Source: Candidatus Iainarchaeum sp.
GTDB taxonomy: Archaea > B1Sed10-29 > WALL01
Reading direction: 5' to 3'
Assembly (NCBI GenBank): GCA_023129115.1
Contig: JAGMCR010000017.1
Span: 1-64,000, forward strand
DNA length: 64,000 nucleotides
The notes under the pieces were generated by a model. The model saw nothing but the letters and a program-made list of their open reading frames with translations, was not told where the DNA came from and made no database searches. Both the position numbers and the translations under genes were made by a program. Each line of letters starts with the position of its first letter. Position 1 is the stretch's first letter. Positions 1-64,000 of this stretch are shown here, one piece after another.

Positions 1-34
1 TAAGCAAGTACTCAGTCGCTCCCTGCCCGCGCAT
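1..34 (-). CDS. Partial CDS (runs off the window edge): class III signal peptide (pilin-like, DUF361-type) protein
   Basis: Manual reverse-strand translation from ATG at 34 gives MRGQGATEYLL, an RG|Q-x-x-x-E prepilin motif; not in the ORF track. Confidence 0.7.
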   Translation of the reverse strand, partial: MRGQGATEYLL

Positions 35-54
35 GAAAGGAAATAACGCAGATA

Positions 55-66
55 GCTATTTAAACA
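55..66. promoter_or_regulatory. Putative TATA box shared by divergent pilin-like genes
   Basis: TATTTAAA about 25 bp from both the minus-strand ATG (34) and the plus-strand start (86/89). Confidence 0.5.
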
Positions 67-85
67 TTCCTTTCGTTTTCCTCCC

Positions 86-541
86 GTGATGAGGGGACAG
101 GTAACCATAGAATACATCCTGATTCTAGTAATAATGCTCGTTATTCTGGCCACAGTCTCCATGCCGACCGTCGAACAAGTCGAGGCAGACGTCACCGACA
201 CCGGAAACGCAATCAACCTCGCCGCAGCCCAGCAAAGAATCATTTCAACAGCCAACGAAATGAAGCTCACCGGATGCGGCTCCAAAAAAACAATCACGGT
301 ATACATCCAGCGCGACCTATTCACCCCCGCCAGAATCGAGTGGGACGCCAGTAAAGTATGGGGCAACTTCACCCACATGAGCGGCGAAACATCAAAGCTC
401 AAGTCCCTCGGCTACCCAGACAACATAAAAATCGACAGGGTCTCCGGAAGCGGCGGCTACTGGGACATCAGCATAGCCAAGGACTGCACCGGCGCACCGC
501 CCAGCTGCCTCCCCAATTGCTGCATAGGGGTAGGCTGCTGA
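86..541 (+). CDS. Class III signal peptide pilin-like protein with Cys-rich C-terminus
   Basis: MRG|QVTIEY followed by a hydrophobic helix; C-terminal C-x5-C-x3-CC-x4-C. Confidence 0.8.
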   Translation: MMRGQVTIEYILILVIMLVILATVSMPTVEQVEADVTDTGNAINLAAAQQRIISTANEMKLTGCGSKKTITVYIQRDLFTPARIEWDASKVWGNFTHMSGETSKLKSLGYPDNIKIDRVSGSGGYWDISIAKDCTGAPPSCLPNCCIGVGC

Positions 542-921
542 TGAAAGGCCAGACAGCACTCGAAATGACACTCATCACCGCGCTCGTAATCATCGTCGCC
601 GGAATGGTATACGTCTCGTACTTCGGCGAATCCTCTGACACCATCGCAGAAACAACCATCCGCACCCAGCTCGACCTACTCCTCTCCCAGGCCGCGTTCA
701 TCGACGCCAGCTGCGCCAACGCAAGGCTGGACTACTTCAACGAGACCAGCAACGGCTACTACCTAATCTACCTCGACCCCCCTGAATGCGAGCAGGCCCT
801 CCTCACCCGAGACCGCCTCGACGACATCCAGGGCCGCGTCAGCGAAGCCCTCGGCTGCCGCTACGACGAGTACGGCCACTGCAAAGGCAAAAGTTATATA
901 CTTTACCCATCCACACTATAA
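541..921 (+). CDS. Class III signal peptide pilin-like protein
   Basis: MKG|QTALEM plus hydrophobic stretch; start overlaps the upstream stop (TGATG); the track ORF 358..921 is over-extended. Confidence 0.8.
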   Translation: MKGQTALEMTLITALVIIVAGMVYVSYFGESSDTIAETTIRTQLDLLLSQAAFIDASCANARLDYFNETSNGYYLIYLDPPECEQALLTRDRLDDIQGRVSEALGCRYDEYGHCKGKSYILYPSTL

Positions 922-931
922 CCTGGGGAGA

Positions 932-2074
932 ATGAAGGGAGAGGCGAGAGCACTGTGCATCGCAGCAGCAGCCCTCGGCCTGGCACTCGCCCAGGACGCC
1001 AGCGTGGTGATTGGCTGCATAGCCGGAATCGTCACGGGGCTCGTCCCCGGCCTCCACCCCAACACCTTCCTCCCGTTCCTCACCGGCCGCGGGTTCATAA
1101 TCGGCCTCGCGGTCTCGCACTCCTTCTTCAGCTTCATCCCCGCCATCATGCTCGGCGCCCCGGACGAGGCCTCGTCATTGTCAGTCCTCCCCGGCCACAA
1201 ATTACTGCTCCGCGGCAAAGCCCTCGAGGCCTTCCGCATAACAATACTCGGCGGCCTCTTCGCGGGCACGGCAGCAGTCGCCGCTGTCCCGTTCCTCGGG
1301 TTCGCCGGAAAAATGCCGTTCCTCGCGCCCATAGTTCTCGTATTCACATTGGGAGTGATGGCATACACCGCCAAAAGCAAAGCCAAGACAATCGCGATAA
1401 TGGCGGCGTCCGCAGCAATCGGCCACGCCGCGCTCGCAGGCAACGCCTTGCCCGCGATGCTCGCCGGATTCTTCGGCACAAGCACAATACTTTACTCACT
1501 CGCCACCGCGCCGTCAATCCCGCCCCAGCTCCCCCACGGCGATGCAACCATCACAAACAGGCAGGCAGGGCTCGCCGCGGCAGCGGGCTGGCTCGCCGGC
1601 CTCTTCCCCGCGGTCTCCCCATCGGTCGCGGCAATGGCGGTCTGCCCGAGGATGCGCCCCCGCGAGTTCCTCGCGGTCCTCGGCGGCACCAACACTGTCT
1701 ACGCCATCGCCGCAGTCCTCGCCATCCAGCTAATCGGCAGGCCGAGGAGCGGCGCGGCAATCGCCGTGGCAGCCGAGCGCCCGTCATTATTGTTCATCGC
1801 CGGCGCGTCACTTGCCGCCATAGGGATCTCGGCGTGGCTCGCGTGGCAGCTGTCGAAGACAATAGTGCTCGCGTTCAACAAAGTCAACCACCGGGTGGCA
1901 TCGATTCTTGCGCTGGGAGTGGTAATCGCGTTGACTGCACTGGGCGGCGTGACAGCGCTCGCGTTCCTCGCCGCCTCCACTGTGGTCGGCCTGCTCTGCC
2001 TTGTGTGGGGGCAGAAGAGGAGCACGTGCATGGCAAGCCTTTTAATCCCTGTCCTGCTTTACTTTGTGCTGTGA
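932..2074 (+). CDS. Tripartite tricarboxylate transporter TctA-family (DUF112/COG1784-like) membrane protein
   Basis: G-x-x-TGLVPGLHPN, FIPAIMLGAPD, SVLPGH and RPRSG motifs; polytopic hydrophobic protein. Confidence 0.8.
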   Translation: MKGEARALCIAAAALGLALAQDASVVIGCIAGIVTGLVPGLHPNTFLPFLTGRGFIIGLAVSHSFFSFIPAIMLGAPDEASSLSVLPGHKLLLRGKALEAFRITILGGLFAGTAAVAAVPFLGFAGKMPFLAPIVLVFTLGVMAYTAKSKAKTIAIMAASAAIGHAALAGNALPAMLAGFFGTSTILYSLATAPSIPPQLPHGDATITNRQAGLAAAAGWLAGLFPAVSPSVAAMAVCPRMRPREFLAVLGGTNTVYAIAAVLAIQLIGRPRSGAAIAVAAERPSLLFIAGASLAAIGISAWLAWQLSKTIVLAFNKVNHRVASILALGVVIALTALGGVTALAFLAASTVVGLLCLVWGQKRSTCMASLLIPVLLYFVL

Positions 2075-2427
2075 AAATTAGCGCGACGGCAGTAGAGTTC
2101 ATCCTCGAGACCGCGAGGGGCGCGTACCCGCGCGAGTTCGTTGGCCTGCTGCGCGGCAAGGACGGCGTCATAATCGAGGTATTGATATTCCCGGGCAGCA
2201 AGTTCGAGGAAAACCGCTCGTCAATCTTCATGCACATGGTGCCGCTCGACCCGTCAATCGTGGGCTCGGTGCACTCGCACCCCGGCCCGGCAAGGCCTTC
2301 GCGTGCAGACCTCCAGTTCTTCGAGAGGGGCATGGTCAACATCATCGCGGGACGCCCCTACACGTTCGAGAACCTCGCGGCGTTCGACGCCCACGGCAAC
2401 CCCACAAAGCTAGAAATAGTTAAATAG
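2071..2427 (+). CDS. JAB/MPN+ (Mov34) metalloprotease
   Basis: GTG start overlapping the upstream stop; YPREFVGLL and GSVHSHPG..PSRAD (JAMM motif HxHx7Sx2D). Confidence 0.88.
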   Translation: MKISATAVEFILETARGAYPREFVGLLRGKDGVIIEVLIFPGSKFEENRSSIFMHMVPLDPSIVGSVHSHPGPARPSRADLQFFERGMVNIIAGRPYTFENLAAFDAHGNPTKLEIVK

Positions 2428-2449
2428 CACCACTCCGTATTCTGTCTTG

Positions 2450-2980
2450 ATGCGGGGCTCCCTGACGCTTGAGTTCATACTGTCGCTTGTGCTGCTTATC
2501 GCCAGCGCAGGCGCTTTCTTCGCCCTCGCCAACGCGCAAATCGAGAACACGGTGGTCGCGTCCACGCAGTACAAGGCAGAGGCCATGGCCATGTCCATCG
2601 GCTCGGCAATCAACCACTTCGCCGCGCTGGAACCAGGCCCGGGCTCGTACATGGAGCTCAACTTCACCGGCCTCCCCGAGTCAACGGGCCAGGCGTCGTT
2701 TGGGATGCCCGGGTTTTCCGCGTTCGCCACCACAGAAGAATGCAACATCACTTACGACAGCCGCGTGAACCAAATCATTGTTGAGGTGACGGTCTACCGC
2801 ATGGACTCCAGTGCGCCGACCATTGTCACGGCCCGTTATCCCATAGTCAATACCGCGAATATCCGTCGTATGATGGGCTGCCCCACGAGCCCGGTCTTCA
2901 GCGTCGGCTGCGACGAAGGCCTCAAGGCAGGCTTTGACAGTGACTTCGACACCGGCTGGGTGGAGGTGAAGCCGCTGTGA
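2450..2980 (+). CDS. Class III signal peptide pilin-like protein
   Basis: MRG|SLTLEF plus hydrophobic helix. Confidence 0.75.
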   Translation: MRGSLTLEFILSLVLLIASAGAFFALANAQIENTVVASTQYKAEAMAMSIGSAINHFAALEPGPGSYMELNFTGLPESTGQASFGMPGFSAFATTEECNITYDSRVNQIIVEVTVYRMDSSAPTIVTARYPIVNTANIRRMMGCPTSPVFSVGCDEGLKAGFDSDFDTGWVEVKPL

Positions 2981-3348
2981 GGGGCCAAATCTTCGTGGTC
3001 GACCTGATGCTCGCCCTGATAATTGTGGTGCTTGCAATTGGCCTCGTCACGCAGGCGTGGGACTACCACCTGCAGCAGACTTCTGCAACTGTCGAGCACG
3101 CCAAGATGCAGCAAATCGCAATCGACGCCGCGGCAATTCGGTATTATTATGGCTCAAGCCTTGGGGCGGAGTACCCATATGATGGACTGGGCCGAAAAAA
3201 AGACATCCTTACCGGTGAATTCAAGGGAGGAGCGTATGACCTGGGATACGACTTGTCCGACAAACCCCAGGCAGGCATGACGTGCATCGGCAGCACTCGC
3301 GGCACCAAGGGCAATGAAGTGGAGGTGTTCGTCTGCAGAAAGGCCTGA
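2977..3348 (+). CDS. Class III signal peptide (minor pilin-like) protein
   Basis: MRG|QIFVVD plus hydrophobic helix; GTGA overlap with the upstream gene. Confidence 0.75.
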   Translation: MRGQIFVVDLMLALIIVVLAIGLVTQAWDYHLQQTSATVEHAKMQQIAIDAAAIRYYYGSSLGAEYPYDGLGRKKDILTGEFKGGAYDLGYDLSDKPQAGMTCIGSTRGTKGNEVEVFVCRKA

Positions 3349-3587
3349 TATTCAGCGCCGAGGCAGTCTACGTAATCGTCGTAGTGTTCGCGGCAGTCAT
3401 AATCCTCCTTGGCTCGCTTCCGTCCGCCAGCATCCCGAACTACGACGAGGTCCAGGCCATGAAAGCCGCCCACGACGCAGGGCAGGAAGCCACCGGCTTG
3501 CCAGACGGCTACACCACGGACTGCGCTGGAGAAGCCATCGCAAAGCTAGAGTACTACAACGCGACACGGGAGGTGTGCATGAAATGA
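3333..3587 (+). CDS. Small pilin-like protein, probable CTG start
   Basis: SD GGAGGTG then CTG CAG AAA GGC CTG ATA TTC AGC GCC GAG, giving (M)QKG|LIFSAE plus hydrophobic helix; in frame with track ORF 3384..3587. Confidence 0.6.
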   Translation: MQKGLIFSAEAVYVIVVVFAAVIILLGSLPSASIPNYDEVQAMKAAHDAGQEATGLPDGYTTDCAGEAIAKLEYYNATREVCMK

Positions 3588-4117
3588 AGGGGTTCATGGG
3601 CACCGCGGCCGCACTACTGTTCGCGTTCTCGCTCGTCACCGCAGCCTATACGTTCATGCTCTCCCAGTCAGACCTCAGCGACTCCTCCATCACCGGAAGA
3701 GTGGTCGAGAGCGCGAAATGGGCGGTCGAGGCAGAAGCATTCCAGTGCCCCACTGCCAGTGGCGTATTCAACAGCGACAAGGGAATCGGCAGCGACGTAA
3801 TCGACTCAGTCAACGGCAACCAGAGCGACATAATCGGCTACCAAACCGGGTTCATAGACATAACCATCCACCTAGAGACAGACTACGCGCCCGGAGTCAA
3901 AATCCAGTACGACAGCGGCACCAACAACCTCTCGTGGTCGCCGTGCGACCCCGACGGCGATGCCGTGACGTACACGCTCCAGAGCTACGGCGGCGCCAAA
4001 AAGATGGGATTAACCACGTCCACAAACCCGCTCGTGAGCGACACATACTGGATAGAGGCAGAAGACTCGAAGAACAACGTCGGCTACAGCAAAAAAGTCA
4101 TCGTCACAATAGTTTGA
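3584..4117 (+). CDS. Secreted or pilin-associated protein with beta-rich C-terminal domain
   Basis: MKG|FMGTAAALLFAFSL N-terminus; LSWSPCDPDGDAVTYTL and YWIEAEDS resemble an Fn3/Ig-like strand pattern; ATGA overlap. Confidence 0.65.
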   Translation: MKGFMGTAAALLFAFSLVTAAYTFMLSQSDLSDSSITGRVVESAKWAVEAEAFQCPTASGVFNSDKGIGSDVIDSVNGNQSDIIGYQTGFIDITIHLETDYAPGVKIQYDSGTNNLSWSPCDPDGDAVTYTLQSYGGAKKMGLTTSTNPLVSDTYWIEAEDSKNNVGYSKKVIVTIV

Positions 4118-4937
4118 GGAACTCGTCCAACGAAACCCCTTTTTCCTTCGCGAGCATTCGAATGAACTTGTCCGAGCGCGAGCCGTACTGCGCAGCCTTC
4201 TTGGGCGTGGCAGCAATTTCGCGCGGCAAACCAAGCTCGACAGCAATCTCCCGCAGCACGAGCTTGTTGTTTTCCGCGCTGATTTTCTGTTCCGCGGGAA
4301 TCGCGAGCGCCTCCTCGACAAACGCTTGGTCTATGTAAGGGAAAAGTGCTTCTTTTCCCCACGCCGTGCACACGGCGATGTCCCTGCTGATGTCGCGGTC
4401 CCACGCGCCCATCACGCCGCGGAAGCACTCGTCGTCAATCGCGCGGTAGTCCGGGAGCAGTTTCCGGTGCCGCTGGTAGCCAGCGAACGGTTCCTCGGTG
4501 CCCATGCCGAAGAAGACTGCGTTTTCGCTCGCCTCTTTCACGCAGAACCAGAGCGGCAATGCAACGCCGAGCTTCATCACGTTCGTGCTGTTGAGGGCGG
4601 CAGCAACTTTCGGCAGCTCTTCGCGCACGTCGCCGATGGTGAAGTCGATTCTTTTTAGCTCGACACCAAGCAGCGGCGCGCTCTTCGCAGAAAGATTCCA
4701 GTCGTGCGAGTCCTTTGCCGCGGCACAGTAGCACTTGAGCGCCAGCTTGTCTTTCAACAATAACGCGAGCAGCGACGAGTCCACGCCCCCGGAAAAAAGA
4801 AGTGCGGCTTCGGAAAGCCCGCGGCTGCGCCTGTCAACAGAATCGAGAAGAAGCTGCTTGAGCCTTGCCGGGCTGCCGTTGGTTCGCCTTGGAATCGACG
4901 GCTGCTTCGCCCACTCGCCGTCCATCTGGGGCCTCAC
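4104..4937 (-). CDS. Asparagine synthase C-terminal (PP-loop) domain protein
   Basis: LLFSGGVDSS PP-loop, FPYID, KLVLR and KKAAQYGS motifs; no Ntn glutaminase domain. Confidence 0.82.
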   Translation of the reverse strand: MRPQMDGEWAKQPSIPRRTNGSPARLKQLLLDSVDRRSRGLSEAALLFSGGVDSSLLALLLKDKLALKCYCAAAKDSHDWNLSAKSAPLLGVELKRIDFTIGDVREELPKVAAALNSTNVMKLGVALPLWFCVKEASENAVFFGMGTEEPFAGYQRHRKLLPDYRAIDDECFRGVMGAWDRDISRDIAVCTAWGKEALFPYIDQAFVEEALAIPAEQKISAENNKLVLREIAVELGLPREIAATPKKAAQYGSRSDKFIRMLAKEKGVSLDEFLKLL

Positions 4938-5266
4938 TCGCTCTTTCTCTTGAGCAGAACCCTTCTGGGCTTGGCCGGTGCCTGCGCCTCTTCCCTCTCC
5001 GGCTCTTTCGCAGCAGGCGCGGTTGCGCTGGTGCGGCCAAGAATCTCGTCCTCGCTCTTGTTCAGCATGATGACGTCCTCGATTGCCCCGACATCCTCGA
5101 ACTGGATGTTGAGCTGGCCCATCTTCATCTTGGTCAGCACGCCCTTCGGCATCGCAATCAAGTGAGTAATCCTGCCCTTGGTGGTGAACACGACGTCATG
5201 GAGAAAGCCCACACGCTCCCCGTGGCGGTCAATGATTTCCTTGCCCTCTAGCTCCTTGAAAAGCAT
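4934..5266 (-). CDS. PRC-barrel domain protein
   Basis: ELEGKEIIDRHGERVGFLHDVVF and IQFEDVGAIEDVIML, a PRC-barrel pattern. Confidence 0.8.
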   Translation of the reverse strand: MLFKELEGKEIIDRHGERVGFLHDVVFTTKGRITHLIAMPKGVLTKMKMGQLNIQFEDVGAIEDVIMLNKSEDEILGRTSATAPAAKEPEREEAQAPAKPRRVLLKRKSE

Positions 5267-5310
5267 GGTTGGGTTTTTAGCGAGGGAGTATAAAATCGTT
5301 TGCAATTCGC

Positions 5311-6252
5311 TTATTTCATTCTGTAGTGGTTGGACAGCCGTCCGGTGCGCGGACTCACGGTTTTTCCAATAATCTCCGCGACTGGCTTCTTCAAGTCAAA
5401 GTACTTAGGGCGCTTTCCGCAAAGGAGCTTCAGTGTGGTGTTTACACAAATTCCGAGTTTCCATCTGACCGCAGCTGATTTTTTCCGGTAGCGCTGCATG
5501 TCCTTCTGTGAGACCCGCACGTTCTCCATCGCTTGGGTCTCATATGTGGACATGATATGGTCCGCCACTTCAGTCCGTGTTGTCCCGCGCTCCAGCATCC
5601 CGACCATTTTTTCGTGAAACTCGTCACTATAGTCAAGGAACGGCATGGATTGCGTGAAAGCCTTTTCCATAAGTATGCGCCTGCGCATCGCCGGGCGATT
5701 TCGTTCTTTATGCAGCTCCAGGAGGATTTTTTTGTCTCGGGAGTAGTGTGTTATACTGAGCTCATCAGTAACGTTTGAACTGCCCTGTGCCCGCCCTGGA
5801 GTGATTATTTTCATGGAGTAAAGATCCTGTGATGCAATCATCGAGCGGAGAATGGAGTGGCATCTGTTCATTATTTTTTTTGCGGTTGTATCGTCCACGT
5901 GGCTTTTCTCCTTTATCCGCCTAATGAATTCTCTCGTAAAGTGGTTTGTCGTGAACCAGTCCCTTGCACGGGTCTCCCCCAGTACCTCTTCCAGAATTGC
6001 TTTGGTTTCCGTTTCGTCGTAAGGCACAATCTTAATCACGTTGTCCTTGTTCGCCTCCAAGTCAACGTTCCTCGAGACCTTTAGAGTGTATTCTTCCACC
6101 TCTTTTGCCCTAAACGTTTCCGTCCCGATAGAAAAAATGCCATACCCCTTCTTGACCAAGAGGCCATTCACCACCGTGCCGTTCTTGAGCGTGAGCGTCA
6201 TCAGCCGCCCAACCCCCCTCTTGAGGTTGGTGTCGAGATTTGATTTAGCCAT
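5311..6252 (-). CDS. Hypothetical basic protein, possible Sm-like N-terminus
   Basis: 313-aa ORF directly after ABCE1 with SD-like GGAGGAGTGAGGG; more AT-rich than its neighbours. Confidence 0.65.
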   Translation of the reverse strand: MAKSNLDTNLKRGVGRLMTLTLKNGTVVNGLLVKKGYGIFSIGTETFRAKEVEEYTLKVSRNVDLEANKDNVIKIVPYDETETKAILEEVLGETRARDWFTTNHFTREFIRRIKEKSHVDDTTAKKIMNRCHSILRSMIASQDLYSMKIITPGRAQGSSNVTDELSITHYSRDKKILLELHKERNRPAMRRRILMEKAFTQSMPFLDYSDEFHEKMVGMLERGTTRTEVADHIMSTYETQAMENVRVSQKDMQRYRKKSAAVRWKLGICVNTTLKLLCGKRPKYFDLKKPVAEIIGKTVSPRTGRLSNHYRMK

Positions 6253-6255
6253 CCC

Positions 6256-7992
6256 TCACTCCTCCACCGCGTAGTAATACTCGCCCGTCTTCTTCTGCTC
6301 AGAGTCTTTCTGGGAGTCCGGCTTGTTCGCCCGCGGCCGGCCCGAATCAGGGTCGCGGCGGTAAGTAATCGCCATGCCCTCAAGGAAACGGTTCATGCCC
6401 GAGTGCATCGCCTCCGCGGCACGCGCTTTGCCCGTCTTGCTGGCCTCTCCCTCGAACACCATGAGCCTGTCCGACACATAGTCCTGGAGCGTGATGTCGT
6501 GGTCGATGACCATCGTCGTGATTTCCTGCTTCTCGGTGACCTTCCGGATGATGTCCGCGAACTTGATGCGCTGCTCCACGTCCAAAAACGCGCTCGGCTC
6601 GTCAAGCAGGCAGAGCTCGCAGTCCCGCGCCAGGGCAAGCACAATCCCAACGCGCTGCATCTCGCCGCCCGACAATTCCTTGACGCGCTTGCTGTACAAG
6701 TCCTTCACCTCGGGCTTGAGGTAGGTGTCGAACACCTCGCGGTTGATTTCCTCGCGGCCAATCAATTCCTGGACAGTGCCCTCGAAGTCGCTGGAGATGT
6801 ACTGTGGCTTGTACGAAATCGCGAGCGACCAGTCCAGCGAGGGCTCGCCCTTCTCCACGCCCGCAAGAACCTTCATGAAAGTCGATTTCCCAATAGCGTT
6901 CGGGCCGAGTATCCCAATGACCTCGCCCTGCCGCAGCACGCCGCCCTCTGCGTCCAGCGAAAACGACGCGTACTTCTTGGTGAACGCGGGGTACTCCTGG
7001 TAGTCCCTGCCCTCCCACTCCGTGGCGGGCGGCTTCACCAGGAACTTTATTCCCTCTTTCCTGAACCGCATGTTCTCCGCGCGCAGGTAGCCGTCGAGGA
7101 ACTCGTTAATTCCGACGCGCACGCTCTTCAGCGTCGACACGATGCCGTACGCGCCTGGCTTGCCGTACAGGACGTGCACGTAGTCGCTGAGGTAGTCAAG
7201 CACAGCGAGGTCGTGCTCGACGACAAGCACCTTTTTTGTCTCGGCTAGGCCCCGAATCAGCTTCGCCACGCGCAGCCGCTGCTTGACGTCTAGGTAAGTC
7301 GTTGGCTCGTCAAAGAAGTACATGTCCGCGTCGCGCCCGAGCGCCACGGCAATCGCGATGCGCTGGAGCTCGCCGCCGCTGACCTCGTCCAAGTTCCTGT
7401 CCGCCAGGTGGGAAATCCCGAGCCTGGACAAGTCGAAAGAAGCGCTTTCTTTTTCGAGCAGCTCGCTTACTGTTCCTGGAAACGCCTTGGGAATCAGGTC
7501 GACGTTCTGGGGCTTCGCAGAGATGTGCGTCCCGCCCTCGGCGAGCGCCTCGAGGTGCGTCTGGATTTCGTTGCCGCGGTGCAGCTCAATGACCTTGTGC
7601 CAGTCCTTGTTCTCTCCGCCGAGGTTGGGCACGAGCTGGCCAGCAAGCATTTTGACGAGCGTGGTCTTGCCGGTGGCGTTGCTGCCGATTAATCCGACGA
7701 CGCCTTCCTTGGGGACAGGCAAGCCAAACACGCGGAAGCCGTTCTTGCCGTACTGGTGCATTGGGTTGCCCAATTCTTCGGGCAGGTTAATGATTGTGAT
7801 TGCTGAATACGGGCACTTCTTCGTGCAAATCCCACAACCCGAGCAAAGCTCTTCCGAAATCTCCGGGTAGCCGTCCTCCCCCTTGATTATTGTTTCCTGC
7901 CCCATGCGCACGCCCGGGCAGAACTTGATGCACTCATAGCTGCAGCTCTTGCCGCGGACGCACTTCTTCCTGTCCAGGACAGCTATTCGCAT
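6256..7992 (-). CDS. rli1: Ribosome recycling ATPase ABCE1/RLI1
   Basis: N-terminal Fe-S cysteines (CSGCGICTKKCP), two ABC domains (GSNATGKT, SGGELQ, GPNAIGKS, SGGEMQ), C-terminal GRPRANK. Confidence 0.97.
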   Translation of the reverse strand: MRIAVLDRKKCVRGKSCSYECIKFCPGVRMGQETIIKGEDGYPEISEELCSGCGICTKKCPYSAITIINLPEELGNPMHQYGKNGFRVFGLPVPKEGVVGLIGSNATGKTTLVKMLAGQLVPNLGGENKDWHKVIELHRGNEIQTHLEALAEGGTHISAKPQNVDLIPKAFPGTVSELLEKESASFDLSRLGISHLADRNLDEVSGGELQRIAIAVALGRDADMYFFDEPTTYLDVKQRLRVAKLIRGLAETKKVLVVEHDLAVLDYLSDYVHVLYGKPGAYGIVSTLKSVRVGINEFLDGYLRAENMRFRKEGIKFLVKPPATEWEGRDYQEYPAFTKKYASFSLDAEGGVLRQGEVIGILGPNAIGKSTFMKVLAGVEKGEPSLDWSLAISYKPQYISSDFEGTVQELIGREEINREVFDTYLKPEVKDLYSKRVKELSGGEMQRVGIVLALARDCELCLLDEPSAFLDVEQRIKFADIIRKVTEKQEITTMVIDHDITLQDYVSDRLMVFEGEASKTGKARAAEAMHSGMNRFLEGMAITYRRDPDSGRPRANKPDSQKDSEQKKTGEYYYAVEE

Positions 7993-8048
7993 AACTAACC
8001 AGTTTAGCAAAGCCTCCTTTTTAAACCTAGATAGCCCTAATCCTCTTC

Positions 8049-8936
8049 GTGATGCTCGAATACGAGACCGTGGAAGAGCTTAAGGAAAAGCTGGCGAAAA
8101 TCAAGAAGCCAAGGGTAGTGGTATACTTTGGTACGCATGAGCCCGCCGAGCCGACGACAGACCTAGTGAAGCGCATAGAAAAGGACTACGGCCCGGAAGT
8201 GCTTTTCGTCAAGCACCCAGAGGCCCACACGCCATTGGCTTGGTTCAGGAAGTGCCATGAAACGTTCCGCGAGATAGCAAAGACACTAAAAGCCGGAGAG
8301 TTGCCAGAGAATGCAGACACGTACCTCAAGAGCCTTAGCCCAGAGAAGCTAAAAATAGCTGGCCAGCTATTCGAAGACTATCTCGACGGAAGAGTGCTGA
8401 AAGAAGGGCAGTGGGGCGATCCGGTTTCAGGCGCAATGACGAGGTTCGACTATAACGCAGAAAAAGCGGGGCTAAATGACTCGAAAATTTTGGATGTCCT
8501 ATATGACCACTTGCCAGACCTCATTAATTCTGCAGAATCCCACAAAATAATCCAAAAACAGCTCCCTGAAGCCCAGCTGATTGATGTCCACGGCACTGCG
8601 GACGGCAGCACCGTTGACGTGCAAAAGAAGCGTTACGAGGGCACGGACGTTATCGTTGATGTCCACGGCACTGCGGACGGCACCGCCATTGGCGTGCTCG
8701 AGAAGCGTTACGAGGAGGGGAACATTACCCTGGAGTATCTTTACTCCCCTAAGGGGCTAAAGCCGGTGGAAAAAGACCATCATGTCCTGCGCCGCATGGC
8801 GGGCCTAACCAATCTCCCGGGCCACTTCCACACGGAGGTGTACCTCAACACTTACGGCAAGGCGCATACCCAAGCCCACAACAGGGGCTTTGCCAAGGAC
8901 CTGAAAAAACGAATCAACAGGGAGCTGAAAAAGTGA
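8049..8936 (+). CDS. Hypothetical protein, remote M14/deacylase-like motifs, internal duplication
   Basis: VVVYFGTHEPAEP and IDVHG (twice); TATA upstream; GTGA overlap with pelota. Confidence 0.6.
   Translation: MMLEYETVEELKEKLAKIKKPRVVVYFGTHEPAEPTTDLVKRIEKDYGPEVLFVKHPEAHTPLAWFRKCHETFREIAKTLKAGELPENADTYLKSLSPEKLKIAGQLFEDYLDGRVLKEGQWGDPVSGAMTRFDYNAEKAGLNDSKILDVLYDHLPDLINSAESHKIIQKQLPEAQLIDVHGTADGSTVDVQKKRYEGTDVIVDVHGTADGTAIGVLEKRYEEGNITLEYLYSPKGLKPVEKDHHVLRRMAGLTNLPGHFHTEVYLNTYGKAHTQAHNRGFAKDLKKRINRELKK
8581..8715 (+). repeat. In-frame 75-bp-period tandem duplication
   Basis: TTGATGTCCACGGCACTGCGGACGGCA at 8581 and 8656; AGAAGCGTTACGAGG at 8626 and 8701. Confidence 0.9.
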
Positions 8937-9946
8937 GGGTGACAAAGCGGGCGCTTCCGGCCATCGGCGTTGTGCCGGAGACGCTTGACGACATATGGCA
9001 CCTCGAGAAGATTATCGAGAAGGGAGACCTCGTTACTGCCAGGAGCGAGCGCCGCTTCAAGACCGAGAGCGGGAAGTCCGAGCGAAAAACAGTCACGGTC
9101 AAAATCACTGTCGAGGGCATCGAGTACCACCGCGACTCGCGGAAGCTCCGCCTGCTCGGCACGATTGTCGAGGGATACCCCGCGGAGTACGTCGCAATTG
9201 GCATGCACCACACCATTGAAGTCTTGCCGGGCGTCATGATTACAGTCACGAAAGAGTCCTGGAAAAAGTACCAGCTCGATCGCCTGAAGCACGCGGTCAA
9301 GGCCTCGAAGAAGCCCAAGCTCCTCATCGTCGTGATGGACGACGAGGAAGCCGAGGTCGCGCTGCTAAGGGACTTCGGCCTGGAGAAAAAAGGCACAATC
9401 CGCTCGGGCAAAAGCGGCAAAGCCTTTCCCGCGGAAAAAAAGAGCGACTACTTCGACCAAATCGCGGGCGCAATCTCCGGCGCCGAAAAAGTCGTTGTGG
9501 CTGGCCCCGGATTCACCAAGGACAACTTCGCGAAGTGGCTCGAGGGAAGGCAAGTGTACAAGAAGTGCGTGTTCGTCGACATAGGCGGCGCGGGCTCGCC
9601 GGGAATGCAGGAGCTGCTCAAAAAGGGAGTCATTGAAAAAGTCGTGAAGGACGCGCGCGCGGCTGTCGAGGCCTCGCTGGTCGAGGAAGTGATAGCGAAG
9701 ATTCCCACCGACAACGCGGCGTACGGCATCGCGGCAGTGGAAGAGGCCTTGGACTATGGCGCCGCGGAAAAGCTCTTGCTCGCGGACAGCTATTTTTCGG
9801 ACAACAGGGACATCGCGGAAAAACTGTTACAAAAAGCGGAACAAATAAACGCAGAAGTCCACATAATCAGCACAGAGCACGAGTCCGGCGAGAGGCTGGA
9901 GCACCTTGGTGGCGTTGCCGCCACTTTACGCTTCAAGACGGGATGA
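8933..9946 (+). CDS. pelA: mRNA surveillance protein pelota (Dom34)
   Basis: PETLDDIWHL, HHTIEV, VAGPGFTK, AAYG and LGGVAATLRF motifs. Confidence 0.96.
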   Translation: MRVTKRALPAIGVVPETLDDIWHLEKIIEKGDLVTARSERRFKTESGKSERKTVTVKITVEGIEYHRDSRKLRLLGTIVEGYPAEYVAIGMHHTIEVLPGVMITVTKESWKKYQLDRLKHAVKASKKPKLLIVVMDDEEAEVALLRDFGLEKKGTIRSGKSGKAFPAEKKSDYFDQIAGAISGAEKVVVAGPGFTKDNFAKWLEGRQVYKKCVFVDIGGAGSPGMQELLKKGVIEKVVKDARAAVEASLVEEVIAKIPTDNAAYGIAAVEEALDYGAAEKLLLADSYFSDNRDIAEKLLQKAEQINAEVHIISTEHESGERLEHLGGVAATLRFKTG

Positions 9947-10549
9947 AAACTCGCCCGCGAACCGCTCCCACATCGCCGCGTTTTTCTCGAACTTTGCGTT
10001 CGCGTTTTCTATGAGCAGGGAAAAATAGTTTTTGTCAACCAATGACTCGCCCTCTTTTTTCACGGGCACTTCCATCCGGTACGTGCCCTCGAGCTCTATC
10101 TGCACGCGGTTCTCGGCAATCGAAAAGATTCCCCCGCGCTTCATTCCCGCGCAAGCCTTTACCTTCAGCAAAGCGTTTGCCGCGTCGATGTCGCGGCACG
10201 ACACGTGAAGAATAAGCGGGTCTGCCTTCAGCCAGACGAATTTTCCTTCGGCGGATTGCAGCGCAGCCCATGCGTCGTCAACACTAACAGTGTTATGCTG
10301 CTTCCAAAGAAAGTTGGAATCTTTTTTCGTGTAGTTCGGCAGGTCAATCAAGATTATCCGGCCGTAGCACGAAGAAGAAGTCACGTAGTCGGGATTGGAG
10401 TTAATCAAGTCGAGGTACGGGTTGGCCTCGGCGTCGACAACGCCCTTTTTTCTCGCGTTCTCGAGCAAGCGCAGCAGCTCTCGCTTGATGTCGTCAAAGC
10501 TTGCATGCTTCGGCCCGCGATAGCCGTGCTTGACGTCCGTGACCTTCAC
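9926..10549 (-). CDS. taw3: tRNA wybutosine methyltransferase Taw3/Tyw3
   Basis: YVTSSSCYGRI and PLILHVSCRD motifs; GTG start overlapping the upstream stop. Confidence 0.88.
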   Translation of the reverse strand: MKVTDVKHGYRGPKHASFDDIKRELLRLLENARKKGVVDAEANPYLDLINSNPDYVTSSSCYGRIILIDLPNYTKKDSNFLWKQHNTVSVDDAWAALQSAEGKFVWLKADPLILHVSCRDIDAANALLKVKACAGMKRGGIFSIAENRVQIELEGTYRMEVPVKKEGESLVDKNYFSLLIENANAKFEKNAAMWERFAGEFSSRLEA

Positions 10550-11124
10550 AAAATCCCCTTGAGCTCGTCCAGGTAGCGGATGACGTGGTCCGGCTCGAAC
10601 GAAGTCTCTTCCTCGATGGTCTTCTTCCACACGGTCTCCATCCTCGCCTTGCCCGCGAGTTCGAGGACCTTCAGCTTGTCGTCCACAATCACGCAGTCGC
10701 CGAACTGCTTATTGGCTTCTGTGTAGAGCTTCGGGTTGCTCTTCAGGTAGCCCCACTGCGGCGTGGCAACGACCTGGTCGAACAAGACACGAAGGTTCTT
10801 CTTGTCGACAATCAAGTCAAGCCAGTCCTTTGGGAAGTCGCTGAAGAGGACAAGGGGATAGCCCTTGCGCTTGAGATAGGCCACGACCTCGCGGAGCTTC
10901 GGGTCAATCGGCACGCGCCTTACCATCTCCGCCCTGCCCTTGATGGGCTCCCAGTTGTGCTTTTCCCAGAACTCGGCCTCGTCGAGCTCCCCGAACTTGA
11001 GCTTTGCGTACTCCCGCTCTATCTGGACGTCGAGCGCGTCCTTGCACATTGGCTTCAGGACGTTCGTGTGGAAATGCCCGTCCGGGCAGACCACACCGAA
11101 CATGTCAAGCAAAACAGTCTTCAC
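10546..11124 (-). CDS. HAD-family hydrolase
   Basis: LLDMFGV motif I, LFSD, KSNP and IVDDK motifs. Confidence 0.85.
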   Translation of the reverse strand: MKTVLLDMFGVVCPDGHFHTNVLKPMCKDALDVQIEREYAKLKFGELDEAEFWEKHNWEPIKGRAEMVRRVPIDPKLREVVAYLKRKGYPLVLFSDFPKDWLDLIVDKKNLRVLFDQVVATPQWGYLKSNPKLYTEANKQFGDCVIVDDKLKVLELAGKARMETVWKKTIEEETSFEPDHVIRYLDELKGIL

Positions 11125-12083
11125 TTCTTGGCCCCCATCAGGACCAGCTGCGCCAAAAACGCCTCGAGCTGTATCCTCTCGTTCGCGCCCTCGCTCACGC
11201 GGAAGCTCGCCTCGCCGATGCGGTCCACCAAAGCCACTTTCTGCTTGGCGTCAAAGTCCTCGGACGAGACAACCTCGCGGTGGACCTGCAGCAAAACGTC
11301 TTCCGCAGACAACGCATAATCATAGAGCAACGCGTCCAGGGCCTTCCTCGCCTCGAGGAACTTGCCCTTGAGCGCGAGCCCAATCATCTCGCGCACTTCC
11401 TCGGGCCGCGCGCGGGCCGAGACCTTGTAGACAGAGTCGGCAGTCACTTTCTTGGAGAGGGTCGAAGCGACCTGCAAAATATTAATCGCGCGGCGCAGGT
11501 CCCCCTCGGCCACGTACTCCAGCGCGACGTACGCCTTGTCCTCAATGCTGAGCTTCTCCTGCTTCGCGATGTGCTCGAGCCGCTTCCGGATGTCCTTGTC
11601 GCCAAGCGGGGTGAAGCGGAACAGTGCGCACCTGCTTTGTATGGGCTCGATTAGCTTAGAGGAATAATTACAAGACAGGATGAAGCGGCAGGTCCGGGAA
11701 TACTTTTCCATGGTGCGGCGCAGGGCGTTCTGCGCGTCGCGCGTCAATGAGTCGCTCTCGTCCAGGAAAATCACTTTGAACGGCACCTTGCCGATTGAAA
11801 GCGTGGCCGCGAAGTCCTTGATTTTGCCGCGGATGACGTCGATGCCCCTCTCGTCAGAGGCGTTCAGCTCCAGAATGTTCCTGCCCTCGCTCCCGTAGAG
11901 CCCGTTCGCGAGCGCCAGGGCGCACGCGGTCTTGCCGATTCCAGCACGGCCCGAGAAAAGCAGGTGCGGCATGTCCTTTTCCTTGGCGTATGCCTCCAGC
12001 CGCTCGACCACGGCCTTTTGGCCCACAACTTCCTTTAGCTCTTTTGGCCTGTACTTCTCCACCCACGGCAAAGCTAGTTCCAT
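11121..12083 (-). CDS. rfcS: Replication factor C small subunit
   Basis: PWVEKYRP, GRAGIGKT, LELNASDERG, DESD and IQSRC motifs. Confidence 0.97.
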   Translation of the reverse strand: MELALPWVEKYRPKELKEVVGQKAVVERLEAYAKEKDMPHLLFSGRAGIGKTACALALANGLYGSEGRNILELNASDERGIDVIRGKIKDFAATLSIGKVPFKVIFLDESDSLTRDAQNALRRTMEKYSRTCRFILSCNYSSKLIEPIQSRCALFRFTPLGDKDIRKRLEHIAKQEKLSIEDKAYVALEYVAEGDLRRAINILQVASTLSKKVTADSVYKVSARARPEEVREMIGLALKGKFLEARKALDALLYDYALSAEDVLLQVHREVVSSEDFDAKQKVALVDRIGEASFRVSEGANERIQLEAFLAQLVLMGAKK

Positions 12084-12158
12084 TGGGACACCTCGGGGGT
12101 ATCTATACATCACAAGATATATAAAAGATGGTTGCCACTACCTACGCGGGTGTTTCCA

Positions 12159-12527
12159 ATGGTCAAGAAAAAAGACTGGAAAGTAATGGAAAAAGAGCTC
12201 GAGGGAATCATAGTCACAACGTCCGACGAAGTCCCCGGCAGGCAGGCCACCAAGTACCTGGGCTACGTCTGGGGCACGTCGGTGCAGTCAAAGTTCTTCG
12301 GCCACGACGTCCTTGCGGTCCTGCGGGGCCTAATCGGCGGAGAAATCACGACCTACACGTGCATGATTAACGACGCGAAGCACGAGGTCATCCAGAGGCT
12401 CGTCGCGAACGCGAGGGCACTCGGCGCAGACGCCGTCGTCTGCGTGAGGATGGGCTCGGGCCAGGTATCGCCCGGCATGATTGAGATATTTGCCTACGGC
12501 ACTGCCGTAAAGCTAAAGAAAAAGTGA
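12159..12527 (+). CDS. YbjQ/UPF0145 family protein
   Basis: IVTTSDEVPG, GGEITTY, ALGADAVV and FAYGTAV motifs. Confidence 0.9.
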   Translation: MVKKKDWKVMEKELEGIIVTTSDEVPGRQATKYLGYVWGTSVQSKFFGHDVLAVLRGLIGGEITTYTCMINDAKHEVIQRLVANARALGADAVVCVRMGSGQVSPGMIEIFAYGTAVKLKKK

Positions 12528-12925
12528 TTCAAATGATACGCTATGCCACCCTGCTTCTTGGCGCAATAGTCCTGCTCTCCGCACTGGCTGTGATGGACTC
12601 GCTGCTGCTGCCACTGGCAATGATTGTGCTTGGCTTCATGCTCCTCGGCTACGCGTTCCCAGAGCTGCTGGAGAACGTGACGCCGTACAGCAAGACTGTG
12701 TGGATGCCACTCGGCTTCGTGGTGGCGGCAGTTGTCGGGTCGTACGTTGTTTTTGGGGGAGCCACTTTTGAGGTCTTCATGGGCGCCAAATGGTGCAGCA
12801 TCGAGCCGTGCACGCCAATCGGCCTCGTTATCGTGGCCTTCGTCGTCGGCTCTTTCGCCAGGTTCGGCACGCTCCGCCTGGCCGGCGAAAAGCTCGACCT
12901 CTTCGGCGAAAACATCAAGGACTGA
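12524..12925 (+). CDS. Hypothetical membrane protein
   Basis: About 4 hydrophobic segments; operonic overlap. Confidence 0.7.
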   Translation: MIQMIRYATLLLGAIVLLSALAVMDSLLLPLAMIVLGFMLLGYAFPELLENVTPYSKTVWMPLGFVVAAVVGSYVVFGGATFEVFMGAKWCSIEPCTPIGLVIVAFVVGSFARFGTLRLAGEKLDLFGENIKD

Positions 12926-12931
12926 GCCCGT

Positions 12932-14179
12932 GTGAAGGCCTACATCGAGTCCTACGGGTGCGCACACAACGAGAGCGACGCCAGGATAATCCGCGCCATA
13001 CTCAAGGAACAGGGGTTGGGAGTGGCGGGCACTCCAGACAACGCAGACTATATCTTCATCAATACTTGCGGCGTGCTCCATACAACTGAACAGCGCATGC
13101 TCTCCCGCATCCAGAAGCTCGCGAAGCACAAGGCAGTGCTGGTCGTGTGCGGCTGCCTGCCGAAGATAAACGAAAAAGCCATCCGAAAGGCCGCCCCCAA
13201 CGCGGTTTTGCTGGACACGAACTCGCTCGGCAGGATTCCGGAGCTCTTGAAAAACCCGAAAGACTTTTTTTCTGACGAGCGGGAAAACAAATTGTCACTG
13301 CCGTGCCCAACACACGGCATCACCGCGGTAATCGGGATTGGGGAAGGATGCGCCGGCAACTGTCATTATTGTGCTACCAAACACGCGCGCGGCAGCGTGC
13401 ACAGCTACGCGGTGAAAGACGTTGTTTCAGCTGTTGGGAGTGCAGTGGCCAACGGCGCACGCGAGGCTTATCTCACGTCAGAGGACACCGGGTGCTACGG
13501 AATCGATGTTGGGAGTTCGCTGCCAGAGCTATTGAATGAAATAACGCGCATTCCCGGCGACTTCAAAATCCGTGTCGGCATGATGACCCCCAACCACGCA
13601 AAGAAGCTCCTGCCCGAATTAATCGCCGCGTACCAAACCAACAAACTGTACAACTTCATCCACCTCCCCATTCAGTCCGGCAGCGACAAAGTCCTCCGCG
13701 AAATGAACCGCCAGTACACTGTTGCCGAGTTCGAGGGCATCGTCTCCCAACTGCGGAAAGGCATTCCCGGCGCCTGCATCAGCACCGACGTCATTGTCGG
13801 CTTTCCAACAGAAACAGGCGACGACTTCGAGGAAACCCTCGCGCTGCTGCGCCGCGTTCGCCCGGACATAACCAACGTCTCGAAGTTCGGGATCCGCCCC
13901 AACACTGCCGCAGCCAAAATGAAGCAGCTCCCAACAGAAAAAACCAAGGCACGGAGCGTCAAGGCGTCGAAATTAACGCGAGAGATTTCTCTTGGGTGCA
14001 ACCAGAACTACATCGGGAAAGAGTACAAAGCACTTGCACTCACCGAGGGCAGCAAGGGTGGCGTCATAGGCCGCGCTCCCAACTACAAGCAGCTGGTTTT
14101 CGAGGGCGTAGTTGGCAAGGAATACACTGTTAGGGTGACGGCAGCCTTCACGAATTACCTCAAGGCGGAACCAATTTAA
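12932..14179 (+). CDS. tRNA t6A37 methylthiotransferase (archaeal MiaB-like/e-MtaB)
   Basis: UPF0004 cysteines (YGC, INTC, VCGC), radical SAM CAGNCHYC, HLPIQSGS, TDVIVGFP. Confidence 0.92.
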   Translation: MKAYIESYGCAHNESDARIIRAILKEQGLGVAGTPDNADYIFINTCGVLHTTEQRMLSRIQKLAKHKAVLVVCGCLPKINEKAIRKAAPNAVLLDTNSLGRIPELLKNPKDFFSDERENKLSLPCPTHGITAVIGIGEGCAGNCHYCATKHARGSVHSYAVKDVVSAVGSAVANGAREAYLTSEDTGCYGIDVGSSLPELLNEITRIPGDFKIRVGMMTPNHAKKLLPELIAAYQTNKLYNFIHLPIQSGSDKVLREMNRQYTVAEFEGIVSQLRKGIPGACISTDVIVGFPTETGDDFEETLALLRRVRPDITNVSKFGIRPNTAAAKMKQLPTEKTKARSVKASKLTREISLGCNQNYIGKEYKALALTEGSKGGVIGRAPNYKQLVFEGVVGKEYTVRVTAAFTNYLKAEPI

Positions 14180-14205
14180 CCCAGTTCGAACATAGTCTAG
14201 CTCCA

Positions 14206-15414
14206 ATGCTAAAGACAGTGGCCAGGAAGGAAGGCCTTCCTGTTTCAGCAATCAAGAACGGAGTGAGCGGCGGCACCATCGTCGTGCTCGCCAGCAGCCG
14301 CAGGAAAAACCCTGTCCCGGTGGGCGTCGGCAAGGGCCTCCGCACAAAAATCAACGTAAACGTCGGCACCTCGTCCGACATCGCGCGCCCAGCCGACGAA
14401 ATCCGGAAGGCCAGGATTGCGGTCAAGTACGGCGCGGACGCGGTCATGGACCTAAGCACCTGCACGCCAGACAAAACACGGAAAAAAATCATTGCCGCTG
14501 TTAAGGCGCCGGTCGGGACAGTGCCCATCTACGAGGCGCTCGTCAACAAAGCGCTCCACGACCTCACCGAAGACGACTTCTTCAACGCAATCCAGGCGCA
14601 CCTAAACGACGGCGTCGACTTCGTGACAATCCACGCCGGCGTCACGCGCAAGGGCGTCGCCAAGACAAAAAAGCGCACGACCGGCATCGTGAGCCGGGGC
14701 GGCGCAATCCTCTCTGCGTGGATGGCACAGAACGGGAAAGAAAACCCGCTCTACACCAACTTCGATTACGTGCTCGAGATGCTCAAGGAATGCAACGCGA
14801 CAATCAGCCTCGGCGACGGGCTGCGGCCCGGGAGCATCGCGGACGCCACTGACGCAGCGCAGTTGACCGAGCTAAGGGCACTCGGCACCCTCGTCCTCCG
14901 CGCGAGGAAGGCCGGCGTGCAGGCCATGGTCGAGGGCCCCGGCCACATCCCGGTCAACCAGATAATTAAAAACGTGGAACTCGAGAAAAGGTACTGCCAC
15001 AACGCCCCGTTCTACGTGCTTGGCCCATTGGTGACCGACGTCGCGCCTGGCTACGACCACATCACCGCCGCCATCGGCGGCGCCATTGCGGGGGCGTACG
15101 GCGCGGACTTCCTTTGCGACGTCACGCCTTCCGAGCACTTGTGCCTCCCGGACGACGACGACATAAAAGAAGCAACAATAACCGCGAAAATCGCGGCCCA
15201 CGCGGCGGACATCTGCAAGGGCATTGGCGTCGAGCAGGACAGGAAAATGTCAGAGGCTCGCCACGCGCTCGACTGGGACAGGCAGCTGAGGTATGCCCTG
15301 GACAAGGAAAAGCCGAAGAAATACCTGAAGCGCCGCCCCGCCACGAAGAAAAAGAAGTGCACGATGTGCGGAGAGCTTTGTGCCATGCGGCTTTTCGACG
15401 ACTACGTTGCCTAG
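14206..15414 (+). CDS. thiC: Phosphomethylpyrimidine synthase ThiC family
   Basis: TKINVNVGTS, MDLS, TIHAG, SRGG, SLGDGLRPG, EGPGH, YDHI and CTMCGELC motifs. Confidence 0.9.
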   Translation: MLKTVARKEGLPVSAIKNGVSGGTIVVLASSRRKNPVPVGVGKGLRTKINVNVGTSSDIARPADEIRKARIAVKYGADAVMDLSTCTPDKTRKKIIAAVKAPVGTVPIYEALVNKALHDLTEDDFFNAIQAHLNDGVDFVTIHAGVTRKGVAKTKKRTTGIVSRGGAILSAWMAQNGKENPLYTNFDYVLEMLKECNATISLGDGLRPGSIADATDAAQLTELRALGTLVLRARKAGVQAMVEGPGHIPVNQIIKNVELEKRYCHNAPFYVLGPLVTDVAPGYDHITAAIGGAIAGAYGADFLCDVTPSEHLCLPDDDDIKEATITAKIAAHAADICKGIGVEQDRKMSEARHALDWDRQLRYALDKEKPKKYLKRRPATKKKKCTMCGELCAMRLFDDYVA

Positions 15415-15454
15415 CTGGCAAAGGCTTAAATAATTCCTACTGACAAAATAAGGC

Positions 15455-16201
15455 ATGCGCTTGCTTACTGACTCACTAGCGGCTTATCTGGACTCATTGT
15501 CACTCATCTCTGTTTTTGGCTTTCTTGTGTTTGCAGTCATGCTTTTCCTGCTCGGCACATTCACCTACGTCGTTGTTGGGGCGGGCTTCGTCCGCTACGC
15601 AGACGTCCTCGCGGGCGCAATCCCAATTGCGGACGCAATCATGCTAGTCATTGTTGCGGTGGTGAGCCTGTTCTCGGTCTCGTTCCTGGCGACGGCCGTG
15701 ACCCTCATAGTGAAGATGAGGCGCTCGATGGACGACATCCAATTCACCAAGCTCTTGGTAAAGTTCCCGCGCTACGTGCTGCGGCTGATGCTCGCGTGGG
15801 GCCTCATCGGCGTAGTGACCTTCCTCATCGGGCTCGTGTTCAACGCCGTTGGCCTGCCGGGGTTCCTGACGGCGCTCGCGATGCTCGTGCTGTGGGCGTT
15901 CTTCATTTTCCTGCCGCAGTCCATGATTCTCCACGACAAAGAGTTCGTGGACGCGCTGAAGGACTCCGCAAGCTACTGCGTCAAGAAGCCGCTGGGCGTC
16001 ATCGTCTATTACGTCATCACAATCGCCATGCTGGCGATGCTCCTGGTGATTGACGTCGGCCTCGGCCAGACGACCATCTTCTGGCTGCCGGTCCTCGTGG
16101 ATACCCTGCTCCTGTTCCTGTTCGTCATCCCGTACCTCGAGGTACTGAAGGCGAACCTTTACCTCACGCGTTACAGGCTTTTGCTGAGTGGGTTAAAGTG
16201 A
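15455..16201 (+). CDS. Hypothetical polytopic membrane protein
   Basis: About 6 hydrophobic helices; TATA upstream; overlaps pyrG start. Confidence 0.75.
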   Translation: MRLLTDSLAAYLDSLSLISVFGFLVFAVMLFLLGTFTYVVVGAGFVRYADVLAGAIPIADAIMLVIVAVVSLFSVSFLATAVTLIVKMRRSMDDIQFTKLLVKFPRYVLRLMLAWGLIGVVTFLIGLVFNAVGLPGFLTALAMLVLWAFFIFLPQSMILHDKEFVDALKDSASYCVKKPLGVIVYYVITIAMLAMLLVIDVGLGQTTIFWLPVLVDTLLLFLFVIPYLEVLKANLYLTRYRLLLSGLK

Positions 16202-17784
16202 AGTTCATTGTTGTTACCGGAGGAGTGCTGAGTGGGCTGGGCAAGGGCATCGTCACCAGCTCAATCGGCAAGCTACTCGAGTCGCGCGGCTACGGCGTCA
16301 TGCCCGTGAAGTTCGATGGCTACCTGAACATCGACGCCGGCACCATGAACCCCTACCGCCACGGCGAGGTCTTCGTCCTCGACGACGGCACCGAGTGCGA
16401 CATGGACCTCGGGAACTACGAGCGCTTCCTCGACATCACGGCGGTCCGCGCCAACAACCCAACGGGAGGAAAAATCTTCGAAAAAGTCCTCTCCAAGGAG
16501 CGCAGGGGCGAGTACCTCGGCGTGGACGTCCAGTTCATCCCCCACGTCACGGGCGAAATCAAGGAGTGGGTGCGCGGGGTCGGCCAGGACGCCAAGGCAG
16601 ACATAGTAATCATCGAGGTCGGCGGCACGGTCGGCGACATCGAGAACTCGTACTTCATTGAGGCGATGCGCGAGCTGCACCAGGAAGAGGGCGACGAGAA
16701 CGTCGTGTTCTGCCACGTTACCCTCGTGCCCAAGCTGAAGGTGGTCGGCGAGCAGAAGACCAAGCCCACGCAGCAGAGCATCAAGCACCTGCTCTCGATG
16801 GGCGTGCAGCCCGACTTTATCCTGTGCAGGTGCGAGGAGCCGCTCGAGGATGGCCCGAGAAAAAAGATCTCGCTGTTCTGCAACGTGGACGAGGAAAACG
16901 TAATCTCGGACCACGACTGCGACACGATTTACGAGGTGCCGTTCATCATGGAGGAGAGCGACTTCGGCGAGAAGCTGCTGAAGCGCATCGGCCTCAAGGT
17001 GAAGCCGCCCTCCATGCTTGACTGGAGGGCAATGGTCGACAACATCAAGAGCCCGGACAAGGAGGTCACCATCGCAATCACCGGCAAGTACACTGCGCTG
17101 AAGGACTCGTACGTCTCGATAATGGAGGCGCTCACGCACGCGGGCGCGCACCACCGCGCCAAAATCAACCTGAAGTGGGTCGAGACCACGGCCATCGAGG
17201 AGGGCAAGACCACCGCCAAAAAGGCTTTGGGGGGAGTGGACGGCATCATCGTGCCAGGCGGGTTCGGCTCGCGCGGCACAGAAGGCAAAATCGAGTGCGT
17301 GAAGTACTGCCGCGAAAACAACATTCCCTACCTTGGCCTGTGCTACGGCTTCCAGATGGCGGTCATCGAGTACGCAAGAAACGTCTGCGGCATCAAGAAG
17401 GCGAACTCGACAGAGGCCGACCCCAAGACCCCAGACCCAATCATCACAATCCTCCCGGAATCGTCGGGCGACCTCGGCGGCACCATGCGGCTCGGCGCCT
17501 ACGACGCAATCCTGAAGAAGGGCTCGCGCGTCGCTGAGCTGTACGGCAAGGAAAAAGTCAGCGAGCGCCACCGCCACCGGTACGAGGTGAACCCGGACTA
17601 CATAGAACAGCTGGAGGAAAAGGGCCTCGTGTTCTCGGGCCGCTCCCCGGACGGCCGCTTCATGGAGTTCCTCGAGCTGCCTGGCCACAAGTTCTTCGTC
17701 GGGACCCAGGCGCACCCCGAGTTCAAGACACACCTGGAGGAGCCAGCGCCATTGTTCTACGGATTTGTCGGTGCCTGCTTATGA
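16198..17784 (+). CDS. pyrG: CTP synthase
   Basis: TGGVLSGLGKG, KTKPTQ, PGGFG, GLCYG, ERHRHRYE and AHPEF motifs. Confidence 0.98.
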   Translation: MKFIVVTGGVLSGLGKGIVTSSIGKLLESRGYGVMPVKFDGYLNIDAGTMNPYRHGEVFVLDDGTECDMDLGNYERFLDITAVRANNPTGGKIFEKVLSKERRGEYLGVDVQFIPHVTGEIKEWVRGVGQDAKADIVIIEVGGTVGDIENSYFIEAMRELHQEEGDENVVFCHVTLVPKLKVVGEQKTKPTQQSIKHLLSMGVQPDFILCRCEEPLEDGPRKKISLFCNVDEENVISDHDCDTIYEVPFIMEESDFGEKLLKRIGLKVKPPSMLDWRAMVDNIKSPDKEVTIAITGKYTALKDSYVSIMEALTHAGAHHRAKINLKWVETTAIEEGKTTAKKALGGVDGIIVPGGFGSRGTEGKIECVKYCRENNIPYLGLCYGFQMAVIEYARNVCGIKKANSTEADPKTPDPIITILPESSGDLGGTMRLGAYDAILKKGSRVAELYGKEKVSERHRHRYEVNPDYIEQLEEKGLVFSGRSPDGRFMEFLELPGHKFFVGTQAHPEFKTHLEEPAPLFYGFVGACL

Positions 17785-19805
17785 GAATCATCGTGGCGGA
17801 AAAAGCCATCGCAGCAAAACGTATTGCCGAAATACTGGGCTCGAAGGCGCCGAAGGCAATCCGCGAGGGAAAGACCACGGTGTACGACATCGGCGACGAC
17901 ACGCTCGTCATTCCAATGAGCGGCCACGTCTTGAACGTTGACTACCCGCCCCAGTACAACAACTGGCGCGCCACGAACCTGAACCAGCTCATCAGGGCGC
18001 CGCTCCAGTACAAGCCGTCAATGCCCTCAATCGTCAATGCGCTGAAGAAGTACGCCAAGAACGCGACCCGCATCACCATCGCGACGGACTACGACACCGA
18101 GGGCGAGTCCATCGGCCTTGAGGCCATCACCATAATCAACAAGAAAATCCAGGTCGACCGCGCCCACTTCTCTGCCATCACTCCCGAAGAAGTAAAGCAC
18201 GCGTTCGGCCACCTGGTCGAGCTGGACTACAACCTCGCGGACTCCGCGGACTGCCGGCGCGAGGTCGACTTGATTTGGGGCGCCGTGCTCACGCGGTTCG
18301 TGTCGCTTGCGTCCGGCCGCCTGGGCCGGGACTTTCTGTCGGTCGGCCGCGTCCAGACCCCCATGCTCGCCCTCATCGTTGACCGCGAGAAGGAGAGGCG
18401 CGCGTTCAAGCCCACGCCGTACTGGGAAATGCTCGCAATCTTCCACAAGCAAAAGGACTTCGAGGCCCAGCACTCGAGGGGCAGGTTTCTGGAGGAGCCG
18501 AAAGAGCTCTACAAAAAGCTGAAGACAGAAAAAACCGGAACGGTCAAAAGCGTCCAGAAAAAGAAGAAGAACCTTTCGCCGCCCACGCCGTTCAACACGA
18601 CTGAATTCCTCCGCTCCGCGAGCGGCATCGGCGTCGGGCCGTCCAGGGCCATGAGCCTCGCCGAGTCGCTGTACACCTCCGGCTTCATCAGCTATCCGCG
18701 CACCGACAACACTGTTTTCCCCGAGTCAATCAAACTAAAGCAAATCGTCGAATCCTTTCGTGGAAGTGAGTTCGACAAGGAGGCGAAGCTCGTCCTCTCC
18801 CAGAAAAAGCTCGTGCCGACGAAGGGAAAGAAGCAGACCACGGACCACCCCCCAATCCACCCGGTCGCGCCCGCGTCAAGCAAAGTCCTGCCGGCTGACC
18901 AGTGGAAGGTCTATGAATTAATCGTGCGGCGATTTTTCGCGACCCTGCTGCCGAAGTGCGAGCTGGACACGGTCCGCGCGGTCATCGACTTGGCGGGCGA
19001 GGACTTCATCGCGAACGGCCAGACAATCCACGTCCCGGGGTGGAAAGAGGTCTACACTTATTCCAAGACCAAGGAGGTCGAGCTGCCGCACCTAGAGAAG
19101 GGCGACTCTGTCGAGGTCAAGGACTTGTCTTTGCTCGCGAAGGAGACGCAGCCGCCCAAGCTCTACACCCCGGCAGCCCTCATAAAAGAGCTCGAGGACA
19201 AGAACCTGGGCACGAAGTCGACTCGCCCGGCCATAATCAAGAAGCTGCTGGACCGGCACTATATCCGCGGCACGAAGAACTACGAGCCGACCGAGATGGC
19301 GTTCGCGGTAATCAGCGTGCTCGAGAAGGTAGCCCCTGACATCACGAGCCCCAAGATGACCTCGGAGCTCGAGAAAGAGATGCAGCAGATTGGCGGCGGC
19401 AAGAAGGAAAAGCCGGTCGTCGTCGACGAATCGCGCAAGATGCTCGGCGTAATCCTTGACGAGCTCACCCGCGGCCACGGCGAGATAAGCAAGTCGCTCC
19501 GCGGCGCAGTCTCCGAGGCGAACACCATCGCCAAGTGCGAGTGTGGGGGGGACCTGCGCATCATCACTTCCCGGGCGTCCGGCAAGCGCTTCGTTGGATG
19601 TTCACGGTATAATGAAGGCTGCCGCGTCTCGTACCCCTTGCCGCAGAAGGGCAAGGTAATCCCGCTGGGCACCACGTGCGAGTCGTGCGGCTCCCCGAAA
19701 GTCAAGATAATCCACGGCAGGCGCAGCTACGAAATATGCCTCGACATGAACTGCGAGACCAAGAAGGACTGGGGCAAGAGGAAGAAGAAGCCTAAGGCTT
19801 CCTGA
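17781..19805 (+). CDS. topA: DNA topoisomerase IA
   Basis: AEK Toprim, ATDYDTEGE, SVGRVQTP, ISYPRTD (catalytic Tyr), LGTKSTR, C-terminal Zn ribbons. Confidence 0.97.
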   Translation: MRIIVAEKAIAAKRIAEILGSKAPKAIREGKTTVYDIGDDTLVIPMSGHVLNVDYPPQYNNWRATNLNQLIRAPLQYKPSMPSIVNALKKYAKNATRITIATDYDTEGESIGLEAITIINKKIQVDRAHFSAITPEEVKHAFGHLVELDYNLADSADCRREVDLIWGAVLTRFVSLASGRLGRDFLSVGRVQTPMLALIVDREKERRAFKPTPYWEMLAIFHKQKDFEAQHSRGRFLEEPKELYKKLKTEKTGTVKSVQKKKKNLSPPTPFNTTEFLRSASGIGVGPSRAMSLAESLYTSGFISYPRTDNTVFPESIKLKQIVESFRGSEFDKEAKLVLSQKKLVPTKGKKQTTDHPPIHPVAPASSKVLPADQWKVYELIVRRFFATLLPKCELDTVRAVIDLAGEDFIANGQTIHVPGWKEVYTYSKTKEVELPHLEKGDSVEVKDLSLLAKETQPPKLYTPAALIKELEDKNLGTKSTRPAIIKKLLDRHYIRGTKNYEPTEMAFAVISVLEKVAPDITSPKMTSELEKEMQQIGGGKKEKPVVVDESRKMLGVILDELTRGHGEISKSLRGAVSEANTIAKCECGGDLRIITSRASGKRFVGCSRYNEGCRVSYPLPQKGKVIPLGTTCESCGSPKVKIIHGRRSYEICLDMNCETKKDWGKRKKKPKAS

Positions 19806-20607
19806 ATTTTGGCTCTTTTATTTTCCTGTACACGAATTTCCCCGGGCCTTTTTCTTCCATTCTCTTGAGGCCAAAGCTCTTGACTTCCTTGTCGCTTCTG
19901 AACTGGTAGTCCGTAACCACAAACCCATTTTTGAGTGTTGCCCTCACCTGGTGGAACAAAAACGCCTGCTGGATTGGTGTGCGGGGCTTTCGGTCGAGGT
20001 TATTCAGTATCCTGAGGGCAAACGTGAGGTGTGCCCGCTTGCGTGGCAGGACTAGCAGGTGGTTCTGCATCATGACCCTGAACTTTCTTTGGATTGGGCG
20101 GACGTTTATCCTGTACTCGTCTCGATTAAATGCTTCATTGCGGACTTTTTTCCGCCTGTGCTTCAGGAATTCTTCGTGGTAGTTGGCGACCTCTTTACTG
20201 AGCCCATAAAACTGCTTCACTAGCTCAGTCATGGCGAACGTCAATGTGGGGTAGTCTTTTTTGTAGAGGTCTTCGGTATACCAGTGTTGATTGATTATGT
20301 TTATTTCGTAGTCCCTCTTGTTTTTTTCGAGTTGGTTCACTATTTCGTATGGCTCTGAGCACGCCTCGGGCTTCCCGTACCAGTGGCCCAGGCTATTCGG
20401 CGCCCCCCCGGGGCCTGCCTTTGTGCCGGGGCCTATGTCGTGCACAATAACCTTTTTGGCGTTGATTTTCGGGATTATTTCTTTCCCGATGAATTCCATG
20501 AGGGGCCAGTGCCTTGCGAACCACGTCCCGTCAGCCGTGCCCCTGTTCCGCTGGTCTTTGGCACTAGCCAACTTCAGGACTTTGTTGTACCCCTCTTTCG
20601 TAAGCAC
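19792..20607 (-). CDS. Divergent CheR-like SAM-dependent methyltransferase (orphan)
   Basis: TWFARH, IVHDIGPG, SEPYEI, LTFALRIL and QQAFLFHQVRATLKNG parallel the CheR motifs TxFFR, IWSAGC, EEPYS, LIFCRNVL and Q...LKPGG. Confidence 0.55.
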   Translation of the reverse strand: MLTKEGYNKVLKLASAKDQRNRGTADGTWFARHWPLMEFIGKEIIPKINAKKVIVHDIGPGTKAGPGGAPNSLGHWYGKPEACSEPYEIVNQLEKNKRDYEINIINQHWYTEDLYKKDYPTLTFAMTELVKQFYGLSKEVANYHEEFLKHRRKKVRNEAFNRDEYRINVRPIQRKFRVMMQNHLLVLPRKRAHLTFALRILNNLDRKPRTPIQQAFLFHQVRATLKNGFVVTDYQFRSDKEVKSFGLKRMEEKGPGKFVYRKIKEPKFRKP

Positions 20608-20645
20608 GGCTTAATTGATGGGCTTTTGGGCATATAAACCCTGAC

Positions 20646-21122
20646 CTAAACAACCTTTATCTTGTGTGTTTCTTTCAGTGTTTTGAATCCAACCATTCCG
20701 AGCCCGCGGCCGTTTCCTTCGCCAAGGGCTCTCGCGACTTTTTTTATCACGTGCGTATACTCGTCTCGGTCCTTTACGCGAAATTTTATCAGGTAGTCCC
20801 ACTCGCCAGAGATGAAGAACACTTCAAGCACTTCGGGAATCGCAGCCAGTTTTTTTGGAATATCGTTAACAACATCCAGATCTTTTGTGAGTGGCACACG
20901 GCCAAGGGTAAACGCCACAAATCCCCTATTGGTTTTCTCTGGGTCAAGCGTTGCGCTAAACCCGGTAACATATCCCTCTCGCGTGAGCTTGTCAATCTTC
21001 GTCTTCACGGTCGACGTCGGCAGCTTGAGCTTGTGCGCCAGCATCGTGACCCTCGGGACGCACGCGTCGTCCCCCTGCAGCAGGTTCAAGAGCTTCTTGT
21101 CCTCTGCTTTAAGCCCCTTCAT
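20646..21122 (-). CDS. Lrp/AsnC family transcriptional regulator
   Basis: N-terminal HTH (LAHKLKLPTSTVKTKIDKL) and IPEVLEVFFISGEWDYLIK RAM domain. Confidence 0.93.
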   Translation of the reverse strand: MKGLKAEDKKLLNLLQGDDACVPRVTMLAHKLKLPTSTVKTKIDKLTREGYVTGFSATLDPEKTNRGFVAFTLGRVPLTKDLDVVNDIPKKLAAIPEVLEVFFISGEWDYLIKFRVKDRDEYTHVIKKVARALGEGNGRGLGMVGFKTLKETHKIKVV

Positions 21123-21124
21123 AA

Positions 21125-21168
21125 CGTATGATATGCGGTTTTTGGCATATAAACCCGTATGTTTTGCG
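21125..21168. promoter_or_regulatory. Putative Lrp operator pair flanking the lrp TATA box
   Basis: CGTATGATATGCG (21125) and CGTATGTTTTGCG (21156), 31 bp apart. Confidence 0.4.
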
Positions 21169-21217
21169 CATATAGTTCGGAAATCTTCTTTTAAACCCCT
21201 TGCAATAACTATTCAGG

Positions 21218-21661
21218 ATGCGGGGTGTCATACTTGGCTGCAGAAAGTTCAGGTACACAGATACCCACAAGTCCACTTGGCCGAAGGGGATTTTCCCAAC
21301 TGCGTTCGGCAGCGGCGAGTTCCGTGACGCCATAGTGGTCTTGTCCTGCATCGAAAAAGGGGACAAGATGGAGTACGTCGAGTCGGCGGTGCAGAGGGTG
21401 GTGGAGCTGAACAACGCGTTCCACCGCAAGAAGAAAGTTGTAGTCCTGCCCTTCGCGCACTTGTCGAACAGGCTGGAGCACCCGCGCAAGGCCCTCCCGC
21501 TGCTGGTGCGCTTTCAGGAGCGCCTGCAGGAAGAAGGGTTTTCGGTTGGCTCGGCAACATTCGGCACGGACAAGGAGGCTTTGTTCGACGTCCTCGGCCA
21601 CCGCGCGAGCGTGTCGTACTTCGAGTTCCCCTATGATGGAAAGCCAGAGCTAAAGGAATAA
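21218..21661 (+). CDS. Free-standing archaeal threonyl-tRNA synthetase editing domain protein
   Basis: DAIVVLSCIEKGD, VVLPFAHLS, FG..K and GH motifs of the DTD-like ThrRS editing domain. Confidence 0.85.
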   Translation: MRGVILGCRKFRYTDTHKSTWPKGIFPTAFGSGEFRDAIVVLSCIEKGDKMEYVESAVQRVVELNNAFHRKKKVVVLPFAHLSNRLEHPRKALPLLVRFQERLQEEGFSVGSATFGTDKEALFDVLGHRASVSYFEFPYDGKPELKE

Positions 21662-21716
21662 AAATAATAGAAACAAAAACTAATGAATACAAAGTGAGGG
21701 GAAGAAAGGTGAGTGA

Positions 21717-22115
21717 ATGAAGATTCCTGAAGAAGCAAAAAAACTTTTTGATGGCCAGGACATCGTGGCATTCGGCACTGCCGACGCGAATGGCGTGCCC
21801 AACGTGTGCGCAGTGTTCTGGAAGAAAGTAACTGGCGACGACACTATTCTGATACTGGACAATTTTTTCAAGCAGACGAAACAAAACCTCGCAGAGAACA
21901 ACAAGGTTTGCATCTCTTTCTGGAACAGTTCCACAGAAGAGGGGTACAAGCTCAAGGGCACTGCGACCTACTACACAGAAGGCCCGGTGTTCGAGCAAGG
22001 AAAGGCATGGATGCAGTCCAAAAAGCCCGACCGCACTCCACGCGGCGTTGTCGAAGTAAAGATAGACCAAGTCTTTTCCATCACGCCGGGCGAGCACGCT
22101 GGAGAGCTGTTATAA
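21717..22115 (+). CDS. Pyridoxamine 5'-phosphate oxidase family (FMN-binding split barrel) protein
   Basis: GTADANGVPNV, DNFFKQTKQNL, GYKLKG and ITPG motifs. Confidence 0.88.
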   Translation: MKIPEEAKKLFDGQDIVAFGTADANGVPNVCAVFWKKVTGDDTILILDNFFKQTKQNLAENNKVCISFWNSSTEEGYKLKGTATYYTEGPVFEQGKAWMQSKKPDRTPRGVVEVKIDQVFSITPGEHAGELL

Positions 22116-22147
22116 CTTTTTATACTGCCCCGCAAATAACACGGTGG

Positions 22148-22876
22148 ATGGAAATCGAGCTGGACTTGAAGAAGTCCCTGCACGAGAACGCGGGCGACTA
22201 CTACGACCGCGCCAAGAAAATGAAGAAAAAGGCCGTGGGCGCCCGCGAGGCGCTCGAGCGCAGCAAGAAAGAGCTCGAGTCCACACGCGAAGTCGAGAAG
22301 CCCACGCAACTCGAAAAGAAAAGAAAGCGCGGCTGGTTCGAAAAATACCACTGGCTCACGACAACGAACGGCTTCCTCGCAGTGGCCGGTCGTGACGCCA
22401 AGAGCAACGAGGCCCTCGTCAAGCGCCAGATGAAGAAAAACGACTTGTTCTTCCACGCCGACATACAAGGAGCCGCAGCCACAATACTCATCGACGGCCA
22501 GGAAGCAGACAAGCAGGACCGCGATGACGCGGCCCGCCTCGCCGCAGTCTTTTCCAAGGCCTGGACCGCAGGCGTCGGGGCAATTGACGTCTACTCGGTA
22601 AGGCCCGAGCAGGTCAAGACCGCGGCCAAGCCAGGCGAGTTCCTCGGCAAGGGCTCGTTCGTGATGGAGGGAAAGCGCGAGTGGTTCAAAAAAACCCCGC
22701 TCGAAATCTTTGCCTTCCTCGACGGCGACGTCCCTTCCTTGTCCACCAAAGAAGGAATCAAAATCACTCCGGGCAAGACCAAGAAAAGCGACCTGGCGAA
22801 GAAGCTCAGGGCCAAGTTCGGTGGAGCGCTGGACGACTGGATGCTCGCCCTCCCCAGCGGGGGTGACCTAAAGTGA
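22148..22876 (+). CDS. NFACT-R (DUF814) domain protein, short Rqc2/NEMF-like
   Basis: SLHENAGDYY..AKK, WFEKYHW, GRDAKSNE, FFHADIQGA and GSFVMEGKR motifs; no NFACT-N. Confidence 0.88.
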   Translation: MEIELDLKKSLHENAGDYYDRAKKMKKKAVGAREALERSKKELESTREVEKPTQLEKKRKRGWFEKYHWLTTTNGFLAVAGRDAKSNEALVKRQMKKNDLFFHADIQGAAATILIDGQEADKQDRDDAARLAAVFSKAWTAGVGAIDVYSVRPEQVKTAAKPGEFLGKGSFVMEGKREWFKKTPLEIFAFLDGDVPSLSTKEGIKITPGKTKKSDLAKKLRAKFGGALDDWMLALPSGGDLK

Positions 22877-23055
22877 AGTCGGTCTCCCAGCTCGCGCACG
22901 AGCCCGGGTTCGCACTCGCCCTGGCCGCAGCATTCATACTCGCTGGCTGGAACCTCGCCTATGGCTCGTGGTGGATAGGCGCCATATTCCTCGTACTCAT
23001 TATGGGCTCGATAGGCCTTAACGTCTGGAAAACCAGAAAACTTAAAAAGGGCTGA
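22873..23055 (+). CDS. Small membrane protein
   Basis: Two hydrophobic helices; GTGA overlap. Confidence 0.6.
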   Translation: MKSVSQLAHEPGFALALAAAFILAGWNLAYGSWWIGAIFLVLIMGSIGLNVWKTRKLKKG

Positions 23056-23070
23056 ATGAGTTAGCCCCGT

Positions 23071-23634
23071 GTGGTAATGGATGTCACTACCTCAGTGCCG
23101 CTGTTGAACGCCCTGCTATCGGCATCCCTAACAATATTCTTCTTCCACAGGTCGCGGCTCAGGGACTACCGCAAGCTCATGCTCGTCGGCCTGTTCGCCT
23201 TCACCACCATAGCGTCAGTGCTCAGCATCTTCTTCGCGGCCCCGTTCGCAGTCATGTACCCCGTTGTCGGGCTGCTCATGATTTCGCTCTCGTTCGCCGA
23301 GTGGTTCGAGGACAGGTGGCTTAAGCCAATCTGCCTCTCATACCTCGCGCTCGGCGCTCTCTCGCTTGTCGCAGCGTCCTTTCTCGGCTTCACAATCTAC
23401 GAACAGCTCGGCGACCTGCGCGGATTCATCGCCCTCGTCCTATCCCTCATAACCATCGGGATGTTCGGCAGGACCTACTTCCGGACCTGGAACCTAAAGA
23501 TGCTAGTCTTCCTGGTCTCGGTCCTCTTCTTCATGGGCGCAGCGCTCATGGGCGTCGCGGGATTCGACTTTTTGGCGGAATACGCGAGGATGGCGGCCTA
23601 CGCCATGTTCGCCGTGCCCTTCATTCTAAAGTAA
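23071..23634 (+). CDS. Hypothetical polytopic membrane protein
   Basis: About 7 hydrophobic segments. Confidence 0.72.
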   Translation: MVMDVTTSVPLLNALLSASLTIFFFHRSRLRDYRKLMLVGLFAFTTIASVLSIFFAAPFAVMYPVVGLLMISLSFAEWFEDRWLKPICLSYLALGALSLVAASFLGFTIYEQLGDLRGFIALVLSLITIGMFGRTYFRTWNLKMLVFLVSVLFFMGAALMGVAGFDFLAEYARMAAYAMFAVPFILK

Positions 23635-23681
23635 AAAAAAGGTTGGAGCATTGCCCCAGAAACGAGTAGGGGCGTTGCTCC
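23633..23681 (-). terminator. Hairpin plus U-tract terminator
   Basis: GGAGCATTGCCCC and GGGGCGTTGCTCC arms (23645-23681) followed on the minus strand by T8 (A-run 23633-23640). Confidence 0.6.
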
Positions 23682-23692
23682 GGTAGGGCTCT

Positions 23693-23851
23693 CTATGCTA
23701 GGTGGGAGAGGTGTGTTAGTGTAGCGTGCAGTTCCCGGGCAATCCGCCGGTTGCCGCGGGTTCTTTCGAGCGTCGCCAGCAATGCATCTGCATAATAAGT
23801 TGCTTCATTTTTGGACAAGCTCTTTACCTGGTTCCCAAGCAATACCTTCAC
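23693..23851 (-). CDS. Small hypothetical protein (52 aa)
   Basis: TATATAAA (23883-23890), SD GGTGA, GTG start MKVLLGNQVKSLSKNEATYY, terminator downstream. Confidence 0.55.
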   Translation of the reverse strand: MKVLLGNQVKSLSKNEATYYADALLATLERTRGNRRIARELHATLTHLSHLA

Positions 23852-23985
23852 GCCATCACCGGCAATAGCTTCGCCGTTTTCATTTATATACCCCAAGGCA
23901 TTGCCGCCTTGCCGAGAAAAAGCGCCGTGAGCCGGAAAAGCGCTCCACAAGCGCGTTTCGCTCGGAAACGGCGTCTTGCCGAGAA

Positions 23986-24633
23986 TCAGATTACTCCTTT
24001 CCCCACAATCTTGAAGCTGACCCGCTGCCCGTCCTTCATGAAGGGGTGCTTCACCAGCCGCGCGTGCCTGTCCGAAGAGTGGGACAGCTCGACAATGGCC
24101 TTCGAGCCGTACCGCAGCGTGTCCCCGCCGGTGGGCTCAACCCGCCCAGTGTCCGGGTTCGTATAAACCTGGTTCGTCACCAGCACGGGAATATTCTTCT
24201 TCCTCGCGATGTCCAGCAGCGCCGCCGTCTGGAGCCCAAGCTCCTTATTCGCCTTGTGAGGCTCGTCGCGGTCGAGCTCGAGCCGGAAATGGTAAATAAT
24301 GCTGTCCACGACCACGAGCGCCAGGCCGTCAATCCCCCACGCCACGTCAATCGCCTCGGCCTGCTCGCTCATGCTCGCCGGCTCCCGCAAGACAATTGAC
24401 TTGAGCGCTTCCTTGCTCGGCTGCATCTGCTCCAGCCTCTTCAGGTTGAACGAGCCCTCGGGGTCGACGAACAAAACTTTCCCGCCCATCCTCGTCGCGT
24501 TAATCGAGGCCTGCAGCGCCAAGTTGCTCTTTCCCGAGCCAGCCGGCCCATAGACCTGCGTAATCAGCCTCGACGGCAGGCCGCCGCCAAGCAAGTCGTC
24601 TATTGGGCAGTTGAGGGGAATGTTTTCAATCAT
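23986..24633 (-). CDS. radB: DNA repair protein RadB
   Basis: DDLLGGG, GPAGSGKS, VVVDS, VTNQV and the RadB-type LVKHP motif; lacks the RadA N-domain. Confidence 0.9.
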   Translation of the reverse strand: MIENIPLNCPIDDLLGGGLPSRLITQVYGPAGSGKSNLALQASINATRMGGKVLFVDPEGSFNLKRLEQMQPSKEALKSIVLREPASMSEQAEAIDVAWGIDGLALVVVDSIIYHFRLELDRDEPHKANKELGLQTAALLDIARKKNIPVLVTNQVYTNPDTGRVEPTGGDTLRYGSKAIVELSHSSDRHARLVKHPFMKDGQRVSFKIVGKGVI

Positions 24634-25199
24634 CTCATGTGCTCCTTGTTGGCAGCCTGGATTTTTTTCCTGCACGCCGGGCAGAATATGCCGGGCGGCT
24701 TGTTCTTTATCGCGCTTTTCTTTTCCTCGTCAGTGTGGCCCTTCGCCATTACACAAGGATTTTTGCAGTGCTTGCCCATCACGGCTTCGCCGAACTCGTG
24801 CTGAACCACGTATTCTATCGCTTCGTGTATGTCGGCCACGTTCTTACTCCCCATGGCGTTCCTAATCGCCTTGACCGAGCAAATCATTGTATTGCCGCGC
24901 GAGTGCCCCCACACGTTCTCCACGCCTTTGCCGGTAATCTTCTTGTTCGTCAAGTGCACGCGCAGGTGGAACTTGCTGTCCAGAACGTCCGCCAACGCCT
25001 CCGCGTCGACAAACTTTTTCTCGGCGTCAAAAAACTTTTTCTCGTCTTCATCAAACTTCTTGGCACTTCCCCTGACCAACAGAGGAAGCAATTCCATGTC
25101 GAGCCCGGTATGCTCCTTAATCTCTTCAAGTGCCTTTATGGCATGCACAACCTCTTCTTCTTTGACCCCAGCCGAGCGCGTTACGTAAATCGGTATCAT
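24630..25199 (-). CDS. Archaemetzincin-like zinc metalloprotease with variant motif
   Basis: [18 protein letters not shown] and FCPAC. Confidence 0.65.
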
Positions 25200-25260
25200 A
25201 GCCCTCTCTCTCGCTCAGCTATTTATACCCCCTCCAACTAATATACCCACTACCCCTGAG

Positions 25261-28200
25261 GTGTTTTCTGTGAAAGAGACCAAGCTTAAAGTCCAAGAGG
25301 CAATGCAAAACGACGTGGGCAGGGGCATAGTCCGCATAGACAGCGAGACCCGCGACGCCCTCGGCCTCACGTCCGGCGACATAGTCAAGGTCAACGGCAA
25401 AACAGAGACCGCCGGCGTTGTCTGGCAGTGCTACCCACAGGACGAGGGCCTCAAAATCATCCGCATGGACGGCCTCATCCGCCAGAACGCAGGCGTCGGC
25501 ATCGGCGACTACGTCACCATCGAAAAAACAGACCCCAAGCCCGCCTCGAAAATCACGCTCGCCCCCACACAGCCCGTCCGCTTCTCGCCGGGCTTTGAGT
25601 CATACGTCCAGAAGCGCCTAATCGGCCGGCCACTGGCAAAAGGCGACCGCGTGCTCGTCGGCGTGTTCGGCACAAGCCTCGTGATGGTCGCCACAAAGAC
25701 CACGCCCAAGGGATTCGTACAAATCACGCAGGAGACACAAATCGAGCTCAAGACAGAGCCGATCAAGGAAGTCATCGGCGTCCCCCAGGTGACGTACGAG
25801 GACATTGGCGGGCTCAAGGACGAGGTCCACAAGGTCCGCGAAATGATTGAAATCCCGCTCAAGCACCCAGAATTATTCGAGCGCCTCGGCATCGAGCCGC
25901 CGAAAGGAGTCCTCCTCCACGGGCCGCCCGGGACAGGCAAAACCCTTTTGGCCAAGGCAGTCGCCAACGAGAGCGACGCCAACTTCATCTCCATCCAGGG
26001 CCCGGAAATAGTTTCCAAGTTCGTGGGCGAGGCAGAGGAGCGCCTCCGCCAAATCTTCAAGCAGGCCGAGGAAAACGCGCCAACAATAATCTTCATCGAC
26101 GAAATCGACGCCATCGCGCCCAAGCGCGGCGAGGTCCACGGCGAGGTAGAGAAGCGCATTGTGGCACAGCTGCTCGCGTCCATGGACGGCCTGCAGGCAA
26201 GGGGCAACGTCGTCGTAATCGCGGCGACGAACCGTGTCAACGCAATCGACGAAGCGCTCCGCAGGCCGGGCCGGTTCGACCGCGAAATCGAATTGGGGGT
26301 CCCGGACCGCAAGGGCCGCAAGGAAATCCTCCAAATCCACACGCGCAACATGCCGCTTGATGGTGTGGACTTGGACAGGATGGCCGACATCACCCACGGC
26401 TATGTCGGCGCCGACGTGCAGTCGCTCGCCAAGGAAGCGGCCATGAAGACACTGCGCCGCCTCATCCCAAAGATGAACCTGGAGGGCGAGGACGGCATCC
26501 CGGCCGAGGTCCTCGAGAACCTAAGGGTAACGAAGGACGACTTCATGAACGCGTTCAGGGAAGTCCAGCCCAGCGCCTTGCGCGAAGTATTGGTCGAGGT
26601 CCCGAACGTGAGGTGGGGCGACGTCGGAGGGCTCGACACGGTCAAGAAGCAGCTCAGGGAAGCCATTGAGTGGCCCATAAAAGACCCCAAGATGTTCACG
26701 CGCCTCGGAATTCGGCCCCCGAAGGGCCTTTTCCTGTTCGGCCCGCCCGGCAGCGGCAAGACGCTGCTCGCAAAGGCTGTCGCGACAGAAAGCGAGAGCA
26801 ACTTCATTGTCGTGAAAGGCCCAGAGCTCTTGTCGAAGTGGGTTGGCGAGTCACTGCCATTCGACGAAGAAGTGCTTGTCATCAGGGATGGCTTGCTTGA
26901 GAGGGAAGAAATAGGGAAACTTGTTGAATCCAGTGGGGGGGATGGGGTGATGGCGCCCACTGTCACGGATTCTCTCAAGGCAAAGAACTCAAAAATTATT
27001 GATTTTATCCGCCATCCTGCTCCGCCGTACGTGGACGTACTCGTCACGGAAACAGGCAGGAAAGTGCGGGTCACGGGTGGGCACAGCGTTTTTGTTAAAG
27101 GTGGAAACGGTCTTGAAGAAGTTGTCGCAGAGGAAGTAAAACCAGGCGAAACAAGAATAGCAGTGCCAATGAAGTTAAAGCCAGTTGGCTCTGTTGTTGA
27201 AATCAATTTGTTGGACAGGTTGCAGAAAACCAAGTACGCGCTGTTCGTCAAGAATGGCCAAAAGCTTGTGAAGAAGGCAATTGAAAAGGTTGGGGCTGCA
27301 GAGGCAGCGAGGATCCTGGGCAAAGAGCGAAAGAATATTCATGCGTATGCAAAGAGAGCGGCGCTTCCAGTGGACTCTTTCGTAATGCTTATGGACCACG
27401 CCGCAATTAAATACAATCCGCGAGACCTGGTTATAAGCTCTCGCTATCGGAAGCATGAATTGCCAGCTGTCTTAAAGATGGACAAGGATTTTGGCACGTT
27501 CCTTGGCCTGTGGGTTGCAGAAGGGTCTTACTTGTCCTACGGCGTCCGCATAAGCACTTCAGACTCCGAACTCCCTGTTGTTAAGCGGCTTTGCAAGAAG
27601 CTCTTCAAGAATCTCACTATTTATGAAAAACCAGACTCTAGGGGCAGAGACGTGATAATATCCTCGCTCCCCCTCAAGGCGGTTCTGGAAGAGGTGTTGA
27701 AGCTGAGGGGAGGGGCAAAAAACAAGCGCATGCCCACTGAAGTGCTTTCCGCACCTCTCCCCGCAGTGAGTGGTTTCCTCCGCGGTTACTTCGGGGGGGA
27801 TGGGTATTTCAGTGGGAAGTACGTGGAGGCGAGCACAGTCAGCCAAGACCTTGCAAACGATGTCATGATTGCACTCCAGTACTTTGGCATAGTCGCCAGG
27901 TGCCGCGAGAAAAAAGAGTGGACAGGCAGCACGAGTTACAGGGTCCGGTTCCTTTGGACAGGTTTCCTGAAGAAATTCGCTGAAGAAATTGGGTTCTTGT
28001 ATGGCTCAAAGAACAAGCTATTGAATGCTTACCTCAAAAACATTAAACTAAAAAGAGTATTGCAGGCACCCAGCCAGCACATGGACGGCGACGTTTACTG
28101 GGACCTCGTGGTTGAGAAGACTCGTGAGCTTTACGAGCACCCATATGTATATGACATTGGGGTTAACCCAACACACCGTTTCATCGCAGGGTTTGGCGGC

Positions 28201-28800
28201 GTGCTCGTCCACAACAGCGAGCGCGGCGTCCGCGAGATATTCCGCAAGGCCCGCCTCGCGGCTCCCGTGGTAATCCTGTTCGACGAGATTGACGCGCTCG
28301 CGCCGAAGCGGGGGATGCACAGCGGCTCTGTGGTCACCGAGACCGTCGTGAACCAATTGCTGACCGAGCTGGACGGCATCGAGGAGCTGAAGGACGTCGT
28401 GATTCTCGCGACGTCGAACCGGCCCGACATAGTGGACCCGAGCCTGCTGAGGCCGGGGCGCTTCGACCGCATGATTTTCGTGCCCGCGCCTGACGAGGAG
28501 TCGCGCCTCGCTGTCTTCGAGGTGCACACCAAAAAAATGCCGCTCGCGAAGGACGTGAAGCTCAAGGAGCTCTCCGAGGCCACACAAGGATTCTCGGGCG
28601 CGGACATCGAGGGGGTGTGCCGCGAGGCCGCGATGAACGCATTGCGCCGCGACAAGAAGTCCAAGGAAGTCACGAAAAAGGACTTCGCCGGCGCGCTGAA
28701 GGCAGCGAGGCCATCAATCCAGGAAGAGGACCTGAAGCGCTACCGCGGGTTCATGGAAGAGCACAAGTCGAGCATCGACACCGCGAGCTACATCGGCTAA
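25261..28800 (+). CDS. cdc48: CDC48/VCP AAA ATPase, intein-containing
   Basis: N-domain, D1 GPPGTGKT, D2 [15 protein letters not shown] twice; D2 interrupted by an intein. Confidence 0.97.
26851..28215 (+). mobile_element. Intein (455 aa) with LAGLIDADG homing endonuclease in CDC48 D2
   Basis: KWVGE|SLPFDEEV start, TGGHS block [10 protein letters not shown] and [17 protein letters not shown]|SER end; AT-richer codon usage. Confidence 0.93.
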
Positions 28801-29378
28801 GTCAAGTACGGCAGCAACAAGTAGCCAGCCGCTGCAATCGCCAGGAACCAGACAAGCGGGTTCCACTGCAATACTTTGTTGCCGTCCAGCGGCGGGAATG
28901 GGATCAGGTTGAAGGCGGCCAGGAAAAAGTTTATGTACGCCCCCCAGTCCCCGACAACCGAGACGAGCGTGTTGCTGGAATAACTCAAGGCAAGGAACAC
29001 CACTCCCACGGCCAGGTTGATTACCGGCCCCGTGACCGCGATTAGGCCGGACTCCCGGAGGGTGAGCCTCTTGCCGCCAATCATGACCGCGCCAGGAGCC
29101 GCGAAAATCAGGCGCCCCCCGGTCATTATCGCCATTCCCAAAGCGAGAGCCAGTCCCTGCCACCACATCTTGAAGAAAGCGATGCACCCGAACTTCTTTG
29201 CAACCCACCTGTGGCCCAGCTCGTGGAAGATGAACCCCGTGCCCAGCGTGAGGAGTATGATGGGGAAGCTCGTGGTCAACGCGGGGAGGAGGCCGTGCGT
29301 GTACACGGACGCCATCGAAAACGCGAGGCTAAGCGTGACCCACGAAATCAGTATCTGGATTAGCTCGCTGTTTTGCAT
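28797..29378 (-). CDS. Site-2 protease (M50) family membrane metalloprotease
   Basis: HELGH, GPVIN and [11 protein letters not shown] motifs. Confidence 0.93.
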
Positions 29379-29432
29379 CAACCCTTAAATACGAGTTAAC
29401 ACAATAAATAACTTACTAAAGGGGGAGAGAGA

Positions 29433-29609
29433 ATGAGTAAAGACCTTTGGAAAGACAGTGCTGCGCAAGTGTCCATGGAACTGATTGTGGTGCTTGCCGC
29501 AGTCCTCGCCGTAGCGCTGCTGGCTGTTTCGTCCCTACGGGACACGGCAGCGGACGCCGAGAAAATCGGCGGAAAAACCGCCAAAAAAATCATGAAGGAG
29601 CTGAAATGA
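29433..29609 (+). CDS. Small class III signal peptide pilin (58 aa)
   Basis: Manual translation MSKDLWKDSAA|QVSMELIVVLAAVLAVALL; below the ORF-track cutoff. Confidence 0.78.
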   Translation: MSKDLWKDSAAQVSMELIVVLAAVLAVALLAVSSLRDTAADAEKIGGKTAKKIMKELK

Positions 29610-29792
29610 ATGGGGAGAGGAATTCTTGAGGACAACCGCGGGCAAGTGTCGGCAGAGCTCATCGTCATCATCGCCGCTTTGATGGCAATGGCGCTGTTCT
29701 TCGTCGGCAACCTCCAACAAACGGTGAAAAACTCCAGCGAGACCATGAACGCGAAGACCAGCGAAGTCCTGAAGAAAATCGAAGACTGGTGA
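29610..29792 (+). CDS. Small class III signal peptide pilin
   Basis: DNRG|QVSAELIVII. Confidence 0.8.
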   Translation: MGRGILEDNRGQVSAELIVIIAALMAMALFFVGNLQQTVKNSSETMNAKTSEVLKKIEDW

Positions 29793-29797
29793 CTGCA

Positions 29798-30166
29798 ATG
29801 CGGGGCCAGGTATCGCTCGAGTTCATGGTAGTGCTAGCCGTTTTCCTGGCGGCCCTGGGGGTCTGGCTCGCCGGGGTAGGCAACGCCAGCCACGCCATCG
29901 ACGCAGCGCTCGGCGCGAAGCAGGCCGAGCTCGCCGCGGAGCGCCTCGCCTCCACAATCAACGCGGTGTGCGTCATGGGCGACGGCAACTCGCTGGACGT
30001 GGAAGTGATAATCCCGGGAGAGGCAGAGCTTACCGAGGGCATGTCGCTGCACTGGAACAACAAGACGTTCAAAAAACTCGTTTACTGCGGGTCCGAGGGC
30101 CTAACGCTTTCCGGGAGACAAAAGCTCACTGTCACGAACGACAACGGCTTCATACGCATAGCGTGA
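29798..30166 (+). CDS. Class III signal peptide pilin-like protein
   Basis: MRG|QVSLEFMVVL. Confidence 0.8.
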   Translation: MRGQVSLEFMVVLAVFLAALGVWLAGVGNASHAIDAALGAKQAELAAERLASTINAVCVMGDGNSLDVEVIIPGEAELTEGMSLHWNNKTFKKLVYCGSEGLTLSGRQKLTVTNDNGFIRIA

Positions 30167-30488
30167 ACACGACTTTCTCGTAGTCCAGCCCGGGCGTCAC
30201 CGCGGTGCGCGTGACCGACGCGCACTTTTCGCCAGCACCTGCCCGGCCAATCTTTTCCCGCAGCGCCGCAAGGCACGTCGAGTTGTGCTCGCACTTCTTT
30301 TTCATCGCAATTTGCGCGTAGTCGCCGGCCTGCTTGTACAGCACGACGTCGCTGTAGTCCTCCATCGTGATGGACGAGAGCGCTGTGATGAACGCCGCGA
30401 AGCAAAGCACTGCCACCAATGCCTCGAGGCTGAACACGAACCCCCTACCAGACCGCCAGCACACCGACTTCACCCCCCTCTTCGCCAA
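30150..30488 (-). CDS. Minor pilin-like protein (start uncertain)
   Basis: RG|FVFSLEALVAVL plus hydrophobic helix. Confidence 0.65.
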   Translation of the reverse strand: MAKRGVKSVCWRSGRGFVFSLEALVAVLCFAAFITALSSITMEDYSDVVLYKQAGDYAQIAMKKKCEHNSTCLAALREKIGRAGAGEKCASVTRTAVTPGLDYEKVVFTLCV

Positions 30489-30867
30489 GGAACACGAGCC
30501 GCTTCACAACAAGTTTCGCCCCCTCCTCGGGGGGTGGCATCGAGTTGATGCCACCCCCCAATTCCCTGTCGCCAGAAATGCTGTAGTTGCCGTGGCAGTA
30601 CTCTGCCTCCTGCCCGAGCTTGGCGGTGTCGATTGTCTGCGGCACCACCCTGCCCACGCTTCTGTCGAACTGGGCGAGGCACTTCGGGTCATTTATCAGG
30701 CGGTCGCTCGCGGCGATGAGCCTCGCCTGCCCCTCTGCGGTGGAGTGCATGCCCAGTGTGGAGCCAACCACCAAGTGCGTCCACAGGAGGCACATCTGCA
30801 CCAGCAGCAGCACGAGGAAGAACGCTATGGAAGCGTCAATCATCCAGGCCTGCCCCCTGCTCGCCAA
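30445..30867 (-). CDS. Minor pilin-like protein
   Basis: SD GGAGGTGG, TTG start, ASRG|QAWMIDASIAFF. Confidence 0.65.
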   Translation of the reverse strand: MASRGQAWMIDASIAFFLVLLLVQMCLLWTHLVVGSTLGMHSTAEGQARLIAASDRLINDPKCLAQFDRSVGRVVPQTIDTAKLGQEAEYCHGNYSISGDRELGGGINSMPPPEEGAKLVVKRLVFLGEEGGEVGVLAVW

Positions 30868-31087
30868 TGTACCACCTCCCGTACGACGGGAACACGCTGG
30901 AGTTGGCCGACCTGCCCTTGCCGAGCGCGGCGACCGCCTGCTCCTGGACCGCGCGCGTGCCCCTTTCCATCCTCTCGCGCAGCGCCTCGCCCCCAAGCCC
31001 TTCGGCTGCCCGGGAGTGCGCGTCCATGACGATTGCCACGATGGCGAGGACCATCATCACGGCCACCATTGCCTCAAGCGTATTCAT
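30836..31087 (-). CDS. Small pilin-associated protein
   Basis: MNTLEAMVAVMMVLAIV resembles a mature pilin N-terminus (E at +5). Confidence 0.55.
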   Translation of the reverse strand: MNTLEAMVAVMMVLAIVAIVMDAHSRAAEGLGGEALRERMERGTRAVQEQAVAALGKGRSANSSVFPSYGRWYIGEQGAGLDD

Positions 31088-31544
31088 GGCTGCACCCCCT
31101 TGGGATTAAGTAAATGCCTTTGCTGCTCCCAACAGTGATTGTCGCGCCAATCGCCTCGTGCTCGTCGCCGTGCACCACGACAATCTTGTTCGGCAATACC
31201 TTGATGTCGGGCTCGAACCCTTGCGGCGGCTCGCCCAGCAATTTTTGGTATTCAGGGCCATGCGTATGGCCGTACCACGGCTCGGCCCCGATGGCCCGCA
31301 TCTCGCTGGCCCACTCGCCCAGCGCTTTTCCAACGGCTTTTTCGCCGCGCGGCGCAGAGTATTCCACGGTGCGCCAGAACGATTCCTCAAAGTCCTGCTC
31401 CTTCACCGTGATTGCCTGCTGCTCGAGAAAAAACTGTTTTGTCTGCCTTATCCCTGCTGCCTCGCGCTGGTACAGGCCGAGCGCATGGAACGCAGTAGGC
31501 ACAAAGGACAGCAGTACCAAAAATGCTACGATGCCTCTCCTCAT
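31074..31544 (-). CDS. Membrane-anchored hypothetical protein (pilin-associated)
   Basis: MRRG|IVAFLVLL after a G/A-rich SD; first gene of the overlapping operon. Confidence 0.6.
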   Translation of the reverse strand: MRRGIVAFLVLLSFVPTAFHALGLYQREAAGIRQTKQFFLEQQAITVKEQDFEESFWRTVEYSAPRGEKAVGKALGEWASEMRAIGAEPWYGHTHGPEYQKLLGEPPQGFEPDIKVLPNKIVVVHGDEHEAIGATITVGSSKGIYLIPRGCSHEYA

Positions 31545-31675
31545 CTCCCTCTCCCCACTTATTGTTTGGGGGGAGCAGGCATTTATCGCTTTCGGTCTGT
31601 GGAGTACTTTTCTGCCAGCCCCTAACCCGTTTTGGCTATAAAAGCCTTTTATTCCAAACCGCACAATAGCTAAGC

Positions 31676-32119
31676 GTGTTGTTCCGTAACCCTTCAAAGG
31701 AGGACCTGCAAGCCATTGCTGCTTTGCAGAATGAGGCATTTCCCGATTCCGCTTTTTCTGAAGAAGAAACAATAAACATAGTCTCAGCCATCTTCAATCG
31801 TTCCACTCCCCGGACATCGTTTGTGGCCATGGAGAACGATAAAATGGCTGGGGTTGTCCTCGCCGAGTTCAGGGAGTGGTGGTACCCCCCTAATCTTGGC
31901 TACGTTTACGCGCTTGCAGTTCACCCAGACCACCAAGGAAAAGGCTTGGGCAAGGAGCTGCTGGAAAAAACCATAAACACGTTCAAGTCCATGAACGCAA
32001 CAAAAGTAGAAATCGCGTGCGAAGCCAAGAACGAGAAGGCCCTCAATCTCTACAAGAAGCGCGGCTTCCTTCCAGACCACTTCCTCCTCCACCTCCCACT
32101 TACAGAAAAGAAGGAGTGA
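31676..32119 (+). CDS. GNAT family N-acetyltransferase
   Basis: LAVHPDHQGKGLG and NEKALNLYKKRGF motifs. Confidence 0.92.
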   Translation: MLFRNPSKEDLQAIAALQNEAFPDSAFSEEETINIVSAIFNRSTPRTSFVAMENDKMAGVVLAEFREWWYPPNLGYVYALAVHPDHQGKGLGKELLEKTINTFKSMNATKVEIACEAKNEKALNLYKKRGFLPDHFLLHLPLTEKKE

Positions 32120-32250
32120 TTGTGCAAAACCCCCGGATTAATGTGCAGGCCCTATTAATATGCAAAGCCAACCCCCCCGAAAACCTTTTTAAGCAAAGCC
32201 CTTCATAATAGCCCCCACAACCCAAGCAACCGCTTATTTTGTGGATTCAC

Positions 32251-33060
32251 ATGGAGCTTGAGCATCTAAAGCAAGAACGGGACAAGCTTAACACCGAGAC
32301 CCAAAAGCTGAGGACAGAGTCCAAAGAGACGACCAGCCGCGTCAAGAGGCTCCGCCTGTCGCTGAAGGACGCCAAGGCCAAGCGCGACGAGGAGAACAAG
32401 CTGGTCCAGGAGTTCAAGCAAAAGCGCGACGAGGTCAACAAGAAAATCAAGGCACACATCTCGGCGCTGAACAAGTTCCAGGAAGACCTCGCCAAGCTCA
32501 AGGCCAGTTCCGGGCCAATGCACCAGACGCGCAAGGAATTGGAGCGCCTGGAGTGGAAGGTCCAGACCGAAGTCCTCGACGTCAAGCAGGAGGAAAAGAT
32601 CGCGAGGCGCATCGCCGAGCTGGAGGAAGCGTGCGCGGCGAGCGCGGAGTTCAACGAAAAAAGGAAGCAGCTCCGCAAAATCACTTCCGAGCTGGACGAC
32701 CTCCGCAAGGAGGCGCAGGCCTATCACGAGGTAATGCTCCAGCACGCGAAGGACTCCGAGCGATACCACGACGACGTCAAGAAGGCATACGAGCAAATCA
32801 AGAAGCTCGAGCCCGAGTTCAAGGAAGTCCAGCAGAAGGTCGCGCTCGCGCGGCGCGAGGCGGACGAGGCGCACAAGACCTACCTCGACAAGTACAAGAG
32901 CATCAAGGGCGCCGAAAAATTCGAGCAGGAAAAAGTCCATAAGAAGAAGGCCAGGGCTATGAGGGCAGAGGCCAACGACTTGATGAAGGCGTTCAAGGAA
33001 GGCAAGAAGCTCACCACGGACGAGCTCATGATTATCCAGGGATACGGTGGCTCAAAGTGA
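32251..33060 (+). CDS. Archaeal coiled-coil protein (COG1340-like)
   Basis: Heptad-rich; LERLEWKVQT and C-terminal FKEGKKLTTDELM. Confidence 0.8.
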   Translation: MELEHLKQERDKLNTETQKLRTESKETTSRVKRLRLSLKDAKAKRDEENKLVQEFKQKRDEVNKKIKAHISALNKFQEDLAKLKASSGPMHQTRKELERLEWKVQTEVLDVKQEEKIARRIAELEEACAASAEFNEKRKQLRKITSELDDLRKEAQAYHEVMLQHAKDSERYHDDVKKAYEQIKKLEPEFKEVQQKVALARREADEAHKTYLDKYKSIKGAEKFEQEKVHKKKARAMRAEANDLMKAFKEGKKLTTDELMIIQGYGGSK

Positions 33061-33063
33061 AAA

Positions 33064-33112
33064 CAGCCCTTTTTCTGTTACAGCCTTACGGCTGAACAGT
33101 GGAAAAGCGCTG
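33064..33112 (+). other. Long intergenic RNA hairpin
   Basis: CAGC-CTTTTT-CTGTT-CAGCC [TTAC] GGCTG-AACAG-GAAAAG-GCTG pairing. Confidence 0.55.
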
Positions 33113-33134
33113 GCGGAAAAACAGGTGGTAAGGA

Positions 33135-33356
33135 ATGAAGACGTACTTGACCTTGTGGTACAGCAGCGAGGGCGACAGCCCCATCGAAGTCGGGAAAAAG
33201 CTCAACGCCCTCGGCTTTGTCGACCAGCAGGGCAACTACGACTTCTCGTACTCATGGGACAAGAGGCCCCCGGTCGACGAATTGCTCCGCCTCGGCAACC
33301 TAATCCAGAAAAAGCTCCACGGCTCAAAAGCAGTCTTCAAGATGGAAACTATATAA
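33135..33356 (+). CDS. Small hypothetical protein
   Basis: 73-aa ORF with SD-like GGTGG and host-like codon usage. Confidence 0.72.
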   Translation: MKTYLTLWYSSEGDSPIEVGKKLNALGFVDQQGNYDFSYSWDKRPPVDELLRLGNLIQKKLHGSKAVFKMETI

Positions 33357-33966
33357 GCTCCCTCATTCTTTCCGCTGCTTTTACTGTCTCAGCCACGAGT
33401 GTATACTTCTGTGGCAGAGCCGCAGCCAACTCCCCCAAGTCAATCGACTCGTCGAAGTGAATGTACGGCTTCTCCACGAGCCCCAGCACGCGCTCGATTG
33501 CTATTTCCCCCTCGCGCTGGACGATTGCCGGCAAATTAACCACGGGCACTATCCCCACCTGTTCCGCGAGCTCCAGCACGTCGTCCAGCGAGCCAACCTG
33601 CGACTGCCTTGGCTGGGTCTCGATGCCGAGCGGCACGCTCGTCTTCTTCATTATTTCGCGGCAGTTCCTGGCGAGCGCCTCCATCGCCTCGCCCGGCTCC
33701 TGCTTCGAGTAAAACCCGGCGCGCGTGACGACGATGTCGGCGTTCAGCTTCCTCGCGACTTCCGCGGCTCCCAGTATCCTGTTGATTGCGTCGTCCACTT
33801 TCTGCAGCTTCGGGCTCGTGAGCGTCACGTAGTAGGGCGCGTGCACCCCGAAGCGCGGGCCGCTGTGCTTCCACTCCGGGTCGTAGCTAACGCTTTTCTC
33901 GAACTGGATTTCGACGTAGTCCCACTCCGGCGCTACGTCCCCTGGGGCGAGGCAGACTCCCAGCAT
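33349..33966 (-). CDS. Degenerate endonuclease IV/xylose-isomerase-like TIM barrel protein
   Basis: VEIQF, VHAPYY, AGFY, GIET and QVGSLDDV motifs. Confidence 0.7.
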   Translation of the reverse strand: MLGVCLAPGDVAPEWDYVEIQFEKSVSYDPEWKHSGPRFGVHAPYYVTLTSPKLQKVDDAINRILGAAEVARKLNADIVVTRAGFYSKQEPGEAMEALARNCREIMKKTSVPLGIETQPRQSQVGSLDDVLELAEQVGIVPVVNLPAIVQREGEIAIERVLGLVEKPYIHFDESIDLGELAAALPQKYTLVAETVKAAERMRELI

Positions 33967-34020
33967 CACCCCTGTTTGGGGGGGAAAAGGTTTATAAGCT
34001 GCGGGGGAGTGTATCTCGCT

Positions 34021-34302
34021 ATGCAGGACGACGAGCTGGCACTTAAGCTTGTGGAGCTTTACGTCACAGAAGTATCCAAGGGCCACGAGAAGAGGCAGAT
34101 GGGCCTGGACACTCTGCTGAACGCTTATTTCTACGCACTGCTCCGCATCACGCGCAAGCACAAGGAGACCGCCGCGCTCTCCAAGGCAGTCGAGCGCGAG
34201 GAAGAAGTGCTCGAGGACGAGTACAAGCCCGAGGTCGAGACAGAAGGCGGCAAAGAGCCCTACAAGGAAAAGGGCGAGGGCGACGAGTTCAAGTTCGACT
34301 AG
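34021..34302 (+). CDS. Hypothetical protein with acidic C-terminus
   Basis: ATG about 24 bp after TTTATAA; host-like codon usage. Confidence 0.7.
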   Translation: MQDDELALKLVELYVTEVSKGHEKRQMGLDTLLNAYFYALLRITRKHKETAALSKAVEREEEVLEDEYKPEVETEGGKEPYKEKGEGDEFKFD

Positions 34303-35417
34303 ACCAAAATCCTAATCACGTCGCCATTTTTTAACTCGTAGTCCTTGCCAACCCGCTTCTTCGTCCGCGCGTCAACCGCGCCAACAAACTTCTCCCCAAT
34401 CTCAGTGTGCACCCTGTACGCCAAGTCCAATGCCGTGCTCCCCTTTGGCACGAGGTACGCGTCCGGCAGCACACGGCCCTTCTTGTCCGTCAATTTGTTC
34501 TCGTCCTCCACAGGATAAACCACAATCAAATCCAATAGCCCGTAAGCCGCCCCGTCAATCGCCTTCTGCACGCCCGTGCTCCCGAACTTCGCGAGCAATG
34601 ACTTGATGAAGTCCAGCGCCTTCTTCTGCTTCTCCGGCACTTCACTCCCAACATCAAAACTGGCGTCCCCCGGCGAGTAAGAAATAAGATTACTTTCGTT
34701 GGCGCGGCGCAAGGCCAGCTCCGCTTCCGCGCAGCAAGCCACTGCATTGTCCAGCCGCTTAATATTCTCTTCCGACTCGGGCAGGTCCATCTTGTTCGCC
34801 GCCACAAGAATCGGCTTCCGCACTTTCTTCACGACCTCGAGCAGCTGCTTTTCTGTCGCGTTGCTGTCCACCCCCAACTCCTTGACCGCTTTTTTCACGT
34901 CCTCTTCCCGCACCTTCAGGCCGCTGAGCTGCTCGTGCACCGCCTGCCACGGCTTCACTGTCTTCATTTCTATCTTGCGCTTCAGCGAGTCCCACTTGTC
35001 CATGAGTATGCCAAGCATCCACTGCTCAATCTCGTCCTCGAGAAACTCGACGTCCTTGACAGGATCACCGTTCCCGGGATTCCCCTCAGTGTCGCTCCTC
35101 CCGCTCGCGTCGACAACGTGAATAAGCGCGTCCGCGTCCGCCAAGTCCGACAAAAACTGGTTGCCCATTCCCTTGCCCTCGTGCGCCCCAGGCACGAGCC
35201 CCGCGACATCAACCATCGCAATCGGCACAAGCCTCTTCCCGTCGCAATGCTCCACTCCCAACTCCTTGCAAGGGCACTTGGCCCGCACAACCGCAGTCCC
35301 GCGGTTCGGCTTAATCGTCGTAAAGGGATAAGCGGCCATCTCCGCCTCTGTGAGACAAGCTGCGTTAAGGAACGTGGTCTTGCCCGCGTTTGGAGAGCCA
35401 ACAACACCGATTTTCAT
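34299..35417 (-). CDS. OBG-family YchF-related GTPase/ATPase
   Basis: GSPNAGKT, YPFTT, DVAG, ANKMD motifs and C-terminal TGS domain. Confidence 0.93.
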   Translation of the reverse strand: MKIGVVGSPNAGKTTFLNAACLTEAEMAAYPFTTIKPNRGTAVVRAKCPCKELGVEHCDGKRLVPIAMVDVAGLVPGAHEGKGMGNQFLSDLADADALIHVVDASGRSDTEGNPGNGDPVKDVEFLEDEIEQWMLGILMDKWDSLKRKIEMKTVKPWQAVHEQLSGLKVREEDVKKAVKELGVDSNATEKQLLEVVKKVRKPILVAANKMDLPESEENIKRLDNAVACCAEAELALRRANESNLISYSPGDASFDVGSEVPEKQKKALDFIKSLLAKFGSTGVQKAIDGAAYGLLDLIVVYPVEDENKLTDKKGRVLPDAYLVPKGSTALDLAYRVHTEIGEKFVGAVDARTKKRVGKDYELKNGDVIRILV

Positions 35418-35471
35418 GCCCTCTTCTTTTGCAGCTGAATGTTTTTAAACATGGCTATACACTGTTTACGC

Positions 35472-36680
35472 ATGGCCTGGGCAGAGGATTTCGCCCCACA
35501 AACGCTCAAGGAAGTCGCGGGCAACCCCAGCGCAGTCGAAGACATCGAGAGCTGGGCCAAGCGCCCGAAGGGCGCACTCTTGCTCGCCGGCCCGCCAGGC
35601 TCCGGCAAAACCGCCGCAGCCATCGCCCTCGCCGCGGACATGGACTGGGAGCTATTCGAATTGAACGCGAGCGACCTGCGCAGCAAAAAAGTCCTGGAAA
35701 AAGTCGCGGGCCTCGCCAGCGTGTCCGCCACATTCTCCGGGAAAAAGCGCATGATTCTCTTCGACGAAATCGACGGCCTGTTCCGCGTGGACTACGGCGG
35801 CGCAGGCGCAGTGCTCAACATCATCCGCAACTCGGCGTGCCCAATCGTCTTGACGGCGAACGACGAGTACGCCAAAAACATTTCTTCCATCCGAAAGGAA
35901 TCCAAGGTGGTCAAGTTCAAGAAAGTCCATTACGCCACCATCAAGCACGTCCTCGAAAAAATATGCAAAGAAAAAAAGGTCTCTTGCGACGCCAAGGCCC
36001 TCGAGACAATCGCGAAGGCGAACCACGGCGACCTCAAGGCCGCAATCAACGACCTGCAGGCGCTCGCCGTCGGGAAGCGAGCCCTGCACGAGGACGACGT
36101 GCTTTTGTCCGACCGCGACAGGGAGGGCAGCATCTTCAGCGCCATGCTCACGGTCTTCAAGACCACTCACTACGAAAAGGCCAAGGCCGCGTTTGATTCG
36201 GTCCAAGAAGACCCAGACCTGTTCATGAAGTGGGTGGACGAGAACATCCCACGCGAGTACAAGGAGCCCGAGGACCTCGCCAACGCCTTCAACGCCTTGT
36301 CCCGCGCGGACTTCTACGCGGCGGGCATCTACCGCCGGCAGAACTGGTCGCTCATGAAGTTCCAGATAGCGATGATGACTGCGGGAGTCGCCATGGCCAA
36401 GAAGGAAAAGTACCACGGCTTCACCTCGTACCAGTTCCCAACGTTCATCCGCAAGCTCTTTGCCACGAAAGGAAAGCGCGCCGCGAGAAAAAGCGCGGCA
36501 AAGAAAATCGGCCACGAAATCCACGCGAGCCCCCACGAAGTCCTCACAGACCACTGGCCGTACCTCCGCCTCCTCGCCAAGAAAAACCCGGCCGGCTACG
36601 CAGAGACCTTCGGCCTCGACGAAAAAGAACTGCAGTCCCTAGGCGTGACCGAGGCGGCCGCGAGGAAGGCGGTGAAATGA
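35472..36680 (+). CDS. rfcL: Replication factor C large subunit
   Basis: [23 protein letters not shown] and LSRAD motifs. Confidence 0.93.
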   Translation: MAWAEDFAPQTLKEVAGNPSAVEDIESWAKRPKGALLLAGPPGSGKTAAAIALAADMDWELFELNASDLRSKKVLEKVAGLASVSATFSGKKRMILFDEIDGLFRVDYGGAGAVLNIIRNSACPIVLTANDEYAKNISSIRKESKVVKFKKVHYATIKHVLEKICKEKKVSCDAKALETIAKANHGDLKAAINDLQALAVGKRALHEDDVLLSDRDREGSIFSAMLTVFKTTHYEKAKAAFDSVQEDPDLFMKWVDENIPREYKEPEDLANAFNALSRADFYAAGIYRRQNWSLMKFQIAMMTAGVAMAKKEKYHGFTSYQFPTFIRKLFATKGKRAARKSAAKKIGHEIHASPHEVLTDHWPYLRLLAKKNPAGYAETFGLDEKELQSLGVTEAAARKAVK

Positions 36681-37465
36681 CCAAGTCACTGAAGCTCGTC
36701 TCAATCCCGGAAAGCTCTTACAACATCGACAAGATAGTCGAAATCATCGAGAACGAAAAGTCCGAGCACCCCATGCTCGTGGTGCTGCCGGAGTATTTCC
36801 ACACCAAGCAAAAGAGCAAGCTCAACGAGAGGGACAGGGAAACGAACAAAGCCCTGCGGATTGAGAACAGCATGGTCGTGGCAGACGACCCCACGGTAAA
36901 GGCCAACATGGAAAAGCTCGTCAAGGCCGCGAGGGAAAACAACGCCCACATTTTTTTCTCAGGCACGGAGAGAATCGGGAAGCTGGGCTTCCCAACGTCT
37001 GGCTTCATCGTGGTCCCCTCCGAAAAAGAGCCGTCAGTCGCAGTCGTGAGGCGAAAAATCGTCGAGTCCGGAAACGAAGGCCCGAGGTCAATCAAGACCA
37101 TCAGAATTGCGGGCTTCAACGTGCTGCCACTGATATGTGAGGACGTCCTCTCGCTCGACTGGGCCAAGAAGCCCCAAAAAATAAGAAAAGCGGACATAGT
37201 TGCGGTCTCCGCCCATAACTATTCGGCTGGGGGCTCCACGCGAACCAGCCTAGAAAAGGCCTACGCGGACGTCAAGAGGAACCTGAAGGTCACCGCTGGA
37301 GCAGCACTAGTGATGGCCGACAGCGCCACCCGCGCCACAAAGTCATTCATCCCATGGGGGAAGAAGAAGAGCCCTGACCCGGACGGCATCTACGCCCCCG
37401 GAAAGAAGTCGGAGTGGAAGGAGCACAGGGGCGTCTCGTACTTCACCCACATCCACCGCAAATAG
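36677..37465 (+). CDS. Divergent carbon-nitrogen hydrolase (nitrilase fold)
   Basis: Glu-Lys-Cys triad motifs VVLPEY, RRKI and PLICED. Confidence 0.65.
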   Translation: MTKSLKLVSIPESSYNIDKIVEIIENEKSEHPMLVVLPEYFHTKQKSKLNERDRETNKALRIENSMVVADDPTVKANMEKLVKAARENNAHIFFSGTERIGKLGFPTSGFIVVPSEKEPSVAVVRRKIVESGNEGPRSIKTIRIAGFNVLPLICEDVLSLDWAKKPQKIRKADIVAVSAHNYSAGGSTRTSLEKAYADVKRNLKVTAGAALVMADSATRATKSFIPWGKKKSPDPDGIYAPGKKSEWKEHRGVSYFTHIHRK

Positions 37466-37516
37466 GCGTTAGCTTTATAAGTCGCCCGTGTTTTGTAGTC
37501 TTTGAGGTGAACCTCC

Positions 37517-38221
37517 ATGGTATTAGATTTAGCTGTATTACAAACCAAATTGTTAGACGTAGTAATTAGCCTGGTCATCGGGTTAGGGTGGCTTGTCATA
37601 GGTTACGTTGTTGCAGTAATCTTGGAAACCGTCCTGAAGCGTGCCTTCACCCGCTCCGGGATGGATGAAAAGCTCACTGCACGAGGCATGGGCGGAGCTC
37701 TAATAGGGCTCACGCTTAGTGGATTTATCACGGGAATCGTCAAGTGGACTGTATTCCTCATGTTCCTGGCAGCGTCCGTGAACGTAATCGAGAAGGCACT
37801 CCTCGCGGTTAGCGGGGGAATCGCACAGCCAATCCTCGCCCCGTTCCTGTCAAACCTTGCCGGGTATATAGTGCCGTTCTTCCAGGGAATCGTCATACTT
37901 ATTGCCGGTTTCTTGCTGGCTGACTACCTGGCAAACGGAATCAGGACAGGCATGAAGACGCAAGCCAACGTTCTTGCAGCAGCCGTGAAAATAATTGTGA
38001 TTTACTTCACGGTGACCATCGCGCTGAGCCACGAGGCATTCAACATCGACATTACCATCATAACGGATGTCTTCCAGTACCTCGTGATGGCGGTTGCACT
38101 GGGCGTCGGCGGAGGCACGGCAATTGCCTTGGGCCTTGGCTTGAAGGACTCGGTTTCGCGCATTGCGAAGAAGCACGAGGCAAGCACAGAGCGGGCGCTC
38201 ATGGGAAAAATCAAGAGGTAA
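37517..38221 (+). CDS. Conserved TM-helix (MscS/CmpX-like) membrane protein
   Basis: Repeated TM helices; C-terminal AIALGLG. Confidence 0.75.
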   Translation: MVLDLAVLQTKLLDVVISLVIGLGWLVIGYVVAVILETVLKRAFTRSGMDEKLTARGMGGALIGLTLSGFITGIVKWTVFLMFLAASVNVIEKALLAVSGGIAQPILAPFLSNLAGYIVPFFQGIVILIAGFLLADYLANGIRTGMKTQANVLAAAVKIIVIYFTVTIALSHEAFNIDITIITDVFQYLVMAVALGVGGGTAIALGLGLKDSVSRIAKKHEASTERALMGKIKR

Positions 38222-39818
38222 GCGCCTCAAGACTGGCCTCGAAAGCCGCAACAGGCAAGTCCACCCCGAAGTTCGCGAGGGCTTCCGGGTGGATTTCGCC
38301 GACCACCCCTACTTCTTTTTTGTTCACAACAACAGCCGCGGACCTCCCCCCGAGGAATGACGGGTGCTTCACCGCCTTGAACGACGGCTCGTAACCCAGC
38401 GAAAGCAATAGCGACTCCACCAGCGACTTCGCCTCGGTAAAGTCCGCGCGCGCGTTGCACGACACCGCGGCCACTTTCTGCTCTTCCTTCAGTGACTTCC
38501 TGCTCTCCACCACGCGGCCAATGTCGAACAGCCTCTGCGGGTAGTCGTAGTGCTTGTTCTCCGACAAAATCTGGAGCAGCCCAGGCAGCAGCGAATTCCT
38601 CACCGCGTTATAATTAACATTGACGGGGTTCTTCGCCATCACCAGTTCCGCTGGCGCCCTCATCTTCGCGGGCGCCTCGGCAGGAGTCAAGTGGTAAGTG
38701 TTGCACTCCAGGAACCCGAACCCCGCAAGCGCCTCCGCCACCTTCCTCTCCACAATCGCCTCTCTCCCCTCGCCACCAATCGTGGAAATCTGCGGAATCA
38801 CGGGCTCGAAGTTCTCGTACCCGTAGGCAATCGCGATGTCCTCCACCAGGTCAATCGGGTGGAGCACGTCCGTCCGGTACGCCGGCACCAATACGTCCTT
38901 CCCCTCAACGCCGTACCTCATCTTCTCGAGCAATTTCTTCGCCTGCCCCCAATCCAGGCTAAGCCCAAGCAAGGAATTGCAGTAGCCCAGGTCAAGCCGC
39001 ATCTTCCGCGGCTCCATGTTCGGCGTCGCCGAGTCCCCGAACTGTACCAGGTATGCCTCCCCGCCCGCGTCAGCGAGCTGCGCCACGATTATGTGCAGCG
39101 CCTGCTCGACCACGCGCCTGTTCAGGCCGGTCACGTCAATGAGCACTCCCTTCGTGTCAGGGGTAACCGCTGTCTCGGCGCTGTTGATGATGGGCGGCAG
39201 CGAAAGCACCTGCCCCCTCGCGTCAATCCAAATCGGGTAAAGGTTCGTCCCCGCCAGCAAGTGCGCGTAGTCCTTGCCCTTGGGGTGCTCCCGGAGTATC
39301 TCGCTGACGGTCATTTCCCTCCGGTACTCCAGCGGCACGAACTTGAAGTCGCCGCGCACGGTTGTGTACTTCACCGGGAACTCAATAGCGTCCAGGTCAT
39401 AAACCCCAATCGAGGCGAGCTTCCTGTTGCGCGAGTGTGTCGTGTGCAGCTTTTCCTGCATCTGCATCAAGGAAACCAAGGTCTCCTCGTCAATCGAGAC
39501 TCCCTTCACCACCGCAGCCACAACGTGCTCGCGCACGCCCGCCACCGACTTGTCCACGACCGCGGCATATCCCGCGCTGTCCACTTTGTACTTCGCGAGC
39601 CCGGTCTCAATCCCGAGGAACCCGCGCAGCGCGCGGGCCAACCCCTCTTCCGACAGCAGGTCCGGCCGGTTCGGGAAGGCCTCGATGGTCCACGTGTCGC
39701 CGTCCATCTTCTCGACGACCGCACCCATCATGGCGATGCGGTCGGCTAGCTTCTCGTCACTAATCGGCCTGCCAATCCTCTTCACGAGCTTGTCCTTGCT
39801 TACCTCGAAAGTCGGCAT
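38211..39818 (-). CDS. pheT: Phenylalanyl-tRNA synthetase beta subunit
   Basis: PNRPDLLS, SLPPIINS, PAYRTDVLHPIDLVEDIAI and GEIHP motifs. Confidence 0.97.
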   Translation of the reverse strand: MPTFEVSKDKLVKRIGRPISDEKLADRIAMMGAVVEKMDGDTWTIEAFPNRPDLLSEEGLARALRGFLGIETGLAKYKVDSAGYAAVVDKSVAGVREHVVAAVVKGVSIDEETLVSLMQMQEKLHTTHSRNRKLASIGVYDLDAIEFPVKYTTVRGDFKFVPLEYRREMTVSEILREHPKGKDYAHLLAGTNLYPIWIDARGQVLSLPPIINSAETAVTPDTKGVLIDVTGLNRRVVEQALHIIVAQLADAGGEAYLVQFGDSATPNMEPRKMRLDLGYCNSLLGLSLDWGQAKKLLEKMRYGVEGKDVLVPAYRTDVLHPIDLVEDIAIAYGYENFEPVIPQISTIGGEGREAIVERKVAEALAGFGFLECNTYHLTPAEAPAKMRAPAELVMAKNPVNVNYNAVRNSLLPGLLQILSENKHYDYPQRLFDIGRVVESRKSLKEEQKVAAVSCNARADFTEAKSLVESLLLSLGYEPSFKAVKHPSFLGGRSAAVVVNKKEVGVVGEIHPEALANFGVDLPVAAFEASLEALTS

Positions 39819-41302
39819 TATCCCTTCATCCAGTGCTTGATTGTCCGCAGCTGCTGCACGTCGTTCTTGTACAGCTCGCGGATGTCATTAATTGCGTAAT
39901 AGTCCATGATTATCCTGTCGAAGCCCGGCCCCCACGCAAGAACCGGAATGTCCTCGCCAAGCAGCGGCTCGACCACTTCGGGCCTGAAGATTCCCGCGCC
40001 GCCCAATTCAATCCACTCCCCCTTTGGGTGCAGCACGTCAATCTCGATGCTCATCTCAGTGTACGGGAAATAAGCCGGCCTGAACCGCGCCTCCGCAAAC
40101 CCCAATTTTCCGAAGAACTGCTTCAAATAGCCAAGCAAGTTCTTGAAGTTCACGTCCGGGTCCACCACGATGCCCTCTACTTGGTTGAACTCGAACAGGT
40201 GCGCCCAGTCCAGCGCCTCGTTCCTGAAGCACCGGCCCACAGAAAAGAATTTCGCGGGGAAATCATCATTCTTCAGCGCGGCAATCGTCCGCGCGCTCAG
40301 CACCGTGGTGTGCGTCCGCAGCACCCTCTTCTTCGCCACGTCCGGGCTCCACGCGTAGTCCCATCCAATCGAGTCGCGGATTCCGATTTCGTGCGCCTCG
40401 CGAACCCGCTCCACGAGCGCGTTGTCCGGGAGGCTCCCCGCCTCCGGGTCGACGAAGAAAGTGTCCTGCATCTCGCGCACCGGGTGCTCCTGCGAAGTGA
40501 ACAATGCGTCGAAGTTCCAGAACGAAGTGTTAATCAGCGGCCCCTCCATCTCCTTGAAGCCCATCTCGAGCCACACCTTGCGGACATAGTCGGTCGCCTG
40601 CTTCACGAAGTGCCGCCTGCCGGGGTAAATCCTTGGCACCACTGCCCCGACCTCGTACGGCCTGAACTTTGTCTTTTTCCAGGAGCCGTCCCGAATCATC
40701 TTCGGCGTCAGCAGGTTGGCCTCGGCGTTCAGCTTAAGCCCTTTTTTCACGAGCTTCTTCGCCTCCGCCGTGGGACTAATCGTCCTCTCGGCCTGCTCGG
40801 TCACTTTTATCAGGCCGCCCCTGGACCCAAGCATCTTCACGGCTTCTGCCGGGACTTTCTTGCCCTTCGCAATGTCGGCAAGCGCGTCCTCGTCAGAAGT
40901 CTTTTTCTTCAGCGCCTTTTTGCCGTGCTCGGTGAGCTTGAGCTCGCCGCCCGCTGCCGTGGCGAGCCTTTTCTTCGTGAGCCAGGTCATGGCAATCCCG
41001 AACTTTTTTTCGCCGAGCTTTTTCTTGAGTTCGGCCATGCTTGCCTTGCCAGCCTTGAACAGCTTCAGTGCCTGCCGCTCGGGCAGGCCTTCTTTGAGGT
41101 ATTCCTCCCCTTCCTTGCCGAGCGCGACTTTTTCTGTCTTTTTCTCGTCAATCCTGACGAGGCCCTTGGACAGCAGCCACAGCGACGCGTGCGACACGCT
41201 GTCGCTCTTGAGGCCTGCCGCCTTCGCCAGCTCTTCCTGGCCCATCGGCTTCTTCAGCGCAACCAGAATGGCTTTCTCGTGCTCGTGAAGTGAGTAGCCC
41301 AT
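39818..41302 (-). CDS. pheS: Phenylalanyl-tRNA synthetase alpha subunit
   Basis: WNFDALF, HPVREMQDTF, LRTHTT, FRNE, YFPYTE and GAGIFRPE motifs. Confidence 0.97.
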   Translation of the reverse strand: MGYSLHEHEKAILVALKKPMGQEELAKAAGLKSDSVSHASLWLLSKGLVRIDEKKTEKVALGKEGEEYLKEGLPERQALKLFKAGKASMAELKKKLGEKKFGIAMTWLTKKRLATAAGGELKLTEHGKKALKKKTSDEDALADIAKGKKVPAEAVKMLGSRGGLIKVTEQAERTISPTAEAKKLVKKGLKLNAEANLLTPKMIRDGSWKKTKFRPYEVGAVVPRIYPGRRHFVKQATDYVRKVWLEMGFKEMEGPLINTSFWNFDALFTSQEHPVREMQDTFFVDPEAGSLPDNALVERVREAHEIGIRDSIGWDYAWSPDVAKKRVLRTHTTVLSARTIAALKNDDFPAKFFSVGRCFRNEALDWAHLFEFNQVEGIVVDPDVNFKNLLGYLKQFFGKLGFAEARFRPAYFPYTEMSIEIDVLHPKGEWIELGGAGIFRPEVVEPLLGEDIPVLAWGPGFDRIIMDYYAINDIRELYKNDVQQLRTIKHWMKG

Positions 41303-41341
41303 AAGGTAGGTTCTTATAGCCGTCGTCCATTAATATGCTTT

Positions 41342-41680
41342 ATGCCGGTGCTTGACGCCGCAGCAATCATAAACGCCAAGCTGGCGGAAGGCGTGACAGT
41401 GCCCGAAGTCCTTGGCGAGCTCAAGGACTTCGAGTCCAGGGAACTCGCACAGGCAATGGTCTCCGAAGGAAGGCTGAAAGTCCTCTCCCCATCCAAAGAC
41501 TCCGTCGATGCCGTGCGCGACGCGGCGTCCCCCCGCCTCTCGGAGACAGACCTGCAGGTCCTCGCGCTTGGGTTCGAGCTAAAAGAAGAAATAGTCACCG
41601 ACGACTATTCGCTCCAGGCCTCGGCCAAGCGGCTCGGGCTGAAGTTCCGCCCCGTAATCTTCGAGGGAATCACTCACTGA
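41342..41680 (+). CDS. nob1: Nob1-like PIN endonuclease (short)
   Basis: VLDAAA, LSETD and VTDDYSLQ motifs; no Zn ribbon. Confidence 0.75.
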   Translation: MPVLDAAAIINAKLAEGVTVPEVLGELKDFESRELAQAMVSEGRLKVLSPSKDSVDAVRDAASPRLSETDLQVLALGFELKEEIVTDDYSLQASAKRLGLKFRPVIFEGITH

Positions 41681-42452
41681 ACTCTTCCTCTAGCACGGGC
41701 TCGCCCATGAACGACTCGCTCAGCAGAATGCCGATTTCCTTGCGGTACCACACCACCATGGCGAGCAAAATCAATCCCGCAATCATGTAGACGGGGTTGC
41801 CGTACTTCTCCCGGATTTCGCTGGTTATGCTGCGGAGCGAGAGCTGGCTCTGCAGCGGAATCTCTTTCTCGTACAATACCCGGAACTTGCCGCTAGTGAA
41901 CGGCTTCTTGTAGTTCCACTCGTAGTAAGTCACTTTCTGGCCGCTGGCGTCGAGCCCCGGCGCAGTGGAATAGGCCGGCGGCGTGACCTCTCTCGCGAGC
42001 CGCAGCGTGATTGGCATCCCGATTTTGAGCGTCGTCGGTGGGTCGTACGGCAGCGAAATCGTGCTGCCGTCAAAGAAAGTGAACGCGTTTTCGGTGATTC
42101 CCGTCAATTCCTGCTTCCCGACTTTCTCGACGGCCTCTACAACCTCGGGCACGGTGTACTGCAGCACCACGACGCCGAAGTCGGACTGTGTCAATTCCAT
42201 CACGACGTTCTCGTCAGTGGTCTCGTAAGTAATCACTTTCGAAATCCCGTACGCGCCGAGGTCCGGGAAGCTCGCGCCGTCCTTCACGAGCGCCTCGAAC
42301 TCCTTTCCCTCGCCGCTGTCCAGCCGCAGGAAATACTCCTGCTCAACGTAGGCAGACCCGTCCTCGTGCAGGCCTATCCTGATCTCGTGGTCAATCACCT
42401 GCGCGGCTAGGCAAGTCGAAATAATCAGCAGCAAGGCAAGCACGCGCTTCAT
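41670..42452 (-). CDS. Secreted protein with C-terminal membrane anchor
   Basis: Signal peptide MKRVLALLLIISTCLA and C-terminal TM helix. Confidence 0.72.
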   Translation of the reverse strand: MKRVLALLLIISTCLAAQVIDHEIRIGLHEDGSAYVEQEYFLRLDSGEGKEFEALVKDGASFPDLGAYGISKVITYETTDENVVMELTQSDFGVVVLQYTVPEVVEAVEKVGKQELTGITENAFTFFDGSTISLPYDPPTTLKIGMPITLRLAREVTPPAYSTAPGLDASGQKVTYYEWNYKKPFTSGKFRVLYEKEIPLQSQLSLRSITSEIREKYGNPVYMIAGLILLAMVVWYRKEIGILLSESFMGEPVLEEEFSE

Positions 42453-42520
42453 TGCCATAAATAGCGGTATTGTTGTATTTATGGGTATGGCTTTTATTGT
42501 TGTAACCCCTAACTATCGCT

Positions 42521-43129
42521 GTGGTCGAGAAAGTCGAGAAACGAAGGGAGATAACGTCGCTGTACAGGCGGATTGGCCAGCACGGAAAAATAACCCATTT
42601 GCAGAAGGCCCTGGAGGAAGCCAAGCCGGAAAGGGAGCTGGCTTTCCTCAAGTTCGTCGACAAGCACGTTGGCACAATTCCCGAGGACCACAAGCCGACC
42701 ATCTGCTTTCACGGCCTTGCAAAGCCCCTGTTAACACTCGAAAAAGACGAGGACTTTGACGCCGTGTTATTTTTGGTCGGCAAGCAGCTTTCCTCGTTTC
42801 CCGGGGACAGGAAAATTGATGTAATCTATGGCCTCGAACCCATGGTCGGCCAGTTGTCCAAGTTCCAAAAAACTGGGAGAGTCTCTCGCATGGTGCGCTT
42901 CTTGAACACGCATTTGCAGTCCATACCCCAAGAAAACAAGGAGAGGGTGCTGCAAACCACGCCCCACACAATTAATTCCTTTATGCGGCTGGACGAGGAC
43001 CTCTTCCCCACGGCTTTGGGCATAGCCGACAAGCACTTTGCCTCTGTCCCAGACCGCAACAAGGCGTCCGTCTTCACGAGCGACTTACCAAAGATATGCG
43101 ATATGCTTTACGGCCTCTACAGAAAATGA
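42521..43129 (+). CDS. Hypothetical helical-repeat protein
   Basis: Four ~40-aa repeats (see findings). Confidence 0.6.
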   Translation: MVEKVEKRREITSLYRRIGQHGKITHLQKALEEAKPERELAFLKFVDKHVGTIPEDHKPTICFHGLAKPLLTLEKDEDFDAVLFLVGKQLSSFPGDRKIDVIYGLEPMVGQLSKFQKTGRVSRMVRFLNTHLQSIPQENKERVLQTTPHTINSFMRLDEDLFPTALGIADKHFASVPDRNKASVFTSDLPKICDMLYGLYRK

Positions 43130-43138
43130 CGCGCCAGC

Positions 43139-43537
43139 TTATTCCCGCACCCTCTTCCACACTGCTTCAAGCAGCATCGCGAGCAAGTAAAAATACGTGG
43201 TGAACCAGAACAGGGACCACGCCCAGAAGCCCAATATGGACAATACGTCTCCGTGTATCGCCCCGGCGAAAATCACTATCCCAACTGCCATTAGCAGGCT
43301 CGGCGGCGCGTAAAGCGGGAACGTCACAAAGGAATAGGCCTCCTCCACCGCTTGGTACGCAAAGTACGCTTCCGAGTACTCGGCGAACGCTTCATCACAC
43401 GCAGGGTTTTTTTCGTAAAAGCTGCGCTGGCACTGTGGCTCTGTGGGCCGCAGCAGCATTGGCCCCGCGAATACAACCAAAAGCATTGCCGCCACGAGCA
43501 GCAGCCTCGTTTTGTTCGGTCGCCAGTTAATTTTCAT
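43139..43537 (-). CDS. Hypothetical membrane protein
   Basis: Three hydrophobic segments; ATGA overlap with the upstream gene. Confidence 0.65.
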   Translation of the reverse strand: MKINWRPNKTRLLLVAAMLLVVFAGPMLLRPTEPQCQRSFYEKNPACDEAFAEYSEAYFAYQAVEEAYSFVTFPLYAPPSLLMAVGIVIFAGAIHGDVLSILGFWAWSLFWFTTYFYLLAMLLEAVWKRVRE

Positions 43538-44307
43538 ATCTCTATCTTCATAAACTCGTGTATTACTTTGGTGATATTGGACAAGGTTTCCCTGTAGTCC
43601 TCTTTCGTGAGGCGTGTGTAGTCCTTTTTTCTCTCGCTTCCCTTCTCAGTCACGTAAGAAACTGTGACACTTGGCACTCTTATGAGATGGGCTGACGCCA
43701 CGAGACATGCAGTCTCATAATCCCCATAAACACTTGGCCCTTCATTCTCTGCGAAGGAATCCCAGAGTTCATCCCACAATTCAAACGGGTGCTCCTTGAA
43801 CCTCCCTGGCTTGAGTCCGTAGCGGCTGTAGACCTCGCCACCATGGACCTTCAAGCCCATGCCTCTCGCCACCTGTTTCATCTTCTCGGAAAGGCCTTCA
43901 TCAAACAACTCCGGGTTGCCCGGCACGTTGTTGTCCCTGCAAATCCCACAAAGCTCTATGAAGCTCGGGTCGTCTGAATAGGCTCTCGACGGCACAACTA
44001 AATCGCCAGGTTCTGCTTCTGAACTGCATGTGGCTTGGCAACACCCAAAATAGACAATGAACGGCTTTCCGTCAAATTCTATCAAGTCGTCATAAACCAG
44101 CGATACTCCTAAAGCCTGGTTGTATCCATAGCCACCAAAAAGCGCAAACAGCTTTTTTCCGTTCACTTCAGTTTCATAGAACAAGTCAGCAAAATTCTTG
44201 TGCACGAATTTTTTCTTCATCGCGGCTGCTGGTTCCCCGAAGTCGAACTCTTTCATTAATGTTTCCACCGCCAGCTTATCAGTCCTGGCAGTCATTATGA
44301 CCGGCAT
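43534..44307 (-). CDS. Divergent nucleoside phosphorylase-like (PNP_UDP_1) protein
   Basis: GGYG, VYFGCCQA, PGDLVVP and DYETACL..VPSVTVSYVTE patterns; AT-richer than the core genes. Confidence 0.7.
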   Translation of the reverse strand: MPVIMTARTDKLAVETLMKEFDFGEPAAAMKKKFVHKNFADLFYETEVNGKKLFALFGGYGYNQALGVSLVYDDLIEFDGKPFIVYFGCCQATCSSEAEPGDLVVPSRAYSDDPSFIELCGICRDNNVPGNPELFDEGLSEKMKQVARGMGLKVHGGEVYSRYGLKPGRFKEHPFELWDELWDSFAENEGPSVYGDYETACLVASAHLIRVPSVTVSYVTEKGSERKKDYTRLTKEDYRETLSNITKVIHEFMKIEI

Positions 44308-44311
44308 ACAA

Positions 44312-44425
44312 TCAAATCTCTATCTTCATAAAGTCCTTCGCGACAATAACATTGTCAAACAGCTGGATCTCAGCTGGCACGATAGACTTGGGGGGTGCCA
44401 TTCGGCACCCCCCAGAGGCAGGCAT
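44312..44425 (-). CDS. Putative 37-aa mini-ORF 2
   Basis: TGATG overlap with mini-ORF 1; ends FDNVIVAKDFMKIEI*. Confidence 0.35.
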   Translation of the reverse strand: MPASGGCRMAPPKSIVPAEIQLFDNVIVAKDFMKIEI

Positions 44426-44538
44426 CAAATCTCCAGCCTCATAAAGTCCTTCGCGACAATAACATTGTCAAACAGCTGAATCTCAGCTGGCACGATAGAC
44501 TTGGGGGGTGCCATTCGGCACCCCCCAGAGGCAGGCAT
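44425..44538 (-). CDS. Putative 37-aa mini-ORF 1 ending in the RNase Z tail
   Basis: ATG overlaps the rnz stop (TGATG); MPASGGCRMAPPKSIVPAEIQLFDNVIVAKDFMRLEI*. Confidence 0.35.
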   Translation of the reverse strand: MPASGGCRMAPPKSIVPAEIQLFDNVIVAKDFMRLEI

Positions 44539-45440
44539 CAGATTTCCAGCCTCATAAAGTCCTTCGCGACTATGACGTTATCAAACTCTTTCTTCGCGTC
44601 CTGCAGCAATTTGTCCAATTCCTCTTCCTTGTACCTCGTCGAGAAGTGCGTGAGCACCAATTGCCTCACGTTCGCCTGGCGAGCGACCTCGCCCGCGTCC
44701 CGCGCGGTCGAGTGCGTGGCGTCCCTCGCGCGGTCACTGGCGTCCTGAGCAAAAGTCGAGTCGTGCACCAGCAAGTCCGCGCCCTCCGCAGCCTTTATCG
44801 TGGAGTCACACATCTCGGTGTCGCCCGTGTAAACAAACTTGATTCCCTTTTCCCGCGTCACGTAGTCCGCCGGCTTCAATTTCTTGCCCTTCCACTCCAC
44901 GGTCTTGCCGGCCTTCAAGTCCCCGTACAATGGCCCCGGATTAAGCCCAATCTTCCGCAGCTTTTTCTCGTCCGCGTGCAGCCGCTCCTTCTCCTGGAAC
45001 ACGTAGCCGAAGCCCGGCCGCGAGTGCTTTGTTGGAAACGCGGACACGGTGAACTCGGGCTCGTCGACAACCACTCCTTCCTTGACCTCCTCGACCACGA
45101 GCTCGAACGTCTTTTTGCCCTGCTCCACCAGCCGCATCACGTCCTCGACCAGCGTCTTGATGCCCTTTGGGCCGTAGATATAGAGCGGCTCCGTCCTCTC
45201 GCGCCAATAATTGGACTGGATAAACCCAATGAGCCCAAAGTAGTGGTCGCCGTGGAAGTGCGTGATGAACACGCGGCTAATCTTCATGGGGCTGAGCTTG
45301 GCAATCGCGAGCTGGCGCTGCGTGTTTTCCCCGCAGTCGAACAAGAACCTGTGCTCGTTGTACTGGAAATGGATTCCGGGGTGGTTCCGGTCCGGCATCG
45401 GGATTCCGCAGCTAGTGCCAAGGAATACGACTTCTGCCAT
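44538..45440 (-). CDS. rnz: Ribonuclease Z
   Basis: FLGTS..P, FDCGE, ITHFHGDH, YTGDT, HDSTF, HST and LTHFSTRY motifs. Confidence 0.96.
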   Translation of the reverse strand: MAEVVFLGTSCGIPMPDRNHPGIHFQYNEHRFLFDCGENTQRQLAIAKLSPMKISRVFITHFHGDHYFGLIGFIQSNYWRERTEPLYIYGPKGIKTLVEDVMRLVEQGKKTFELVVEEVKEGVVVDEPEFTVSAFPTKHSRPGFGYVFQEKERLHADEKKLRKIGLNPGPLYGDLKAGKTVEWKGKKLKPADYVTREKGIKFVYTGDTEMCDSTIKAAEGADLLVHDSTFAQDASDRARDATHSTARDAGEVARQANVRQLVLTHFSTRYKEEELDKLLQDAKKEFDNVIVAKDFMRLEI

Positions 45441-45479
45441 ACGATAGCTATTTATTAACTGTGTATTTAACTATGCACC

Positions 45480-46766
45480 ATGCAACAGGAATGGCTCGCA
45501 AAAAAACTCGTCAACTACACGCTCGGAATCGGGCAGAAAGAAAACACGGAAGGCCTGCGAAAGGCCGAGCGAAAATACGGCAAAAAAGTCCGCACGCTCC
45601 TCAAGAAGAAAAAAATCACTGCCACCAGGCGCAACGCCGCCATGCTCGACGAGCTCAGCAAAGTGGACTACGGCCCGCTCTTCGTAAAAAAAGGAAAGAG
45701 CTACGTCCCCAAGCCCACGGTCGGCCACTCCGTGATAATCGCGTTCAACGCGGCAAACAAAAAATATGCCGAAGCAGTCCGCCGCGAGTGCCTCCGCAAT
45801 GGGGCGCACGCCCTCATGCTCGAGCGCAGCACCAAAGCAATCCGCGAGGCCTACCAGCTCTCGCCCATGGGCGCAATCCGCGAGCTCTCGCCAATCAGCG
45901 CCGCCCTCCACTCGACAGCCGACTACTACATCAACCTCGAGGCCATCGAGAACGAGTTCTGGAAAAAAGGAATCAATCCAGCCAAGTTCATGGCCGCAGC
46001 GCCGTCCAGCATGAAGCTCCACGAAATCCGGGACAAGCGCATGCAGCGCTGGTGCTACGTTGGCTGGCCCCACCCCCAAATCGCGAAAGAGCTGGGGTTG
46101 CCCGCAGCCAAGTTCAAAAGAATAGTCGACGGCTCCATCGAAGAGTCCTTCACGCCGCGCATGAAAAAGCTCGTCGACGGCTACTACCACGCCCTCAAGG
46201 GCTCCAGCAAAATCCACATCGTCCACGACGACGGCACTGACCTAAAGTTCTCGGTGCGCGGCCGCCGCTTCATGCGCGACGACGCAGTCCTCGGCGCCGA
46301 GGACATCCGCAACAAGGACGTGGGCATGAACATTCCCGGCGGGGAAATCTTCACCGCGCCACACGAGTACAGCGCTAACGGCATACTCAAAATCCCGAAG
46401 AACATAATCCCCGGCCACGGCCTCGCCGAGGGAATCGAGCTCTTCTTCGAGAAGGGGAACGTCGTCGACTACGGCGCCAGAAGGCACCGCGACTACCTGA
46501 CAAAGTTCTTCGCCGAGAACACGGGAGAGTGCCGCCGCATCGCGGAGCTCGGCATCGGCTGCAACTCAAGGGCTGACTTCACGAACGGCTACATCATCGT
46601 GGACGAAAAAATCAAGGGCACCCTCCACATCGCAATCGGGTGGAACATCGGGTACGGCGGCAAGAACAACGCGTCGTCGCACCTCGACTTCATCAAGCCC
46701 ATGTACAAGGGAAGCCTCTACGCGGACGGCGCCTTGGTCATGGACAAGGGAAAGCTGGTGGCGTGA
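45480..46766 (+). CDS. Aminopeptidase, M29 (aminopeptidase II/T) family
   Basis: NIPGGEIFTAP, AELGIG, DEKIKGTLHIAIG and SHLDFI motifs. Confidence 0.88.
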   Translation: MQQEWLAKKLVNYTLGIGQKENTEGLRKAERKYGKKVRTLLKKKKITATRRNAAMLDELSKVDYGPLFVKKGKSYVPKPTVGHSVIIAFNAANKKYAEAVRRECLRNGAHALMLERSTKAIREAYQLSPMGAIRELSPISAALHSTADYYINLEAIENEFWKKGINPAKFMAAAPSSMKLHEIRDKRMQRWCYVGWPHPQIAKELGLPAAKFKRIVDGSIEESFTPRMKKLVDGYYHALKGSSKIHIVHDDGTDLKFSVRGRRFMRDDAVLGAEDIRNKDVGMNIPGGEIFTAPHEYSANGILKIPKNIIPGHGLAEGIELFFEKGNVVDYGARRHRDYLTKFFAENTGECRRIAELGIGCNSRADFTNGYIIVDEKIKGTLHIAIGWNIGYGGKNNASSHLDFIKPMYKGSLYADGALVMDKGKLVA

Positions 46767-48112
46767 TGCTCGACACTCTCGAGAAGGCAGTCACTTCCAA
46801 GGCGGACTTCGTCGAGATAGGCGCCTCAATAGGCCACATGACCCGGCTCCACCTGCGCGAGAAGGAGGTCGAGACAGTCTCGTCCGGCTCCGCGTCCGGC
46901 TTCGGGGTCCGCGCGCTCTACAAGGGCGCGTGGGGGTTCGCCTACACGTCCGACGAAAAGAAATTGTGGGAGACAGTGGAGCGCGCGGTCAAGCTCTCCC
47001 GCGCCTCTTCCCGCAAGCCCATCGGCGCGTCCCTCGCAGGCAAGAGCGACGCCCGCGACAGCACCAGAGTCAAGGTAAAGAAGCACCCCCAGGACTTCAG
47101 CCTCGACGAGAAAGTCAAGCTCTGCCTCGAGCTCGCCGGCGACAGGCCCAAGGGCATAACGGCCCGCGACCTAGAGTACGCCGACGGCTGGGGCGAGGGC
47201 TACTACGTCAACAGCGAGGGCGCGGCACTCGAGTACTTCCCGGTGCGCTCGTTCCTCGCGGTCTCCGCCTACTCAAAGAAAAACGGCGAGCTGCTGAAGG
47301 CCAAGGACGCGGCCGCCGGCCTTAAAGGGGTCGAGCTCCTGGACGGCAAGCACGCCATGGTAAAAAAAGTCTTTGACAAGGCCCTGCTCCTCCAGAAGGC
47401 CACGCTCCCGCCGAAGGGAAAGACGCGGGTCGTCATCGACTCCGAGCTGGCTGGGGTCTTCGCCCACGAAATGGTGGGCCACGCCGCCGAGGGCGACACC
47501 ATCGCCAACGGCAAGAGCATCCTCGGCGGAAAGCTCGGCCGGCTCCTCGGCTCGAGGCACGTCAGCATCTCGGACGACCCCACGCTCCCCAGGCTATTCG
47601 GCTCGTACCCGTACGACGCCGAGGGCATCAAAGCCCAAAAAACCAGGATTGTCGAGCGCGGCCGCATAACAAACTTCCTCAACTCCCGCGAGTCGGCGTC
47701 ACGCCTCAAGACCGAGTCGACCGGCAATTCCCGCGCAGAGTCCACGGGGCACTTCCCCATCGTGCGCATGAGCAACACGTTCTTCGAGCCGGGCGACCGC
47801 TCCGACGACGAGCTCTTCGAGGGCGTGAACGGAATCTATGCCCTCGGAACGAAGGGCGGCGTGACCGAGCCCCACACGGGGTACTTCCAGTTCGCTGCCG
47901 AGTACGGCTGGCTCGTCAAGAACGGCGAGAAGACCAAGCCGCTCCGCGACATCACGCTCGTCGGCCACTTGGTCAACACCCTGCGCAACGTCGAGGCCTG
48001 CGGCAAGAAGTCCAGGCTCGGCCACCCCGGCTTCTGCGGCAAGGCCGGCCAGAACCTCCCGGTGAGCGACGGCGGGCCGCACATAAGAATCAAGGGGGTG
48101 CTCGTCGGGTGA
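46766..48112 (+). CDS. tldD: TldD metalloprotease
   Basis: AHEMVGH, YDAEG, STGNSRA, VRMSNT and FCGKAGQ motifs. Confidence 0.92.
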   Translation: MLDTLEKAVTSKADFVEIGASIGHMTRLHLREKEVETVSSGSASGFGVRALYKGAWGFAYTSDEKKLWETVERAVKLSRASSRKPIGASLAGKSDARDSTRVKVKKHPQDFSLDEKVKLCLELAGDRPKGITARDLEYADGWGEGYYVNSEGAALEYFPVRSFLAVSAYSKKNGELLKAKDAAAGLKGVELLDGKHAMVKKVFDKALLLQKATLPPKGKTRVVIDSELAGVFAHEMVGHAAEGDTIANGKSILGGKLGRLLGSRHVSISDDPTLPRLFGSYPYDAEGIKAQKTRIVERGRITNFLNSRESASRLKTESTGNSRAESTGHFPIVRMSNTFFEPGDRSDDELFEGVNGIYALGTKGGVTEPHTGYFQFAAEYGWLVKNGEKTKPLRDITLVGHLVNTLRNVEACGKKSRLGHPGFCGKAGQNLPVSDGGPHIRIKGVLVG

Positions 48113-49347
48113 TTGACCCCATTCTCGCCAAGGCCGCGAAGAAATGCGACCAGGCAGAGCTCTACTACGCGGAGTCCCACTCGCTCCTGAGCCGCAGCTC
48201 GCTCGACAAGCTCGAGGCGTGCAAGTCCGCCGAGGACCGCGGGTTCGGCCTCCGTGTCGTGTGCGGCGGCCGCATCGGCCACTCATTCTTCAGCCGGGAA
48301 GAGGACGCGGACCGCGCCATCTCGGGCGCAGTCAAGTCGGCAAAGCTCTCGCACACCGAGGGCTATTCCCTTCCCGGCAAGGCAAGCTACCACAAAAGAA
48401 AATGCTTCGACCCCAAGCTAAAAGCACTTGACGAGGAAAAGCTGGTTGACATGGTCCTGGCCTCTATGGACGCGACCGCGGAAAGCGCCGACCCAATCCA
48501 GGCCGAGGTCGAGGCGCGCTACGGCACGGTGGAAATAGCCAGCACCGAGGGCGTCTACGCAAAGGACACGGAGTCACTGTTCTCGCTCTACTGCGTCGGC
48601 AAGAAAAAGGAGAGCATGGGCGACGAGTCCTTTTCCTCAAGGAAGCTCACCGACTGCGCCGTGAGGGTAGGGCGCGTCGCGGGCGAGCTGGCCGAGCAGG
48701 GCGTGGGCGCCTCCCCCGTGGACTACGAGGGGACGGTCACCCTGCACCAGGACGTCATCGGCTCGTTCTTCGGCGAGTCAGTCGTCCGAAACCTCAACGG
48801 CGAGCTCGCGAGGCGCGGCAAGGCAAAGTGGGCGGACAGGCTCGGCAAGAAAGTCACCGGCGACTTTACGCTCACCGACGACCCCACCATCGACTGGGGA
48901 ATCGGCACCATGCCGTTCGACGACGAAGGCGTCCCGACGACAAAGAAGGACATGATAAAAAACGGCGTGCTGAAGCAGTTTTATTACGACACGCGCACCG
49001 CGAACCTCGCTGGCGCGAAGGCCACGGGCAACGGCTTCCGCGGTGGGCCAGTGTCGCCGCCCACCATCAGCATGACGAACGTCGTAATCTCTCCGGAGTC
49101 CCGCGGGAGCGGCGGCGGCATGTTCGTTCGCGACCTGATGGGCTACCACAACATGAACCCCGTGACGGGCGACTTCTCGCTCGACATCACACACGCAATC
49201 CTGAACGAAAAGCCGGTGCGGGGCTGCGTGCTGACCGGCAATGTCTTCGAAATGCTCGAGAAGGGCGAGTGGAACGGCCCGACCGAGACGCGGGCATGGC
49301 TGACCTCGCCGCAGCTCTCGTTCGAGGCAAAAGTGGTGGGGAAATGA
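48109..49347 (+). CDS. pmbA: PmbA/TldE family protein
   Basis: PFDDEGVP, TGNG and NPVTGDFS motifs; no HExxxH. Confidence 0.88.
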   Translation: MIDPILAKAAKKCDQAELYYAESHSLLSRSSLDKLEACKSAEDRGFGLRVVCGGRIGHSFFSREEDADRAISGAVKSAKLSHTEGYSLPGKASYHKRKCFDPKLKALDEEKLVDMVLASMDATAESADPIQAEVEARYGTVEIASTEGVYAKDTESLFSLYCVGKKKESMGDESFSSRKLTDCAVRVGRVAGELAEQGVGASPVDYEGTVTLHQDVIGSFFGESVVRNLNGELARRGKAKWADRLGKKVTGDFTLTDDPTIDWGIGTMPFDDEGVPTTKKDMIKNGVLKQFYYDTRTANLAGAKATGNGFRGGPVSPPTISMTNVVISPESRGSGGGMFVRDLMGYHNMNPVTGDFSLDITHAILNEKPVRGCVLTGNVFEMLEKGEWNGPTETRAWLTSPQLSFEAKVVGK

Positions 49348-49718
49348 AGTGGAAAAAAGAACCTGATGTCCAGGCCATGATGGAGCGCCTCGTCGCAGAG
49401 GCAGGGCTTTCCCACGTCCGCCCGAACCGCGTGTTCTGCGTGCGGGGCGAGGGGTCGAAGAGCCGCGCGGTCGCGCGCATCTGGTCACTGCCACGCGTGT
49501 TCCAGCAGTGCCTCGAAATCGAGGCCGCCTACGTAATCGAGGTAATGGACAAGAAGTGGGACCGCCTCTCGGACGAAGAAAAGGAAAAGACAATAATCCA
49601 CGAATTGCTCCACATTCCCAAAACGTTTTCGGGCGCACTGGTGCCGCACAGCTGCTTCGGCAAGCGCATGGTCGGCGCGAGGCAGGTCGAGAAAATCTGG
49701 AAAAAGATGAAGGAGTAG
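49344..49718 (+). CDS. Putative small zinc metallopeptidase
   Basis: ARIWSLP, YVIEV and IHELLHIP..FSGAL motifs. Confidence 0.82.
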   Translation: MKWKKEPDVQAMMERLVAEAGLSHVRPNRVFCVRGEGSKSRAVARIWSLPRVFQQCLEIEAAYVIEVMDKKWDRLSDEEKEKTIIHELLHIPKTFSGALVPHSCFGKRMVGARQVEKIWKKMKE

Positions 49719-49734
49719 CGTGCTAAAAAGTGAA

Positions 49735-50061
49735 TCAAGTCCGTACCTGCGCAGCCACTTTTTCCTTGTTTGCTTCCAGGGCATGCATCATTATGCCGAG
49801 CTGCAATTGTTTCAACTTTTTCACGAGCGGGTTTTTCCTGTTGATTGAGTACATCTTTGCCCTTCCTATTGTCCGTGTTTGCTTCACTAACTCGTATCCC
49901 TCGAGAATTGGCCACACATCGTAAACAGTTTTGTAGGCTACCCCTGAGTGTTTTGCTATCTCCGATTTGCTATAGTCATGGGTGTCGTGGATTAGCAAGA
50001 AGTCCAAAACCCCCGAGATTGCGTTGTTGAATATTTCAACCAGCCCATTCTTTTTTTCCAT
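49735..50061 (-). CDS. Winged-helix DNA-binding protein
   Basis: DYSKSEIAKHSGVAYKTV HTH and TRTIGRAKMY wing. Confidence 0.8.
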   Translation of the reverse strand: MEKKNGLVEIFNNAISGVLDFLLIHDTHDYSKSEIAKHSGVAYKTVYDVWPILEGYELVKQTRTIGRAKMYSINRKNPLVKKLKQLQLGIMMHALEANKEKVAAQVRT

Positions 50062-50087
50062 GGCCTTACTGTCCACGATATAGTATA

Positions 50088-50130
50088 AAAAACTATCTTT
50101 GTATATATAAAATATTATACGATAGTCTTT
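50088..50130. promoter_or_regulatory. AT-rich imperfect palindrome between divergent wHTH genes
   Basis: AAAAACTATC..GTATA..TATAC GATAGTCTTT. Confidence 0.45.
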
Positions 50131-50185
50131 ATAAACTCTAACTGACACAATCCACAATGCTATGGGGGGGAGGGACAGTGGCCTA

Positions 50186-50437
50186 ATGGCACAATTGCTA
50201 GAGAAAATGATTTATCACGGCTGGATAGGGGGAAAGCACACTTCGGCGGACAACCTCCCAAAAAGCTTTCCCAGACATGCGCGTGACAAAGTGAAGAAGG
50301 CATTGAAGCAATTGGTTGGTTTGGGGTTTATTGTTGTTAAGCCAACAAGTTACGGCAAAGAACTATCAATAAACCCCAGAGCAGTGAAGGAAATAAAACA
50401 GTTCATCCTTGAGCAAAGGAAAGAATATTTAAAATGA
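50186..50437 (+). CDS. Small winged-helix-like hypothetical protein
   Basis: IGGKHTS..NLPKSFP and KALKQLV..GFIVVKPTSYG; low GC. Confidence 0.7.
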   Translation: MAQLLEKMIYHGWIGGKHTSADNLPKSFPRHARDKVKKALKQLVGLGFIVVKPTSYGKELSINPRAVKEIKQFILEQRKEYLK

Positions 50438-51355
50438 GCATACGTGTATATACCTGCGCATTGACCTGTGCACGTACATCTCAAACCGCTGTTTTATTTT
50501 CCACCCCGCCTTCTTCAGCAGCGGCCGCAGGTCGCCGTGCGCCATCACGACAAGGACCTTTGAGTGCTTCTTCATCTTCCTGAACGCCTCGAGGTAAAGC
50601 TCGCCCCTCTCCCTCCCGAACAAGCCCGAGCTCTTCCCATACGGAAGGTCAGTGACTATCGCGTCGAACTCCCCGCCCCCCCACTCCAGGAAGTCCGCGT
50701 TGTCGACCTTGATTTTCTTTTCCATCCTGTAGAACCACGCGTTCTCCCTCGCGCCCTCTGCGTACTCCTCGCTGATTTCGACGCCCCTCGCCGACAAGCC
50801 CATGTCCGCGGCCTCCAAAAGAATTCCGCCGATGCCGCAGAACGGATCCAGGATTTTTCCCTTCCTAACACCAGTCAAATTAACCAGCAGCCGCCCGTAC
50901 TTTGGCTGGAGGCTCGTCGGGTGGAACACGAGCCTGGCGTTCACGTCCCGCGGGGCAAGCCCTTTCGCCGAGTGCTCGTACACTTGCTCCGTGGCCCAGT
51001 ACTTCTTGCCGTCCGTGAACACGCGGAGCACTGTCTTGGGCTTATCGAGCCTGACCTTCCCCTTGACCCGCGCTGCCACGGAGTTAATAATCGCGGAGCT
51101 GCTTTCCTTGCCGGCCACGCGGCTGACGCGGACGGCAAAGGATTTATAAGCAGGAAGCCTTAATCTTTCGCAGTTGCTTGCTTCAGCCACCAGCTTTCCC
51201 GCGAATCGCGTCATGACGAGCCGCCCCAGGGTTTTGGCGTCGCCGTCGACAAGCAGGAGCTCGCTGTGCAGTGCCTTGGCTTTCGGGAAGAGCGCTTCCG
51301 CCTCTGCCCGCGCGAGCGCAGGGTCCTGCCGCGACAGCTGGAGCACAAGCTTCAT
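50429..51355 (-). CDS. trm11: tRNA m2G10 methyltransferase (Trm11/TrmG10, THUMP plus MTase)
   Basis: FHPTSL.P, LDPFCGIGG, TDLPYG and YVHRSMRR motifs. Confidence 0.88.
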   Translation of the reverse strand: MKLVLQLSRQDPALARAEAEALFPKAKALHSELLLVDGDAKTLGRLVMTRFAGKLVAEASNCERLRLPAYKSFAVRVSRVAGKESSSAIINSVAARVKGKVRLDKPKTVLRVFTDGKKYWATEQVYEHSAKGLAPRDVNARLVFHPTSLQPKYGRLLVNLTGVRKGKILDPFCGIGGILLEAADMGLSARGVEISEEYAEGARENAWFYRMEKKIKVDNADFLEWGGGEFDAIVTDLPYGKSSGLFGRERGELYLEAFRKMKKHSKVLVVMAHGDLRPLLKKAGWKIKQRFEMYVHRSMRRYIHVCSF

Positions 51356-51389
51356 TGGCTGAAGCTATGCCCCCAGGGAGTATTAAAGC

Positions 51390-54300
51390 ATGCCGAAGAA
51401 AAGAGTGGCAAAGAAGAAACCGGTGAAGAAGAAAGCCGCGGCAAAGAAAAAAGCTCGGGGGGCGCCCACGGCAAAGCCGGCGGCGCCCCCCAAAGCAGCG
51501 AAGCCGCGGGCAAAGCCTTTGACGAAGACCACACAGTCCCTCCCCATCACCATCAAGTCCACGGCCGAAATCAAAATCCCTGCCAAGACAGTGGATCAGG
51601 TCCTCGGCCAGGAAAAGGGCGTCGAGATAGTCAAGAAGGCTGCGCGCCAGCGGCGCAACGTCTTCCTCCTCGGCGAGCCTGGCACTGGCAAGTGCGTCGC
51701 CCCGGAAACCTTAATAACACTTGCCGGTGGGGAAGTACTGCCTGCAGAGTCTGTGTTCAATCGAGCAAAAACAAATGGCATTATCGTTACACAGGATTCA
51801 GACAGAACATTACTTTCTGACACGGGCTTAAGGACGTTATCCATTAACAGGAAAAACGTAAAATTAACAGAGGAAGACGTGCTCTATGCAGCAAGGTTCA
51901 AGAATCTAAAGCAATTATTCAGAATCAAGACTTCTCTTGGTTCTGAGGTAACTCTTACGGATAATCATCCATTGCTCACTATAACAAAAAGGGGTGAGTT
52001 GAAGTGGGTGCCTGCCAAGGATTTGTCAAAGGGGGGTAGGATAGCTAGTGCGAGAAGCGTCACATTCCCGGAGATAACTGACATAGATTTCATTGACGAC
52101 CTTGATGGAGACATTACCTTATGCATACTGGATAGAGAGTTCGGTCTAGAGGAGGCAAAGAAGAAAAAAGTATCTTATGACAAGATAAGCCACATCAGAT
52201 ACAAAACAAGTGTTACTGATTCCTCCTCAAAAAAAGTCAAGGTGGTGGGCAACTGGAGCGAGGAACTAGGCAGATTCTTAGCGTATATGCTTTCAGAGAC
52301 GTCTATAACAAGGGATAGGAACATTATTTTCACAAACAACGACAAAGCAGCAGTAACAGACTTCGCGTTTTTGGCTCACTCACTCTTTGGAATTAGATTC
52401 AACGTAGCGAAGAGGAAAGAGCATTGGTATGCTCAAGCCAGTTCTTCATCACTTTGCCGTTTTTTGAACCAAGTCTTTGACGTAGCGTTATCCTCTCCCA
52501 ACAGGTCTCACATCACAAAATTCCCGCGCCGGATGTTGTCCGCACCACTGCCAGTCCTTGCCGCGTTCATAAGGACTTACTATGATATGGAAGGCCATGT
52601 GCAAAAGCCGCGCAGGCGGTGTATGGAACTCTGTAGTGGAAGTAAAGAATTTACCAGGGTTATGCAGATTGCACTGCTAAGGTTTGGCATAATATCGAGA
52701 TTAAAGACAAGATACAATGCTGCTACAAATACCAAGGGCAAGAAAAGGAGAAAATATTATTACCTTTTCATATTCGGCGCTGAAAATCTAAGGAAGTTCA
52801 GGGGTTCCATTGGTCTCCACAGCGGTAGGAAGAGAGAACGCCTTGAAAGGTCTATTGTTATAAAGCCCAATCCAAATTTGGATGTAGTCCCCAATATTTT
52901 CGAGGACTTAAAGTTTTTGAAGGAAAAACTAGAGTTCAAGAATACTGACGTGACAGATTACCCTGCTACATTTTCTCGTTATGTCCATGGAAAAAGAGAG
53001 CCTAGTAGGAGGGGGCTTGCCGATATAACTGAAAAAATTGCTAACGTGTACTTAAGCAAGCAGAAAGTGGCAGGAGTCTATGATGAGGAAGTAGAAGACA
53101 CAATCATAAAGTTGTCCTGTCTTACAGATTCTGATATATACTGGGACAAGATTGAGAGCATAACAAAAACCAAAAGTAGCGATTATGTCTATGATTTCAC
53201 GGTTCCAACAAACCACAGTTTCTTGGCTGGCAATATCCTGCTGCATAACTCCATGCTTGGCCTCGCGATGGCCGAGCTCCTGCCGGTGAGCAAGCTGCAG
53301 GACGTCCTTGTCTACCCCAATCTTGGCGACCCGAACCAGCCAAAAATAAAAACCGTCAAGGCCGGCAAGGGCCTAAAAATTGTCGAGGAAGAGACCAAGA
53401 AGGCCATGGAGGGCGGCAGCTCCAAGCAGATGGCCGGCTTCATCGCGTTCCTCTTCCTCTTGTCAATCCCGTGGGTATTGCTCTGGCTTGGGTGGCTCAG
53501 CGAGCTGCTCGCCGCGGCGTGCCTCATCGTGGCGGGCATGCTCGGAATCGGCGTAGTCATCGGGATGCAGATGCGGCCCCGCACAGACAACACGGCGCCA
53601 AAGCTCCTGGTGGACAACTCCCGCCAGAAGCACGCGCCTTTCATCGAGGCGACTGGCGCCAAGGCCGGCGCGCTCTTGGGCGACGTGAAGCACGATCCGC
53701 TCCAGTCCGGCGGCCTCGGCACTCCCGCCCACCTCCGGGTCATCGCGGGCATGATCCACCGCTCGCACCTCGGCGTATTGTTCATCGACGAAATTGGCAC
53801 GTTGTCAGCAAAGTCCCAGCAGGAATTATTGACCGCGATGCAGGAGAGGAAGTTCTCAATCACCGGGCAGAGCGAAATGTCGTCAGGAGCAATGGTGCAC
53901 ACTTCGCCCGCGCCGTGCAATTTCGTGCTCGTCGCCGCGGGCAACCTGCTCGACCTGAAGAACATGCACCCCGCATTGCGGAGCCGCATCCGCGGCTACG
54001 GCTATGAGATCTACCTGAACGAGAAGATGCCGGACACTCCGGAGAACCGCGTGAAAATCGCGCAGTTCATCGCGCAGGAAGTCCAAAAGGACGGCAAAAT
54101 CCCGCACTTCTCGCGTGCGGGCGTCGAGGCCGTCATCCGCGAGGCGCAGAAGCGCGCTGGGAGGAAGGGCAAGCTGACCGTGAAGCTCCGCGAGCTCGGT
54201 GGGCTCGTCCGGGCCGCGGGCGACATCGCTCGCGCAGACGGCTCTGCGCTCGTCGAGCCGAAGCACATCAAGGCCGCGAAGAAACTGGCGCGCACGATGG

Positions 54301-54953
54301 AGCAGCAGCTCGCGGACCAGTACATCTCCCAGAAGAAGGAATACGAAGTCTTTTCAACAAGCGGCAAGAAAGTGGGCAAGGTAAACGGCCTCGCCATCAT
54401 GGGCGACGGCGGCATTGTCCTCCCCATCGAGGCAGAGGTCGCGCCGGCGCACTCCAAGAGCGAGGGCAAGCTAATCGCGACGGGCAAGCTCGGCGAAATC
54501 GCGCGCGAGGCAGTCACCAATGTCTCCGCCATCGTGAAGAAGTACAAGGGCACTGACATCTCCCGCCGCGACATCCACGTGCAGTTCCTCCAGACCTATG
54601 AGGGGGTGGAGGGCGACTCGGCGAGCGTTTCGGTTGCCACAGCATTAATCAGCGCGCTCGAGGAACTGCCGGTGGACCAGAGCATTGCCATGACGGGCTC
54701 GCTTAGCGTGCGCGGCGAGGTCCTCCCGGTCGGGGGAATCACCCCGAAAATAGAGGCGGCAATCGGCGCGGGCATGAAGACAGTCATAATCCCCGAGGCG
54801 AACAGGGACGACATCCTGCTCTCGCCCGAGGACTCCAAGAAAATCCGCATCATAACCGCGGCCAACCTCTATGACGTGCTCTCCAGCGTCCTGGCCAGCT
54901 CCAAGAAGAAGCCGGCCCTTTTGAAGAAAATCAAGCGCATCGTGAGCCGATAG
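51390..54953 (+). CDS. lonB: ATP-dependent protease LonB, intein-containing
   Basis: DQVLGQ, GEPGTGK|S, two TM helices, [14 protein letters not shown] catalytic Ser and PVGGITPK. Confidence 0.96.
51693..53249 (+). mobile_element. Intein (519 aa) in the LonB Walker A motif, LAGLIDADG-type with HTH-like segment
   Basis: GK|CVAPET start, TDNHP block [20 protein letters not shown]|S end; strongly AT-shifted. Confidence 0.93.
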
Positions 54954-54961
54954 CTTTTTTA

Positions 54962-55189
54962 TTGTGGGCGCCCATAATCCTTATCGTGTCATTCATTAAC
55001 TGGGACGAACTGTTCAAGGACAGGCTGGTTGGCCAGCTGGGCTTCGTGATGCTAGTGCTTAGCCCCTTCTCGATGGCTTTTGGGCTCGTCGTGAGGGACT
55101 ACCTGCTCTTCGGCTTCGCTTTTGTGATGCTCGTGCTGGGCGGCGCTAACCTAATCTACCTGACGCAGGTATCCAAGTCTAGGCGATAA
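54962..55189 (+). CDS. Small membrane protein (start uncertain)
   Basis: Hydrophobic ORF filling the gap between lonB and DUF373. Confidence 0.5.
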   Translation: MWAPIILIVSFINWDELFKDRLVGQLGFVMLVLSPFSMAFGLVVRDYLLFGFAFVMLVLGGANLIYLTQVSKSRR

Positions 55190-56465
55190 CTGCGCTGTTG
55201 TCCCTCACCAGCAGGACCTTGTTGAAGCTCACGGGCGTCTTTTCGCCGCCCTTGGTGTAATAGAAGTAGTTGCTCTTGTAGTCAATATAGCTAATTTTGC
55301 CGATGTCCTCGCCATCGGTGTCCTTGATTGCTATGCCCTTGCGCACGCGGGGCTTCACGTACTTCGTTATGTAAATGTACTTAATCACGAGGAAGCCCAC
55401 GAGCGTTATCATGAAGCTAGTGCCCACCGCGACGAACAAGTCTGCGAACGTGGGGCCGGTGGCGACGGCGTCTGTCCAGAACAGGAGGAACCTGCCCACC
55501 ACATCGGCGATGACGAAGAGCGCTATCATGGACACGATGCTCCTGGCGTACTTCCGTATCCTGTAGTACTCCCGCTTGTAGTACATGTCTCCAATCCTTC
55601 CGGCCAGGAACAGTATCGCCGCCAATACGGCCAGCCCAATGAAGCCCAGCAGGAACCCGGCAATATTCACTATATTGATGTATCCCGGCTTGATTATCAC
55701 TCCCGCGGGCACCGAGTCCCAGACGAATGAGATGTTGTCGAACCCAGCCCACAGCGAGAGCAGGGACAATAGCATCGAGCCAATGTAGAGCGGGAAGCTC
55801 GCGCGCTCGATGCTCGTGGTCTTCCTGAACGTGTTGAACGCGCCGACGAGCGCGTCCTCAATCCCGAACCCCTTGAGGATGAGGTAGACCCCAATCAATG
55901 CCAGGAAAACGTTGAGCGAAATCTGCTGGATTCCCAATAAGTGAACCGCGCCGTACAGCGCGAGCGCAATGCCCGGCAGGCCAAACACGAGCCGCGCGAA
56001 GTGCGGGTCACGCAGCACTTCCTTTATGACGTAATAGCTCTTCTCCAGTTCCTTGGCCTGCTTGACTATGATTGTCCGCACCCCAAGGACTTTCACCCTG
56101 GACTGTATGAGCGGCAGTACCTGCTCGTCGTCCGCGCCGTCGCTCACGAGCACGATGCCCTTGACATCGCCCTTCTTCAGTATGTTCTCGACCTGCTTCA
56201 CAATCGCCTTGTCGGCCTTGTGGTCGCGGTCCCTGTGGCCGCAGATGGTCACGACCTCGGCGGCATCGCCGTCCTTCTTCAGCTGGCGGTACGCCTTGAC
56301 CGCCCCGTACACTGCGTTAATGTCTGACTCGCTGGGGTCCTTGAGCGCGAGTGCCTGCGCCGCGGCCAGGTTGGCTTTTTCTCCTTTTATGGGGCTCTTG
56401 ACGCCGGCTTTCTTCCCGTAGTCGTCGTCGCGGTCCACGCACAGCACAATAGTCTTTTTCTTCAT
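55179..56465 (-). CDS. DUF373 family membrane protein
   Basis: VLCVDRDDD, DPSESDIN, VSDGADDE and VKQA..LE..YY motifs. Confidence 0.9.
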   Translation of the reverse strand: MKKKTIVLCVDRDDDYGKKAGVKSPIKGEKANLAAAQALALKDPSESDINAVYGAVKAYRQLKKDGDAAEVVTICGHRDRDHKADKAIVKQVENILKKGDVKGIVLVSDGADDEQVLPLIQSRVKVLGVRTIIVKQAKELEKSYYVIKEVLRDPHFARLVFGLPGIALALYGAVHLLGIQQISLNVFLALIGVYLILKGFGIEDALVGAFNTFRKTTSIERASFPLYIGSMLLSLLSLWAGFDNISFVWDSVPAGVIIKPGYINIVNIAGFLLGFIGLAVLAAILFLAGRIGDMYYKREYYRIRKYARSIVSMIALFVIADVVGRFLLFWTDAVATGPTFADLFVAVGTSFMITLVGFLVIKYIYITKYVKPRVRKGIAIKDTDGEDIGKISYIDYKSNYFYYTKGGEKTPVSFNKVLLVRDNSAVIA

Positions 56466-56520
56466 CTCGCCCTACCTTATCCCTTTATATATTTCGTTCT
56501 AATTTAAAATAATAGGTTAT

Positions 56521-57558
56521 ATGCCCCAGTTAAAGGATATTACGACAATTCGCCCGGCTGGCAAGAAGCCGCGCGGGAAAGAAGTGGGCAGTTTCCTGCT
56601 CGTTTTGGTATTGGCTGTGCTCGGGATTTTCGCTGTCTACGCCCTGGGCTACATCAGCGAATTCGTCCTCTTGATTGGCCTCCTCATCGTGCTCTTTTAC
56701 GTCTACTCCAGCACCCCGCCTTTCCTGGTTGAGCTCGAGCAGTACGAGCGCGCCGTGGTGCTGAGGTACGGAAAGTTCCTGCGCGTTGCCGGACCGGGAT
56801 GGGTTTTCCTCACGCCTTTCATCGACGACGCGCGCATCGTTGACCAGCGCGTCGTGGTCGTGGACATACAGCCCCAGGAAGTCCTGTCGAAGGACAACAT
56901 CAAGCTCCAAATAGACGGCATCATCTACATGAAAATCAACGACGCCGAGGCCGCCGTAATCAACATCAAGGACCCCATGGAGGCCGCCACCACCTACGTG
57001 CGCGCCCACTTGCGTGACATAATCGGCAAGATGGAGCTCGAGGCAGTAATCAGCGACATCCACGTCATCAACGAATTGCTCCGCGCGGGCCTGGCCAAGG
57101 TCTCGAAAGAATGGGGCGTCCAGGTAGAGAAAATCGAAATCCAGAGCATCGAGCTCCCCCAGGTCGTGATGGACTCGATGCACGACCGCAAGGCCGCAGA
57201 GCAAAAGAAGTACGCGACCGAGGAGTTGGCGAAGGCCCACGCCATCCAGATTGACGCAGTCCGCAAGGCAGCCGGCCGATTGAGCGACCCCGCGCTGCAG
57301 TACCTGTACCTCCAGGCACTCGAAAAAGTTGCAGAAGGCAAGTCATCAAAAATCATTTTCCCGCTCGAGCTGACCCATCTCGCGGACCGCTTGTCCGGCA
57401 GCATGACGGCCAAGCAGAAGGACAAGTTCGAGGACGACCTGCTCGACAGCTACAACGAGGTCATTCTCGATGAGACGCGGGAGGGGGTGCCGATTTCGCG
57501 TGAGGACATCCTAAAGACGCTGAAGCGCAAGGCCCGGAAAAAGCTGAAGGGGAAGTGA
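56521..57558 (+). CDS. SPFH/Band 7 (stomatin-like) protein
   Basis: YERAVVLRYGK, QEVLSKDN and LRDIIGKMEL motifs. Confidence 0.92.
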   Translation: MPQLKDITTIRPAGKKPRGKEVGSFLLVLVLAVLGIFAVYALGYISEFVLLIGLLIVLFYVYSSTPPFLVELEQYERAVVLRYGKFLRVAGPGWVFLTPFIDDARIVDQRVVVVDIQPQEVLSKDNIKLQIDGIIYMKINDAEAAVINIKDPMEAATTYVRAHLRDIIGKMELEAVISDIHVINELLRAGLAKVSKEWGVQVEKIEIQSIELPQVVMDSMHDRKAAEQKKYATEELAKAHAIQIDAVRKAAGRLSDPALQYLYLQALEKVAEGKSSKIIFPLELTHLADRLSGSMTAKQKDKFEDDLLDSYNEVILDETREGVPISREDILKTLKRKARKKLKGK

Positions 57559-57562
57559 ACCA

Positions 57563-58003
57563 ATGGGCTGGCTTGAGGTATTCCTGCTTGTTTTAAGCCC
57601 GGGCATAGAGCTCCGCGGCGCCATTCCTTACGGCATAGCTACTGGCATGGACCCCATCGTGGTCGGCATCGCCGCCACAGTAGCCAACATTCTCCTGGTT
57701 TTCCCACTCTTCTTTTTCCTTGACCACGTCTTCCCCATGTTCGAGAGCTGGACACTATCCCAAAAGCTCTTGAAGCGCGCCCGCAGGGCGGCGGCCCCGT
57801 ACGTGGACCAGTACGGCCGGATTGGCCTCGCCTTGTTCGTGGCAGTCCCGCTGCCGGGCTCTGGCGTCTACAGCGGCGCCCTCGCTGCCTATGTACTCGG
57901 CGTCCCCAGAAAATCGTCCATGGTGGGAATCGGCGTGGGCGCGGCCCTCGCCGGAATGCTCGTCACCTGCATCTCGGCGGGCTTCTTGCCGATGCTGCTT
58001 TAG
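57563..58003 (+). CDS. Putative small multidrug export protein (COG2426-like)
   Basis: ELRGAIP and LFVAVPLPGSG motifs. Confidence 0.88.
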   Translation: MGWLEVFLLVLSPGIELRGAIPYGIATGMDPIVVGIAATVANILLVFPLFFFLDHVFPMFESWTLSQKLLKRARRAAAPYVDQYGRIGLALFVAVPLPGSGVYSGALAAYVLGVPRKSSMVGIGVGAALAGMLVTCISAGFLPMLL

Positions 58004-58830
58004 CCAGCAGCCATCGCTTCTATAAACGCCCCGATCACCACGAACACTACTGCGAGCAGCAGGATTGTCGCGATGTCCTTGATGACGACTTTGTTCTTGT
58101 AGTCCTTTCTTATCAGTGCGGCCGACAGCATGCCCGCGCCCAGGCCGCCGAGCAAGTACGACCCGACCTCGAAAAGCCCGTGCGGGAACAGCGAAATAAG
58201 CGAATAAGGCAATGCAATCAAGTAAGAAACAATCAAGCTGCCGCCGCTTTGCGCAGCGTGCTGCCTCGCAAGCGTCCCAATTAGGACCCCGACAACACTG
58301 GCGTTCCACGTGACTATATACACAGCTCCCGCCCCGAACACGAACGAAAACAATAACACGAGCGCGAGCACCCCCAGGTTGTTTTCCACGAGGCACATGA
58401 ACCCGCACGGGCTGGTTACCTGGCCGGTCTGCCGCAGCGACTCAATCGCGCCCAACTCGCCCACCTGGCTCGAGAACACGCCCTCCATGGTCTCCAGCGG
58501 AAACACGGTGAAGAACAGTGAAGTAACGATGATGAACCCAATGAAGTAAAGCCCGTACACCGCGAACATGTCCCCGTGCCGCATGAGCATCCCAATCTCG
58601 CTCTTGCTAAGCCACGGCTCGGTGTCCTCCTTCTCCTCAATCTGGATAACCCGCACCATCAGCGGCGCGGCCGCGATGCACGCAAAAGCCACGACGAGGT
58701 GCCCGCTCTCGTTCCCAGTGCCAATCATGCCAGCCAATGCAATCGCCACTGCCCCAATCGCCATGGCCAGGAAAAGCATCTTCCACGGCGCCCTCTCGGC
58801 TTTTTCGGCCTCAAGCAAAGACTCAAGCAT
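58000..58830 (-). CDS. Stage II sporulation protein M-like membrane protein
   Basis: NNLGV, WNASVVG, PHGLFE and GAFIE motifs. Confidence 0.85.
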   Translation of the reverse strand: MLESLLEAEKAERAPWKMLFLAMAIGAVAIALAGMIGTGNESGHLVVAFACIAAAPLMVRVIQIEEKEDTEPWLSKSEIGMLMRHGDMFAVYGLYFIGFIIVTSLFFTVFPLETMEGVFSSQVGELGAIESLRQTGQVTSPCGFMCLVENNLGVLALVLLFSFVFGAGAVYIVTWNASVVGVLIGTLARQHAAQSGGSLIVSYLIALPYSLISLFPHGLFEVGSYLLGGLGAGMLSAALIRKDYKNKVVIKDIATILLLAVVFVVIGAFIEAMAAG

Positions 58831-58870
58831 GAATAACACCTTCTTCGAGCAAGTTTAAAACGTTTTCCAC

Positions 58871-59851
58871 TCACAGCCTCGTTTTTTCGAATACCCACGG
58901 CACTGCGGACGGGTACTCCACGACTTTGAAGGCATTGTATTTATTTGCGAGCCGCCTCGCGTCTTCGACACTGGCCCGCGCCTCTCCATTAACCCAGTCC
59001 AGCCCAAGCCGCTTTGCCACTGCCTTGTCGACATCCACGACCCCCCGGACCAAGTAGCCATAACGATTCACTTTTTCGTAGTGGCACTTGATTGTTTCTG
59101 CCCTTCGACGTAATCGTTTCACGAGCTGGCCGGCATACTTGTAGTGCACCGAGCAAAAATGCGCGCGGCCACCGACTTCTTTGGCGTACCGAACAGTTTT
59201 CTCGCCGAGCTCCCGGCTTCCTTCTGCAGCAAACCCGTCGCCCCGCTGCTTGAACCCGTGTGCATTCATTTCTTCTTCGTTGGTGTCCGAGTACTCGAAC
59301 TCGTTAAGGTTCAGGAACAACCCGTTGTCGGCAGCGAATTCCACGGCGCTCTTAAGCCGCTTCCAGTCCCCGGGAATGCAGGGCACTTCAATGCCCACGC
59401 CCATCCCGCTGTCCATCGCAGGCCTAAGCCCTTCAAATCCGTGGAGTGCGTGGAAGCGAATTTCGTCCAGCCCCGCTTTTTCGAGCAAAGAAATGTTTTT
59501 TTCAGTCACGAGGTCGCCATAGGTATACAAGTGCACGTGGTAGCCACCAAAATTCTGTTTGGCCAGCCGGATGTAGCCACACACTTTGTTGACCTCGCAC
59601 AGTGGGTCTCCGCCAGTGACGCCCATCCCGGTTGCCCGCATTTCCCGGGACTCGTCCAGAAAGTCCTTGTTTTTGTGGATTGGGCGCTCGTTTGCCCATG
59701 CTTGTTTTTTGCCTTTCCGCAGGTCGGATATCGGGCAGTAAAAACAGTGCTGGCTGCATAGCCCCGTGGCAAAGAACACCATTTTCTCGCCTCTCCAGCA
59801 GCGTTTGCAGCCTTCTGCGAGCCTTCCGGCTCTAAACGAGTTGTACCACAC
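58871..59851 (-). CDS. Radical SAM protein (COG2108-like)
   Basis: CSQHCFYC, TGGDP, HLYT, LDEIRFH and NLNEFE motifs. Confidence 0.88.
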   Translation of the reverse strand: MWYNSFRAGRLAEGCKRCWRGEKMVFFATGLCSQHCFYCPISDLRKGKKQAWANERPIHKNKDFLDESREMRATGMGVTGGDPLCEVNKVCGYIRLAKQNFGGYHVHLYTYGDLVTEKNISLLEKAGLDEIRFHALHGFEGLRPAMDSGMGVGIEVPCIPGDWKRLKSAVEFAADNGLFLNLNEFEYSDTNEEEMNAHGFKQRGDGFAAEGSRELGEKTVRYAKEVGGRAHFCSVHYKYAGQLVKRLRRRAETIKCHYEKVNRYGYLVRGVVDVDKAVAKRLGLDWVNGEARASVEDARRLANKYNAFKVVEYPSAVPWVFEKTRL

Positions 59852-59908
59852 GGTTCCATTTATAAACCCCTCCTCTCATAAACCTACCGATTTTGAGGAG
59901 ATGAAACA

Positions 59909-60475
59909 ATGCCAGAGGAATTATTGTTCCCCGGCGACTTTATTGTCAATGCCGAGGAATTCCTGCCCGGAATGGGCACTTATGTTGAAGAGGGCAAGGT
60001 TTATGCCGCTGAAGTCGGGACCGCAAAAAAAGACCTAGACAAGCGCGAGGTCTCTGTCGAAAGCAAGAGCAGGACCCCCACCATGCAGAAGAGGGGCCTT
60101 GAGGTCATGGGCATCGTCGCCAAGACCAGCGAAAAAGCGGCGTTCGTGGACCTTTTCCCATTCGAGAGCGACAAGCACCGCTTCGCCCCAATCCAGGCCT
60201 CGACAGTCCTGCGCGTGAACAACATCCGCAGCGGGTTCGTGAAGGACCTGCGGGACGAGTTCAAAATCGGCGACATAGTCCGCGTCAAGATACTTGAGGC
60301 TGAGCCGCAGAACGTCGTGGTCAGCACCGAGGGGCCAAACCTCGGGGTAATCAAGGCATTCTGCGTCAAGTGCCGCACCCCCCTCGACAAGGATGGCAAG
60401 GACCTTGTCTGCCCCGCGTGCGGGTGGAAGGACCACAGGCACATGGCCAAGGACTACCGCGAAGCACAGGCGTGA
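59909..60475 (+). CDS. csl4: Exosome RNA-binding subunit Csl4
   Basis: EEFLPGMGTY, S1 domain GDIVRVK, Zn ribbon CVKC..CPAC. Confidence 0.93.
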   Translation: MPEELLFPGDFIVNAEEFLPGMGTYVEEGKVYAAEVGTAKKDLDKREVSVESKSRTPTMQKRGLEVMGIVAKTSEKAAFVDLFPFESDKHRFAPIQASTVLRVNNIRSGFVKDLRDEFKIGDIVRVKILEAEPQNVVVSTEGPNLGVIKAFCVKCRTPLDKDGKDLVCPACGWKDHRHMAKDYREAQA

Positions 60476-60481
60476 TATCCC

Positions 60482-60781
60482 ATGGAACTGGTTTTTCTAG
60501 AGAACAGGAAGGACTCGATGATAGTCGAGCTCAAGGGCGAGGCACACACTTTCCCCGGCCTATTGTGCTGGGCCCTCCTGAAGGACCCCAAAGTGCAAGT
60601 AGCTGTCTACGAGGTGCCCCACCCCCTGGTCGGCACGCCGAGGATGCACATAAAGACCAAGGGCGAGGAGCCCAAGGCCGCGCTCAAGAAGGCACTGAAG
60701 CTCATCCAGAAAGAGCTTGACTCGGTCAACAAGCCAGTCTCCAAGATAAGGGCTTCCCCGAAAGCCAAGGGCAAGAAGTGA
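60482..60781 (+). CDS. rpoL: RNA polymerase subunit L (Rpo11)
   Basis: GEAHTF and YEVPHPL motifs; follows csl4. Confidence 0.92.
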   Translation: MELVFLENRKDSMIVELKGEAHTFPGLLCWALLKDPKVQVAVYEVPHPLVGTPRMHIKTKGEEPKAALKKALKLIQKELDSVNKPVSKIRASPKAKGKK

Positions 60782-60784
60782 GCT

Positions 60785-61519
60785 ATGTTCGGCAAGTACG
60801 ACCCCGCTGACTTCCTGAAGAAGCGATACAGGCTAAAGGGCTGGAAAGCCGAGGCAGTGGACTGGGGAGTCGGCTTCCTCGAGGCCGCCTTGTTCTACTT
60901 CGTTATCCTCCCGCTAGTCCTCGGCACCTACCCACCGGCCGTCGTGGTCCAGACCTGCTCCATGACCGGCACCTACAACGTGGGCGACGTCGCAGTATTG
61001 ATGGGCACTTCGTTCGACGCCATCAGCGCCCCCGAAATAACCACTCCCGCTCTGGACTATTCCATTTACCCCAACGACATCCGCGAACAAACACAAAAGC
61101 TCGTCTTCGGCGACGGCCAGGAGCTCGCGGTGCAGACAACCGGCGACATAGTGCTCCACGTATCCCCCATAAGCGGCGAGCAAATAATCCACCGCGCCAT
61201 CGCCAAGGTAACCACTCCAACGGGCCGCTACCTAATCACCAAGGGCGACACGAACATGCTCCCCGACTCAGCCAAAATCGAGTGCGCCGAGTGGGTCGAA
61301 GAGGGGGGTGTCCAGAAGTGTACCCTGCTCAGCCAGCAAATCAGGCAGCTCTGCTCTCCCGCTGACGTGGGCTGGCCCGGCTGCATCAGCACGCCCGTGC
61401 CCGAGGGCAAAATCCTCGGCAAGTCGATCCTGACAATCCCGCTCGTGGGCCACGTCAAAATGCTCTTCATGCACATAGTCACTTTGGGCCACGGCTACCC
61501 TGGCCCGCTGTGGTGCTAA
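60785..61519 (+). CDS. Signal peptidase I (S26B/Sec11-type) with Cys-rich insertion
   Basis: CSM (catalytic Ser), GD, IIHR, TKGDTN and GK..TIPLVG motifs. Confidence 0.8.
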   Translation: MFGKYDPADFLKKRYRLKGWKAEAVDWGVGFLEAALFYFVILPLVLGTYPPAVVVQTCSMTGTYNVGDVAVLMGTSFDAISAPEITTPALDYSIYPNDIREQTQKLVFGDGQELAVQTTGDIVLHVSPISGEQIIHRAIAKVTTPTGRYLITKGDTNMLPDSAKIECAEWVEEGGVQKCTLLSQQIRQLCSPADVGWPGCISTPVPEGKILGKSILTIPLVGHVKMLFMHIVTLGHGYPGPLWC

Positions 61520-61563
61520 ACAATTAAATACCTTCGTGCCGTTTCCCATTCGAGGTGTATTCA

Positions 61564-62187
61564 ATGGACGTCAGGTACGACCGCGCGAACGACTTGTTCT
61601 GGGTGAACGGCAAGCAGGTGTACTGGTCGAGCGTTTACGTGCTCCGCCAGAAAAAAAGCGGCTTCAAGAAATTGTGCCGCAGCCTCAAGGTAAGCAAGGA
61701 AGAGCAGCCGCTCTTCATTGAGGAGCTGGACGACCTGCGCAAGCTTGGCTTCATCCGCGGCAAGGAAAAAATCTCTGTCACCAAGAAAGGAAAGGAATTC
61801 CTCCACGCCATTGAAAAGAAAATCAAGTTCAGGCACCTCCGCGAGAGGGGTATCGAGGACATCGACGACGTGTTCGAGGAAGCAGAAAAAATCGACCACC
61901 TCCGGCTCTCGAAGACAAAGCTCTTGGTCCCGACGCTCCCCGACCACTACGAGCGCGTGGACTGGTTCGCGCTCTTCGTCAACAGCGCGGTCGGGTACTT
62001 TTTCGTGCTGGTCGTTGCGCTGCTCGTCTGGTTTGGGATGGGCGCGCTCGGCGGAGACGCCTTGATAGTCCAGCTCGCGATGTCTCCCATAGCCTCGGTC
62101 ATGACCATCGGCTTTGCCACCGTATTCCTCTGGATTTTCTACCAGGGCGGGAAGGCCATCGAGGGCTTCGCCTTCAGGCACAAATAA
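61564..62187 (+). CDS. Hypothetical protein: wHTH-like N-terminus plus two C-terminal TM helices
   Basis: LDDLRKLGFI..ISVTKKGKEFL winged-helix pattern; hydrophobic C-terminus. Confidence 0.65.
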   Translation: MDVRYDRANDLFWVNGKQVYWSSVYVLRQKKSGFKKLCRSLKVSKEEQPLFIEELDDLRKLGFIRGKEKISVTKKGKEFLHAIEKKIKFRHLRERGIEDIDDVFEEAEKIDHLRLSKTKLLVPTLPDHYERVDWFALFVNSAVGYFFVLVVALLVWFGMGALGGDALIVQLAMSPIASVMTIGFATVFLWIFYQGGKAIEGFAFRHK

Positions 62188-62221
62188 AAACCCCGGCGCT
62201 TAAACCATATGTGGTGTTCCC

Positions 62222-62971
62222 ATGTTCGAGCTAGTAGTCTCCAACGCCAAGAGCTTCAAGGCCTCTATCGACGCCATAGTCACACTGATTGACGAGGGCG
62301 AGTTCCAGCTGACCGAGAACGGGCTGGTCCTGAAGGCAATGGACCCGTCGCAAATCGCGATGGTCTCGTTCGTGATGCCCAAGAGCGCTTTTGAAAAATA
62401 CGAGGTGGAGGGCGACCAAAAAATCGGCTTGAACCTAGAGGACCTCGCTAAGGTAATGTCGCGCGTGCGCGGCGACGAGAAGCTCGTCATCAAGCTGGAC
62501 GAGAGCAAGGCCCGCCTTGTTCTGCTGTTCAAGGGAAAGACCACCCGCCGCTTTGTTGTCCCACTGCTGGACATTAGCGCGTCCGCGCCGCGGGAGCCGA
62601 GCATTGACTTCGAGTCAAAGATAAAGTTCTCGGGCAACTTCTTCAAGGAGGCATTGAAGGACACGGGCCTCGTGTCTTCGCATGTTGTCCTCTCGTCGCT
62701 GAAGGACGCGTTCGTCATCGAGGCAAACGGCGACAAGGGCGAGGTCTCAATCCGCGCGGACAAGGGGAGCGACCAATTGTTCGACTACACGGTGAAGAGC
62801 GAGTCCCGGGCCATGTACCCACTTGACTACCTCAACGACCTGCTCAAGAACACTGACGCGGCGACCGCGGTCGACCTGGAACTACGGACAGACGCGCCTC
62901 TCCGGCTCGCGTACAAAATCGACGACGCGACAATCACGTACTACCTGGCGCCGCGCATCGAGACTGCTTGA
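62222..62971 (+). CDS. pcn: Proliferating cell nuclear antigen (sliding clamp)
   Basis: AMDPSQIAMV and YYLAPRIE motifs. Confidence 0.97.
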   Translation: MFELVVSNAKSFKASIDAIVTLIDEGEFQLTENGLVLKAMDPSQIAMVSFVMPKSAFEKYEVEGDQKIGLNLEDLAKVMSRVRGDEKLVIKLDESKARLVLLFKGKTTRRFVVPLLDISASAPREPSIDFESKIKFSGNFFKEALKDTGLVSSHVVLSSLKDAFVIEANGDKGEVSIRADKGSDQLFDYTVKSESRAMYPLDYLNDLLKNTDAATAVDLELRTDAPLRLAYKIDDATITYYLAPRIETA

Positions 62972-63017
62972 GGCAACGCTTTTATAGCCGATATCCCTTA
63001 CCCCCATAGTGATTATA

Positions 63018-64000
63018 ATGAAGCGCCTACTACTGCTATGCCTGTTGCTCGCCAGCGTGTTCGCCGCGTCTCTCGGCACCACGTTCGAAATCGACCTGGG
63101 CGATCCCATAACTCTTTCTGGGTCTAACTTTGCGTTGGTCTCGGTCAATGTTTCCTTCATGCCCGGCCAGACTAGCTTCATTGTTGTTGACGTCGACGAC
63201 GAAGAGCACACTATTGACTTTTTGGGTTACGTTGAGACTGATGGCTTCACAATCAAGTGGACCGACACGATGGTTGGGACCGGCGCGACCAGCGCATACC
63301 TCCACGTCACCGAAATAGTCTCAATCTCTCTCGACACGAGTTTTACCCTCAACACTAAAACAACGCCCAAGGCGCGTTATGGCTCAATGATGATTGAGCT
63401 GACCGAGACTTACCAAAGCTCCCTGCCTGGGGTGCCCTCGACAGCGACCGTAAAGATTGACGGCAGCGAGGAAACCATCGCCATCGGAGGGAACACTACT
63501 GCGGGAGACTACATACTCTCCGCCGAGTCAATTTCCTTCGGCTCTCCTGACGACGTCACTTTCTTGCTCAGCTCTCCCCCGGCAGAAGAAGCTCCTGAAG
63601 TAACGCCTACTCCAACCCCTGAGCCAACTCCCACCGCCACTCCAGAGCCGACACCAACTCCCGAGCCAGACAGCGGCACATCCACGCCCCAGGCAATTGG
63701 CGGCACATCCACTCCAACCCCAACTCCCGCACCGATGTTAATCGCAGCCCCCCGGGCAATCAGGGCAGTTCCGGTTGCCATCGTGGCTCCGGTCGCCAGC
63801 AGCACCGCGGTCACCGCCAAAATCCAGGCAACACGCATCGCGGAAACCACTTCCCAGGTTAGGGCGCACAGCGCGGCCGGCAACAAAATCACTTACCAGG
63901 TCGAGGGCAACGCGACTTCACAAGGATACCTTCAAGTATCCAATGCGCCACGCAAGCCGAAGCAAGTCAAGTTCGACGGCGCGGAAATCCCGGAGTGCAG
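63018..64000 (+). CDS. Partial CDS (runs off the window): secreted or cell-surface protein with Pro/Thr-rich linker
   Basis: Manual translation MKRLLLLCLLLASVFA.. open to the window end; TPTPTPEPTPTATPEPTPTPEP near 63600-63730. Confidence 0.8.
   Translation, partial: MKRLLLLCLLLASVFAASLGTTFEIDLGDPITLSGSNFALVSVNVSFMPGQTSFIVVDVDDEEHTIDFLGYVETDGFTIKWTDTMVGTGATSAYLHVTEIVSISLDTSFTLNTKTTPKARYGSMMIELTETYQSSLPGVPSTATVKIDGSEETIAIGGNTTAGDYILSAESISFGSPDDVTFLLSSPPAEEAPEVTPTPTPEPTPTATPEPTPTPEPDSGTSTPQAIGGTSTPTPTPAPMLIAAPRAIRAVPVAIVAPVASSTAVTAKIQATRIAETTSQVRAHSAAGNKITYQVEGNATSQGYLQVSNAPRKPKQVKFDGAEIPEC

Follow-up and report, generated by a model that had tools for sequence, protein, structure and literature searches.

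Organization of the rnz-PNP junction

The locus lies in a window of 64,000 nucleotides. On the minus strand the gene for RNase Z (rnz) is followed by two 113-bp units and by a PNP-like gene that is bracketed by a 17-bp direct repeat (Table 1). The rnz product was recognized by Pfam as Lactamase_B_2 (82.8 bits) and as a tRNase Z endonuclease domain (39.9 bits), and orthologues are present in 27 of the 30 relatives searched. Each 113-bp unit consists of a 48-nt rnz tail and a 65-nt element with two hairpins, which we named E64. Tandem Repeats Finder reported a single array at 44311-44586 (period 113, 2.4 copies, 93% matches, score 482).

Table 1. Features at the rnz-PNP junction and the basis of their assignment
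Feature	Position	Strand	Basis or remark
rnz (RNase Z, 300 aa), ends FDNVIVAKDFMRLEI and stop	44538..45440	-	ORF list, Pfam, orthologues
A, in-gene rnz tail, 48 nt including stop, RL type; candidate imported/recoded copy	44538..44585	-	sequence comparison
E64 copy 1, two-hairpin dispersed repeat, 65 nt	44473..44537	-	covariance model, 79.9 bits
37-aa bridging ORF (predicted only)	44425..44538	-	ATG overlaps rnz TGA (TGATG); frame crosses E64 into A'
A', first displaced tail copy	44425..44472	-	patchwork of A'' (5' part, last codons) and A (AGGCTG block)
E64 copy 2	44360..44424	-	covariance model
38-aa bridging ORF of the second unit (predicted only)	44312..44428	-	stops 4 nt ahead of the PNP ATG
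A'', tail of KI type, connected to the start of the PNP-like gene as it is in G002	44312..44359	-	sequence comparison with G002
Left 17-bp direct repeat TTTATGAAGATAGAGAT, within A''	44316..44332	-	exact match
PNP-like gene, 257 aa, ends FMKIEI and stop in the duplicated rnz tail	43534..44307	-	Pfam PNP_UDP_1
Right 17-bp direct repeat TTTATGAAGATAGAGAT, PNP 3' end	43538..43554	-	exact match
132-aa membrane-like ORF	43139..43537	-	start overlaps PNP stop (ATGA)
202-aa ORF, no known family by Pfam/NCBIfam	42521..43129	+	ORF list
262-aa secreted-protein gene, ancestral downstream partner of rnz	41670..42458	-	gene order in G001 and G002

The three tail copies are closely related. A' and A are distinguished by 6 of 48 bases; each of these is a third codon position, and each change is synonymous. 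The sole difference between A' and A'' is the exchange of AGGCTG for AAGATA, which changes RL to KI. Between A and A'' 9 of 48 bases differ, and six of the eight codon differences are synonymous. The two 65-nt spacers are one base apart; for E64 copy 1 a folding energy of -36.8 kcal/mol was calculated (z = -4.95). The array, the synonymous changes of the first copy, the 17-bp repeat and the ATGA overlap had been described in an earlier note on this DNA, and all of these statements hold.

The PNP-like protein matches PNP_UDP_1 with 31.6 bits across residues 35-252. Its gene has a GC content of 0.47-0.51 compared with 0.58-0.61 in the flanks and was found in only two of the 31 genomes of the class, the source genome (G000) and its congener G002. 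In a collection of 5.8 billion proteins only two homologues were detected, both in the rnz-PNP arrangement. With up to four mismatches allowed, the 17-bp repeat has five matches in the whole window, four of which are at this locus. No E64 copy is found at the end of the PNP-like gene. We regard this gene as an older single-gene insertion whose frame ends in a duplicated rnz tail.

The junction in congeners and in public samples

The rnz locus was found in three different states in the three congeners G000, G001, and G002. In G002, rnz and the PNP-like gene are neighbours without E64, the rnz tail is single, both genes end FMKIEI, and the 262-aa gene follows the PNP-like gene. The equivalent 17-bp pair is present as well, with TTC in both copies compared with TTT in both copies of G000. 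The spacer from the tail to the PNP start has the same length in the two genomes and differs by one base (TGATTGTATG in G000, TGATTATATG in G002); over the whole of rnz they are 79% identical. In G001 the PNP-like gene is absent, and the locus contains a different small insert of 78 bp together with the same 48-nt tail duplication. This insert shares a 24-nt piece with four further places in G001 and was not matched by the E64 covariance model. The two rnz tails of G001 are 3 of 48 bases apart, as counted from the alignment, and the ATG of the 262-aa gene overlaps the stop codon of the displaced tail (TAATG).

The earlier note had considered the rnz tail a recurrent insertion hotspot, and the three different states support this. 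An rnz-PNP arrangement common to relatives, which it had named as evidence to the contrary, was found by half: G002 shares the arrangement including the two FMKIEI ends, and the homologues detected include none outside it that would show a native end. The suggestion that rnz was once coupled to the 132-aa ORF could not be upheld. This ORF, for which no Pfam or NCBIfam match was obtained, is absent at the rnz locus of both congeners and forms, together with the 202-aa ORF, extra DNA in G000 relative to G002. The original partner of rnz was the 262-aa gene, to which it is joined by TAATG in G001.

Comparisons of the 48-nt tails provide few informative sites; the G002 tail differs from A'' at 5 of 48 and from A at 10 of 48 positions. 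The nearest relative of A is the G001 tail (7 of 48 differences), and the AGGCTG block is common to both. The distances to G002 support the view that the in-gene tail is imported and recoded and that the older one was displaced downstream; by this comparison A'' is probably the resident rnz end.

Contigs of three runs of one study in the Logan collection carry junctions of the array. An 838-nt contig from sample X2 leads from the PNP-like gene to A'', a single E64 and then a tail copy taken to be A, so that this sample appears, from the contig sequence, to hold a one-unit allele. The junction is thereby recorded in four states, three congeners and one sample variant. The Logan cover consists of assembled contigs and unitigs; the unitigs break inside the array, and parts of the array are without a contig. 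For X1 the repeat unitigs had depths of 62.5 and 50.9 compared with about 19 in the flanks.

Since the source genome is a short-read metagenome assembly and the unitigs break within the array, two strain variants of the rnz end could in principle have been strung together via the repeat. Against this, the 838-nt contig comes from another sample, the repeat depth is about three times that of the flanks and not a fraction of it, and the same layout occurs at other loci in a single-cell genome and in the second congener. The array is not an assembly artefact because independent contigs of three runs carry the junctions; we give such a strain mixture practically no credence, and the collapsed-strain artefact mentioned in the earlier note was not borne out.

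E64 as a dispersed repeat and the search for mobility enzymes

E64 is a dispersed repeat of about 64 nt that contains no ORF and forms two hairpins. A covariance model detected 60 copies in the 1.25-Mb genome G000, 36 in G002 and 10 in G001, and none in 38 genomes of other genera; nhmmer found 51 copies in G000 at E<1e-3. E64 is restricted to this archaeal genus and is mobile within it. The earlier note had called for this genome-wide search of the spacer and had interpreted the 113-bp units as empty cassettes, but each unit holds one copy of a 60-copy dispersed repeat. Covariation across the family supports both hairpins: 90.3% of cells are paired compared with 79.6% in shuffles, and both partners vary in 9 of 16 pairs; neither value was reached by any of 500 shuffles. 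The ends of the element, TGCCTGCCTCTGG... and ...TTCAGCTG, are not complementary, and pairing is confined to the two internal hairpins.

An Rfam search of 42000-46500 with E up to 1 gave no match, and the literature searched on DPANN miniature repeats, M. jannaschii palindromes, and archaeal tRNA-site hairpin repeats yielded no description of E64. An exact 23-nt E64 motif occurs in public collections in six short metagenome contigs and at seven places in one single-cell genome, and in 0 viral contigs. At none of these occurrences was a recombinase seen beside E64, and none of them reaches the rnz locus.

The copies are mostly situated at the ends of tRNA genes and protein genes. Of the 51 copies, 16 have flanking direct repeats that score above the 99th percentile of 2000 random controls and 21 above the 95th, which leaves 30 without a flank repeat above the 95th percentile; some of the high scores take in neighbouring repeats. 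The duplications of local sequence are 14-88 bp long. Empty sites with the duplicated stretch present once exist for locus C19:13k in G002 and G001 and for C19:64k in G002, where the flanks overlap by 87 bp. In G001, a stack of three E64 copies lies between four copies of the 5' end of one gene. The single-cell genome and the second congener display the tail/E64 layout at loci other than rnz.

We considered whether the array is kept mainly because of a function, either a hand-over of ribosomes from rnz via the two bridging ORFs to the PNP-like gene, or a role of the hairpins as terminator or RNA stabilizer. The TGATG overlaps and the open 37- and 38-aa frames across both units are in line with this, as are the same E64 frame open with an ATG start at C19:13k and the TGAATGCC or TGATGCC at the start of many E64 copies. 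However, at C5:40k and C13:112k no open frame leads from E64 into the displaced copy, at C19:64k such a frame is open but lacks an ATG, and an ATG-started bridge is present at only two of five protein-gene 3' loci. Moreover, 24 of the 60 copies have one of the 38 tRNA genes no further than 230 bp away (about one is expected by chance, as an arithmetic estimate), a setting in which translation does not occur, and G002 has the same gene pair without any unit. A function of this kind therefore seems improbable.

In the G000 assembly (88.6% complete) no integron integrase, serine recombinase, reverse transcriptase (RVT_1), or Y1 transposase was found; PF01797 (Y1/RAYT) gave 0 matches, IS110 was missing, and DDE was represented only by a 20-bit fragment. 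The sole tyrosine recombinase of the assembly is XerA-like (131 bits, cut-off 220), lies on another contig, and reached 46.8 bits with the integron-integrase model (cut-off 265). No nuclease or recombinase linked to E64 was found, and there is no integrase gene within or beside the inserts (65 bp and 774 bp). Thus the statement that no integrase is linked holds for the classes searched. The att/integrase or integron-like system of the earlier note fared differently: an integron-like cassette system is not supported because integrase, serine recombinase, reverse transcriptase, and Y1 were not found, the only tyrosine recombinase being XerA-like, and the duplications vary from 14 to 88 bp.

Integrative elements such as prophage e14 in E. 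coli icd restore the 3' end of a protein gene. The rnz locus resembles them in having a recoded replacement end in the gene and the displaced original downstream; such elements bring their own integrase and use a single fixed target, whereas E64 has many targets and no linked integrase. With integron cassettes the locus shares small, structured elements after genes that look like recombination sites, and the PNP-like gene has the look of a single-gene cassette. An attC site, in contrast, is one long hairpin with paired R''/R' cores, whereas E64 has two hairpins and unpaired ends; there is no IntI here, and integron insertion does not duplicate its target.

A site-specific recombinase acting in trans, as envisaged in the earlier note, could nevertheless integrate circular cassettes (113-bp empty, 778-bp with PNP), the 3' end of rnz serving as attachment site. 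This would agree with the known layout of a regenerated and a displaced end and with the E64-ended insertions at seven or more tRNA genes, which have a duplicated tRNA 3' end of 16-31 nt on their flanks; the incompleteness of the assembly also leaves room for it. On the other hand, the lone tyrosine recombinase is XerA-like and scores far below the integron-integrase cut-off, serine recombinase and IS110 were not found in the assembly, and dozens of unrelated targets with very different duplication lengths are unlike a core-specific integrase. Nor does E64 form one attC-like stem, and the end of the PNP-like gene is without E64. Site-specific integration in trans is in our opinion very unlikely.

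E64 resembles REP/BIME and MITE-type repeats in being short, GC-rich, hairpin-forming, multi-copy, mostly intergenic, and without a coding gene of its own. MJRE, the palindromic elements of Methanocaldococcus jannaschii, are a comparable class of small repeats. Like REP/BIME sequences with a RAYT, E64 is a multi-copy extragenic palindrome (60 copies), but a Y1 partner was not found. Unlike a MITE, it has neither terminal inverted repeats nor a short target duplication of fixed length; a related transposase was not found in the G000 assembly, and the four TnpB-like genes have no E64 nearby. Both classes of repeats are further distinguished from E64 by the recoded gene-end copies that accompany it.

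Further candidates were rejected. As a scaffold of a TnpB guide RNA E64 does not qualify: contig C3, where all but one of the four TnpB-like genes lie, has no E64, the remaining gene, on C13, is over 20 kb from the nearest copy, and the recoded positions cluster on the E64-proximal side only at rnz and not at C5 or C19. A diversity-generating retroelement was dismissed as no RVT_1 match was obtained and the differences (T/C, C/T, A/T, A/G) are not adenine-specific. G000 has 16 LAGLIDADG matches, most within ORFs of 860-1724 aa, which we read as inteins. Two of the three free-standing LAGLIDADG genes are situated 0.1-0.35 kb from an E64, both in tRNA neighbourhoods; a link to E64 was discarded, since no repeat brackets gene and E64 together.

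Allele-like gene ends and the origin of the array

The repeated rnz end marks the entry of a mobile 64-base two-hairpin repeat, and earlier of a foreign gene, at a gene junction of this DPANN-type archaeon with its compact genome, and the tail was copied each time. The junction thus belongs to a genome-wide pattern that combines a 64-nt element with allele-like copies of gene ends. Seven pairs at six loci have duplicated gene ends that differ mainly synonymously (simulation, P from <5e-5 to 0.0034). Counted as synonymous/non-synonymous codon differences, the two rnz pairs have 6/0 and 6/2 and the other pairs 5/0, 6/3, 5/2, 6/2, and 6/1. Among the synonymous switches are AGC/TCG and AGA/CGT as well as TGA versus TAG in the same place; in the displaced copy of C13:112k a stop codon is kept in position but is of another type. 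Two of the three loci tested have a displaced copy that is closer to the sister species. At C5:40k it differs from G002 at 7 of 39 positions compared with 10 of 39 for the in-gene copy. The direction is not uniform: C19:64k shows the reverse by a small margin, with 17 of 87 differences from G002 in the in-gene copy and 20 of 87 in the displaced copy. Compared with G002 and with the in-gene copy alike, the displaced copy of C19:64k, which is non-coding, has synonymous third-position changes five times in a row; in their last 39 nt the in-gene and the displaced copy differ at 14 positions. Judged by these substitution patterns, the extra tail copies look like alleles from another lineage.

The genomes of DPANN archaea are tiny and densely packed with genes, with overlaps between stop and start codons, and the locus bears on how such compact genomes gain DNA without breaking genes. 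The rnz stop once overlapped the next start; therefore DNA can enter only if the tail flanks the insert on both sides. Three entries can be distinguished: first, the PNP-like gene, which came in before G000 and G002 separated, together with a duplication of 17-24 bp; second, in G001, an unrelated small repeat, where 48 nt were duplicated; third, E64 in G000.

For E64 we favour, with a probability of roughly 0.55, that modules of gene end and E64 spread between lineages by homologous recombination, replacing the resident tail and leaving a relic, and that unequal recombination amplifies the unit. E64 would then not have arrived by a cut-and-fill target duplication. The arriving module would have consisted of the gene tail of a diverged relative and E64, recombining homologously with the resident tail; the imported tail A would now end rnz, while the resident A'' would have been pushed downstream, still joined to the PNP-like gene. 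Unequal recombination between A and A'' may have produced the second unit with A' as a hybrid, and the number of units would still be variable between samples. The earlier note had two empty units accumulate at this place; the second unit is most simply a local amplification because A' is a patchwork, the two E64 copies are 1 of 65 bases apart, and an apparent one-unit allele exists. The last two synonymous differences of A do not fit a single crossover, and a donor allele (rnz ending RL followed by E64) was not found among the sequences searched. The model leaves the first arrival of E64 at a new site unexplained.

The rival reading closest to these data is a MITE-like E64 with long and variable target duplication in place, by staggered breaks with fill-in or by template switching, and subsequent asymmetric divergence. 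The in-gene copy, freed from the start signals of the next gene, would drift synonymously, and the displaced copy would be constrained by promoter or ribosome binding site. Insertion with long and variable target duplication was reportedly described by Nobusato and co-workers in 2000. The published cases of this class are bacterial restriction-modification genes, and none from archaea passed the screen (Furuta et al. 2010, PMC2853133). The class likewise involves inserts without a mobility gene and direct repeats of >30 bp that are single in the empty-site genome, and amplification through the repeats was proposed by those authors as well (PMC2853133). In our case the local sequence is also single in empty sites, namely the rnz tail in G002 and the overlapping C19:64k flanks there, and the duplication lengths vary. 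Shine-Dalgarno-like motifs and the stop/start overlap lie within the duplicated stretch at C19:13k and at rnz of G001, and the two tails of G001 have hardly diverged.

Several observations do not fit a duplication in place. The five consecutive synonymous changes at C19:64k are in a non-coding copy, and the displaced copy of C13:112k retains the other type of stop at the same position. A'' is nearer to G002 (5 of 48) than to A (9 of 48), which is unexpected for sister copies that arose after the split, and AGGCTG is identical in A and G001. At C5:40k the displaced copy is outside an open frame, and a regulatory constraint over an entire block of 39-48 nt is unlikely. The published repeats, moreover, are 44/46 to 47/47 alike in the cases given (PMC2853133), unlike A and A''. 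Duplication in place is consequently an explanation that we consider unlikely.

Spread of gene-end modules by recombination has a parallel in the mitochondrial mORF hybrids, reported for atp6 of Allomyces macrogynus and for atp6, atp9, cox2, and nad3 of Glomus, in which the sister species is more similar to the native relic than to the inserted C-terminus (PMC3630166). As described there, a gene body is followed by a foreign C-terminal piece, a mobile insert, and the relic of the native C-terminus, and the copies differ largely synonymously, as do the seven pairs at six loci found here. The mitochondrial inserts, however, encode a LAGLIDADG or GIY-YIG endonuclease driving mobility, whereas E64 encodes none. 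E64 also occupies about 60 sites, among them tRNA ends and the 5' end of a gene, and forms tandem stacks.

As a tentative and rather doubtful extension, E64 may be an ORF-less selfish element of the homing type in DPANN archaea, which would travel between lineages with the neighbouring gene end, overwrite the resident end by homologous recombination, and leave fossil stacks. A putative nuclease that cuts unoccupied ends might help. Such an element would open overlapping junctions and let compact genomes gain genes. If the recombination model is true, the displaced tails are dated relics of gene flow between lineages that could be used to measure recombination among uncultured archaea, and they point to a miniature counterpart of the mobile-ORF gene hybrids of mitochondria. 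In annotation, neither the repeated tails nor the small bridging ORFs should be labelled as genes or frameshifts.

Repeat array and junction at the 3' end of rnz

The minus-strand RNase Z gene rnz ends in a tandem array, the sole one reported by Tandem Repeats Finder. Each 113-bp unit consists of a 48-nt rnz tail and a 65-nt spacer, which is a copy of E64, a dispersed repeat with two hairpins. All sequence statements of the earlier note (rnz tail, 113-bp period, synonymous differences, 17-mer and ATGA overlap) were rechecked and are correct. Between the in-gene tail copy A and the first displaced copy A', 6 of 48 bases are changed, each in a third codon position and each synonymous. The sole difference between A' and the second displaced copy A'' is AGGCTG/AAGATA, changing RL to KI, and the pair of spacers within the array differs by one base. 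A' is a mosaic of A'' and A, the outcome expected of unequal recombination with repair of a heteroduplex.

Coordinates of the features (window positions unless a contig of the same genome, G000, is named)
Feature	Position	Strand	Remarks
rnz	45440..44538	minus	C-terminal end reads FDNVIVAKDFMRLEI, then stop
Tandem array	44311-44586		period 113, 2.4 copies, 93% matches
A, in-gene tail copy	44538-44585
A', tail copy	44425-44472
A'', tail copy	44312-44359
17-mer TTTATGAAGATAGAGAT, direct repeat	44316-44332 and 43538-43554		brackets the PNP-like ORF
PNP-like ORF	43534..44307	minus	TGA overlaps following ATG
Two ORFs of no known family	42521-43537	minus (132 aa), plus (202 aa)	GC 0.52-0.53
Free-standing LAGLIDADG endonuclease-like genes	C4:23669-24316, C14:10500-11120, C13:96344-97117		206-257 aa, adjoin tRNA genes

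From assembled Logan contigs of three sequencing runs of one study we infer that the number of units varies between samples. In run X2 an 838-nt contig leads from the PNP-like gene through A'' and one E64 to a tail copy with 2 other letters, and the next 12 letters match A, not A', which suggests a one-unit allele. In run X1 the unitig depth of the repeat was 62.5 and 50.9 versus about 19 in the flanks; this array holds at least two units, perhaps more.

The idea that the rnz 3' end is an insertion hotspot holds, as G000 and its two congeners G001 and G002 show three different junction states. In G001 rnz (ending FMRLEI) is followed by a 78-bp non-E64 insert and a second 48-nt tail copy, whose stop overlaps the start of a homologue of the 262-aa secreted-protein gene (TAATG); the PNP-like gene is absent from this junction. 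A 24-nt piece of the insert was found again at 4 other places in G001. In G002 rnz ends in FMKIEI and 4 nt separate it from the start of the PNP-like gene, which also ends in FMKIEI and precedes the 262-aa homologue; E64 is absent from this junction. The G000 junction has the arrangement of G002 and, in addition, two E64 units upstream. Downstream of the PNP-like gene, before the 262-aa gene, come two additional ORFs of 132 and 202 aa. These ORFs are missing from the rnz locus of G001 and G002, so that the junction has received yet another insertion. Judged from the three states, the original partner of rnz was the 262-aa gene, with overlapping stop and start.

The PNP-like gene is rare: 2 of 31 class genomes carry it, and only 2 such proteins were found in a large protein collection. 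Its product matches Pfam PNP_UDP_1 with 31.6 bits (residues 35-252), and its GC content is 0.47-0.51 versus 0.58-0.61 in the flanks. The gene arrived before the G000/G002 split, and its frame ends within the duplicated tail. Because both copies of the 17-mer, 778 bp apart, read TTT in G000 and TTC in G002 (locus L010), they appear to evolve in concert via gene conversion.

Another junction of variable content is C5:40k: G000:C5:40307-40520 holds E64 and a duplicated gene tail, versus a convergent 493-aa gene at G002:C1:83040-84550.

The E64 family and its flanking duplications

The 289-bp array matched 24 places in the G000 assembly (1.25 Mb, 19 contigs, 88.6% complete), 23 of them outside the array, and a spacer profile found 51 copies (E<1e-3). 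With a covariance model trained on 22 copies we counted 60 copies in G000, 36 in G002 and 10 in G001; the 38 genomes examined from other genera had none. Both hairpins show covariation: 90.3% of cells are paired, versus 79.6% after shuffling. Of 16 base pairs, 9 are altered on both sides, and neither value was reached in any of 500 shuffles. The rnz copy folds with -36.8 kcal/mol (z = -4.95). Best conserved is the 3' half, with the consensus ACGTGCCAGCTGAGTTTCAGCTG. Rfam gave no match, and no matching description was found in the literature searched. Of the 60 copies, 24 are no more than 230 bp from a tRNA gene (38 in total), and they mostly sit immediately downstream of it on the same strand.

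Flanking duplications are a trait of the family. When the flanks of 51 copies (two of them at rnz) were compared with 2000 random positions, direct repeats exceeded the 99th percentile of the control in 16 and the 95th in 21 copies, a few scores taking in neighbouring repeats. What is repeated comes from the site itself: 16-31 nt of the tRNA 3' end at seven or more tRNA genes, 21-88 nt of the 3' end at protein genes and, in G001, the 5' end of a gene. The downstream duplicate adjoins the E64 3' end; other small repeats can separate the upstream one from E64. At empty sites in sister genomes the duplicated stretch is single, the flanks overlapping by 14 bp (G002) and 24 bp (G001) at C19:13k and by 87 bp (G002) at C19:64k. 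The G001 case (L063:1447-1900; G001:C34, about 6223-6676) differs in that gene starts instead of gene ends are stacked: three E64 with a 110-bp period lie between four copies of MRVGIVEVLGAEEVND, the 5' end of a 147-aa gene on the minus strand. The changes that set copies 3 and 4 apart from the in-gene copy are almost exclusively synonymous and include AGA/CGT.

Divergence of the duplicated ends and a proposed recombinational origin

That the duplicated ends are recoded was confirmed in seven pairs from six loci, namely G000 rnz (two pairs), C5:40k, C19:64k, C13:112k and two 5'-end copies in G001. Synonymous/non-synonymous codon differences were 6/0, 6/2, 5/0, 6/3, 5/2, 6/2 and 6/1; under random substitution of the in-gene copy, equally few non-synonymous changes had P from below 5e-5 to 0.0034. 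Codon switches include AGC/TCG and AGA/CGT, and a TGA stop in one copy is matched in place by TAG in the other. The displaced copies of C5:40k and C13:112k lie outside any open frame; therefore translation is not the cause of the synonymous pattern.

Copying in place after the G000/G002 split would make A and A'' each other's closest relatives, and by their distances they are not. A'' differs from the G002 rnz tail at 5/48 positions and A at 10/48, A and A'' differ at 9/48, and A is nearest to the G001 tail (7/48), with which it shares the AGGCTG block; over its full length rnz shares 79% identity with G002. Of the C5:40k copies, the displaced one is likewise nearer to G002 (7/39 versus 10/39 in-gene); of those at C19:64k, the in-gene one is slightly closer (17/87 versus 20/87 displaced). 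The rnz locus is one clear, comparatively well-dated case of a genus-wide hairpin element travelling with allele-like gene ends.

We favour, at somewhat better than even odds (roughly 0.55), a recombinational spread of gene end plus E64 between lineages, with the resident tail left as a relic and amplification by unequal recombination. The tail-E64-tail allele of one lineage would be copied into the single tail of a relative by homologous recombination, either by a double crossover with both tails as arms or by Campbell-type entry of a small circle of tail and E64. The gene would then end in the donor tail, and the resident tail, whole or in part, would become the downstream relic. Stacks would arise by repeated entry or unequal recombination, which the G001 stack fits. 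The first arrival of E64 at a new site lies outside this model and could have involved a genuine long duplication of the target.

A metagenome contig (L069:1145-1198) and G000:C4:64047-64120 represent an orthologous tRNA-Ser site with flanks about 81% identical. The contig's E64 is 98% identical to a G000 copy on C12; against the copy that G000 itself has at the site, blastn gave no match with E below 1e-10, which suggests that the insertions there are independent or have been replaced.

Candidate enzymes and known systems

The earlier note had proposed a cassette/attachment-site system, which was not borne out, the spacers being dispersed E64 copies. Its proposed genome search for the spacer yielded the 60 copies; that for recombinases or reverse transcriptases gave just one tyrosine recombinase, XerA-like (131 bits, cut-off 220), scoring 46.8 bits against the integron-integrase model (cut-off 265). 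Y1 transposase, reverse transcriptase, serine recombinase, IS110, GIY-YIG and HNH were searched in the G000 assembly and none was found; DDE gave just a 20-bit fragment, and none of four TnpB-like genes is close to an E64 copy. LAGLIDADG_3 matches number 16 in G000 versus 1 each in G001 and G002, two of them in the window (27766-27993, 52554-52814). Most G000 matches fall within open frames 860-1724 aa long and are probably inteins. Of the three free-standing genes, two lie about 0.1-0.35 kb from E64, both in tRNA neighbourhoods; no repeat bracketing such a gene together with E64 was found. In the 88.6% complete assembly no recombinase, transposase, reverse transcriptase or endonuclease was assigned to E64.

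The closest published layout is the mitochondrial mobile-ORF gene hybrid (PMC3630166), in which a foreign C-terminus has been inserted together with an endonuclease ORF, ahead of a relic of the native C-terminus that is nearer to the sister species. Unlike this hybrid, the E64 insert has no ORF. Long target duplication insertions (PMC2853133) resemble E64 in having long repeats and no gene for mobility; in the cases described there they are known from restriction-modification genes, their repeats are nearly identical, and none of those passing the screen is archaeal. E64 does not qualify as a MITE, REP, integron or integrase element, each assignment failing one or more of the defining tests.

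A second hairpin-rich repeat family with the core CAGCGTCCTGGGGGGCGCAGCCCCCC...GGGAAGC occurs at G000:C4:7040-7125, C12:84480-84590, C7:13990-14050 and C1:65560-65660. It adjoins E64 downstream of tRNA genes, so that small repeats are nested there.
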